This document shows, one piece after another, positions 1-64,000 of a stretch of 64,000 bases of DNA. Source of the DNA: Okamejei kenojei (Eukaryota). The notes below the pieces were generated by a model that was given only the letters and a program-made list of their open reading frames with translations, ran no database searches and had not been told where the DNA came from. Made by a program: the position numbers and the translations under genes. How positions within the stretch are numbered: the first letter of the stretch is position 1; each line of letters opens with the position of its first letter. The DNA is taken from positions 12,896,001 through 12,960,000 of the forward strand of contig CM069164.1 in the NCBI GenBank assembly GCA_035221665.1. Reading direction: 5' to 3'.

Positions 1-129
1 AGAGAGATCGAGTGCTTCAAGCCTCCTCCTAAAACCATCGCTGCAATGTACTGAGCACAGATCCATGCTGGACAGACGATACAGATGCTCGTTATGTCAA
101 ACCTGAGTAAGTAGTGGACAGAGCTCCTG

Positions 130-450
130 CTCAGTAATACATTTTGAGATTTGAGTAAATAATCTCAACGGACCGTCCTGAGCAAGTGCTATACAGCCCG
201 AGGCACAGTCCTGCAAATGGGACATCAAACTGAGCCGCTGGCTGCCTCCGAGGAGGAATGAAATTGATCCCACAGTACCACTCCAAAGACAAACAAGGTA
301 TTTATCGACAAAACTATGGGGTAATAACTACTCTCCAATCAATATCGGTTTTAAAAGGGTTAAATGATAATTGATGATGTTTTTGTTTGTGGAATCTGTC
401 TGTGCTTCCAACATTACTTCACTGCTCTGGGACATCAAGAGAGATAAAGT
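130..450 (+). mobile_element. Degenerate Deu-domain SINE (SacSINE1/AmnSINE1-like)
   Basis: ATGGGACATCAAACTGAG...GATCCCACAGTACCACT...TTTGTGGAATCTGTCTGTG resembles the Deu domain as I recall it. Similar copies at about 11520-11830 (-), 55510-55850 (+), 58440-58820 (+) and 59970-60250 (-). Confidence 0.5.
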
Positions 451-761
451 TGCAGAAGTGGCACCTCCACCAATGTTGCACATCCTCAGTGCTGCCTTGG
501 CTAAACCATTAATGGAGTCCCCGACTGTCCAGCTCCAACACCCGCTATCCAGAGGACTGGCTGACTACTTTCTGATGCCCTGGGATAAATGGCAACAGAA
601 GAAACTTCAAGCCTATCTCCGATTTACCATCCTCCCTATTAAAGTAACCAAATACACTTTCTGGGTCCAACCGCTTCGAAAGTTCTTGGGTGGATGGCTA
701 GCTGCTGCAGCACAATGGTTATTTTTGTATTTGGCCCAGGACACAAATTGTTTTAAAAGAC

Positions 762-871
762 ATGTAGGAAAGAACTGCAGAGGCGGGTTTAAATCGACCC
801 AAACTAAGCGGGACAGGATCTCCCCGATGCTGCCTGACCCGCTGAGTTACACCAGCATTTTGTGTCTACCC
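762..871. mobile_element. Short Penelope-derived insertion with 14-bp flanking duplication
   Basis: Contains GATGCTGCCTGACCCGCTGAGTTACACCAGCATTTTGTGTCTACC; flanked by TTGTTTTAAAAGAC at 748-761 and 872-885. Confidence 0.78.
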
Positions 872-889
872 TTGTTTTAAAAGACCTTA

Positions 890-1210
890 CTTACTTGTCC
901 AGGGGATGTGAACATCACAAACAAGACCAGCACACACAACATGCCCTTAAACAAACACATTTTGGGGTGTTTTTAGAGAGTTAGCTTAGAGTCAACAATA
1001 TTGATTTGTTTAAAGTTACACACGGACCAGACAGGGTAAGTAAGAACAGTAGATTTCCTTTCCATGCGGGCAATATTGAGCCAGTTGAGTATTACTTTCA
1101 GCACTCATCATGGTCACCATTACTAGAGTTAGCTTTATAATTCCAGATTTATTTAATTACATGGTGACATTTGAAATCATTTACAAAGTAACTGGACCAC
1201 AATGTTACTG
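890..1210 (-). mobile_element. Second tRNA-SINE family; other copies at about 13930-14250 (+) and 57715-57990 (+)
   Basis: Shared CTGGTT(C/T)ACTAAT...GGAAATCT motif and CAAATCC B-box remnant across the copies. Confidence 0.55.
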
Positions 1211-2339
1211 TACGCGAGCACACACCATCCAATTAGTAAAATAAATTGTCATGAAATAACTTTAATTCCAAGCACCTCACTGAAGCATTCCAACTTACTT
1301 CTGTGGGTACAGAGTAACAACGGTATAATATGTTTACTCTTCAACTGAATTTTTAAACTATTCAAATATTCAACCATTCATTACCATTGTGAGCATTTAA
1401 GGAAAATCCTAAATAAAAAGAAAGACATTTTCTATTCTCCATCCATCAGCTCAAAATTTCCCAAGTGTTGTAAGCACCATTGTTGCTGTCAGGAACTAGT
1501 GAGAGAAGGTTATAAGGAGTAAGACAACAGATCGATATGGAAAAGGAGGTGTCGGATCAAGACGTCTGAAGACCCAATGGATGCTTTTTGAAAGAACATT
1601 TGTATTTTGCCACCTGCCTCTATTCTTCCATGCCTTGTAGGCCATGACCCACTCAACTCAACACACAACTAAATCACCAAATAAAACATGCCGCAAAGGC
1701 TCGGCAGGTCAGGCTGCGTGTGTGGATGGAGAAAAAGAGTTAATCTCCAGGTCAACAATTTTCCATCAGTACTGTAACGTGCCAGAGAAAGGACAAGCTA
1801 CAAGTGCAGAGAAAGACTGAAAGCAGAAGAGAAGGTCAGTGATAGTATGGAAGCAGGAAAGATTAAGTGACTGAGCAGGATGATACATTACACTCGTCAG
1901 GATCATTTCAGAAACAGATTCTGCTATGCCCATTGGTCCCCCCTCTTCGACCCATTTAATTTCTAGTCTCATTAATCCCCAGTATTTCCCTTTTCAATTT
2001 TGTGAATGGTTGTCTCTTTGAACCGTTTACTCTCTTCCTCTTTCCAGACATTTCCTGATCTGAGTTTTATCGGCATTTCAAGTATTCCCCCCCCCCCCCA
2101 CTTTTTAAGCACCTGCGGGATTTAGATTTTGTAAATCTTTAAACCCTTGCGCAATGGTAACGTCCTGAGAAGGGGAAGGCACACATTCTTGTGTATTGAA
2201 TGAAATACAAGAATCTGAAACACAAGTAAATGAAGCACACGTGTAAATGATACAATGATCATCAGGAATGTGATGCAAGCATGTTAATTGTTAGTTTGTA
2301 ATAAACCTCTGAAGGAAGCTCTTGGTGCCTCCAAGATCA

Positions 2340-3170
2340 CGGCTATTCCAATCTCGACCTCAGCTCCACTTCCTCCATTTCCCATGACACTTTACTCTTC
2401 TGTTGTCTAAAATCTTTGCCTTGCTCTTGAATATATTCAATAGATAAGCCTCCACCACTCTCTGGGGCAGATAATTCCAAATTCATTAAGATATGAAATT
2501 CCTCATTTGTCTTAAATGAATATCTCCAGGACAAGTGTTCTTTCACAATTTATCTTATGAACCTCCTCTGAATTCATTCCCATACAGTATATCATTCTTT
2601 AAGTTAGGAAACAAAAAATCTTTACAGTATTCTGGGTGTGGTCTCATCAACACCGTGCACATTTATAGTCAGACTCTGCTACCTTTATACTTTATCCTCT
2701 TCGCAGTAAAGGCCAACATTCCATTGGCCTTCCTAATTATTTTCCCTACCTGCATCCTACCTGCCAGTGTTCATGTCTGAGAACACCCAGCTCCCTCTTG
2801 TGTATCAGCGTTGTGAGATCTTTCCATTTAGAGTTTTCCGCATCTCTCATCTTCTCGCCTACGCGGAAAAGCTCATATTTCCCAATGTTGTTCTCCATCT
2901 ACCAAACCTTTTTCCCCCACTTGCACACCATGTTTCTATCCCATCATAATTCTTTGCAATCTCCTCACAACTTGCTTTACTATCAATCGTAGCATTTTCA
3001 GCAAATTTGGCTACAATGCACTTGTCATTAGTTGAGGCCTGATTGCTGCAGTGTTCCCAAAGTTAGAACTTGTCAATCTGAAAATGACCCATTAGTCCCG
3101 AGTCTCTGATTTCTCCTAGTTTATCTTCCATTAATGCCCATATGTTACCCCCAATGTCATGAGCTCTACC
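2340..3170 (-). mobile_element. Old CR1-clade LINE fragment
   Basis: CCTCCACCACTCTCTGGGGCAGATAATTCCA and AAGGCCAACATTCCATTGGCCTTCCTAAT, typical antisense CR1 motifs, also seen at 43100-43720. Confidence 0.65.
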
Positions 3171-6100
3171 CCAGGCACAACAGCTAGACCATTGTGCGCG
3201 ATGTCAGAAAACACGGTCATGCACGGATGAGTGAAAGCCTTGGATTCTGCCCCTCAAAACCGGCTGAGGTTGAGAGGCAAGTGAAACCTTCAAACTGCAA
3301 GTTGCAGAACCAAGGCATTAAATGGAGTTAAGGCATACATCAGGCATATTCTAATTGAGTGGCTTTTGGGTTGATTGTCCAACTCCTTTTCTTTAACCCC
3401 CCAGACCAGTGCAGCATTGAAACAGTTAAAATGTGTGTGCAAACAGACTTAGCGGTTCCAGGCACTGACAAACTCAGCGACCTACTCTGCCAGTGATTAC
3501 ACACTGGACGATAAGTGAACTGAAAGTGTTAAATCAGAGAAGAAGAAAAAATTGTGGGTGAAAAGTCAGCACATAAACACAATGAGGTGAAGAAAAGGGG
3601 GGGGAGAGCAATATGGGGAGAGGAGAAAGGGAAAGACACACGGAAAAATAAAGCTTAAAGGAAAAAAGGTTTTCTGATAAGTGACGGAAGGCAAGTATGT
3701 GGGGGTATGTTTGATAAAATGCAGACAATGAATGAATGTGAGAGGTAATGGGGCAAAATGGAGTAGCAGGCAGGAGAGAGGTGAAAGGGGAGAGAAAAGG
3801 GGCTGGTAATAAAGAGATGGTGCCGTAAGGAAACTATTAGGCAGTAAATAGGAGATTGTGTTCTGCCTCCCCCATGCACATTTTACGAGTCCTCAACAAT
3901 GCTTTGCTGAAATGCAGTCACTCAATAATCCCTTTTACTTTTAAATTTTCAGACATACTTTTAAACAAAACCTCAAAAAGCAGATTGCCTTGCCCCTGAA
4001 GACACGATCTCCCTCAGCCAGCCCCTAATACAAGGGGCCTGCACTGTCTCATCCGTAGCCAACTATTAGCTTTTGCCTGAAGCAATTAGGTGATGCCATT
4101 ATGGAGACAGCGGGGGAGGGGCCCTGAAAGCTTTGAGCGCAGAACAACACTGCCAGATAAATTGGGAAGAAAATTCAGTATTTGAATTCATGGTCCAATG
4201 GTGTGCCACAAAAGCCTGATCAATATTTTGACTCAGAATTAGAGAGGTTTAATATAATGGCTCCCACTGTCTTCCCTGTTTGGAGGAAGTGGTACAATTC
4301 CAGCACTTTAGAACAACTATTATTACAGAGACAACGAGAACTTATAACAGCAACATTCAGCCTGGCGACACTGCTATCTCTCCCATCGAAAGGCAACTTA
4401 TCAGCCAGACAAACGCAGTGAAACAGAGCTCTTGTTTATATATGGGGCCGTTTCAAGCAGTCAGCATTTCCCTTTTGCAAAAACCGTGCTCTCTTGTAGG
4501 CAGACGAACAGACCGAGGAAATTTAAAACTGTTTTAAAAAAAATAAATTAGATGTGTACTGCAAAATAATTATTTCCAAAAATATGCAGGACCAAGAACA
4601 GACGAACAAAAACCCACAAAATATTTGGGTGGATCTGATTAAAGTTGGGGAGAAAAAAGGTGCCCTGTACTTAAAACCCACAGGAAATGTCTGCCTTAAA
4701 CAAAGATTTTGCATTTACACTAAGTCTTTCACTACTTTAATACGAGAAAAACAGCAGAAGCACATTTCCACTTAGAAAGATCCTACAATCAGTAATTTAA
4801 TAACTATCTGTTTAGTTTTAGGGATATTAGTTAAAAAAATCATTATTAGCCAGGGCAGATTGAACTCCAAGTTATATATCTCTGGAGCAGACGGCCGAGA
4901 TTGGGAAGGGACAAACGACAGTGGAAATTGAAAACACGAGTGGAATAAAAAAAACCAAGAGGAACGCTGGGATTTTGTTTATAAAACGAGAAGCTTAGAG
5001 AGGGCAGATAGTCTTTTCCAGGGCGCGAGGGAGTCTTAAACTAGAATGCGCATGAGAGAGAAAAGTGAGAGGGAAAAATTTAAAGGAGATCAGAGTGGGA
5101 AGTTTTTCACACTGAGGTTATTTAGATGAGTTATGTCAGATGAGTGGTGGAGGCAAATAAAATTACAATTTGAAAGGAATTAGGGCAGATAGGCAAGTAG
5201 AGGGATATGGGCTTAATACAGGGGAAATGGGATTGCAGTTGGCATGGATGTTGGGCCAAAGTTGATTCTGTGCCATACACCTTTGAGGGTAGTGTGACAA
5301 AGAGCAAGACATATTTAGTCAATTGGCAGGGTTGCAGTGGATGTCACATCGATGTGATGGCAGGCTGCATAGATCAAAAAATGCCAAGTTCCACCTCTGG
5401 TCCCTGTAAAGTGGCACCTATTTTAGATTGCCAGCAGAGCTTGCATCCTGCTCTGCCTAAAGGTTATGTCAACCAATAGGTTCCTGGGCCATCATCACAT
5501 TGCCATCCATGGGATCCTGCTGTGCTGATAATGCTTGGATCCTTGGATATTAAGGGAATCATGGAATTATGGGTAAGTCCACAAAAGTCATGCTGAGATA
5601 AAGGATCAGTGACAATTTTATCTAGTGGTACAACAGGTACAAGTGGATAAACAGCCTTTTTCTTCTTCCAGTCTTATGTCTTTTCTCCAAAAAAAAGCAT
5701 TCTCACTTTTGAGAAAACACTTCATGGGAAGTCCCTTATGGGTGTAAGGACCTGAAAGAAAGCCCTTGTCTTCAGAAAAATCCTCAAATGGCCCAACCCC
5801 TATCCCTACTTTGAGGCCCAGGGCCCAGGAGCCTGCCACTTATTTCCTAAAGTCCAACTGCAAAGCCTCCTCCCTCCTTTATCTCAGTGTGGGTTGAGCA
5901 GGGAGATAATAGCGGGCTTAAAGAGGCAAGTGGCTCTCTGGTTTCTCACTCACATTCTATCCTCGTTTATAAGGGTTTTATCTGTCAAACATCCTTGTTC
6001 TATACCAGTTACCATCCATGACTATACCAGTTACAAGATTCCACTTCAGTATTCCATCTCAGGTTTGATGTTTGATCATTTGATCAGAAACTTTTGAATG

Positions 6101-8871
6101 TGTTTCACAGATCCCCATCCCAGAGATCCTAGAGGAATTAGACCAGCTCTCTCTCCCCATTCCTGTGTCTGCCCCAGTGTGCCTCATCAGGGCAAATGGG
6201 CTTCATTAAGGAAAGCCCATGGTTCTTGCTTATTGATGCAGTCAAGACCAAGCAAGGTCATGAGGGGGGAGTGGAGCAAGGGGAAGAGAGAGTTCTTATA
6301 GATAGTGGGAAAAGCTTTGGATTGTTTCCATTGATCCTACAACAGAAATGTAGTATTTCTGCACACTAGATCCCACAGACAAGTGTGTGAACACGACCAG
6401 GCAACCAATGTTAGAGTTAGCTGATATATAAATCCTGACTGGAGATGTAATCAGAAAATCTGTATTATTGTTTGGCAATATTTATGCAGGTTCCATAAAT
6501 TCATTGATCGCATGTCATTGATAAGGCCCAGAGTTATGCCCATGCAAATGCCAGTCCCTTTCATGCCACCCCCACACATTCCAATGTAATCCATACTGAT
6601 TAGGCCCGAGCTTCCTTAGTCTGTCTCTCAACAAGAATTAATCCTACTCTGTGGGGGTGAATCACATTCCCCTCAGAACAAGGGCACTGAGAGCAAATAT
6701 TTTGCATATCTTTAGCACCTTTCACACCCCCAGGGTGCCCCACGGTAATCAGTCAATGGAGTGCTCTAAAATGCAGTTCCTGTGGGCACCTAATGTGGGA
6801 AAATTGAGGCGGTGCACACAGAACATCTCACGTAGAGCAATGTGATGATCAACAGATAATTTTATTTCCCAGTGATGTTTGTCATGACCCTGGTTATCTT
6901 TTCTCCAACCATTTGCTGGTGAAATCAGTCCTTCTCTATCAATTTTATCTCTGCTGTTATCGTTTTTCCCTCTGCTTTTGTTTAGCCAGTCATGCAACAC
7001 AGAAATGAGCCCTTTGGCCCACATGCCCATGCTAACCTTTTTGCCCAGCTATGCTAATCCCATTTGCCCGTATGCTTCCATTGCCATGGCCATTCAAATA
7101 CTCCCATCCCTCTTATTCCACTTGCAAAAGCTCATGATGTGAATAATGTATCTTGCTGCCTCACACCCACCCCAGCACATGCTCTTTTCCTTCCTGGAAT
7201 TTCTTTGCCCAGCTGGCAAGGTACACGAGAGGTGAACATCTCATACAAAAGTCTGCATTTCTGACAGCACAGCACTCCTTTGGTACCACACTGGGACATT
7301 TTGTAACTCCAGAGCAGGGAGCAAGTCCATCAGTTCCAGTCTCTTGAGAAATAAAATCTTCCACAGTGCACTATGGAGCAGTGCCTCGGGGGACTGGGTG
7401 CTGGCAACATTCCTGCTAGTTCTTACAGTGTTGATCAAGGCAGGCCTGATCAAATGGAGCAAATTAAGCAAGTAAATGGTGTGGCATTTCCCCTTCATAA
7501 AAATATAATCTGTCCTCTATTTCTTTTCCAAATAAAGTCCCCTGAAGGGGAGTGGCTCTTGCACAAGTCAGCACATGGCATTCCGATCTAGGAAACACAA
7601 ACACAATTCTTCTCGATCCAACTCCACAAAGGACTCTGACTCAGGGAAGAATCCAGCTCTTGGAGCACTAAACCTACAAGAGGAAGCAGCTCATCTCAAT
7701 CCAGACTTTTTCAATTATGCCCAAATATCCATTTAAATACTTTTTTTTTGGTTTGATTTTTACGATATTTTTTGGCTGGAGCAGATTCTCTCCCCCCCAC
7801 AATAAAAAAAACCTTGTAAGTTTTAATTCCTGTGTACATTTTCCAACTCTGTGTGCCAGAACTGTTCTTTGAGTTCAGGGCACTTCACCGAGTGATCTTA
7901 ATGGAAGCCAAGAATATACAAGTCCCCTGAAATAGTATTTCAGTTCAGTAAATCACTCACTTCCATACTCCTCTTGCCTTTCAACCCTCAACAGACTCAA
8001 ACTTTTCCTTCCCATGGCACTTCTTTGCTCCTCATTTTCCACTTTACCTCCTCACAGTCCTTGTGATGGGCTTGGTCGAGACTTCATTACAAGTTAATCT
8101 CAAAGACAGAAATAGGGCACAGTCATCAGTACAACTTCCTGCAGCGACCTGCCAGCCATTAGCTCATTGAGAAGAATAGTTTGACCACCAAGTCCTCATC
8201 CTCATAGCCTACACGCTTCCTTCAATAACAAGCTGTACAGATGATCAATCCAATGCAAAATAAACAACGGATTTATGAGGTGTTCTTTAATGCAGCAAAC
8301 AAAAATTAAAGTGATTCACGAGAGCCTTCTGGCAGAACTTGATGCCCATTTCTCAAGTTTAAATTAATCACTGTGACTCTTCCTGTTTGTTGTACTGAAG
8401 ACAAAACCTTAAATGAGGTGGATCTCACTTGTTGAATGCCAGACATGCAGCAAGGGCAAGAAAGATAAATCCAAGTCCATCCCACTTCCAACTCTTCCAT
8501 CTAGGTGGTTGGAGGCACAGCCAATGAACATTTATAGGATGCAAGACGACAGTTTAGCTTCGATCAAAAACAGACAGCTAAATAGTCATATCTAGCAAAA
8601 TAGACATATCTCCAGAGTGATTTTCAGCTGATTGGGTACTTTTGAATTGTAGTCACTGTAATAATATGAGAGGAGCAGCCAATTTGCACACAGGGACCCA
8701 AAGCCTCAGTAATGGAAGATGGCTAGAGATTACGCGGATTCTCATTAATACAAATACAATCTCTGCAGCCAGGATCGGGGTGTTTCTAAAGGCTGCCTGA
8801 ACACTCCTTGAAGAGAGATCGTGGCATGAATTAGGATTCAAGTGTATGATGGCACCTGGTGTGATGACATA

Positions 8872-10479
8872 CAGTGCCCTCCATAATGTTTGGGACAAAG
8901 ACCCATCAATAATTTATTTGCCTCAATTTGAGATTTGTAATAGAAAAAAAAAAATCACATGTGGTTAAAGTCCACATTGTCAGAGCTTATTAAAGGCCAT
9001 TTTTACATATTTTGGTTTCACCATGTAGAAATTACAGCTGCGTTTATACATATGCTCCCCATTTCAGGGCACCATAATGTTTGGGACACATTGCTTCACA
9101 GGCGTTTGTAATTGCTCAGGTGTGTTTAATTGTCTCTTTAATGTAGGTATAAGAGAGCTCTCAGCACCTAATCTTTCCTCCAGTCTTTCCATCACCTTTG
9201 GAAACTTTTATTGCTGTTTATCAACATGAGGACCAAAGTTGTGCCAATGAAAGTCAAAGTAACTATTATGAGACTGAGAAACAAGAATAAAACTGTTAGA
9301 GACATCAGCCAAACCTTAGGCTTACCAAAATCGACTGTTTGGAACATCATTAAGAAGAAAGAGAGCACTGGTGAGCTTACTAATCGCAAATGGACTGGCA
9401 GGCCAAGGAAAACCTCCACAGCCGATGTCAGAAGAATTCACTTTATAATAAAGAAAAATCCTTAAACACCTGTCCAACAGATCAGAAACACTCTTCAGCA
9501 GTCAGGTGTGGATTTGTCAATGGCCACTGTCCGCAGAAGAATTCCTGAACAGAAATACAGAGGCTACACTGCAAGATGCAAACCACTGGTTAGCCGCAAA
9601 AATAGGATGGCCAGGTTACAGTTTGCCAAGAAGTACTTAAAAGAGCAACCACGGTTCTGGATAAAGGTCTTGTGTACAGATGAGACGAAGATTAACTTAT
9701 ATCAGAGTGATGGCAAGAGCAAAGTATGGAGGAGAGAAGGAACTGCCCAAGATCCAAAGCATACCACCTCATCTGTGAAACACAGTGGTGGGCATGTTAT
9801 AGCCTGGGCATGTATGGCAGCTGAAGGTACTGGCTAACTTATCTTCATTTATGATACAACTGCTGATGGTAGTAGGATAATGAATTCTGAGGTGTATAGA
9901 CACATCCTATCTGCTCAAGTTCAAACAAATGGCCAGTGGTTCATTCTACAGCAAAACAATGATCCCAAACATACTGCTAAAGCAACAAATTAGTTTTTCC
10001 AAAGCTAAAAAATTGTCAATTCTTGAGCGGTCATCAATCACCTGATCTGAACCCAATTGAGCATGCTTTTTATATGTTGAAGAGAAAACTGAAGAATAAG
10101 CTAAAGATGGCTGCAATACAGGCCTGGCAGAGCATCACCAGAGAAGACTCCCAGCGACTGGTGATGTCCATGAATCGCAGACTTCAAGCAGTCATTGCAT
10201 GCAAAGGATATGCAACAAAATACTAAACATGACTACTTTCATTTACATAACATTGCTGTGTCCCAAACATTATGGTGCCCTGAAATGTGGGGACTATGTA
10301 GAAACACTGCTGTAATTTCTACATGGTGAAACCAAAATGTATAAAAATGGCCTTTACTAAAATCTGACAATGTGCACTTTAACCACGTGATTGTTTTCTA
10401 TTACAAAGCTCAAATTGTGACGTACAGAGGCAAATAAATAAATGATGGGTCTTTGTCCAAAACATTATGGAGGGCACTG
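8872..10479 (+). mobile_element. Near full-length decayed Tc1 DNA transposon, IR/DR type
   Basis: TA|CAGTGCCCTCCATAATGTTTGGGACA ... ACATTATGGAGGGCACTG|CA. TIRs of about 220 bp (8872-9090, 10257-10479), each with an inner and an outer CCATAATGTTTGGGACA-like repeat. Confidence 0.96.
9226..10226 (+). pseudogene. Tc1 transposase pseudogene
   Basis: HTH region (RDISQTLGLPKSTVWNII), GRPRKTS, TDETKINL, QQNNDPKHT, SPDLNPIEH and C-terminal GYATKY; broken by stops, frameshifts and deletions. Confidence 0.93.
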
Positions 10480-11840
10480 CATGAATGCACAGGCTTTTCA
10501 AACCAGCATTAACTCTTTTCTGCAACTCGGGCCTATCAAATTCCCCCTGAAAATAATGAAAATTCCTGGAATTCCTCGGCCTGGGGAGCGAAGGTTTTGG
10601 CTACTTTTCGACCTGGGGTTAGTTTTGCAGTCAAGGCTTCTAATTAAATCTCTCTACAGGTCCGTGCAACGCAAGTTTCCCTTAGTTTCAGGATTACCTT
10701 AGTCATTTATTACTTCCCGTGGGAGAAATTATGGCAGTTTATAATTTACTGTTTAAAAAAAAGTCTTAATGCTGCCACACTAATTCGGTAAGGTGTGTTG
10801 CTGAATACGCGCATCTTGGACTGTGAAAAAAAAGCTCCTGTAACTTATTCTGCTGCTAAACATGGATCGAGGAATCGCGAGAAAATGGGTCAACGCAGGA
10901 ACCAATTGGCTCATCGTGCTTGTGCTAGTTAGCAACCTCCCAGCCCAATACAAACTCCCAGCACCAGGCCCGTAGACCTGCAAGTTACAGCTCATCAAGT
11001 ACACATCCATGTACTGTTCAAATGTGAAGAGCATTTCTGTCTCTCTCACCTTTTTGGAGAGCGAGCTTCAAACTGCCACCGCCCTCTGGGGGTAAAAAAA
11101 AAAACCCCCAACTTTTGTTACCTCCCATCTAATCCTTCTACCACTTACTTGGAGTCCATGCTCTCTAGGTTTTGACCCCCTCAAATGACTTTCTAAATCC
11201 CATCAGTTTACACACCTCAACCACCTCTACTAGCCTCATCTGTTCCAGAGAAAACAACACCTATATTTCCTCATAGCTACAATTTCCCAGTACTGCCAAT
11301 ATTGCATCTATAGGAAAACATTTGAGTTGTGGTCTCACAAGTAAAGACTAATGGCTGCAATGAGGAAATCAACCTGAAGAGGTGAAGGAAGAGCACCACA
11401 CAAGTAATAGATCACTCCTCATGGATTCGCAATGTCAATGCTTTGGTAAAGTCTTGACAGTTTGCATTATCGCACTTCTTCTCCCACTTCACATTGTAGA
11501 CAGATGACATTATATAAAGACAGATTTTATAACGCCTTTCATAATGTTAGGACATCTAAAGCGTCTTGACAGCGAATAACACAAATTCTGAAATATAATC
11601 AGTCACATTGAAGGTAAATTTAATTTGCATACAAGTCTCTCATAGATATCAGTGAGATAATGGCCACATCACCTACTTTTGGTTCTAGACCAAATATTAA
11701 CCAACAACATCAAGAAAAAAATCATCTGTTCTACAAGTGTGCCATGGAATCACTTGCATCCACCTAAATTTCCAAAATGGATCCCAAGTTTAATATTTCA
11801 TTCCATAATTGTGGCATTGGCGGGTTATCTTACTCCCTAG

Positions 11841-11888
11841 TAATATTAAGCATATGAACTTAATATTAAGTTCATATGCTTAATATTA
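11841..11888. repeat. Perfect 48-bp palindrome
   Basis: TAATATTAAGCATATGAACTTAAT|ATTAAGTTCATATGCTTAATATTA. Confidence 0.95.
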
Positions 11889-14065
11889 TGAACTGAGACC
11901 TAAACAAAAAAGCAGTGGATGTGAACATTCATATTTCTCATTTTTTCTTATGCTAAAGAAGGATGCCATTCGGCACATCAAGTCTATGGCAGCTCTCAGA
12001 GAATTCCCATCAGTCTCAGGGAGCCATTTATTTCTCTGTAACCTATTGTCTCACGTGTTCACCATTTCCCCCCGATACTCCCATCATCCATTTGCACTCG
12101 GGGAACTTTACAGTGCCCTATTAATCTAGCAGCAGTCGTTTGGAACGTGGGAAGAAAGCAGAGCACCCTAGAAAAAAACATAAAGGTCACAAGGAGAAAG
12201 CGTGAACTCCAAACTGCCTTGACCTCAAAGGCAGGTCAAACTAAGGCTGCTGAAACTGTGATGTAGCAGCACTAACCATTACACTACAGAATCATTAGTG
12301 TAAATTGCATGTGCTCAGCTTGCGGAGAAGCCAAACACCAACTTATTTAAGAGCTCAGAACCAAATGGGACCCAAAACATTGGCCGTTTTCCCTTTAAAG
12401 ACGTTGCCGGACTTGAGAAAACCCTTGTTGCACTTACCCTCCCTAGTCTTGAATGCGACAATTTGCGACAGTTCTTGTCAAAAAAATCTAATCTCTCTCG
12501 CATGGTTAGGGAGGCAAGGAGAGATTTTCTCTTCCCAACTCATCAATGTTGCCGGAGTATAGAGGAACTTATTGGGGTAGACAAAACTGGAGATAGGGTG
12601 AGGGGATTATTTCTGGCACAATGGTCACCCCCGCCCCTGGCATCATACTATTTAGTGGAAGCACTTACACAATCACCTCCAGAGCCAACAGTTGTCGGGT
12701 AGTCTTAAGGTCATAAGATGGACATGGTAACACAGTCCCTCTGAAGGCATTCCCCCATGTGGTCCCTCTAAATGTAGTCAGGAACTAATTAATATCTTCA
12801 AGCAAGAGAAATTGGACAAAAAATGAGAATATAATGTCAAAGCTAAGCTTATAACCCAGGCTTAAATTTGATAATCCAATGTATTGCCCAGTAGCCAAAA
12901 ATATAAACCAGGTTTTAACAATGAAAATTATATTATTTTAAGATGCCTGCAGAGCCCAAATATACAGTCGACAAAGACGTTCTCATGGCTGAAATCCACA
13001 GGAAACCAAACTGAAAAAGCCTGTATTTCACCAACTTACTGTTGTCATCTTCAATTCCGAGCTGCTGGGAGCTAAGTTGGCTACCATGGCAACAGCGGGC
13101 CCACCGCTTCCTTCACCCAATTCATTTGGAAATGAGAGACTACAATGGGCTGATCTGACTTTCTGTCACGAGAACATAAACTTGCAAAAAACAGCTACCC
13201 CACTGGAATGAAAACACAGCATCTGCTTGCTTGGGGCCAACAGCATAGGGTTAAAGAGGCTTCTGTAACATGTGTGGGGAGGGGGATAGAGTGAATGAGC
13301 GAGAGCGAGAGATAAAGAGCAACAGAGAGAGCAAGAGGAATGCTCCCCATTTTTCAAAGAGGATGACATGGCTTTCTCCAAAAGGTCAAGTGTCATAACC
13401 CTGACAGAGTGGGCCTCTGACTGAAAGGAAACAGCCACTAATGGAGACCCAGAGCAGTTTATACAAAGCATGCTGGACTCCAGGCTCACTATAGTACAAT
13501 AAATACACCTCACAAAGTGAAGGGAGTTCATTAAGGCCATGGTAAGCCTTTTTTCTGCTGTCTGGCTGGGCTGTCCGGTCTAAGAAACTGAAAGAAAGAG
13601 TTATTAACATTGGCCCTGTCAAGCCACTTACAAGAGGAATGGATAGCAACAATCTTTGTGTAATTGTGAGAGGTTTACTGCTTTATCATACACATTGACC
13701 AGAGCTGTGTCCCACCCACAGCTAGTGTTATTGATCAGAATCAAATGGTTCCCAGATCCAGAGGCTGGGTTTATCTGTCACTGAGCAATCCTGCTATATT
13801 CCAATTCATTCTTACAGAGCAGCAACAGTACATTGGACCAGGTAGCTCCATCTAACACCATCGCAAACACCTATTCCCTTCTCCATCGTATGTTTATGCA
13901 GCTTTAAATTAAATTAGTTGACCACTGAACCACTGGACCACAGATCTGGACCACTGAAGCAAGCGACTTTCAAATCCCATCATGGCAAATTTAAATGCAA
14001 GTCACTGAATACAACAGGGATAAAAGGTATGCCTCGATAACTGTGAAACCAGCATAAAAACACAA

Positions 14066-14160
14066 GTCTGAAGAAGGGTCTCGACCCGAAACGTCGCCTA
14101 TCTCCTTCGCTCCTTAGATGCTGCTGCCCCCGCTGAGTTTCTCCTGCCTTTTGTGTACCC
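14066..14160 (+). mobile_element. Penelope terminal-repeat fragment with minimal hammerhead core, nested in a SINE
   Basis: CTGAAGA-A-GGGTC-TC-GACCC-GAAAC-GTC at 14068-14095, then the GATGCTGC...GCTGAGTTTCTCC motif. Confidence 0.8.
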
Positions 14161-14889
14161 TGGTTTACTAATACACTTTAGGGGAGGAAATCTGTCATTC
14201 TTACCTAGACTGCCCAATATGTGACGCACCATTAGACTGGCCTCACATATAATGGGCTGATCATATTGTTCAAGTGTGCTTTAAGAATGCTTACATAGAC
14301 TGCCCAATATATTTTATTTATTTATTTATTTATTTAAAAATAAATAAAAATTGATGCCATTAGATTATTCAACCAGCCACCACTATGAAATGGACAAATA
14401 TATAACAAAGCTTCTCCCAAAATGTGGGTTGGACAGGCTGGGATAATGCAGCAGCAGATTCCTAGACACTGCTTTTTGCATTTTCTTGATCCTGCATTTC
14501 TAGAGCATGCTGACGATGAACAACTGGGGCTTCTTGACAGGTGTACAAACATCACAAATGCAGGTTTTTCTTCAGAAAACAACAATATAGTCTGGCTTGC
14601 AGGAAACGTGGCAGCCAACTTGCAAAGAGCAAGATTCCATAAACAGAAAATGACAGATTGCCACTTTAGAGATGAGGACACTGAGACAAGACAAAGGGAA
14701 GAGCTTCCAATGCATCTTCAGCAGGACACCTTCTTGCCTCCAGCAGGGTGGCTTAGTAACTATAGCTAGCCTCCTCTACCTCTTGCAAGCTCCTGGAGCA
14801 GGTGGGGAGACCTACTGTCTGTTCCAAAGCTGGCAACTTACTCTGAAATGGCTCAGGCAGTCTCTGGGCTCATAAACCGAGGCAATAAA

Positions 14890-15332
14890 TAACCATATAA
14901 CCATATAACAATTACAGCACGGAAACAGGCCCTCTCGGCCCTTCCAGTCCGTGCCGACCATTTGTTTTCCCCTAGTCCCATCTACCTGCACTCAGACCAT
15001 ACCCCTCCATTCCCTTCACGTCCATATACCTATCCACTTTACTTTTAAATGTTAAAATCGATCCTGCCTCCACCACTTCTGCTGGAAGCTCATTCCACAC
15101 AGCCACCACCCTCTGAGTAAAGAAGTTCCCCCTCACGTTACCCCTAAACTTCTGTCCCTTAATTCTCATGTCATGCCCTCTTGTTTGAATCTTCCCTACC
15201 CTCAATGGGAAAAGCTTATCCACGTCAACTCTGTCTATCCCTTTCATCATTTTAAAGACCTCAATCAAGTCCCCCCTTAACCTTCTGCGCTCCAAAGAAT
15301 AAAGACCTAACTTGTTCAACCTTTCTCTGTAG
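14890..15332 (-). mobile_element. CR1-clade LINE 3' end
   Basis: YRERLNKLGLYSLERRRLRGDLIEVFKMMKG...TRGH...FFTQRVVAVWNELP; short tandem-repeat tail (AACCATAT)n on the + strand. Confidence 0.92.
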
Positions 15333-15862
15333 CAACTATGCAACAATGTTGAGCCATCCAGTGTCATCCACATCCCCAAAATATATAAGTTTGGAGAACC
15401 CCAAACATTCAATAGCACCAAATGGTCACTGCGTTTAACTCATAAGCAGGAGTCTCAAGTCTATTGAATCTAGTCCAGTGAATAACTGCCTTTGCCATGG
15501 GTCAGCAACTGTTGTCTGCACTGTCCTTGGTTCCTTAAATGGCCAGGCTGAAAGAAACCACCAGGTACCAGGGAGCTGAGCACAATATCACCAGCCAGTC
15601 CCGCGGGAAGTTTCATGGTGATCCCGAGACCAGCACTTAGCCAGAAACCCAGGAGGAAGTGTCCTCCCAAAAACATGGAGAAAAGGGGTTGGGGGAAGAA
15701 ACACAAGTATGGCAGCTGATCCTCGGAATGCAAGCATGGGACATGTGGTCTCCCTGTTCCCTGTGAACCCCCTCCTAGAGAAAGAAAGAAAGAAGTCCGC
15801 ATGGCGTCTGGCCTTGCTTAGAATGAACATTTGGTGTGGGGATCTCATGGTTGAATGTTCAC

Positions 15863-16105
15863 TTTAGTTTAAACACATAATGGAAACAGGCCCCTCGGCC
15901 CACGTTGACCAACACTAGTTACATCCTACACACTAAGGGCAATTAACTTACAAACCGTTATGTCTTTGGAATGTGGGAGGAAACCAGAGACCCACTTGGC
16001 CAAAGGGAGAATGTACAAACTCCGTACAAATAGCAGCTGTAGTAAGGTTTGAACCCAGGTTTCTGGTGCTGTAAGGTCACAAACTCTACCACTGCGCCGC
16101 TGTCA
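15863..16105 (-). mobile_element. tRNA-derived SINE (HE1/V-SINE-like)
   Basis: Reverse complement of the same head (CTCTACCACTGCGCC, TTTGAACCC) and tail (GGAAACAGGCCCCTCGGCCC). Confidence 0.78.
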
Positions 16106-16321
16106 TAGTATTCCTCATGTAGTGATCAAATGCCCAATGTCCTCTTGCCTGTGTGCGGGCAGTTTATACTATTGTCGTTCTCAAACCCAGTGTGCGCCCA
16201 ACTAGGATCTGTGCATTGCACTCACCAAAGCATGGCAGTATGTGCCTGGCCCTTAACGGAGAAGCAGTTTGTTGGTGGAAGGGTTGAATAACGATGAATA
16301 AAAGCTATTGCCAGAAACACT

Positions 16322-16620
16322 AAGGTGGCAGCAGCGCATGACTCTTCTTGCAGCTGCAGGAACCCAGGTTCACCCTCCCACGGTGCCACCTATGTGGAGT
16401 TTGCGTGTTTTCCCTGTGACTCTGTGCGTTTCCTTGAGTGCTCCGATTTCATCCTAGTTCCCAGACATGCTGGTTGGTAGATCAAATGGCTGCTGCAAAC
16501 TACCCTACTGTACGTGGGTGAGGGGTTCATTGGAGAGTTGATAGAGACGGAAGATGGAAAGCAAGTGTGCATTAGTGTAGACATGTGCTGAATGTCAGAG
16601 TGACCATGATGGGCATCAAA
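16322..16620 (+). mobile_element. Degenerate V-SINE-like copy
   Basis: GTGGAGTTTGCGTGTTTTCCCTGTGACTCTGTGCGTTTCC central domain. Confidence 0.6.
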
Positions 16621-19600
16621 TTCTGTCAGTGAAGGCAGATTAATATCTAGCATCCTGAAGGAGCCGGATAAATATCCAGAAGGATTGGGATTTGCAGGAC
16701 AATGGAGGGAGGGGGGAGGGGAATGGGCCTTGGTCTTGCATAAAGCCAGCACATACTCAATGGGACAAATGGCCTCATTCCATAATGTGACAAAAGAGAG
16801 ACAGGAATTAGAGTGGGGAATCTGCAAAACTCTAATCACCAAGGTGAGAGTCTACTGGAATTGCAGCACACAAGACCCATTCCTGCTGGTTGGGGGCACA
16901 AACCAGTCTTCATGCTGGAACATGCAACTCCATGGAAAGACCAAACTTAAACTGTGTTCAGGTCAACATTAGCCCTTCAGTTTTTGACCAGAGCCTACTG
17001 GGCATCAGGAGCTTGCTGTGTCCAAAATGATTGCCTTGTTTCTTTACATTACAAAGGTAACTGCATATCACTGACTGCGAAGTACCTTGGGATGTCTTGA
17101 TAAGATGCTCTGGAAGTGGGCACAGAGGGTGCAGGAAGAATAGAGTCGTAGGACCATGGTAAAGCCCACGTCGCATTGGGCAGTGCCAGTCAGAGTCCTG
17201 GGAAGGTCGGAGTTTCCAAAAGGCTCCAGACTTCTCCCCAACAGTGGTGGCCTCTGTTAATCAACCTTCAATCATTGCATCCCTAAAATAACTCATGTGG
17301 GGAGTGAGGTGGGATACAAATATATCCCACCTCATCACCCGCATTTTTTATTTATTAACAATGTTCATTAATTAGCATTGAGGAAGTGGCAGTATATTGG
17401 CCGATTTGTGATTATCAAATAACCTGGTGACAGGCTTGATCCGAGCTGACATGAGAGTGAACATGTGGAGGAAGTCTGATTGCTGGCAACAGGAGGTTGG
17501 TAATCCAGGGATATCCTTGGTTGTGATATGAAATGACAACATGTAACAAGAGGGTTCTACAACAGTGAACAACTTTGCCACCTTGAGCTCTTATGAACGC
17601 CTCACTATCCTTGGAGCTCGGAGAACACTGGGATCAGCAGCCAAAGCCCATCAAGCAATGGCTGCACCAAGCCTGGAGAACCACAATTCTTATGTACATT
17701 TATCAGCTCATTAATAAAATAATAATTCATGTTCTTGGTTTATTAATTTGTCAGCATACATTCTATGCTTGGGTCTGGAAGATCGATTCCAAATTCAACA
17801 AGGGATATGGGGTAGTAGGAAGAAGAGAAAGGACAAAAGGTGGCAGGTTTGGGATGGGGTGGGGGGGAAATGGAAATTAGCATGTTCACAGGTGAAAATA
17901 TAAAACTACAGGAAAAAAAAGCAGTTGGTCCATCAAGCTGTTCCAACCCATAAGGGATACGATTCCTTATCTTCATCTCGCCTACCCCACACTGTACAAC
18001 CCTTATAATCTCCTCAGAGGAGCAAACAGGGGCAAACCGCCAACTAAGGGAAAACCAGATGCACTGCCTTCTGCAAAGAACAGTTCTCTAGCCCGCTGTA
18101 AGGCTAGCAGATGAAGATTGGATCGCTGGGCGATGGTAAATCCTTCGAACCTACATCCCAATTGGAATCAGTGCCATCAGAATAGGATTGTTTATTCTAT
18201 ATTGGGAGAAATCTTTCCAGAGTTTGAATTTCAAAATCTTTCCTGGTTTATTTTCCTAGACTGTCTCCCAGCTGAAGCCCTTGCAACAAATCGGGCTGGC
18301 AATGCTCAGCATTTACAAATCTTTCGATTCCACTTCTGGGCCAGTACGTGTGTATTAGACTTACACCAAGGAGTAGGGAGGGAGGGCTTATGGACAGACA
18401 ATGGTCAGCAACACTCTTCAGCTGCTGGTCCATCCTTCATGGAATAGGACTTCTAAGTACCTCCAGTAGCAGCTGAAATAGAGCCAGACACTACACTATT
18501 CAAATGAAACCACTTCATGGCTATAGCTGTGGGAGCTCAGCAGTGCCAGCACACAACTAAAAATGGGCCAGTTAATCATTATGAAGTTCTTCCCCTGCCG
18601 AGGCTCCAGAATTTCAAACCTGGACGGCAGCCCATTTTCCATTCAGTTAACCCCTCATGTACAAAGCATTCCTGATGGAACACATACCCTTTTGGTAACG
18701 TCTGCCCTCTGGGTTATAATACACAGTGCAGCCAAAGCCATTCTGCCTAAGTTGTCCATGTCAATGTTTAAGACCTCCCACCTTGTGACCTCCTGTACTC
18801 TTCCATCTTCCTTTTTTATGAATCCAAGCTATTGGGCTAAATCATTTCACTTGGGAGAAACACATCTGGTGTTACATTGCAACTATGGACCATTACTATG
18901 GTAACCATCACATTTCAATATATTATAGACCAAAGTCAACCATTCAGCCCTTTCGAAGGGCTACCTGAATAATTCTGTTTTCCTGCTCATCCCACATAGG
19001 CAAGCAAGAACTTATTTTTTAAGTAATCCAATACCCCTTGCGAGGTTATTATTGAACACACGTTCCTGCCCTCTCAGGCACAGCTTTCCAAATCACAACA
19101 ACTCACTGTGTAAAAACAATGTTTCTCCTTACTCTTTAACAACTAAAGTGGATCTGGATTTTTTCCAACTAAACTTTATTAGAATTTTTCTTGAACACAG
19201 CAAAGCATTTAAAGCAGTTCGTTCCAAGTAGTTTGGGGATAATTTAAGTCTTTGAAGAACATTTTTTACTGTGCTGGTGCAAACTGTCTGCAAGCAAAAA
19301 CAAATAAAATTCGAATTCTTAGACCTCAATCAAGAGCTCAATATGCTAAGGCAAATGGCTGGCACAAAAGTAACAGTGCAGTACTGCAATAAGCATGGCT
19401 GCACTATTAGCGAAGCGGTGCAAGATCGGCAGATCTGCATCCGAACCCGAAAAGGCTCCAATAGTTCATTTGTCATTTTTGTAAACGCAAAATAGCGCAT
19501 ATCAGGTAGTGGTGCTTTTTTTTTTTCATTAGCTTCAGGGGATTCCATGACCCGAGGTGTTGCTTTTTGTGAAGCTTACACATTTTCACTCAAAAAAGGC

Positions 19601-19899
19601 CATGTGGGTTTTCTCAAAGTGTTCTGTTTTCTGTTTCTGTTTCCTTCTTTTCCTTACCTTCCCTACACCACATCCCAAAGGTAAGGGTATTGTGATTTGC
19701 CCCCAAGTGTGGGTGTTTGGCAGGAAGGAAATTGTTGAATAGTTGATGGACATGTTAAAGAAAATAGGCAAGAAGGGAAACAGTTGAGGGTGGGGCAAAT
19801 GGAAGTGAGAGAAATGGTCTGAGGTCAAAAAAAGCATGAACTCGAAGGAGTGAATGCCTTCTTCTTTCTCTACCTTTTATTAAATAAGAAATTAAAAAG

Positions 19900-22800
19900 A
19901 TTTTAAAGGAATTGTTGAAAGGAGTTCTGTCAAAAAAAAATAATCCGCTGCGAAAATTCGCTGCCCCAAAATCGCCGCTGCTAAATATTCAACCCTTTAA
20001 TTAGCAAAAAAAAAAAATAAAAAAAAAAATAATTTTATCAAAAAACAAAAAAAAAAAATCAAACAAGGTTATTCCAACAAATATTCATCAAATCAACAAA
20101 TTCCAAACCCCTTCGAGAGAAACAAAAAAAAAAAAAATCAAACAAAAATCAAAAAAAAAAATCGCTGCAAAATCGCTGCTTTGCATTCTGTTCCTGCAAG
20201 TTCAGCTGGGCTTACGTGTCAAGCTCTGTTTCTGTTCTGCCTGTTCTCTGCTGCTGGTTCTCTGTTCTGGGTTCTGTCACAATAACGCCTGCGTGTCCGT
20301 TGGTCTGGTTCTGCATCAGCCTTTTCCTCGGGGGTTTCTCGGTCATCATTCTGCTACGCTACATCTCTGCTGCTAATATTCAAAAAACCACATATTCACA
20401 AGTCAAATTTCAAAGAAACAAACAAAAACAAAATCACCAAAAAAAATCATACCAAAAAAACAAAAAAAAAACCCATTAGCAGAGCAAATTGTGCCATTTA
20501 AAAGTAAATTCGAAACTGATATTTTTTGATTTATTTTTTCCAATTCCCCTTCTTTGTGTAGGATCTTCCTTATCAGGAATGGGTATTTGGTTGTTTGTTT
20601 GGTTTTTTTTGTTTTGGTTATTTGCCATTTTTCTTCTTCTCTTTCTTACTTTCTATTCCTCCTACTATCTACTAAATTTCTTCTTCTTCTCAAATTCTCT
20701 TATTCTTTTTCTACTTTTTCTAATTCTTTTTTCTCTTTCCTTTCTAATATTTTCTTTTATTCTTATTCCTATTATGTTCATTATTTCTATTTCTATTTTT
20801 TTCTTCATATCTTTTCCTTCTCTTTCTTTTTTTTCTTTCTACTAATTTTTTCTATTTCGATCTTCTTTATCTTCTCATTTCTTCATATTCTAACCAATAA
20901 TAATACTGTCCACTCAGAATATCACATAAACCATCAAATAGTAGCACAAAGCAGCTTAAATTTAAAAAGCAAACTGTATAAATACAACAACCAAATATAA
21001 ATACAAATCACACACCACTTTCCTATTATTTAGTGTTCAGGGTTGGGATCTGGTGCCAACAGAGGCACTGACTTAATAAACGATCTCAAATAAACAAAAA
21101 CAAAAAACAAAAAAAACCACCCATTCATTAGGGGCTAGCTTAGTAGGCAGAACCAAACATTCCACCCTACCCACGATCCCCCGGACAGCTTACAAAATCG
21201 AACACCCATTCTACACAGTCAAAAGAAACCGTCAACGGGTAAATCAACGTCCTGAGTGAACAATAGGACCACACACCCCCACCCACAACACCATACACAA
21301 CCAAGACCAACCCCTCACCCCATCAATACATCCCCTTTCACCATCACTGAACACACACACCTCACAACTAACCAACAAAACCCAACAACCATTTCCCCCC
21401 AACTTCTTCCCCTCAGCTATTCTCCTCCTCCCCACCCCCCCCTCCGCCCAATCCTCTCCCTCTCCATCCTCATGTCCTCTCCAATCCCTCCTCTTTCCTT
21501 TTTAAACCCAATCAAAACTTGAAAACACTTTTCAAAACTATGAACAACCCAATAAAACCTCACACTTATCTCCCCCCCTCCCTTATGTACCACACCATTT
21601 ACAACTTCTTTATTCCACCCCGCTACATAACCCCTAACAATACACCCTCATCTCCTAACCCCCCCCTACACCACACCCACCATCCACAGAACCCAGGCAC
21701 AACACCCCAAACAACCATAGGACTAGTAAATACACCAAACCCTTTCCCCAAACTCACCAAATTCCCCGAATCCCCCCCCCACATCCCCCTACCCCACCCC
21801 CCACCCCTCGTCACCCCCACTACGCAAACGAATCATCATCCTAACCACACATATCAATAACACAATCAATTTCCACGTCCGCACCCACATATAATCCCCT
21901 TACACCACACCATCTCCTCAGGGACCCCCAGCCACTCTCCAAACACATTCATCGGATCTCTTATAACACGTCGGCTAAACCCAGTTATGCTTCCAGAACC
22001 GTGCCCAATAATGAAGCGCGATAATCCAATAAATATTCCCCCCCACCTCCACCCACAAACCCCCCCCCAATCACTCCCACACCCCCTAGTCATCTCACCA
22101 CAAACTAGCAGACACGTGCAGGATCCGCAGCACCTCAACAACCCCTGAAGGCCCCACCCGAATGGCCCCCCCCCCCAACACCCCCTTATAACCCTTCTGA
22201 AATGAGGGCGTGAACGGGCCTCATCAAAAAAGCGAAGCGGCACCTGGGAGGGTGAGCTCCGCCTAATCTCACGGCATCCACATCCAACCTGGGGCGAGTG
22301 GAAAAACAGGGATAACAAATAGAAAAATCCGATTTTATAAATTATTATTATAATATAAAAATATTTATATTAAAAAAAAAAAGGATATAAATATATAAAT
22401 AAATATAAAAATAAAAATGATTAATAAAAAATATAAATAAAAAAAAAATTTTTTATATTATAGAAAAAAATTATATAAGTATATTAAAAAAAATTTAAAC
22501 AAACTCATATTTTTCCGTATTTCCTATAATAATAATATGGTGGGGTGTGTTTGGGCGATTTTTTATTCCACCCACGGACCTTGGGTGGGCAGGCCAAGGA
22601 GAATAAATAATAATTCACAAACACACCATACACCAAACGACACCCACAAAAATACACACCCAACTTCAAAACATCGCCACAAAACACATCGGTATCAAAA
22701 CACCGGAGCAGCCCATGGTGGGGGTGACCCAAGCATCCCCACCCACGAACTCTCCCGCCCCTCGCGCCACCACCAGCATGTAAACCAATCCCAACCCCCC

Positions 22801-25790
22801 GACCAACAAAACACGAATCACCAAACCCCCCCCCACCACACCCCCCCCCCCCCCCTCCCCCACCCCCCATCCCACCCCCGCCCCGCCCCCCCCCCCCGAC
22901 CCCCCCCCACCAACACCACACCCCCTCCCCCCCCCCCCCATACTAAGCTGGTGTCGCCCAACATTCCAAAAGACCCCTTTCCCCTAACACAACACCCAGC
23001 ACCCACCGTACCTACCACACCCCGCAACCTCACCACACCCAGCAACCACCAACTCAGACAACCAAGCCACAACACACACCTACACACCCACATACCCCTC
23101 TGACCCCAACACAGACGCACCACCACCCACCACAAACCACCACCCCCACCACCGCGGCCTCCACACCCAACTACAACACAACAAATCATCACCTCAATAC
23201 AACCACCCACACACACAAACCAACCAAAACAGCTTCCACTCTCCGACCCAACACAACCACCCCCACCAGCACCCGCTCCCCACACTCCCCACAAACCACT
23301 TATTACACCCACCTTCCACCCACCACACTACCGCCCCCCCACACCGAAACTCACACACACAAGACCACAACACCACACACCCACTCACAAACCCATCCAC
23401 CACTCCCACCACCAAATAGCCACAGACACCCACCCATACACCCGCCACGTCCCTGACCTCTCACACAACCCCCCACACCCCACCCCACTAAGCAACTAGG
23501 ACACCTCCGGCCCTACACCCCCACCAACAACACCCACACCAACCGACAAGCACACTCCCATCCCTGCCTTCACACACACACTGAACTCCAGCCCGCCACA
23601 CACACGTGCTGATCACTACACCCCACCCCCACGCCGAGGCACAACCAACTAAACACCAACGCCGCCCGGACCTACTACAGTTCAAGATGACCCCGGTCAC
23701 CACACCCCCTTCCACGCATCGTCGATCCAAAGAATCAAGCGCGACTCCAACAACTCCCACACGCCTGCACCTTTCTCACACTCATCCACCAATAGTTAAC
23801 CTCGCAGCTGGATGCGGCAGACGTCCCGTACCAACCATACTCCCTTACCTGCTCAACTCCGCCCCTACACGTAAACACCTCAACCACCAGCCCCCACAGC
23901 TACAACATCCTATGACACGCCTACACATCTGACACCAACTACCTCTACTTCCTTAAGCAAAAGATCCCTAGCCTTACACCAAATCACAATGCAATTTTAA
24001 ACAACCCACTTAACCACTAGCCACAATTTCCCCACCAGTAATGCAACCACACACATATCAGTGACTCCTCTGGTCTACTTCCTCTCGCGCTGCTGTGGGG
24101 CATTCTTCTTCTCTTCTCTCTTCTCCCTCTTTGTCTCTCTGTCCTCTCTGCGCAGATACAGACTAAATGTTGCCTGAATAATAATGGGTGGTGTGGCATT
24201 TTCTGGTGCCATCAAAATCTATTCCAAATCCTCAATTTCCTAATTCCAATAGTTAAACTGTGTGCCAAAAAGTGCCAACAAAGTTACAACAAACACAAAA
24301 ACAAACGGTTTTTGTTGCCTCATTAAGCGCGGAAGAAGGCTTGGGAAAATAAAAAACAAGAGAGACCAAGATAAAGCCACAGAAAAGGAAATGAAAACAA
24401 AAGTTAAAGTCTGGAGGAATATTAAATGAATAATCCTGGCCTCTAGTTTTTTCAGAAGTCAATCCACACATTTACTCAGCAAATTAACACATCACTAACA
24501 ATATTTTGAATCAAAGAGCAACACAAATGCTGACAAAACTTAGTAAAATAAAACGATTCAAAAGACCCGGCCCCGGGCAGAGAAAAGATCCAAAACACTC
24601 ATGGTTTGAGGTAACGACTGGCACTCTCATTCCAGGTAGTAAAGGATATTCTTGTAGAAACACGGAACTCATGCAGAGATACGAACGACGTTGGTTTGCA
24701 AAAAAGAACAAAGAAAAACAGAGTGTTGGAGTAACTCAGTGGGTGGTTCAGAAGACGACACCCCTAAGAAGAAAAATGGATAGGTGCTGTTTTGGGTTGG
24801 GATCTTTCCTTCACACAAAAACAACCAGAATTTGTGAGGGGGGTGAGGTGGGGATGAGAAAGGATTATGTTTTCTTCAAGAAGGAGACAGGAGGGAGGAG
24901 GGTGGACGTCATGGAAAAACTGCTTCTTCCTTTCTTTTAACTGCTTCTATTTCTAAATTTGAGGTGCAAAAAAAAACATACAGTATTGGAGGCAATTCCA
25001 GTATGTTCAATTTTAAAGAGTTGGGTGAGAGAAAGTCTAAGGCAGGTGTTGGCAACCTTGTTCTGCATAGGGCCAGGACCCATGTCTGTGAGGCGGATGA
25101 TGGCGGGGGGCCACACACATCTATCTCGCCATAGTGTGACAGAAAAAAATACTTTTTTTTTTTTTTTTTTTTGTTTTTTTTTTCCCCGCATTACAAGTTT
25201 TCACTTGTTATTTTTTTTTTTTTTTTATCCAATAGTTTTTCTGCAGTTCACCTCAGGTTCCTCAAATAGTTCCCCCGCGTGCCCCGGGACCGTGAGGGTG
25301 GCTCACATTATAAGTTTATGATATGCATGTATTTTATTTTCCAGGCGGGAGGATGTTGTGTTACGGCTGGTGGGGGGCGCTGCCGTCCCCAGCCCCGACG
25401 CCCCTGCCCCCGGGGAACATGGCTTAGGTAAGCGCGCGGGCGCGCCAGTTCGTCGCTGGCGGGGTGGGACGGCCACATCCGGGCCTGCTCTGGCAGTCGG
25501 GCCCCTCCCCACCCCGCTCCGCCCGCCCTCTGCCTGCGCCCGCCAAAAACGTGCCCGGGACCAACGCTGGCTGCAGAGAGCAAAGGGGGGTTATCCCAAA
25601 CAGAGAAGAACAAAGAGAAAAAACACCACGGAAACTAACAATACAAAGCTCGCGCGCTTCCCCCAAATACCAATGCACCACAAAATAAACCCAAAAATAA
25701 CACATAAAAAAACCAAAAAAACACAGTCAGCTCGCCGTCCCGGGACTGGCTACAGTTCTCAGGTCACAAAAAACGACTTGGGGGGGGGGG
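19900..25790. other. Low-complexity, probably low-quality assembly consensus
   Basis: Abrupt A-rich, T-rich, AT-only and C/A-only blocks with inflated homopolymers and no periodic unit. Confidence 0.75.
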
Positions 25791-25879
25791 GTTTTTAAAC
25801 AACAAACTGCCTGCGGCCAGGATGATTTCAGGTTTTCGGGCCGAATCCCGGCCCGTGGGCCGTAGGTTGCCGAGCCCTG
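25043..25879. mobile_element. Non-autonomous hAT (Charlie-like) element
   Basis: TIRs CAGGTGTTGGCAACC / GGTTGCCGAGCCCTG; perfect 8-bp TSD GTCTAAGG at 25035-25042 and 25880-25887; subterminal GGCCC/GGGCC repeats. Confidence 0.9.
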
Positions 25880-26569
25880 GTCTAAGGGAACAAGAAAACC
25901 CAAACCATATTACTGCCACATCAAGTACAAAAGAAAAGTCAGAACCAGAGTGAAAGTTCATTTTTAAAGATATTTGTGTAACTAGATTCAACATTTTCTT
26001 GCTTCAAGTCATCCAAATAAAGGTTTCTCATGTATTCCAGGTCTTTAATTACAAATAACCTTTTGATAGTAATTGGATCGAGGGATACAGTACTCAGCCA
26101 TTCCTGTTGTGTGCACTTTCTATTCTGGTTTGACATTAACCCTGGCACAGGACACACTTTCTGTGATCTAGTCAGAGACTGCAATGAATGGCGAGTTCAT
26201 TCTACAACTGGTGAGGGAGGGAGAGGGTGATGTACCAGTCAGATTATTTGTCTGTCGCTGCTTTATTTTTGACAAAGGAGCAGGCAGAAAGAAAGTTGTC
26301 TCTGAATGAACCATGCCATTTCAGGAGCAAATCACTTCTGGTTAAGTGGATCAACATGAAGCAGGAGCAAAATGCCTACGTATTTTTGAAGTCTCACAAT
26401 AATTTGTATCATATCACTAAATTATTTGAAGACAGAAGTAATTATGAAACAAATATTTTGTGCCCAGTTACACATGTTCAAAGATATAGGTTTTGAGGAA
26501 CATAATAAAGAGTTGAAAAGAATAGAGGTTTAAGGAGGGAGTTCCAGGCAGATGACCCATAGCTATGGA

Positions 26570-27800
26570 GACACAAGAGCCAGTAGCGGCCAGAATCTTG
26601 AGCAAAATACAAAGTGCTGGAGGTATCTGTGGGTCAGGCAGCATCAGCGGAGGAAATAGATAACATTTAAGGTTGGGTCTGTTCTTCAGTCTGATAGCTG
26701 GAAAAGATAGGTCAGGACAAACCATGGCAGATGGGTATCGATGGGTTGTGGGGGTTGATTGGCAGATGGTGACAAAGGTTAGAAGTGAAAAGTGTCAGAA
26801 AAGGAGCAGCAGTAAAATATAAAGCTGGAGGGTGGGACGTGGGACAGGAGATGAGTGTACGAAGGAGGGGAAAGATGCAGAATGATGGGGTGCTTGAGAT
26901 GGTGGGAGAATGGAGGCAGACTGGGGTGTGGGCAGAGAAGAAAGAGGGGGCAAGGGAGTATTAGTTGAAGTTGGAGAATACATAGTTCATAATGTTAGGT
27001 TGTAAGCTACCCAAGCAGGATATGAGGTACCTTTGCTCCAGTTTGCGTGAGGCCTAACTCTGGCAGTAGAGAAGGCAAAGAACAGAAAGGTTAATATGGA
27101 AATGGTTGGCAACCAAGAGATCCAGCAGGCCTTGGTGGACAGAGCACTAGTGTTCAGCGAAACGACCAGCTACTCTATGCTTGGTCTCGTTAATGTTAAG
27201 GAGGCCACATCAAGAGCATCAAAATGTAGTAGATAAGATGCACATGAACCTCTATCTCAACTGGAAGGGCTGCTGGGGTCCTTGGATGGAAGTAAGAGAG
27301 GGTTGTAGGACATGTTTTACATCTCTTGCAGTTGCAGGGGTAGGAACCCTGGGAGGGAGTGGGCTTGGTGAACCAAGGAGTTGTGGCCGGTGTGGTCTCT
27401 ACAGAAAGCAGAAAGGAGTGGGGATGGGAGATGTGATTAGTGGTGGGATAACATTGACAATGGCAGAAATGTAGGGAATGATGTGTTGAATGCAGATGCT
27501 GGTGGGTGAAAGGTGATGACAAGGGGAGCTCTATCCTTATTCCATCCAGGAGGAAAGAGGAAGTAAGAGCAGAACTGCGGGACTCAGGAGGCATGGATGT
27601 AGGCTCTAGCTACAATAGCAAAGGGGGGAGCAATCGGGAGGATAGACCATGCCTGCTGAAGAAAAGAGGACGTCTTCAATGGACTATGGTGGAAAGCTTC
27701 ACCGCGGGAGTAGAAATGGCAGAGATGTAGAAATTGAGAGTATGGGATGGTGCCCTTGCAAGAAACAGGGTGGGGGTGTGAGGAGGTTATGTCGAGGTGA
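26570..27800 (-). mobile_element. Decayed Penelope-like retroelement, 3' part (GIY-YIG remnant and terminal repeat)
   Basis: Minus strand gives GSYPCNCKRCKTCP and CGLLNINETKHRVAGRFAEH, followed by the GATGCTGCCTGACCC...CCAGCACTTTGT terminal motif. Confidence 0.82.
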
Positions 27801-28990
27801 AATCAAGTGTGTCTGTGTGGCTTAATTTCAGATAGCTGGCAGGGACGGGGATGAAATATGTGTCTGAGCAATAATGCAATGTGATTCAGAGGCAATGGCT
27901 CAATGACTTCAGCCAAACCATCTGACAATCTGAAAAGGCAGCCAAACTGCAGTTCTCTCCTTCAGCTTCCATAGGAATAGAATCAGCTGTAAAGGGAGGA
28001 CAGTTCTAAAGGCCGGATCGGACAATTTAATAGTGCCAATTTAATAGTGCCAAGAGCCTACAGATAGTTACCTGGGCAGATTATCCAAGTCCTGCTGCTT
28101 ACTGCGGTTCATTGGAGGGGCCTATGTTTGGGGGTGGCAAAAAGTTAGAATAAATGACCATTAAAAAAGAAAAAGCCAAACTAAAATCTTCAGGGTTTAA
28201 CTATAAACCACGGTAACTTGGAGCTATCACAATACTAGAACAATAGCCGTAAGAAAGCAGGAAACCTGATTGAGGCCCATACTTCCCCCAAGTAAACAAT
28301 TCACAACCAATTCAGAGAGTGCACGGCACGACAGTGGAAGTACTCAAGCCTTTATTTTTTCCACATCCCTTACCTTGATCAATCCAGCTCGCCTGGGAGA
28401 CGCTCTTCAAGTCTATCATAAAGCAGCTATAAAAGGCTGGAACTGGAAGCCGAACAGAACTATCGTCAGACTGTCCGGCAATTGGCACTGTAGAAGAAAT
28501 CACAGGTTGCTAAGCCCCTGTCAGGCTTCCTCTCCCCAACATAGATCCATCAAGCTATTTGCAAAGAGAGGCTGTGGAGTGGGGGTTTGAAGAAAAAATG
28601 ATTTTTTTTTTTTAATTTTAAAGAGGGCAAACAGTTTCCATTCTCTTTTGTTTCAGGTTTGCTTCACTGAAAATGGCCCTGGCATTCAGCCAGTAACGCT
28701 GCAGTCTCCCCACCACTGCAGGGTTCAAAGAACGGAAAGAAGGGTGGGGGGGGGGGGGGGGGGGGGGTCACTCTCCACACAAGATGTATCAAAGTAAACA
28801 AAGTCACAGTGAGAAAGTTAATAGACTACAGCATGCTGCTAGATGCAACAGCAGCCAATTAACAGGCCACTTTCTATCGGTATCAACACAAATGGTTACA
28901 TTTGAGTTGCCTCTAGCTGAAGACTCTCTTTTCATGCCTTCCAGAGAAGGGGAATTACAGAGAGTGAACACTTTGTGATCCTCAAGATTT

Positions 28991-29313
28991 AAAACGGTCC
29001 CACGGTACGAGTTCATTCCAAGAGTTCTCCCGAGATTTGCCCTGATTCGAACTCGGAGATTTACGGTAATGGCCACTCGTCGGTACTCGGGGCTCTCGTG
29101 GACATTTTTCATCACGTTGAAAAATCTTCATGAGTCTTCCCGATCTTACCTGCCATCAGCAAGTCTGCCTGAGTACCTGCTGTTAGCGCTAAGAGACATC
29201 CCCGAACTCCGACATACCCGCTACGTTCATTCTCCGTGCTTACCACGAATTTGATTTTTTTTTTTAAACTCGGGAGAGCTCTTGGAATGAACTCGCACTG
29301 TGGGACAGGGCTA
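28991..29313. mobile_element. Harbinger-type MITE
   Basis: About 35-bp imperfect IR GTCCCACGGTACGAGTTCATTCCAAGAGTTCTCCCGAG / CTCGGGAGAGCTCTTGGAATGAACTCGCACTGTGGGAC; left terminus degraded. Confidence 0.72.
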
Positions 29314-29904
29314 TTACAGTGTCACGATGTCAAGAGTTGTTAAGGCACAGAGGGCCTTTCAGACTATTGTGAGAATGAAAGCAGGAGCAGAAGATGGCCT
29401 TTTGATTCCTTGCAAAATATTTGCACTCATACAAACTGTCATGATGCCACTCAACACTGTTACAGCTGACAAGGGCATTAATTGAGTAGTCACTGTCGCA
29501 GTGTAGCAAACGAACAGCAAGATCCCACAAAACAGCAAACACTTACATATGCTTTCCTTATTGCTACACATACTCAGCAATTACCACTACACGGCAATTT
29601 CTCAAATCAGGCAGTTCGCGTTTCTTCCTCTTCCTTGCAACATTCACATGGATTCCCGATTCAGTATTGCCAGTGGCTGGGTATCCGTGGATCTGAATAC
29701 AACCCCCACTCCTTACCCTCACCCCCAATCATTCAAGCAAATCAAAATTTGCAGATGCAAGAAATCTGAAATAATAAATAATAACAGAAAGTTCTGTGGA
29801 TACTCAGGTCAAACTACACCACTGGAAAGAGAAACAAAGCGGCATTGATGCGAAACACTAATTTCTATCTCTCTACAGAAATGCTGTCTAATTTACTGAA
29901 CATT

Positions 29905-30350
29905 TCATAAGTCATAGGAGCAGATTTAGGCCATTCAGCCCATCGAGTCTGTACGTCATTCGATGATGGCTTATGACTCCATGACTTGGGCCTCCACAGC
30001 CAGTCTGTGGAATTCTCTGCCTCAGAGGGCGGTGGAGGCAGGTTCTCCGGATGCTTTCAAGAGAGAGCTAGATAGGGCTCTTAAAAATAGCGGAGTCAGG
30101 GGATATAGGGAGAAGGCAGGAACGGGATACTGATTGGGGATGATCAGCATTGAATGGCGGTGCTGGCTCGAAGGGCCGAATGGCCTACTCCTGCACCTAT
30201 TGTCTATTATCTGTGGTAATGAATTCCATATGTTTATCACCCTCTCGCTAAACAAATTCCTCCTCAAATCCATTCTAAAAAGTATGTCCTTTTATTCTGA
30301 GAATGTGCCCTCCTGTCTTAGACTCTGCCACTACTGAAAATATCCTCTCC
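29905..30350. mobile_element. Minus-strand CR1 remnant with a younger plus-strand CR1 3' end (about 30002-30209) nested inside
   Basis: Inner piece GTGGAATTCTCTGCCTCAGAGGGCGGTGGAGGC...GAAGGGCCGAATGGCCTACTCCTGCACCTA; TCTGTGG at both junctions. Confidence 0.72.
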
Positions 30351-31055
30351 CCATCTAGTATTTGGTGCATACAGTCTGCTTCTATAAAGGTTTGATTGAT
30401 ACTGGAAACTGCTCTGTGAGCACAATGGGGTACAGCACAGTTGAATGAAGGTAAAAACATAACTTGTACAATGCAGCAAACCTAGGAATAAAAGTCTCCC
30501 TCATTACCAGTGTGAGATCTCACTCACCCAGGTGTGACCTGACAAGAATAACCAAACACAGCAGCCAATTAAAGGAACATTTTGACATTTTAAGGCTCTT
30601 TAGTCCCACGGAGGAGAGATGATGGTAAAAACACACATATTCTTTTTGGCCTGAAGTATGGTGTTGATAGATGGATATAGTTCTTTGAGGCGGGAATGCG
30701 GAAATGTACTGTCTTATTGTCCATGGAAATGTGCGGAAGATATGTACATACAAAAATGCGCATTATACATTACTATTGGATAGAGAACCAAGATGAGCAA
30801 CTCATTCAAGACAATGGTACAATTAGTTACCCCTTTAATTTCATCTTACACTTTAGCCATATAATAATGAAGTCTGAAGAATGGTCCCATTCACCGGTAA
30901 ATATTCTCCATAGATTTGCCTGACCTGCTGAGTTTAGCATTTTGTGCTCATCTTTAATAATGAAATTTGACAAGTAATTACATTGCTCCAAGTGAGTATT
31001 TCCCACAGAGATAACTCATTGGATTACGATCCTCAGAATGGAGATCACTTTTGGA

Positions 31056-32075
31056 TCTATCTATATACATAAGTAAAACTCTCATCTTGTTATCCTCCAG
31101 TTTACGTTGTTTTTACATTTGCACAAAAACGGTACGCAATAGCGCTATGGTTTTTGCCACCTTACTCACAGTTGTCCTGTGCTGCAAATGCACCACGTTT
31201 TGCTCTGATAGGTGGTATATTTTAAAAGTTATTAAGGTTTAAAAATCTTTAAAACTGCACATGTGCAGATTGGTCCCTCTCCTGTCAGTCACCGCCGGGA
31301 CAGCGACGCCCCTTCCTGCACCATCAGCGCACTGATTGGGCGCCTCCGCTATCCGTCACCGTCCGCACCCGCCCCTGCCTCCGATCAAGGCAACCTCAAG
31401 ATCCTGGGGAGGTGAGGAGGGAGAGTGGGGGAATTGACGGAGAGGAGGGGGTAGGGAGGGAGAGGAGGGAAGGTGGGGGAGGCGAGGAGGGAGACTGGGG
31501 GATTGAGGGAGAGGGAGGGGGTAAGGGAGGGGAAAAGTGGGGGAGATGAGGAGGGAGAGTGGGGAGGAGATAGAGGGAGAGGAAGGGGGTGAGGAGGTGA
31601 GAGGAGTTACGGTAGGGAGTAACAGGTAGGGGAAAGGAGAGGGGAGACCGAATATTCATTATATCATAAGAAGGTGGAGGTGAAGAAAGGAGAGTGGGGG
31701 GTAGGAGGAGGAATAGAGAGGAGAGTGGGGATGTAGCGAGTGGGGAAATAGAGGAGAGGAATGGGCAGTGGGGAGGTGAGGAGGGATAGTGGGGCGGATA
31801 GGAGTGGTGAGGAGGGTGGGGATTGATGGATAGGAGGGGAGTAGGGAGGGGAGAGGAGTTATGGGGAGGGAAGGAGTGAATGGGGGTAGGGGGAAAGGAC
31901 AGGGAGGGAAATGGGGCGGAGGAGAGGGGAAAGGAGAGGGAGGATGAAGAGGAAGGTGGTGAGGGAAAATGAACCGCGTCAGTGCAGTTGGGGGCTATGG
32001 GTGAATGGTGGAATATTGCATTGGGGGAACCGGCCTCCCGTGTGACAGGGGCCCAATGGGTCCCACTTAGTCTAG
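31056..32075 (+). mobile_element. Non-autonomous Helitron
   Basis: A|TCTATCTATATAC at the 5' end and CTAG|T at the 3' end; hairpin GGGGCCC-AAT-GGGTCCC (32048-32064) 7 nt before CTAG; no TSD; G/A-rich interior. Confidence 0.82.
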
Positions 32076-33573
32076 TAAAAGTTTAAAACTCTACCCGACT
32101 AATCAAACCAAAAACGCTTTGCAATAAAGAATCCCGTCACAGCATGTAACATGTGCCCACACTAACCCAACATTGGAGGAGGAGCCCGTATTTGTGCAGG
32201 GAAATAGGCTAAAATGTGATCAATGCACTGAAGCTTAGTCAATCAGAAGAGCTTTTTGGTCAGCCAAAATTATCAACCATTAGTTTAACTCAACGATTTC
32301 TATTTTCATGCCCAGCCTAGTACCCTAGCTGTACTTTAGGGGCATAACTTCAAGAAAATTGTTTAGGGACTGAGATAGTGAGAGACAGCAGAGATCATTT
32401 AACCCAGTCTGATAGTCATTCGATATGCAATCTTCAGGCAAAGGAAGATGTTGGGCATTGGTCCTTGGAATTTCAATGCGTGCCAGATTGAATGCTATGT
32501 GGTCACTAATCAGGTGAAATCAGAAAACCTTTCGACACGATTTCCCCAAAACTGCAGGAATTGTCCTTTTAATCCCAATTTAGCATGCATTAAGTACAAA
32601 ATCAACAAGCACCAACCAAATTATGTGGAGGAAATAGCAAAGAGAAAGCAAAAATCCAACTGTAACCTTTATGTGGACTCTCCACGCCATTAGATATTGA
32701 GTCACTATGGGTTTTCAGATACTTCAATCAATACTGGCAAGTGATTGGACATTTAAATATTATTATTAAATATTATTAGCAGCATCTTATTCTGATGCCC
32801 TCTCAGATGGTTGTAAAAGAATGGAACATTACCCTGCGGGAGTCAATTTGAGGCGGTGGAGCAAAGGCATAGTTAAGAAGAGGGATGAGCATGCAACCTG
32901 TGGCATGCTTGACCTTGGAGTGTGCACATCTTACGCACATAGAGTCTGAAACAGGACTGCCCCATACATCCATACATGGATATCCTTTAACATGAAATGA
33001 CAACACAAATGGTTGTGTGATTTTTTTTTTTTTTTAAAACAGCTTCTATGCTATGATATTACACTGGGTGTTTCTGGGAAAGCAACTCCATTGAAGGGCT
33101 GTAAGCAGCTGTGTTTAATTGTGCCTGGGGTGCTTAGTTTTAAGATTTACTGCTTAAAAAAAACGCTCCATTGCAATGTATAATTGTGCTGGGCGAGTTG
33201 CCTGCAGACAGGGAGGAGACCACAATATTAATTCTGAGCAGCTGACATTGACTTCTCCCTCGCACTCCCTTTCCTGCTCCCTCATTAACATAATGCATGG
33301 AAAAACATTCCAAGAAGCAGAGCAAACAAAACGTTATTGGGAAGATGAGCCCATTCATCTCACTGAAGCATTACTAACCAATGAGCCTCCTAGACTATCT
33401 CATATTTAGCATTTTGGTTTTGGAGTCTTCAAAAACATGAAATATTTTTCTTGAAACACTCAGGCAAATTATTTTAAACTTTTTTCAAATAAAGAGTTCT
33501 TTCTGGCAATTGCCTTGAATTTTGTCCTTATTAAATTATCTGTTCAATCCTACCTTCCTGAATCAAATCACAG

Positions 33574-33884
33574 AGGCGCAGGTGGTAGAGCTCCCGCCTC
33601 ATGGAGCCAGAGACCCATATGCGACGTTGAATGCTGTCCGTGTGGAGTTTGCATATCCTCCCTGTGATCGCGTGGGTTTTCTCCATGTGCGCTGGTTTCA
33701 CCCACATCCCAAAGATGTATGGATGTTTAGTTTAACTGGTCTATATAAATTACCCTTAGTTTGTCTGGAGTGGGAAAGTGGGATAACAGTGAACAAGTGT
33801 CCACAGATGATCAATGGTCGGCTTGCTCAGTGGCCTGAAGGACCCGTTTCCGGGCTGAATCTCTAAATTAAACTAAAACTAAAC
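33574..33884 (+). mobile_element. tRNA-derived SINE (HE1/V-SINE-like), diverged
   Basis: Collinear with the 41026 copy; (CTAAA)n tail. Confidence 0.82.
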
Positions 33885-34239
33885 AACCGTTGAAACTTTT
33901 TTGAGTTTACTCTTGCTATCAGGTAGGTTTGTAACTGGCCAAAGGAAACACCTTGCACAGCAAAAAGTGGTATCTGAAATGCTACCAATGCAGTTCATCC
34001 TATTAGGTATAAAACCCTTTTTACGCGAGTTTCACCATTTCAATAAAAACGCACATTTATAATCAAATCTAGAAAAATGTCCCAGAACACCTCAGAGCAT
34101 TGGAAAAAAACTCCAACACCATTACCATGGAAACCTTCTCAGGCAACTGGGAGCTTAGCAATGGAGTTGATAGAGTGAAAAAGAAGGAAGGACATGGAGA
34201 GTGACTGGGTACCAGACTGCACTTTCTTAGAAAGTAATC

Positions 34240-34670
34240 TGGAAGGACTGCAGAGAAGATTTACAAGGATGTTGCCAGAGATTGGGCATTTTAGGACTTT
34301 ATTCCTGGAAGCATAGAAGACTGAGGAGTAATCGTATACAAAATCATGAGGGGAATAGATAAGGTGAATGCACAGAATATTTTTTCACGGGTGAAGGAAT
34401 CAAGGAGAGGACAGGTTTAAGGTGAGGGGGCAAAAATTTAATAGGAACTCGAGAGGCCTGTTTTTCCATAGAGGGTGATGGTTATATGGAATGAGCTGCC
34501 GGAAGGGGTAGTTGAAACAGGCATTTTAAAATAGATTTGAACACTTCCATGACTAGGAAAGGTTTAGAGGGATACAGGCCAAATGCAGGCAAATAGGACT
34601 AGCTAAGATGGGGCACCTTGGATGGATGGATGTTAGACCAAAGGGCAGGTTTCTACAACGTATGACTCCA
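34240..34670 (+). mobile_element. CR1-clade LINE 3' end, degraded
   Basis: TGCAGAGAAGATTTACAAGGATGTTGCC ... ATGGAATGAGCTGCCGGA, homologous to the 14890 copy. Confidence 0.8.
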
Positions 34671-36936
34671 ATCCACCTCCTGAGAAAGAAGGTCAGTTCT
34701 TCAAGAGTTTACTTGGTCTATTGAGCCTGTGATAGTGCATTCCAAGTGCAGTCTATACTTGTGCATCATGTCTTGATGTTCACAAGCTCATTAAATGACC
34801 GGGACAAGATTAAAAAATGAACCTGCGTTGCTACTGCTTTACTAAACACCACAATTAAGTACTAGCACCATCTAGTAGCTTCAACAACCCAGATAGCCAC
34901 ACATGGCCAATAAATGATTTGTATCCTGGGAAGGTGTAAATGGAACTCTCATTATATGTGACCTTGTTTCTTAGAAATGGGGAGGAACATGGAAGGCCAC
35001 AAAAACGCTCAATAACCAAGTTCTGTGTGTTCACTAAGTAGCTGTGTCAGTAATATTGCCTTTCCCGTTCACCATGCCACTCCACCAACTCCTGTGTCTT
35101 TTTTCCTGTCACTCCACGGGACGGTCCGCCCCTTCCTGCGCCATCGCATCTTTACTGGAGCTGAAGGAGGCTCTGGTTGGCCAGCGGACGTCTCCAATTT
35201 TCGGAGGGAGATCGGGTCAGAGACCCGACCCGAAGCAGCCCAGTGTCGGAGACCCAGCCCAGCGTCGGGAATGTCGCCGATATCACAAAACGGAAAGCGG
35301 AGACCCTGATCCTGGCGGAGTAGAACGACCAATGCTCACTGTGAGCCCCCATCGCAACGTCAGCTCCAGCCCCTTCCCCTCTGGACCCCCTCGCTGGCTC
35401 TTGCCCCCCTCCCCCATGATACCACCCTGTTCCCCCACAACCCCCGTCTTTTCTACGAACTCTCTCCTCCCACACAATCCCCCGGCCAACCCACCCCCCC
35501 CACGCCTCCTTCCCTCCCCCACACACCGCCCCTCCCCCACATGTGCTGCCGGAACATTCAGGCTCCACTCTGCAAAACAGCCAGAACATTGTAAAAATGT
35601 TCTTAATTTTGTCATTTGGCATGTGTGTGGAGCCAAGACCAACAATACGCAATACCAATCAGAGGAGTGCCAAAATCACATGCATTTGTGTATCCGATTT
35701 TGAATGCCTGTAGACTATAGGGAAAATGCAAAATCAAGAGACACACATAGTGCTTTGCAGTTGAGATCTTGGCAGAGAAAAAAGTTACTCGAGATCTGTC
35801 CCCAGCTTCAGACTCCGTCATCTTCTAATTAAATTTCTCTACTACACTGAAGCCAAACCTCTGGATACTCCCAACACTGTCCCTATTGCTTCTAAAATGT
35901 TCAAATCCCTTAGCACGAGTCAGCAGTAATGTGGATAGGACTCCACATTTACATGTCTATCACAGCACAATGTTTCATTATATCTCTTCCCCTAGTGTTC
36001 AAGAATAAGAAATTGCCCTTTTATTTAAAGCAAAGATTAATTTTACTTGATTCTAACCTAGTTCGTGATAAAGGTAGCTGCAACTGAGACAAAGAGCATA
36101 GAGGGCATGAAGTTTGACTGCCATGGTTGGCGTTCAGAGAACCAGTATCAAATTTACTACCCACAATTACCAGAATAGTAGTAGATGTCAACCATTACCC
36201 TACTTTCAATGCCTATCAATTGAATAGGATTTATGCGGGCAATAATGATTTACCAGGGTTCCAAGGACCGATTATTAAAGCTGGAATCTTTGAGATGCAA
36301 AAGATTGGTGGATCATATTCAGATTCAATTTACTGTTATATACAGCAGGGTGCAATGAAACTCCTTCATAGAGTACACAGTATACATAATGATAGACACA
36401 CATACAAACACCAGAATGGTGCAAAGTGTATAGTTTATTCATAGATACGAAAAAAATGGATTTCACGGAAAGTGAAAAAGTGGTAATACTGCACCGACAT
36501 CTGATTGCATCCACATGGAAACTAACTCTTCAATGTATACATGAACGTTTACCACTGGTATTAGGGAGGGGCGGTTCCCTACAGCGGAAGTATTTTATTG
36601 GAGGCTGTTAAGGAATTCATTAACTAAGAAAAAGCTTGCAAACTCTCAAAAGATGAAAAAAAAGAGATCTAATCTTTGTAGAAATGGTTTTCATGAATGA
36701 ATTCAATAACCATTACCCTTACTGGCTCCAGTTTACTGGTGTGCCTCATAGAGGTTACTATGATGAATTTGCTCAAGTAGTTAGCGTAAATCACAGTGCA
36801 AACTCAAACTTCTCCTTTGAAGCACGCCATGGGCAAAGAGTCAAAAGGCCTCTGCTGATAACATCGCATAATAACTCACGCCTCCTAGATCCCAGTGTGC
36901 ACAGAGCTCACAGTCCTGATGTTATCTATTGAGAAC

Positions 36937-36949
36937 GAGAGACAGAGAG

Positions 36950-36991
<42 letters not shown>

Positions 36992-37085
36992 CACACACAC
37001 ACACACACAGTTAGACAGAGAACCAAAGAGCAAGACAGAGAGAGGCAGTGTGAGAGACACACACACACAGAAAGAGACAGAGAGA
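36937..37085. repeat. Compound (GA)n/(CA)n microsatellite
   Basis: Read directly from the sequence. Confidence 0.95.
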
Positions 37086-40000
37086 ATAAAAAAGATGATG
37101 GATGGTTGGGAAAAATGCCAGAGATGAGGAATTGGAACAAAGAGAATGGGCAAGATAAAGGAGGCGGCTGCAATTCAAAGGGATAGAGAGGGATGCATCA
37201 GGAAGGTATAAGCTAACATTAATTGACGTTTCTGTGGAACACAACACAATCAGAAAGACCTAAAATAGACAAGGTAAACAAGTTTCTTTGCACTTGCTCT
37301 GTGGGGACATTCGTACTCTATTTCAGGTTTCCAGCATCTGCAGTTTTTTACTGACACTGTTCCTTGTGTTATTTCTATAACTGACCATATTCATAGCTTC
37401 CTTTTAAATTTGAAAAAACATGTTTGAAAGTAGAAATACTTATCTAAAAAGTGTAATAAATATGCATTTAAACCAGCATTTGCATTTATCTATGAGGTTT
37501 TCCCAAGCGAATAGCCTTCTGGCCTGATGCATCTCTGATCAAATTCCAAATGTCAAGAGTCAGTCAGCCACTCCTGAAAAGGGTTTAGGACGTGCCAGCT
37601 TTGCTGCCCTCCTTTTCATCCTCCCTGATGCTTAGCTGCACTCATTAGTGGAAGAGTGACTCAGAAAGGGAACGAGATGATTTCTTGTTGGAGTTACTGC
37701 CTAGGCAGTATTCCCTCACGTCCTCTGGGAAAATCCCAAGTTGCTGGTGCAGGTGCTGAGCTCAGAGTTACACCTTCCAAGTGCTCAGTTACTGAGCAAG
37801 AAGCAAGGAGATAGTCAAGGCTCCAGCTGGTGCAAACTATTTAATGAATCCTGGAGAAAATGCAGGTGCACTATGAGCAGGATAAGACCATTATTAATAA
37901 TACGCTTCTTTCTCAGCAGTCCCTTGGGATCAATCACTCTGGTTTTGTGGGTTCAGAGATGAACAATAAGACAAATGTTGAAAGTGCAGATTCTTCCAGA
38001 TGAAGGGCTGGAATAGTCTACAGCTGAATAGTCTACGAGGTGGTGACCTCCTTCCTCTTGTACTCCTAATGTGTGGCCTGCAGGTTCCAATACTCTACCG
38101 ACCACTGGCCAGAGATTCCCTAGAGTCAACAAGTATATCCTTGAATTATTTTCTACATATCTGGTCATCTCTTCTGAAGACATGACTGGGAAAAGTGTAT
38201 TTGTTTCAAGAATCTGGTGCTGCACAAAAAAACAACATGGCATGTCTAATGTGGCCAGCTGAGTATGATTGGGATGTTAGCCTGGGAGAAGATACTGAAG
38301 TTGTTTACTTGATCTTCCAGTGAATTGGGAGGATTTTGCAGAACTTGTGTTGGTGGCATTTTTCCAATACCTGTAGATAACTCAAGTCTCAGAAGTAAGA
38401 AGGAATATAAACTCTTCTGCATGGTGGGGTAACAGAGGCGAACACCTTTAATAAACGAAGGGGCACAGATACAAAAAATAAAAGATACTAGTTTAATGCT
38501 AGCCGTTTTTTAAATATGGGGGTGGAGTTTAAAGTTGTTTTTATGTAACATTCTGGAAGTACTTCAATGTACAATTCTGGCTGTTGAACTTCAGAAAAGT
38601 AGAAACTTTTGAAAAGAGAACAGTTCAGATTTATCCAAATATTACCAAATTCTCAAGGGTTAAATATAAGGCAATATATTGACAATTTAAGTTAGAGAAC
38701 AGTTTATTGAAGTTATTTTTAAGACTTTGATTTGAGTTGCAGGACATAGATGTTTTGGTCTTGTGCTGATGAGTTACTCTTCCATCCCAATATTGGGAAA
38801 GGCAAGATCCTCTAAACAACCAGGAAGAGCATCAATGTAATTTCAATGGGTGAGGGGGTAGGAAATGTGGAATTTGAAAGCTTGGCTGGTCTCCTACAAA
38901 CCAGTGAAATATATTAATGGAAATGTATATATTTCAGAGCATTATGAAAGAGTACTTGGAAGCAACAAAACATTGGATGTCCAGCGTTGCAGGAATTTAG
39001 CAATTGGACAGTGCAGAAGCCACCCAACAAAAGACTCAATTCTTCTAAAGACATGACATCAGCTCACCACTCTTCCCCAGCCTTGCCCACAACTCAAAGG
39101 AGTGAAAAATCAGTGGAATTCAAATTCAACAATTAAAATTCCATTTAAAAAGATTGCATGCCATTTCAGTTCCATGAAAATAACACTATTCATCTGAGGA
39201 CTTGGGTGGCATTGTTAGGGGGTGGGGATAGTTGGTGACATGAGAGTAGACAAATCGGTGAAAGCAAAGAACAGACAGAAAAAATATATACACAAGAGGG
39301 AGAGAGGGTGCCATACACAGGAGAGTGATAAAAGTACAGACAGAAACAAAAAAAAGTGTCAAATATGCAGTGGAGAGAAAGAGGGAAAGGAAAATAGAGA
39401 GAACACAAAAAGAGAGTGAAAGAAAACTGTTGCACACAAAGAGTTAAAATGAGCCCCTGGCTTAATGCACAGAATAGGTCAGTTTGAAAACTCAAGACTC
39501 CTATCCTGTGCACCGGGTCTGTCTGCTGGGAGAGCATCAATCACCCAGCCTTGCTGTTAGTAGTTTCAGTATCCGAACTTGCACGGTTGGGAGACAAGTA
39601 TCCGATTTCATGGAGACTGCACTCCATTTTAATCGGTATATTGTTTTTGTTAAACATTTCCATTACAGAAAACCTCCCAAATTTTTTGTTTTAAGATCAT
39701 AGCAGATAACAAGTCACATACTATTTCTCGGTCTGTGAAATGTAATAAATTCTACATGGCTTGGGTAGACTAGTAACAGAAAACAAAACAAAGTCTTGAC
39801 TCGAGTTCAAAGGACGAAAATGTAAGAAAAAGTTAAGTGCTGTTCAGCTGCAATATAATTGCAAATAGAAAAGGATTCTAATTATGGCCGGCTCCAAAAG
39901 GATTTTGTCCTTCTTTGCACCTCTCCCTCTGCAAAGGTTTATAACTAAACTTGGCTAAAAGATCAAGGAAAGAAATGGGCAAACAGATATTTTATTAGCA

Positions 40001-41025
40001 TTTGTTGAATTGGCTGACTCCTGCCCCAATACCAAAGCTCACTGGCAGGGACCTTTGCTAATTTATTTCAAAGCAAGCGGTTACATCTGTATGTGGTTAA
40101 TGAAACAGAAAAATGCTCTCTGGGTTGGGAACTTTACGTCTGATCAGTTTTCTCACCAAACTTTACACCCAAGGGCGTCAACATACATCTGCTGCATGGC
40201 CCTTATTTCCATTTGAGAAGCTAGGTAGGAAGTGTATAGGTAGGTGCTTTGCCACAGTGGGTCTGCAACTTTGTGGGGGTTACCAGGCTATCATTTCCTC
40301 CAATTCATATTTTATATTCCATCTTTATGATAATATAGTGAACAATTATTGGACCGATATAGTGAATCTGTTAATATGTGCAAGGATAATTAGGACAACT
40401 GGGGTGGAAGATTGCAACCTTCAGGTGGTCCACCCTGTTTCGACTAATGCAATCAACTCGACGTGCACATACGGAAGATTAAATGGAACAAGTTGTCCAA
40501 CAACTTTAGGCCGTGCATGCCACACAAAAGAAGAAGATTAGGACAACTGACAAAAAGTCTGGACAAGGTTTTTGGTTTACAGGGTGAAAGTAATGCAGAG
40601 AAGTTTAGTGAGGGAATTCCAGAACTGGGGCCCAGGTAACTGAAGACAAGACCACCAATAATAATGTGCTTAAAATTGAGCAGATCAGGGTTGGATGAGG
40701 TTAACAGAAAGAAAGGGCACGAGGCCAAAGCAGGATTTGGAAACATTAAGTGAAAATAGTAAAAGTAATCAAGGGCTTCTGGATACAAAACCTAAGGAAA
40801 TGAGAAAAGACAGGGGAACAAGTGAATGGGAATAAGAGTCCTATAAGGAACCCCGCCTCGAAGAGTGCTGAGCTATAAGAGGCGCCGGCAATGTCATCAC
40901 ACTGCAACTGAAAGGGGAAAAAAGGCTTTGGATGGGGCCTTTCCCTCTAATCTCATGGATTTAGAAGACAAACTGAACCATCTCAGGACTGCTGTGGCAT
41001 TGTATTGGAGTCTACTGGAACACAA

Positions 41026-41345
41026 GGGTGGCAAGTTGGCACAGTGGTAGAGTTGCTGCCTTACAACGCCAGAGACCCGAGTTCGATCCCGACCAGGGGT
41101 GCTGTCTGTATGGAGTTTGTACGTTCTCCCCATGACAGCGTGGGGTTTCTACGAGATCTTAGGTTTCCGCCCACACTCCAGAGAGGTACAGGTGTGTAGG
41201 TTAATTGGCTTTGGTTTGTATACTTGGCATAAGTGTAATTTGTGCCTAGTGTGGTACACTTGTGTTAATGTGCGGGGATTGCTGGTCGGTTCGGACTCGG
41301 TGGGCCGAAGGGCCTGTTTCCGCGCTGAATCTCTAAAGTAAAAAA
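41026..41345 (+). mobile_element. tRNA-derived SINE (HE1/V-SINE-like)
   Basis: A box TGGCACAGTGG, B box GAGTTCGATCCC, central GGAGTTTGTACGTTCTCCCC domain, LINE-like tail GGGCCGAAGGGCCTGTTTCC. Confidence 0.9.
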
Positions 41346-43099
41346 GAAACACGACTCAAAGTCCTGGCAAAAGATACAGTTTCCTTTGAACTGATGGGGT
41401 GGACAGTCAATGTTTTGTGGGCTGCCAATAAAGGTACAAACTAGGGTTAGAAGACAACACCCCATCTAGCAGCACTGGCTGGACTGAGATCCGATTCCCA
41501 GTCCAACAAGAGTTGTGCAAGATCAGTTGTCGAATTAATCCAAGGGAATCAGGGCCATAAAGGAGAATGATGGGCAAGAAGGAAAATCTCAGCTAGTATC
41601 ACCACTCAGCACAGGCAGTACACCGATGCAGCAAGCTTGCATCTGACAGTGATCCCTCAAGGATAAACTTGTCTAACAAGATTACTGGGATCCTGGCTCG
41701 TATTGGTGACAAACTTGGCCCCGACATTAATAAGGAGTTGATGCTGTGACACAAGGCTGAATGGCTTGGCAGTTACTTTCCAAATGTGCTGCAGATTTGC
41801 CAAACATTTTTGATGATCATTAATTATTAAGTCATAGGAAAATGATAGGCCAATTTTCCTGATCACTGGCAGCCTTATGGATAGGCGCACGCATTCCATG
41901 GATGAGCAAACTGTACATGGTTGAGATGGTCTCCTCAGTGTTGTCCAATCATTTCCATCCCTCTACACACCAATTAATCATCGCAGGAATTCCACACACA
42001 ACTACATCTGGACAGTCAAATAAAGTAATGCCAAAGTTGCAGGCCAAGAATGCCCCATGTTCTCCTCAAACACATTTTGGGGAACACACAAAACATGGAT
42101 TCAAACACGGAAGAGATTCAGTGCAGCCACAAAGCCAGGGAAATGCAACCAAACGATATGTTTACTCATTGCAACGATAAGGACAGAAAAATTATGGAAA
42201 CATTCAGCAGGCTAGGCAGCATCATCGATGCTACCTAACCCTCGAGTGTTCCCATCTTCTCTGTTTTCGTTTTAGTTTTCCAGCAACTGTACTCTTTATT
42301 TTGCATGTTACCTGCAGCTGAGGTTCACTAACACTTCTGTGACCCTGAGGGTTTCTGTGATTGCCAATTGAGCTACCTCTCAATAGCGTGTAAACCGGGA
42401 CCAAAGTACCTGCCGACAGCAGGCTCCAGAACTTGGATGGATGAAAACAAGACCACAGTGACCTTGTTACCATTACAGTGCAGCTGATAGATGCTCTATG
42501 TAGATTAAGTCAGTCAACACCTCTCTCATGCATCTCAGATATACAGCCCTTTACTGCTGGCAGCTATGTCTTGAAGGTTCCAAACTCTGGAATTACTTCC
42601 CCAAATCCCTCATTCTCTTATAACCTGGTTATGCACTGCTGTCCCAAAAATATGTCCTAATTTAGCTCAGCATGAAATTTTGCTTGGGAATGATTCTGTG
42701 GTGTCATGAATGCCACTAAATGTTAGTTGTTGCTGCAGAGGTGAAACCAAGTGACGCAGTGTGTTCACAGTACAGGGCATACATAGAGCCTTCTCTCTCT
42801 CTCTCACACTCTCTCCACAATCTGCCAGCTCAGGCCACGCTATGGTTCCAATGGCACCAGAGGTCCTACTGTAAGCTCAGCCAAGTGGCTGTTTTCCGTT
42901 GAGGTCTGGCAGCAATTCATCAGGAGGGGCGTCACAGCCAAGTGAAGCATTGATCTGACATTCAGCCACAAGTCCACACACATCTTCCAGCAGCCGTTAC
43001 TGCACTGGACTGTAATCTGAACTAGGCACCTTGATAAAAATATTTATTCCACCAAATTAACCTCGGTGTAGCACTCCTCCAACTGCTAGGGAAATAAAA

Positions 43100-43720
43100 A
43101 TAAAACAGATGGGAGCCCGAGCAGGCCATTCAGCGCCTCTCGGACCTACTCTGCCATTCAATAAGATCATGGTTGATCTAATCTTGGCTCCAACTGTAAC
43201 CTGACCCTCCTATCGACCAAAGGTCTCTCCCTCTCTGCTTTGAATATATTTAATGATTCAGCCTCCACGGCTCTCTGGGTGGAGAATTCCAAAGATTTAT
43301 GACACATTGAGGGGGGAAACGTCCCCATCCTGTAGATGGCCCCTAATCATGAAACTACGCCCCCTAGTTCTTGAATATCCTCATTGCATACCCATCAAGC
43401 TTCCTCAGAACTTTATTTCATTGAAATCACCTCTAACACAATCTGCAGAGTATAAACTTAATTTTTTGAGACATAACATCGTCGAATCAATCGCGTGAAC
43501 ATTTGCTGTACTGTCTCAGATGCAAGTATCTCTATCCTCAAATTAAGAGGCTCAAAATGCTTCAGATATGCTCTCAAAAGTCTTGCATAGTTCCGACAAG
43601 ACTTGTTAATCTTGTATCCTACATCCCGTGTAAAAGGCCAACATTCCATTTACTTTCCTAATTACTAGCTATAACAGCAGGCTAACTTTATATTTCTTTA
43701 CTAGGACACCCAGATCTCAC
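43100..43720 (-). mobile_element. Old CR1-clade LINE fragment
   Basis: GCAGGCCATTCAGC...GCCATTCAATAAGATCATGG, CCTCCACGGCTCTCTGGGTGGAGAATTCCA and AAGGCCAACATTCCATTT. Confidence 0.7.
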
Positions 43721-44833
43721 TTAATCCCAAAAGCAGATGCCTTATCCTCAAAGTTCCATGGTATGCCACTTTTTCCATGTGAATAACTGGGGATTAGCTT
43801 TATACATTTATGAAGAGGTGTTTCCTCCCCCACTGGAGAAAATACTTATTTGGCTGCCAATTTACTCAAAACTACCAAAGCAAAATACCTGAAAGGTCAA
43901 TGATCTGAAATCTTAACTCTGTTTCCACCTCCACAGATATTGCTTGGCCTGCTGTGTTTACAGCTTTTTATTTTTGTTTAAACAATTTAGTCAGTCAAGG
44001 AATGAGTTCCTCTGATCAATCTCAACACCGTTTTAACTGCCACAATGAAACTACAAGCAACAATAGGAGGTTTACCCCTCCACACAGCTGTTACATCCTC
44101 GGTGCATGTCTCACATTTGGTTCCTCCGAGAGCCAGCTTGGAGATTATCAAAAAACTCATTGAGGCTTGAACTCCTCTCATCCACTTCAATTAATGCAAA
44201 ACACACAGTGTTCAGAATTTTGGCAGTAATAATTTCTTCCCCAAATGCCTTGCTCTACTCTTTGTGGCGATCTGCCAAATTTGAGATAGCCGGAGCAGTC
44301 AACCACATTCTGCCATTTCCATTGGCACATCTCTCCTGGAGGGCATGACATCCCTGCCACGACCAAAATAAAATTGGTAAAAGTCAGCCGCTGGCAGAAG
44401 AATCCAGGTATGTATTAGATTAATGCACAAACATAAGAGTTTAATACGGACAAAGCAATCCACAAGCTTTGTACGAAGTCCAAATTTAACCATCCTCGCA
44501 AGCATAAAACAGCTAATCCATCTTGTACGAAGCAACACAATATTAAAATCCAAGATCTAAACTGATTTCACATATCATCAGTTCAAGCTAATACACGGAG
44601 GAGTCAACAACATATCAGTCCTTCTTATATTCAACACCAGGTGAACATTTGTGAATATTTTTGGAAGAATTTATTATCAATCAAGTATTTACAAAGGAGA
44701 AAGAAAAACGGCACCACCAACAGTATTACTGCACTACCAACAATACCAATCTTAATTCAGGCTTCTCAATGCCTGTTCCATTAACACAATATACACACCA
44801 TGTTGGCAACTGAAGGTCAAACTGCCAGCCTAC

Positions 44834-44902
44834 CTGAGAAATCTCCAGGCGTGATATTTGGGGAATCGGTGGCTTCTGTTTCCGTGTAGGACACTGTGCA
44901 TT
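44834..44902 (-). CDS. SMAD6: SMAD6 coding exon 3 (linker), 69 nt as read here
   Basis: ttccatcag acceptor and gtaggc donor. Reads (E)CTVSYTETEATDSPNITPGDFS, matching the SMAD6 SYTETEATxSxxxxPGxFS linker. The 5' boundary is uncertain by 9 nt. Confidence 0.9.
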
Positions 44903-45917
44903 CTGATGGAATAGAATAACAGATTTTAAAACAATACATCATGTAAAATATCTACAGTATTATACTCAGCAGATCTCTACAGAAATTCCTTTCTTAAAAC
45001 CCGCAATACTATAAAGCATCTGCACCAAAATGAAAAACAAGCTAAATCCCCCTCATTATGTTACAATTTCAGTTGGAACCAAGATGCGGATGTCCGCACA
45101 TTTAATGCATATTTTTTGTTTTAGACTAACGGTATCCAAACTGAACAGAGATAGAGTAAAGCAGCAGAAAAATCAAACATAACTTGCATGATCTGAGCCA
45201 TCAAAAGCTGTATGAGCAAAGGTCAAATCTCTAAGTAGTTATTGTCCTCCTCAATACCATCTGATTAGTGCAGGGAGCAGAACACATCAGGGGAAATATC
45301 AGTGCACTCTGAGCATTACTTTCCTTCAGGTGCATTTTTAAATGTTCATTAGAAGTTTTTTGCTTTGAACAACATTTAAATTGGGAAATGTTTTCATGAT
45401 GAAATAGTCAAAGAGTTTAATCCAGGCCAAACTGAAGCTTGGCTGCTGACTGATTGCTTGCAACCTCAGCACCACACATTCGCAACCACAGCCAGCCTCA
45501 CTGAAGCTTCAATGTTTGGCAAGCCACCATGTAAAATAGCAGCAGAATTCACAAGCTCTCCTGATAGCTACGGGCTTCCTCTCAAGTCATGGTAAAGGGC
45601 CAGCTGAACTAGCCAATGCATAGTTGCTTTATTTAATTCCAATTAAAATCTTTCCAAGCCAAATTACTGCTATAACAACAAAAGCCTTGTTTTAAGAACA
45701 ACTGAAAACAAAGTCATCATAAATCCAGCAGCCCTCCCTGAACCACTGGTTCTGAGATGGCAGGTGCCCACTGGCAATGCCAAATCCTTAACTTCAGAAA
45801 ATATTTTATGTTCATTAGAAACAAAAAATATTGCATTGTACGACAGTGACACATTCACTTCCTTGCAAACTATCACTAACTTTTTTTAAAGTTCTAATTT
45901 CATAAATAAAAACTTAC

Positions 45918-45974
45918 CCAATGGCTTTTCTTCGTCATTTGGAGAGAATCTGGAGTAAGGAGGAGGTGGAGAGT
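45918..45974 (-). CDS. SMAD6: SMAD6 coding exon 2 with PY motif, 57 nt
   Basis: ttttcag acceptor and gtaag donor. Reads (D)SPPPPYSRFSPNDEEKPL, matching SMAD6 ESPPPPYSRLSPRDEYKPL; phase 1-1. Confidence 0.95.
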
Positions 45975-46104
45975 CTGAAAATGAGGACATGGGAATTACA
46001 GAAAGAAAAAGTGAAGAGAAAAAAAAAAAATCCTGCCTGCGTCTTGAAGGTTTAAATGTGGAGAGTGAGCATGCAGTAATTGCCCAGATTCAGTCATCAG
46101 ATGA

Positions 46105-46145
46105 ATGAGGAGCCAGGCTGGCGCCAGGCATATGCAAACTGCATA
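46105..46145. promoter_or_regulatory. Candidate BMP-responsive element in SMAD6 intron 1
   Basis: GGAGCC (46109-46114), a 5-nt spacer, then GGCGCC (46120-46125), followed by an octamer-like TATGCAAA. Confidence 0.45.
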
Positions 46146-46795
46146 TTATTGCCACTCCTTCACCTAAATAGCTTTGGAACTTCTTAGGGAAAAAAAGGAG
46201 GAAAAAAACGAGTTGAAATCGATCTCATTTCAAAGGGATGATTCCAGATCTGATCTCCTCCCACAAGGACAGAGAGACAGAGAGGGAGAGGAGGGACATT
46301 GCAGTCGCGTTCGCTGGGGTTCTGGTAATCAATTGGGAGTTTTAAACAAACCGTTTAGACAGTCGGGAATTCCTTAAAAAGGGAGCTTCTGGGAGCACCA
46401 CGTGAAAAGGCGCGGCCAGGTGAAAGAGCCTAGCCACTTCTCACAGACTCTAAGAAATCCAAGTGTACTAAGGTAGAAACAAAACCAAAATAACTGCCAC
46501 TCAAATTATCAGATTTTCTCATTAGAACAAAATCGACATTTGCGTATGTACGCGATGTGAGGGCAAGGACCTAAAACTGGCTGATTCGCCTAACAATGCA
46601 GTCCAATAGCTTGAATCGGTAACATAAAAAGGTTATCGCGTCACGCATCAGTAATTCTTAGCTATTTGTAAAAATGTAACAGAACTTGAGACAAGGCTGT
46701 TTTATCAAGAGACAGTAGTTCCTTTATATTGAGCCAAAATTCAACATACTCATGATTTTTCAATATAAACGTTCGCTATCAACTGCCCCAATACA

Positions 46796-46819
46796 CATAT
46801 ATATATATATATATATATA
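46796..46819. repeat. (TA)n microsatellite in SMAD6 intron 1
   Basis: Read directly from the sequence. Confidence 0.95.
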
Positions 46820-48474
46820 GGTCGTCTTATTGGTATTCCAGGGTTACGGTCTAAGGTGAGACTTAAACAAAAAAGAATAGTTTGCAACCCGCTTTGCATG
46901 TCCCCACCCTGCAACCCAACACGCCTTCTGCCAACTAAGGAGCCTCAAGGATGGAGATAGTGAGTTGGGCATTTTTGAATAGACAATCTTCAGGTTAGTT
47001 GGCATGCATGTCCCAAGTATTCGAACCCCTTTACATCATCGAGTATTGCGGAGAGCACCCGTGAGTTAATCTCAATGTGCATTGTGAAAATTAAGTTTAT
47101 TTTTTTTTAATATTATTAAAAGCGTCTGCAAAATGGTGACCTGAATAATGAAATGGTCAGTAATTAAATTCTAAACTGAGCTAATATATTCTTTTCTTTT
47201 TTTTAAAAACTCAGATTAAATTTCACCAAGGTCATTGCATGGGATTGGGGTGTTCACAAAAATAAAAATAATCCTTTCCACATATGCAATAAATAAAGGT
47301 TACAGGAAAAAAAACTTTGAAACCAAAATCCTACTCTAATCCAGTGTTGTGAAAACCTCTGCAAACCCAATGCCTGGTCCTACGAGGCGTTGACATAGAT
47401 TAAATTAGGTAGCCCACCAGATCCCGTCTGTTGGGACATTTTTTTTTAAACATTTATTTATTAAGACATGCTGTTGACAGTTTCATGGTTTCAGTCTTCG
47501 TGTTGCTTGTGGGAAGAAAATGCACAAAAAGTGTATTGAAACGCCTGGGGCCGCATACCCCGTTTCATTTCAATCACTCAGAGTGATCAGATTTTCATAG
47601 ATTGCCCAGTGTCGAAATATCTTTCTCCATCTCCCCCTCCCCCCCAAATACCCCTCTAATCTAGACGAAGGACATCAAGTTTCACCTGTTGCCCAGCCCT
47701 GTCATTACCTGTCTGGGATACATCTGTTGAAACCTGATGAATGAGTGAGACAGACAACCAAAATACAAATGGCTTGAAATGTACATCTCTGTAATGAATG
47801 AAAACTGCAGTTCTCGTGAATGAAATATAGCCCGGCCTATAAACGAGATAAATTCCCATTTATTTTTGTACGTTAAATAATATCCCAATCTGTTTACAAA
47901 ATCAAATGCACATTCCTACAAACTGTATATTGTAAGATTCACTTTTCCTATTTTTTTTAATAAACATTTTAATTTTGACAAATGGCATTTGTAAAACTAT
48001 GGAAAATATGATCCTCGAGACTGACAGTCTCATATAAATCTTAAGAGTATTTTTCGGAAAGGGGGGGGGGTTAATATACTGACACATAATTTGCGTTAAA
48101 CTGCAGGCTCGGAATAATTTCCAAAGAAATGTGACATTTGTGGCGGGGTGGCTCATACTAGGTCCATGCGCTAAAAATAAATAGACTCGGCGCCCAAGCA
48201 CTGAGATGCTCACGTGGCCTCGCAAAACCTGGTGGTGGAGGTTCAAATGGGAGCCTTTCACTTGCAGCCCCAAGATAGGTTCTGTAGCTGTTTAACTTCT
48301 AGCCGAAAAAGATGAAACCCCGTGGCAAGCGAGGCACCCGACAACACGCCGCTCTCTCCAAGAGAGCTTAACACGAATGCAACTGCACAAAGGTGGTGAA
48401 TCCCTCGGGGATTTTAAACGTGTGAATGGGAAAGGGGGATGGGGGTGGGGGAAAGAAAGATTTAAAAAGTTCAC

Positions 48475-48892
48475 CTGGGCCGTACAGCCGACTGAAGTGA
48501 TAGGGGTTGCAGCAAACAGTAGCGTGGTCCGCGCTCCTGGAAAAACCCTCGCAAGGATAAAGCCTCTTGAGTTCGAAGAGCTGCTTGAGGTCAGGCCACC
48601 TGAAAAGTCTACAAAGCAAGAGCTGGGGGGCCAGGGTCTGCTTGCCAACCCTCACTTCGTTCCTAGCCATTAGGACACAAGCAGTATGCAGTCCCCCTCT
48701 GCTCTCCACCGCCTGAGACAGCAGTTCCAAGGGCTTTTCCTTCAGTCTCTTCAGCAGCGAATGCGTTACTGACTTGAGCTCGTTTAACGATCCGGCCGGG
48801 TCGCTCCAATCCTCCGCCTCCTGCCCATTGCTCCCCGTTACCCGGCTTCGCCAAAGTCGCCGTACAAGGCCCGAACGTTTGGATCTGAACAT
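48475..48892 (-). CDS. SMAD6: SMAD6 coding exon 1 (N-terminus and MH1-like region), 418 nt
   Basis: ATG at 48892 gives [18 protein letters not shown], the SMAD6-type N-terminus (SMAD7 has MFRTKRSALV). It continues [32 protein letters not shown] and ends at a phase-1 donor G|GTGAAC (GT at 48474-48473). Confidence 0.96.
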
Positions 48893-49699
48893 GCGACGAT
48901 TATAATCGCGATATCCGGGGGAGTGCAATTTATAACCCCGCAGCTTCAGAAAGCACCCTTGTCCTGTTTCTCTCCCCCCTCTCTCTCTCTCTCGCCTTCT
49001 TCCTGGGAGGAGGGGGAAAGAGGGAAGGGGATTTTTAAAAAGGGAGATCAGACGGCATCAAGCCGGGGAGAGAGCCGTGCACCAGCACAGCCAGGCAGCT
49101 CCGGGACCAGATCACACCTACACAGTTCACCAATCTGCAACATTCGGCTATGAAAGGATACTGTGCAAAGGGTACTGGAGCAAAAATCTGCAACAGTAAC
49201 CACTGCAAAACTAAAATTGCACCAGTAACCAATACAAAAAAAAAATCGCACTAAACTATCACATCCAGAAAAGCAATGCACAGAGAAAGGGCAGAAATAT
49301 ATATATATTTAAAATTCTTCTGCGGGATTTGCAATTCCTATCCAATGTACTGGCCCCCGTCCCCTCTCTCTCAAAAACACCTCTTGATTTTTCTTCAAAG
49401 CTGCAGTCTTCAAATGCTCTTTTGCCTCCGCTGTAATAGATCCAAACAAATTGCAAGCGAGATCTTGGGTAATTTCGATTCTTTCCAGTAATGCACACTG
49501 CAGACCACCAAATGCAACGTGCCAGTTACAGGCGTATGCAAGAATCCCAAGCTATTAAAAAAAAATCAAATATAGACAGGAGTGAGTTGCAGAGTAGATT
49601 CAGCGGGTCCGCTCCGTGCACCCTGTACGGACAGTTAGACTGCACTGTGTGGATTTTCTCTCTCACTCTCTCTCTTTACAACACACTGGGCCTCCTAGG

Positions 49700-49760
49700 T
49701 TACATCTCAGCCATTGGCTGCCTGCAATCATGTGGCAGTCTAGACATTTTGGCGCGGCTC
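49700..49760 (-). promoter_or_regulatory. SMAD6: SMAD6 proximal promoter module: GC element, palindromic SBE, E-box, CCAAT
   Basis: Minus strand reads CGCGCC-AAAAT-GTCTAGAC-TGC-CACATG...CCAAT (SBE 49738-49745, E-box 49729-49734, CCAAT 49713-49717), about 850 bp upstream of the ATG in CpG-retaining DNA. Confidence 0.7.
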
Positions 49761-52599
49761 AGATCGGTACTGATTATTGCGCAAATAAGGTTTCCAGTTT
49801 CTTAACTCTTAGCGCACCAGAGATTTTCTTGCAAACGTTGACCACATTTTTTTTTTTTTTTTTTTGCGTGGCAAATAAATTAATTATACAAAGAAGTAAG
49901 CCGCAAAGTGCTTATTAACACGGTTCCAGCCTCTCTCCTCCCGCTCCAGTTGGACTGGAGGATCGGGTTTTCACTGACACGCTGATCGCCCTTGAGCGCC
50001 GAGGTTCCAGCTTCACATACTCCGCTTCACTCCGCAGGTCCAACTCATTGCAACATTGGGTTCATCCCTTTCACATCCCAAAGCTTGCAACCATTTTTTT
50101 GGAAGTAATTGCAATACAGAAGTCAGAAATATGATAATGGATTAACAATGTGTATTATGATAAAGAACCAGATTTACTGGCGATATTTACTAGGTCGGGC
50201 AGTATCTGGAGAAGCAAACATTTCATGTCCCAAGCCTGGGAAATATGTGTTTGGCAGGGTGAATTTTGGTCTCAAGATACTTCCCCTTTGAAATTGCGCC
50301 AGCTGATATTTTAATGCCCCGGAGAAAAGACAGAAAATAAGGAATAGGAATAGGAAAAGAAGTCGACCACTCGGCCTTTGACAGAGTTACGTCTCATCCA
50401 AATGCAAACAGTACGGCAACTTGCTTGATGCTGCACTAGACTCAGGAGTGCAGTGTTGACTGAAGTGCTGGTTGACCTCTCAGCTCTACTGACTTATCGG
50501 TCAGAGTGAGAATTGCGGTATTGGGGCAGAGTACTCTGGGGCGCGGCAAGGAATTATGAAATCTCCACGAACACGCTGAAGCAAATTTTAAAATACGACC
50601 TAATACTTTCCCTCTTCCAGGATGAGAGATGGTGGGGCATATTGAAGAATCTCCAAAGAAGCAATCATGGAAAGTTCTTTATCTCATTATTTTGTACCTA
50701 CTACAAGTAGCCCAGTTGTCTAGCCATTTGCGATGTCATAAACAAAACTGACAACATTATTTTCTAAGATTCCCTCACCTTTTCTAGTCCCATTCCCTTC
50801 CTTTAGCCCATAGCCCTCTTAAACTGTACAAATGTCTTTTAACAATTATAATTGTACCCACCTCTACCGCTTCCTCTGGCAGCTCGTTCAATATACGTGC
50901 CACAAAGTAAGGAAAGAAAAGAGGTTTATGTCCAATTCGCTGTGACTTGAAGGAGAAATTTGAGGTAGGTAATTCTATGCACTTGGTTCCCCTGTTTTTC
51001 TAAGTTTTCAGGATGATGGACATGGGGTGCACCATCAAATAGAATATCCTGAGGGATATCATATGGTAGCTGTAGCCCTGTTATGTTGCTGGCAGAAGCA
51101 ATGATGTTTAAGGTGGTGCATGTGATATTAATAATTCATGATGTTGTCTACCATTGGCCTCCAATCTTCTTGGAAGGTACAATGCACTAATCCAGATAGC
51201 TGGACAGCATTGCATCACACTTCCTACTTGAGCCTAGTAGGTGGCAGACTTTGAAGAATGGAGAATCGGTAGCTTCCCACCTTCACATCTGTCCTTGCAG
51301 TTACAGTATTTATGTAGCTTTCTGTTCAGCGATAAACTCCCCAGGATGCTGGGATAGGATGGAGGAAGGGTAACAGCAATGTGATTGAGTGTGAAGAGAA
51401 AATGTATAAGGACACTCTAATTTTCTCGCATATAAAAAGTCTAAATATTATTTGTCACTAATCAACCTGTGAATGGATGACATCCTGGTCTTGCTGAATG
51501 CGGACACAGACTGTTTAAGTTTCTGGAAGTGGAAAATGCAGAGTATTCGCGCTACCCCAATCCCCCCTCCCCTTTCCCAATCGTCTCACACAAGTATGTG
51601 CTACTGAACCAGAACAACATTGTGATCCATCTCTCATAATCCTCACCCTATACATTTCTGGATTAAAACTGATTCTGAAATAGTGACAAATGATTTCTTA
51701 CTAGGAGTTGGTCCGTGTTGAAACTGCCTGAATTTATTTTTCTACAAGCAGAAGAGACTTTAATCCTATGAATTGTGATTGATTCAAACTTGGGTATAAA
51801 GACGAAAGACCACCAACACCACAGCACCACCCAGTTCCCACTTGTCTGATAAATAATTGAAAATCTGAAGTTGATCCAAATATGGAAATTAAATGGATTG
51901 TGACTGGTGGGTTAGTAGAGGAGGTGTCATGACTGGGCATGTTTCTAACAACGGACCCACGTTTCAATCTGCCATCTGGATCTGCTATCAAGGATTAACA
52001 CTATTGATTACTGACAAAAAAATCTGCATAATGAATGTTTATGGATGACTAAAACAAATAAAAATGTAAAAGAGGAAATGTATAACTTTCTATTGTAATA
52101 TTAGCTGTTATATTGCTGAATGTTCTAATGAATGTTAGCCTCCCAGAGGCAAACAGCTGTTTTTATTCTAATATTACAGTAAAAAATGACTCAAGCTCCA
52201 ACATTAATTAAATATCCTCATTACATGATAAACATCAATAAATATAATTTTGATACTATAAAGAACAGTTATAGGGTTTCTTCCAGTCATTACCCCACTT
52301 CTTCAAACTCTTCCTTTGATTCCTGAGATATATTTCATGCTCTCGTGCCTGTATCAATCATTGAGCCCTGAATTTATTCGTTTTGGTTTTTGTAGGAAGT
52401 CCCTCCTTAAATCCTTTTATTCTGCTTTGTCTCTGCTTGCTTTCAGTTCTGAGCATCATTGACAAGTTCAAGTTTGCTACCATACCTAATTGCTCGAATG
52501 GGTGGAGCTGAGCTATTATCTTTAACTGCTATTATCCATGTTTGTTAAGTGGGGGAATAGTTCTAAGATAAGTTATTCTGCTAACTCTTTCTCCCCACT

Positions 52600-54520
52600 C
52601 CAAGGCCAAAGACAGGATTTGATTTCCACCACCACTCTTCATATTCAACAATTGTAATTTCAAACACCTCCCTTTTTCTTCCCCATTTTATATTTTGAAA
52701 GGTCAAGTACCTCACGAGGCAGTAGTGTGACTAGTCTCTCTCTCCTCTTCTTATGCAATTGCAGAAGAAACACCATCACCACCTGGTCTTCCACATCCTC
52801 CCATCCCTGTGTACCGTGCTCCAATCACCCTCTCCAGCTGAAGCAGAAATTTAATTGTACTTCTTCCAATTCACCCCAGCAATTGGATGACCACTTTGTG
52901 GAACACTTCTCTTCTGTCCACAAGTAAGATCCTGTGTTTTTAGTTGCTTTCACCTTAATTCTTCATCCCATTTCCACTTCTCAATGAATACAAACACCGT
53001 ATTTTCCAACTGGGCACATCACAGCCTTCCAGACAAATTGTGTTCATCAGTTTCAGATAAACAGCATTTTTATTTCAGATTTATAGAATTCCGTTTTTTT
53101 TCCCTGGTGATTTTGGACAATTAAAATTTACTGCACCAATCTATAATTCCTCTGGAATAATTTTCTGTACTCTCACATCTTATTACCAGCTCTCTTTTGT
53201 TTGTTGATTTTAGCTCTGCATTCAACACCATTGTGCCAGAGCTACTACACTCCAAACTTTCTAAGTTGACTGTGCCTGAACCCCTCTGTCAGTGGTTCAC
53301 CAGCTTCCTGACAGACAGGAAGCAGCATGTGAGGCTGGGAAAGCGCATCTCGGATCCGCAGACCTTCAGCATAGGAGGACCGCAAGGCTGCGTACTCTCC
53401 CCTCTCCCCTACTCTCACTACACCAATGACTGCACCTCCACTGACTCACTCCTTTGTCAAGCTTCTCAAATTTGCAGACAACACAACCCTGATTGGACTG
53501 ATCCAGGATGGGGAGGAATCTGCCTACAGACAGGAAGTGACACAGCTGGCGTCCTGGTGCCATCGCAACAACCTGGAGCTCAATGCTCTTAAGACAGTGG
53601 AATTGATGGCAGACTTTAGGAGAGCTCCCCCTCCCCTCACCCCACTCACCATCACAACACCACAGTCACATCTGTGGAGTATTTTAAGTTTCTGGGAACC
53701 ATCATCTCCAAGGACCTTAATTGAGGGGCCACCATCGACTACACAGTCAAAAAGGCACAACAGAGGATGTACTTCCTGTGGCAGCTGAGGAAACACAATC
53801 TGCCGCAGGCAATGATGGTACAATTCTATATGGCCATCATAGAGCCTGTCCTCACCTTCTCCATCATGGTCTGGTTTGGCTCAGCCACCAAGCACGACAC
53901 CCGGAGGCTGCAGCGAATCGTCCGATCAGCTGAGAAGGTTATTGGCTGCAACCTTCTCTCCATTGACGAACTGTACACTGCAAGGGCCAGGATGCGAGTG
54001 GGTAAGATCATCTCTGACCCCTCTCACCCTGGCCACAAACTCTTTGAATCACTTCCCTCTGGAAGGCGACTCTGGACTGTCAAAGCTGCCACAGCCAGAC
54101 ATAAAAACAACTGTTTTTCCACGAGTAGTAGTTCTACTCAATAACCAAAAATCTGTAGCCTCCTTTTGCTCTGGTATTTTATTTAATTCACATGTTTAAT
54201 CGATAATGTTTTATTATTAATGTTTAATGTTTTATGTATCATTCATAACTATCACTGTATGTCATTTTGTCACTTGTGGGTGGAGCACCAAGGCAAATTC
54301 ATTTTATGTGAATATACCTGGCCAATAAAGTTATTCATTCATCCATTCATCCATTCATTATCACCTCTTAAATTCACCCAGTCTTGCTCCCATCATAGAT
54401 CTTCTCTTAAGAGCAGATTGTCTCATTTTTAGCAGTTCTGATGAAAAGTCCTCGACTTGAAATGTTAACTGTTTTTTCCTCTCCACAAATGGTTTCTGAC
54501 CTAATTACCATTTTGTTTTA
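52600..54520 (+). mobile_element. Old Penelope remnant interrupted by the Rex1 LINE
   Basis: Degenerate LKQKFNCTSSN...DHFVEH before Rex1; the terminal-repeat motif with a CTGATGA...GAAA core resumes at about 54430. Confidence 0.55.
53197..54359 (+). mobile_element. 5'-truncated Rex1/Babar-clade LINE (RT C-terminal half and 3'UTR)
   Basis: FVDFSSAFNT, PQGCVLSP, KFADNTTLIGLI, WCHRNNLELN and LPSGRR in frameshifted ORFs; AATAAA followed by a (TCAT)n-like tail. Confidence 0.92.
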
Positions 54521-56146
54521 GATTAAGGCAACTGTTATGTTTTGTTTTTGTTTAAAACATGACGTGATCTCCCCTTCAATCACATTTTCAGTCATTTCCT
54601 TCACTCCTCTATATTTGATTTACAATCATTTTACCTTTGTGAAGCACATGTTAATATTTGCAACACTTGCCTTGTTGTTCCCCAATATCCCTAATGCCCC
54701 CTTTATGTTCTCCCCAATATTGTTGGTCCTTTATCGGGGCTTTCATGAAAGGTTTAAATACTTTTATTTTGTTGTTCGCTCATCCATGTCCTATATCCAT
54801 TCTATTCTGAAAGTGAATTGTGGTGATATACGGCTATACCACATCAAAGCTATTTGAACGAGGGATTGCAAATTTCCCTCCAAGAATTTTAACCTAACTT
54901 GGAAAGATATTGCTGGTCCTTTATCAGGGATGGTTATAAATCCTGGAACTCAGTACCCAATAACATTATGGGTGCACCTTCATTAGAAGGACAGCAGTGG
55001 TTCAATGGCGAAGCTCACCACCATCTTCTTAAAGGCAAATCATGGACAATAAACATTCTCTTTATTGGTGATGCTCAAATCCAAAAAATGAAGTTAAAAA
55101 AAAACCTACTTTGGTATTATGGTTCTTAAGGTGGTGGCAGTGCCAATTCTGGCTAGTAAATCAGTAATAGCCCACCAAATACCATGATCTGTTCTTATTC
55201 TCGGTGTGACACATTGAGGGAAGTATCCTTGCTGTGCATATGGGTCATTTCCACTGGCACTGCATTCCTGAGATTGTATTGCTTCATAGATAGCTTTCAT
55301 GGACCATAGAAATGCAATGGTTATCAGTAATAGGCTCTGAAGGTTCTACATTTTGTGATATTCTTGGTTTGACATGCTTCTGGTCAGACCTTCCCTTCAA
55401 ACTCTGGTGGAGGAATGGAAGGTGCAAACATATGCAAGTAATCCACCATGAAACCAAAATCAATAGTGATATTCTAAGAGACATGTCCTTGCACTTGGAT
55501 TTTGAAGGTAGAAGGTTGTAAGTTCAACTTCAACTCCAAGGCTTTTGCTTAAAGATCCAACTGGCACTTTTTGTAGTATTTAAGAAGTACTGTTAGAGAA
55601 ATTGGCTTCTGGATTATACTTTATACTGAGGTTACATGTTGAAGATATCAGGGCACTATTCTGAAGGAGATTTCTCTCTGGTGATTCTGCTCGATCAACA
55701 TCACCTAAACAGTAATTTGGCCATTATAAGATTGTTGCTACTGAGAATTTTCTGTTTAAATATTGCCTGTTATGTTTCTTTCACGGGAAGTTATTAAATT
55801 GCAAAGTAATGCAATACATGCAAAATACTTTAATGCTTCTGATGGGTAAAGGACCAATGCAAATTATTAATGGAATCTCTGCTAGTGATGTCTCCATCCT
55901 GTGAGTAAATAAAATATACATACTGTACCTTTGTAATAAAATTATAACTTTTTTTTTTGCGATGGCTGACAACTGCAGATACAAGACTGGGGCCACAATT
56001 AACTCTGGTTGAAAAACAGAATATGTTGGAATTACATTGATGTTAGGCAGCATGTGTGGAAAGTGGAAGTTATTGTTTCAAATGGATGTCTTGATAAATG
56101 GTCTGATGAAGCGGACCACCTTTCTATTTCTGCACATACTGCCTCA

Positions 56147-56330
56147 GGGGCCTGTCCCACTTAGGCGACTGCCAGAGACTTGTTTTAATGGAATTCACTT
56201 ACGACACCTGGCGACAACCTACGACAGCAACAATTGTCGCCACTAGCGGTGAAAAATTTTCAACATGTTGAACATTTTGCGGCAGTTGCCTGTAGTCGCC
56301 CAAAAAAATCGCCTAAGTGGGACAGGCCCT
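56147..56330. mobile_element. PIF/Harbinger-type MITE
   Basis: TIR GGGCCTGTCCCACTTAGGCGA / TCGCCTAAGTGGGACAGGCCC; flanks TCA and TAA. Confidence 0.8.
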
Positions 56331-56333
56331 TAA

Positions 56334-57056
56334 TAGGCCTGACCCACCTACGCGACTTTTTAGGTGACTACAGGAGACTATGAAGCGGCCACATGTTCGC
56401 CGGACGTTGCCGGGGTGTCGGCTGCATGGTGATGAGTAGTTCCTGCATTCTCGTAACTAGTCGTGACTTCATTTTGGACGGCGCTAATTTTTCAACATGC
56501 GGCGACCTGAATTTTTACGCCATGGTGAGTATCGAGAATTCTCGTGACATAGGTGCAGTGGTAGTGGGTTGCCAGGAGGTTGTAGGTTATCATAGGTTGT
56601 TGCCGGTGCTGACATTGTCTCATTAGGAAAAAAAATGTAAACAGTACTTTTCAGAACCAAGGAAACGGACCGCCGAGCTTCGCAGCCATGTATCTCTGGT
56701 TTCTTAAAAGTTGTCACCACTCCTTCTCCCCACCCCGTCTCCCCCCTCTCCACCCCTCTTTTAAAGGACTTAAGTGAACCTTCCTGCACACTGTGCTTTC
56801 ACCGTCTTAATTACAGCGCCAACCTTCCTGTTCATCGTGGTGTGTGTCTGTATAACATTGGCTTTGCACTGTGTGAATTACACTCAGACAGCGCTCCCCC
56901 GCTTGCCCTGTCCGCCGCCTGCATAACTGGCTGGCGAAGGAAGCGATGTGTGTGTGTGTTCCACTCTGACAGTCGCCGTTCCAGTCGCCGATTTTTTTCA
57001 GCGACCTGCTACAACTTGACAGTCGCCTGAAAAATCGCCTAAGTGGGACAGCCCCA
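56334..57056. mobile_element. PIF/Harbinger-type non-autonomous element, about 720 bp
   Basis: TAGGCCTGACCCAC ... AAGTGGGACAGCCCCA with TAA on both sides; reverse-complement homologue of 61922-62660. Confidence 0.82.
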
Positions 57057-58939
57057 TAACTCTGTAACCCTGTACTTAATTTTTTTATATCAGCAAAACA
57101 TCGTCTCTCACCCAGTCTTGTTGAAGAATTTAATTCTTTAGGGCAGTTAGCCAGTAAAGTTTAAGTGAGTTAGGCATTGAAAAGCTGCTCGCATTGGCAT
57201 TATGAGGAGTTGATGCAGATATAAATTTCTGGGCAAGAGGTCAGGTGGATGCATGGAAGAATTTATGCAGTCAGTGTAATGAATTGCAACATGTGGTCCA
57301 CAAGTGTGGTGGAAATGAGCATAACTTCAGCAGATTAATTGCCAAAGTGTAACTATTTCTGTCCCACCTACTTTTTCAATAATTGGTTTAGAGTCAGTAC
57401 CTGCCGCCTAATACACCAATTGGTCCAGGTCTTCCTCCACCTGTGTCTCCATTGGTTTTTTGGTCCTGATAATACAATTAGGAAATTAAACTGAGTAATT
57501 CCATGAACCAGGATTATGTTTATCCTTGTTATATTTATCATAGTTGTATCTACCATTAGCATATGTTCTCCATTTGCTTAATGCGAATAAGGGATTTTGT
57601 TACACACTGGTAAATATGACAATACACTAATCTGAATCTGCATTTAAAGGGGCAGGATTATTTTCATTATTTTTACTTTGGATTTCTAATACTTAAAAAT
57701 AGCTATCCATTTAATTGGGGTGATGTTGCCATAGTTAAACTACTACACTAGTAATCTAAGGCCAGTAATCTTGAGATTTGTCTCCAAATCCTACCACACC
57801 AGCTGTGAAATTTAAGATCAGTTCATTATCTCAAATTTTAAAAAGTCATTTGACATAATGACCTCAATAACTTTTGGATTACATATTTAACCAATCTGGT
57901 TCACTAATTCTCGCCAGGGTAAGAAATTTATAATCATTCTTAATAGAACTGTGCTTAATTACATGTAACACTCAGCCCAAAGTGTAAATTAGATTTAAAT
58001 GCCTTATAGATAAAATGAAATAGGCATATGTGTATACTGCCTGCTCACCACGAATTGACTGCAAGAAGTAAGAGCACATGCTCCTCAGAATAACAGGGTC
58101 TGAGAGCTGAGATGAGGAGAACATTCTTCACTCTGGGGGCTGCAAGTCTTAGAAATTTGCTGCCCCAGAAGACTACGGGCGCTTAGTTATTTAAAGCTGA
58201 GTTCAATGAATTTATGGACAGTGAGGAAATTAAGGAAGATGTGGATCAGATGTGAAACGCTGTGAGGTGGAAGATCAGTCTTGAACTCACTGAATGGCAA
58301 AGTAAGTTTAAGGAGCCAAATGGGTAATGCCTGCCTACGTTTCCTATGTCCTTAATAATAAAACTTAATAATCTGTTGTTGTTCTTGGTGTTATGCATTG
58401 CACTATTTTATTTAGTCAGAACATATGTGCTATGGAATTGATATGTCAGGCTTGGGTCCAAGGGGCAGCATGCCTGCCTCCAAAAATGAAATTGTGAGTT
58501 CAGGTCCCAATCCAGAGGCTTTAACATTGAGAGTAAGCTACTGCTCAAATGGGCAAGTGAGTGGGTACTGCATTACTCTGGATGTTTCCTATTGATGAGG
58601 TTGCGTGCAGATTCTCTGGTCCTTCGTCTCAACAGGATTTAACATCTATTACCTGGTGAGTAACAATTGTGTTTTGCTGCTGTCCTGGCCAACCTTTGTC
58701 ACTCAAGCACTGTTATTTCCCTTGTTGGTGTCTGTGGGATCTTATTGTCCACATATATGATAGCTTAATTGGCCATGAAATACTTTGGGATGTTCTGAGT
58801 TGGAAAAGTTTTATTCAATTTTGAGAAGCTTTGCAGTCCCTATGTTTTGGGGAATTAAAGTAAGCCTGGTCTATATTTTTTTTGTGAGATGACTGTAATG
58901 GAATGGTGATGCCATGCACCTTTCCATCGGAAGTGATTG

Positions 58940-59960
58940 GTAGAATCCCATTCACATTTGGGATCTGGCTGTCACTGGCAGGGTCAACATTTACTGACCA
59001 TCCCTAAATGCCTTTCCACAGGTAATTGGGTGCCACCTTGTTGAACTGTTATATTCCTGCTGGTAAATGTGCTCCCAAAATATTCCTGGGGAAGATGTCC
59101 TCCAGGATTTAAATCCAGAGATGTTGAATGACTGTTTGAAAATCAGAATAGTTTAATTTCTGTTCATTCAGTAGATGGCACATACTGCACACTGTGAATT
59201 TATGTTGCAAGGAATAAGTGATTAAGGTGGCCAATGAGATGACGGTCAAGAGATGTTGGTCGTGGATTGCTACTTTTTTTTTTTAAAGAGCTTTTGGAGA
59301 TGCAGTCAACCAAGCAAGCAGACAGTATTCCATTAAATCCCTTACCAGTGCCTTGCAATGGTAGAAATAAATTTGGGTATCTGGAAGTGAGCCATATATG
59401 ATATTCTCTGATCTACTCTTATTGCTGCAATATTTATGTGGCCGGTTCAGTTGAGTTTCTGGCGAGCGTTGAATTCCAGAATACTGAAAGTGCAGGACTT
59501 TGCGATGGCAGTGCCACAGAGCCTGATCAATACACAAGTTAGAAGTATTTGCCCCTTGAGCCTGCTATGCCTTTCAATAAGAGTGTGGCTGATCTGATCT
59601 TGCAGATATCACCGATAGATGGTTGTCTCTTTTGTTGGAAATGGTCATTGCCGGGCATATTTGCAGTGTGAATATTACATGCCATTTTCCAGCCAATGCC
59701 TGAATGTTGTCTGGGTCCTGCTGCATGCATGCTTGGACTGCCTCATTTGCCTGTAAGTTACAAAAAATATTGAATATTGTGTAATCATCACTGAACACCC
59801 TGAATAGCTCCTGTAGTTTGTCCTGTCACTGAGGTGGGACGCTGGTCTGGCAACCACATCTATCTTTCTTTGTGCCAGGTATGATTCCAATCATTTACTC
59901 AGTATTCCAGGGCTCCTTGATGGGCACTCAATCAAATGCTTCTTTTATTTCACTTCACTT
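58940..59960 (-). mobile_element. Decayed CR1/L2-clade LINE RT fragment with a small nested repeat
   Basis: Remnant peptides MFSDDYTIF...MQQDPDNIQALAGKWHVIF and CKALVRDLMEYCLLAW. Confidence 0.7.
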
Positions 59961-60754
59961 CTCTGAAATCAGCACAAAAACCGCGCACAGCAAACTCCCA
60001 CTAACACAAGGTTGACCAGATAACACATGCCTGTGATGTTAGGTTGAGATACATATATTGGCCTTGGAAAACCTAAATTAAACTCTCCTGCTACTGTTAA
60101 GAATGATGCCATGCAATTTATATTATCTGGAAAGTCAGCTGGGGCTTTTGTTCAATGCTTCATTCACATATCGTCTAATGCTATTGCCCTCGCGTCAGTC
60201 TGGATTATGTGATCATATCTCCAAAGCCATGCACTCAGTAGCCACATTCCTTGATCCCAGGAGTCTCACTGAGACTGATGTGCCATACATCCAAACAACA
60301 TCGCCGGGCATCGCTTTCTGGCAAGGTTTGGGCCACCATATCCATAACGCTCATCTCCGTCACTTAACCCCTGATCTCCCAGACAAGGCATATTCTTTTT
60401 TTGTTTATTTGTTTTATTGCTCCTTCTCCAGATCCATCTCCAACTCCAGCTCCAGATCTAGCTCCATCTCCAGTGAAGGGAACACTAATCCCTGTTCATA
60501 TGTTGCTTCCTGTTCTCAATCTTTAACAAACTGTTGGAGCCTTAAGATAGTCTTACTCATCTCCGTCACGTGGCAGTCCCGATCTTGATCATCTCCATCA
60601 CGCGGTCATGTATGTCACATGAGTATTTTATGCTCATAATGTGTCAAATAATACAACAATGACCATCATTATCAATTCTAATTGATAAATGAACAGTATG
60701 ATTCTGACTATTCATCTGGTTAATATTGTTTTAGAGGAAGTTGGTGAAAAGTTA

Positions 60755-61020
60755 TGCCCCTGTCCCACTTAGGAAACCTGAACAGCAACCTCTGGAGACT
60801 TTGTGCCCCACCCAAAGCTTCCTTGCGGTTCCCAGAGGTTTTTGTCAGTCTCCCTAATGGTCGAAAGTGGTTTCCGCTTCTTCTATAGCACATAGAAGAA
60901 GCGGAAACCACTTTCGACCATTAGGGAGACTGACAAAAACCTCCAACTGCACGGAAACCTTGGGTAGGGAGTAAAGTCTTCAGAGGTTTCCGTTCAGGTT
61001 TCCTAAGTGGGACAGGGGCA
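60755..61020. mobile_element. Fully palindromic Harbinger-type MITE
   Basis: Perfect 29-bp TIR TGCCCCTGTCCCACTTAGGAAACCTGAAC; perfect 52-bp inner arms; TTA on the left flank. Confidence 0.85.
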
Positions 61021-61921
61021 TTTATGTGACTTTGGAATCAGAGTTCTTGCTGAAAATCACCACATTTTTTGGCAGTAAATTGTTACAATGCGTTAGACTG
61101 AAAAAGTACTTTTTTGGTGCTTTATTTGAGGAAGTTACTCTATAATTTGAAAGACTGGGACTAAAATGTGATTTTATATTCTTAAATCAGTTATATTTTA
61201 CAGTGTTGTTCATCATAAAAATGCGATGGATATGACTGAATGCAATGGCCAACCTGGAAAAAGAAGAGAAAAAAACAAATTAAATTCTCTAAAAAATTGC
61301 GCCAAACACATTTTCCCATAGTAGAGATGTTCATCTGTGTGAAACAACATTCAAAATTGTAAAATTTTAAGTTTTATAATTGGTTTTCCAGAAACTTAAA
61401 AGTAGACACTTACTGAAGAATCACCCATTTCTGCCCTTTGGGTTCTTTTATGTAGGCCTTCATAATGACATAGAAACAACATCTCCCTTCTCCATTTGCT
61501 CATCTTGCCCTCCTGAACTTCAGGTGGTGTCTGTCATGAACACAAACATTTAAAAACAAAATTCAGATGTATTACTCTGTTACTTCATTTTCTACTTCAG
61601 TGTCCTTTAGCAGGCAATTTGATTTGTTGAAAAGCATTTTGTTTCTGCTGAGAAACCTGTTGTTGGTCACATTTGACGGAAACATAGGAGATCTGACACA
61701 TCTTGGCAGGGTGAATGTGGAGAGAATGTTTCTTCTTGTGGGAACATTTAGAACTAAGGGTCACTGATTAGAAATTAGGTTTCGCCCATTTAGACAATGT
61801 TGAAACAATGTTTTCTCTCACTTGTAATGAGGAATTGAAACTCTTTTATTCAAAGAGTGGTGAAAGTCTTCCCATCCTAATACATTTAAATATTTTTAAG
61901 GCAGGGTTGAGAGTATTGCAA

Positions 61922-62660
61922 TTGGCCTGTCCCACTTAGGTGATTTTTCAGGTGACTGCGGGCGACTGTCAAGTTGCCCGCAGTCGCCTGAAAAACCTGC
62001 AACTGGAATGGCGACTGTCAGAGTGGAACACGTACACACATCTCTTCCTTTACCAGCCCGTTGTGCAGGCGGGGGGACAGGGCAAGCTGGGGGAAACGCT
62101 GTCTCAATGAAATTCACACGGTGCAAAGCCAAGGTGATACAGACACACATCGCGAAGAACAGGAAAATTGGCGCTGAAATTAAGACGGCTGAGCACAGTG
62201 TATGGTAAATCCTTTAAAAGGGGGGGGGGAGGGGGCAGAAGGAGTGGAGACAACTTTAAGAAGCCAGAGATACGTGGCTGTGAAGCTCGGCGGACATTTA
62301 ACATTACCGGTCAGTTATCCTTGGTTCTAAAATCTACTGCTTACGTTTTTTCCCCCCCCAATGTGCCAATGAAATTCACCGGTCAGCACCGGCTACAACC
62401 TACAAGAGCCTTCGACCTGGCGACCCACTAGGACCTCCTGGCGACCCACCTGGCGACGGCACGAGAATTCTCGCTACTCTCCATGGCGGCTTCATTCTAG
62501 TCGCCACCAATTTTTCAACATGTTGAAAAATTCGCAGCGACCATAATGAGGCCGCGACTAGTTCCCAGAATGCGGGAACTCCTCACGACCACGAAGGCGA
62601 CTCCCCGGCAACCACCCGCAAACATGTGACGACTGCAGTCGCCTAAGAGTGACAGGCCCA
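61922..62660. mobile_element. PIF/Harbinger-type element, same family as 56334-57056, opposite orientation
   Basis: GGCCTGTCCCACTTAGG ... GACAGGCCCA; its ORF-track peptide FKKPEIRGCEARR mirrors FKKPEIHGCEARR on the other strand of the first copy. Confidence 0.82.
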
Positions 62661-64000
62661 TTAGTTTCTGAATTGCTTGGCCTCTCTCTGTAGGCACCAC
62701 CACATGTATCATTCAGTATTTCTTTCCATCAACATTAGCTTTCTTCTTTCTTGCACCTTTCCTCAAATTAAAATATCTTTGATTTTTACATTTTTCTGTT
62801 GCTGATGAACTGAAATTAACTGTTTTTCACCCCCTCTCCACAGATGCTACATGTTTTTGTAGCATTTTGTTTTATGTTATTTGTGGAGTTCATTGCATAA
62901 TCAGGATTTCCTGATATCAGCATTTAAGCAACCAATCAAATCACTGGTGATTAGTCAGCAGCTTTTACTGGTCATAGTTACCAAAGGGTCTGTTCCTTTT
63001 CTAAGTAATATCAGTTGTGGGTTAATATTTTTTGGAAAGGGGTAAAATTACAGGATCTTTACATCTACCTTAAAATAACAGAAAGAGTACAATTTTAAGG
63101 TTGATCTGAAGGGAATCGTACCCATAGAAATGTTTGGAAAACAATACTTGCTCAGCTCCAGCTAAGATTATGTGTTTCAGCCCCTTTACAGCATTCCAAG
63201 ACACAATGACCTCTGAGATGGAAATGAGGGAGATTAACATTTCAACCAAACTGATTGTTACAATGTAGTAAATAGTTAAATTTCAAACTCTAAATAAGCA
63301 AGATGAAGTAATTTATTGGAAGTTAAGTCTTGTTCCTTTTATTGGCTGAATCTGCAAAGACTCCTTTAAACTCCCTCTGTGTAGCCGCATATTAAACTGT
63401 CAGCTTGCTTTACAGACAGATATATATGGGGCTCCACAGCACAACCTGGTTTACATTTCCAGATCGACTTTTTGCTGATAATGGTCTTACTGTCACACCT
63501 AAAGGTCCTAGCCTAAACCCAGGTTATCTGACCCAGCTAGTAAAACTTGAGTAAGTATGTTAGTGCCTACAGTTCCCACTCCAGGAGTCTTAACAAAATC
63601 CCCTGTCTCTCAAGTTCCCTTGAGTTTCAAATTCTGGTATTTGAAACTTTTCCTGAGGTACGTATGGACCAGGAAAGTGCGGTGAACTACATGTTTTATT
63701 TGCCAGAACAAACAAAAGATTCCGAGTTGTGATAAGACTGGAAGTGGTCCTATATTTCTGTGTCGATTGCTGGCCGCTTGGGCGAGGTGATGTCGAGGGG
63801 ACGTTCGGCAGAGTGATGGAGAGGGGAGGGTGTGCTAAATAAATAAAAAAAACACTTACTGGCTGCAGCACTGGAGACTTTTAACATCACCACAATCCCT
63901 GAACACAACTGAGGAAGGGAAGCAGACCTTTCTGAAGGACGGGGTTCAGAACAAAAGCCGGTTGTCATGGTCTAGCGCTGTCCCAGATGCTGGTGGCATT

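What the first reader, a model, noticed from the sequence alone, without database searches (positions are those of the whole stretch)
49700..49760. SMAD6 promoter carries a SMAD7-type palindromic SBE plus E-box, fused to a BMP-type GC element
Seen: the minus strand reads CGCGCC-N5-GTCTAGAC-TGC-CACATG, with CCAAT 11 nt further on. Known: GTCTAGAC is the optimal Smad3/4 palindrome and the hallmark TGF-beta element of the mammalian SMAD7 promoter. As I recall it, that site reads GTCTAGAC-GGC-CACGTG, with the same 3-bp SBE-to-E-box spacing used in TFE3/USF-Smad synergy. GGCGCC-N5-GTCT is the Smad1/5-Smad4 BMP element, and this site differs from it by one base. Inference: this may be an ancestral inhibitory-SMAD feedback module kept in both paralogues since their duplication, making this SMAD6 responsive to both BMP and TGF-beta/activin.
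Basis: partly seen in the sequence, partly recalled or inferred. Interest (0 to 1): 0.7.

Follow-up and report, generated by a model that had tools for sequence, protein, structure and literature searches.

The report
Precambrian SMAD6/SMAD7 feedback promoter module
This 80-base stretch upstream of a ray's SMAD6 gene is a copy of an already published promoter element shared from corals to humans; a matching copy sits in front of SMAD7, so the two brakes on BMP and TGF-beta signalling likely inherited one ancient feedback switch.

Summary
The motif is real and exactly as described. It lies 853 bp upstream of the ATG of a true SMAD6. The SMAD7 gene of the same genome carries the same module 842 bp upstream of its ATG (79 columns, 71% identity). 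A loose pattern, built after seeing both, has 3 matches in 2.76 Gb, and 2 are these promoters. A metagenome scan found it upstream of coral I-Smad genes. The SMAD6 element is already published: Frith and Ni 2023, Fig. S21, shows it in human, chimaera, invertebrates and corals. What I did not find in print is its paralogy to the SMAD7 TGF-beta element, or a reading of the box they label E2F as a BMP-Smad GC half-site. The GC-to-SBE spacing is 5 bp in 16 of 16 readable published rows; SBE-to-E-box spacing is 3 or 4. Most likely a BMP-led negative-feedback promoter with a possible second TGF-beta/activin input. Function and start site were not tested here.

The parts
49777..49785 (-).
   Evidence: At -41 in SMAD7 and -42 in 6 of 6 metagenome loci, where it was not part of the search pattern; labelled CEBP in Fig. 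S21 of PMC10735318
49751..49758 (-). GC box GCCGCGCC; reads GGCGC (5GC Smad motif) on the + strand, back to back with the SBE. With the A-run it also forms an E2F-like site at 49747-49757 (+)
   Evidence: 5GC motif defined in PMC11907993; labelled E2F in Fig. S21
49746..49750 (-). 5-bp spacer between GC box and SBE
   Evidence: 5 bp in ray SMAD6, ray SMAD7 and the coral loci (fixed by the pattern there) and in 16 of 16 one-piece rows of Fig. S21 (counted by eye)
49738..49745 (.). Palindromic Smad-binding element GTCTAGAC, 853 bp upstream of the ATG
   Evidence: unchanged in 4 of 4 runs of other organism labels
49729..49734 (-). E-box CACATG, 3 bp after the SBE
   Evidence: CACGTG in ray SMAD7, CACGTG or CATGTG in the coral loci, CATATG in human SMAD6
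49713..49717 (-). CCAAT box, 28 bp after the SBE start
   Evidence: +27 in SMAD7, +29 in 6 of 6 metagenome loci, not part of the pattern; in Fig. S21
48475..48892 (-). SMAD6 coding exon 1 (ATG at 48892, MH1 region)
45918..45974 (-). SMAD6 exon 2 (PY motif); the MH2 exon lies about 7 kb beyond the window start, G000:C34:12888601-12889098

Best explanation
This is the ray copy of the inhibitory-Smad promoter module found from corals to humans, it is also present in front of SMAD7, and it likely works as a negative-feedback switch in which BMP-activated Smad1/5-Smad4 would bind the GC box and the SBE back to back across the 5-bp spacer to induce SMAD6. Shown: sequence, position, paralogy, conservation. 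Inferred: Smad1/5 on the GC half-site and Smad4 on GTCT; NF-Y (CCAAT) and a C/EBP-like factor set the basal promoter; the second half of the palindrome plus the E-box would let Smad3/4 with a bHLH-ZIP partner (TFE3/USF) add a weaker TGF-beta/activin input, as reported for SMAD7. SMAD7 has a second change in the GC box (GCGAC in ray and human), which would tilt its copy towards TGF-beta.
For: SMAD6 and SMAD7 upstream 1.5-kb regions align best at this module; 0 of 200 shuffles reach the score under two scoring schemes; blastn of 12 kb against 19 kb gives E 1.3e-5 there, the only non-coding hit under E 0.1 besides one repeat-like match 1 kb further upstream. 3 genome-wide matches, 2 at I-Smads. 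6 of 6 metagenome matches share both unsearched flanking boxes and 5 of 6 have an I-Smad exon about 300 bp downstream; the L031 protein is 94% identical to Orbicella SMAD6-like. Published alignment, called a promoter by its human position. 5-bp spacing kept in 16 of 16 readable rows while 7 of 16 lack the A-run. Reporter data: only 5-bp spacing works, +/-1 bp abolishes it, first-G-to-C keeps a reduced response. E-box mutation abolishes TAL1-SMAD3 activation of the SMAD7 promoter.
Against: No binding or expression data for this locus. The GC box is an imperfect GGCGCC, and any substitution lowered the response in the reporter; none of the GC/SBE heterocomposites there answered TGF-beta1 (they used a half SBE, not the palindrome). 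With the 27-bp core masked, the SMAD6/SMAD7 flanks alone are not significant by local alignment (79 of 200 shuffles reach the score). The same bases form a good E2F-like site. In mouse cells Smad1 was pointed out at a separate Smad6 site (BS2), and the passage does not place it at this promoter. smad6 is not named in the main text of the sea-anemone pSMAD1/5 ChIP paper (supplement not read). The four relatives are about 97% identical and share the same five changes, so one search is one weak comparison. Alignment-based discovery favours gap-free rows.
Confidence: 0.6

Rival explanations
1. The GC box is an E2F site, and the module is an E2F-Smad composite (cell-cycle control or E2F4/p107-Smad3 repression, as at MYC), not a BMP element.
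For: TTTTGGCGCGG at 49747-49757 fits the E2F consensus (recalled); Fig. S21 labels it E2F; 9 of 16 readable rows, ray SMAD7 and the coral loci have AAA after the box; E2F4/p107-Smad3 composites are known.
Against: 7 of 16 rows lose the A-run but keep the 5-bp spacing; the authors call their site predictions uncertain. Both uses could overlap.
Confidence: 0.2
2. The working unit is only SBE plus E-box, a TGF-beta/activin element as in SMAD7; BMP induction of SMAD6 comes from other sites such as the intron-1 GGCGCC composite.
For: SMAD7 promoter needs SBE and E-box; an intronic TGGCGCC-N5-GGCTC lies at 46127-46110.
Against: The E-box is the more variable part: absent in 4 of 25 published rows, spacing 3 or 4; the GC box and its spacing are steadier.
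Confidence: 0.1
3. A mostly constitutive core promoter (NF-Y, C/EBP, bHLH) whose SBE holds a Smad4-Ski repressor; signals act by de-repression.
For: Smad4-c-Ski repression was first reported on the SMAD7 promoter; palindromic SBEs mark repressive Smad sites in neural stem cells.
Against: Does not explain the fixed 5-bp GC-to-SBE geometry; compatible with the main model as its off state.
Confidence: 0.07
4. The SMAD6/SMAD7 likeness is convergence or gene conversion, not inheritance from a pre-duplication gene.
For: Short motifs can evolve twice; masked flanks are not significant alone.
Against: The five boxes keep order and near-equal offsets in both paralogues and in an outgroup gene of corals; spacers differ between paralogues, unlike recent conversion.
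Confidence: 0.03

Closest known systems
Smad6 promoter conserved segment, Frith and Ni 2023 (PMC10735318, Fig. S21)
   Same: Same boxes in the same order (CEBP, E2F-labelled GC box, Smad, E-box, CCAAT), upstream of SMAD6; the chimaera row has the same GC box, spacer, SBE and CACATG.
   Different: No SMAD7 row and no mention of SMAD7 (0 hits in main text; the 4 'smad' hits of the supplement are elsewhere accounted for); GC box read as E2F; chimaera has 4 bp before the E-box, the ray 3.
Mammalian and zebrafish SMAD7 promoter TGF-beta element (SBE plus E-box)
   Same: GTCTAGAC, 3 bp, E-box; 5 bp after a GCG.C box; conserved in vertebrates.
   Different: SMAD7 has GCGAC and CACGTG; ray SMAD6 has GCGCC and CACATG.
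ID-type BMP element GGCGCC-N5-GTCTG (and Drosophila GRCGNC-N5-GTCT)
   Same: 5-bp back-to-back geometry, GTCT orientation, the essential sixth C.
   Different: First base C not G; palindromic SBE; A-rich linker rather than the favoured G at linker positions 2-3.
Mouse Smad6 proximal BMP-responsive element (Ishida 2000)
   Same: GC-rich Smad1/5 element near the Smad6 start (title seen in reference lists; content recalled).
   Different: Paper not held, so overlap with this module is unknown.

Membership tests
Frith-Ni Smad6 promoter segment | Box order CEBP, GC/E2F, GTCTAGAC, E-box, CCAAT | tested here: met
Frith-Ni Smad6 promoter segment | Upstream of, and in the same orientation as, a Smad6 orthologue | tested here: met
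Frith-Ni Smad6 promoter segment | Lies at the transcription start | not tested
   Start site in this animal not mapped; the human counterpart is labelled promoter
SMAD7-type TGF-beta element | Perfect GTCTAGAC palindrome | tested here: met
SMAD7-type TGF-beta element | E-box 3 bp downstream | tested here: met
   spacing and CANNTG met
SMAD7-type TGF-beta element | E-box is CACGTG | tested here: not met
   CACATG; its reverse, TCATGTG, is a MiT/TFE-type site by recall only
SMAD7-type TGF-beta element | Induced by TGF-beta through Smad3/4 | not testable with these tools
   needs reporter or ChIP
ID-type BMP element | GGCGCC palindrome | tested here: not met
   CGCGCC; the variant keeps reduced activity in a published reporter
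ID-type BMP element | Exactly 5 bp to GTCT, back to back | tested here: met
ID-type BMP element | BMP-induced Smad1/5-Smad4 binding | not testable with these tools
   needs ChIP or EMSA with full complexes
Paralogous conserved non-coding element (SMAD6/SMAD7) | Significant similarity at the same place and orientation in both paralogues | tested here: met
   masked-core control not significant

The most novel reading that the evidence does not exclude
The textbook SMAD7 TGF-beta element and the SMAD6 promoter are two copies of one pre-bilaterian dual sensor (BMP half: GC box-N5-GTCT; TGF-beta half: palindrome plus E-box). After the vertebrate duplications SMAD7 broke the GC box (GCGAC) and kept CACGTG, while SMAD6 kept the GC box and let the E-box drift, so a couple of base changes explain why SMAD6 follows BMP and SMAD7 follows TGF-beta; ray SMAD6 would still read both.
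Probability: 0.3. Interest if true: 0.7.

Novelty: new member of a known kind. Interest (0 to 1): 0.42.

Why it matters
The element itself is known. The link to SMAD7 attaches two decades of functional work to one of only seven regulatory segments reported as conserved out to cnidarians, whose mechanism that paper left open. It gives a base-level, swappable test of how BMP versus TGF-beta feedback was split between SMAD6 and SMAD7, and suggests that Smad self-inhibition was wired before corals and bilaterians parted.

Tried and rejected
Palindrome alone as evidence: rejected, chance level. Gene is a mislabelled SMAD7 or the third I-Smad: rejected (28 rows, none dropped; the SMAD6 rows form no starred clade of their own under midpoint rooting). 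Module at the third I-Smad (C868): not found in 9.9 kb upstream or 9.9 kb downstream; a lone palindrome at L024:7029 has no matching flanks; a farther promoter is not excluded. Flanks without the core: not significant. Intron-1 homology of SMAD6 and SMAD7: best alignment 16 of 200 shuffles, not at the motif, and the SMAD7 stretch ran past exon 2 because my cut failed. No RNA holder listed on record; start site not mapped. Earlier scan notes: none. Protein Atlas gave no answer. Papers not held: Ishida 2000, Karaulanov 2004, Miyazawa and Miyazono 2017, Hua 1999, Denissova 2000. Searches for a printed SMAD6/SMAD7 promoter paralogy showed no such title or abstract (listings only, most subscription journals missing). 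PMC5636977, PMC2879523, PMC4605309, PMC3203580 and PMC6996360 passages gave no SMAD6 promoter element sequence.

Full report
Observation. The minus strand carries CGCGCC (49756-49751), 5 bp, GTCTAGAC (49745-49738), 3 bp, CACATG (49734-49729), 11 bp, CCAAT (49717-49713). The palindrome by itself is at chance level in 64 kb (1 seen, 0.53 expected). It sits 853 bp upstream of an ATG at 48892.

Gene. Exon 1 spans 48892-48475 and exon 2 45974-45918; the MH2 exon is about 7 kb beyond the window. Best named hits are SMAD6b of a ray, a catshark and a chimaera, so the animal is a cartilaginous fish, likely a ray. The genome holds three I-Smad-like genes among 8 exon-1 matches and 21 MH2 matches. In an MH2 tree of 28 rows the C1 gene groups with SMAD7 (99/100), the C868 gene with two shark SMAD6-like proteins (98/100), and the window gene lies outside both, 97% identical to ray SMAD6b.

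Paralogy. SMAD7 (L002) has GTCTAGAC 842 bp before its ATG. The best local alignment of the two 1.5-kb upstream regions falls on this module, and 0 of 200 dinucleotide shuffles reach it under either scoring. Blastn gives 79 columns, 70.9%, E 1.3e-5. Shared parts are a TTTGCG.AA box at -40/-41, GCCGCG.C, the 5-bp spacer, the palindrome, an E-box 3 bp on, and CCAAT at +28/+27. A pattern built from both has 3 matches genome-wide; the third lacks both flanking boxes. Against: with the 27-bp core masked the flanks are not significant by local alignment (79 of 200). The third I-Smad lacks the module in 9.9 kb upstream.

Conservation. Contigs of 4 runs with 4 other organism labels cover the stretch at about 97% identity. 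All show the same five substitutions in 49712-49790, none in the GC box, SBE, E-box or CCAAT; this is one low-power comparison. One scan of metagenome contigs gave 6 matches. All 6 have the two unsearched flanking boxes (-42, +29), and 5 have an I-Smad exon about 300 bp downstream. The L031 protein is 94% identical to Orbicella faveolata SMAD6-like; the others are near-identical to it, so these are coral host contigs of about three variants, not six independent cases.

Prior art. Frith and Ni 2023 (PMC10735318; main text parts 1-3 of 5 and supplement parts 1, 7, 8 read) list the Smad6 promoter among 25 segments conserved across bilaterians. Fig. S21 has 25 rows: human, chimaera, lancelet, other deuterostomes, protostomes and two corals, with boxes labelled CEBP, E2F, Smad, E-box, CCAAT. 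Human SMAD6 reads GCCGCC, 5 bp, GTCTAGAC, 3 bp, CATATG. So the element is known, also in mammals. SMAD7 is not mentioned. The PDF text scrambles blocks. Counting by eye: 16 rows show the GC-box/SBE junction in one piece and all 16 have 5 bp; 8 are split but fit 5; 1 is unreadable. Seven of the 16 lack the A-run that an E2F site needs (consensus recalled). After the SBE, 13 rows have an E-box at 3 bp, 6 at 4 bp, 4 have none, 2 are split.

Mechanism. Jatzlau 2025 (PMC11907993; abstract, Results and one Discussion section read) found that BMP response needs two Smad motifs back to back at exactly 5 bp, that the sixth C of GGCGCC is essential, and that changing the first G to C or A keeps a reduced response. 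The ray site is that variant, and its + strand reads GGCGC, a 5GC motif. The most rigid feature of the ancient module is therefore BMP-type syntax. I infer Smad1/5-Smad4 binding and feedback induction of SMAD6. The same paper says one palindromic SBE is a half-unit for Smad2/3, so a TGF-beta response would need the E-box partner. For SMAD7, passages show the natural palindrome (PMC3683938), loss of activation on E-box mutation (PMC5889486), conservation to zebrafish (PMC4321984) and TFE3 cooperation (PMC11063908). SMAD7 carries GCGAC in ray and human, two changes from GGCGCC, which would weaken BMP input. The E2F reading remains a real rival and may coexist. The sea-anemone ChIP paper does not name smad6 in its main text (PMC10849676, passages); its supplement was not read and may bear on this.

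Verdict. A real and deeply conserved element, already published for SMAD6. Dual ligand response and the start site remain untested. New member of a known kind; interest 0.42.

Noticed in passing
window 46127-46110 (-); L026:1438-1455: Intron 1 of SMAD6 has TGGCGCC, 5 bp, GGCTC about 135 bp before exon 2; SMAD7 has a 16-of-18 similar motif about 180 bp before its exon 2. A post-hoc pattern matches only these two places in the genome, but intron alignment is not significant. Possibly a second paralogous BMP element; an intronic SMAD7 BMP element is known (named I-BRE).
   Followed up: partly
G000:C868 (L003, L010, L023, L024): A third inhibitory Smad, grouping with shark SMAD6-like proteins, lacks the module in 9.9 kb upstream; likely a retained ohnologue.
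   Followed up: partly
window 49659-49648 (-); L002:556-567: A 12-bp identical word about 85-100 bp downstream of the SBE in both SMAD6 and SMAD7, perhaps near the start site; score within shuffle range.
   Followed up: partly
window 48220-48180 (-): CACGTG followed by GGCGCC and GTCT (2-bp gap) in intron 1, about 260-290 bp after exon 1.
   Followed up: no
window 49030-49000 (-): Pyrimidine run ending in CAG about 110 bp before the ATG; could be a splice acceptor of a 5' UTR intron.
   Followed up: no
L031:1795-1820 and 1949-1956: The coral loci have an extra AGAC just before the GC box, and L031 has a second GTCTAGAC about 140 bp downstream.
   Followed up: no
window 20000-24000: Strongly skewed low-complexity block (GC skew to -0.71) inside a SMAD6 intron; may be noisy assembly.
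   Followed up: no
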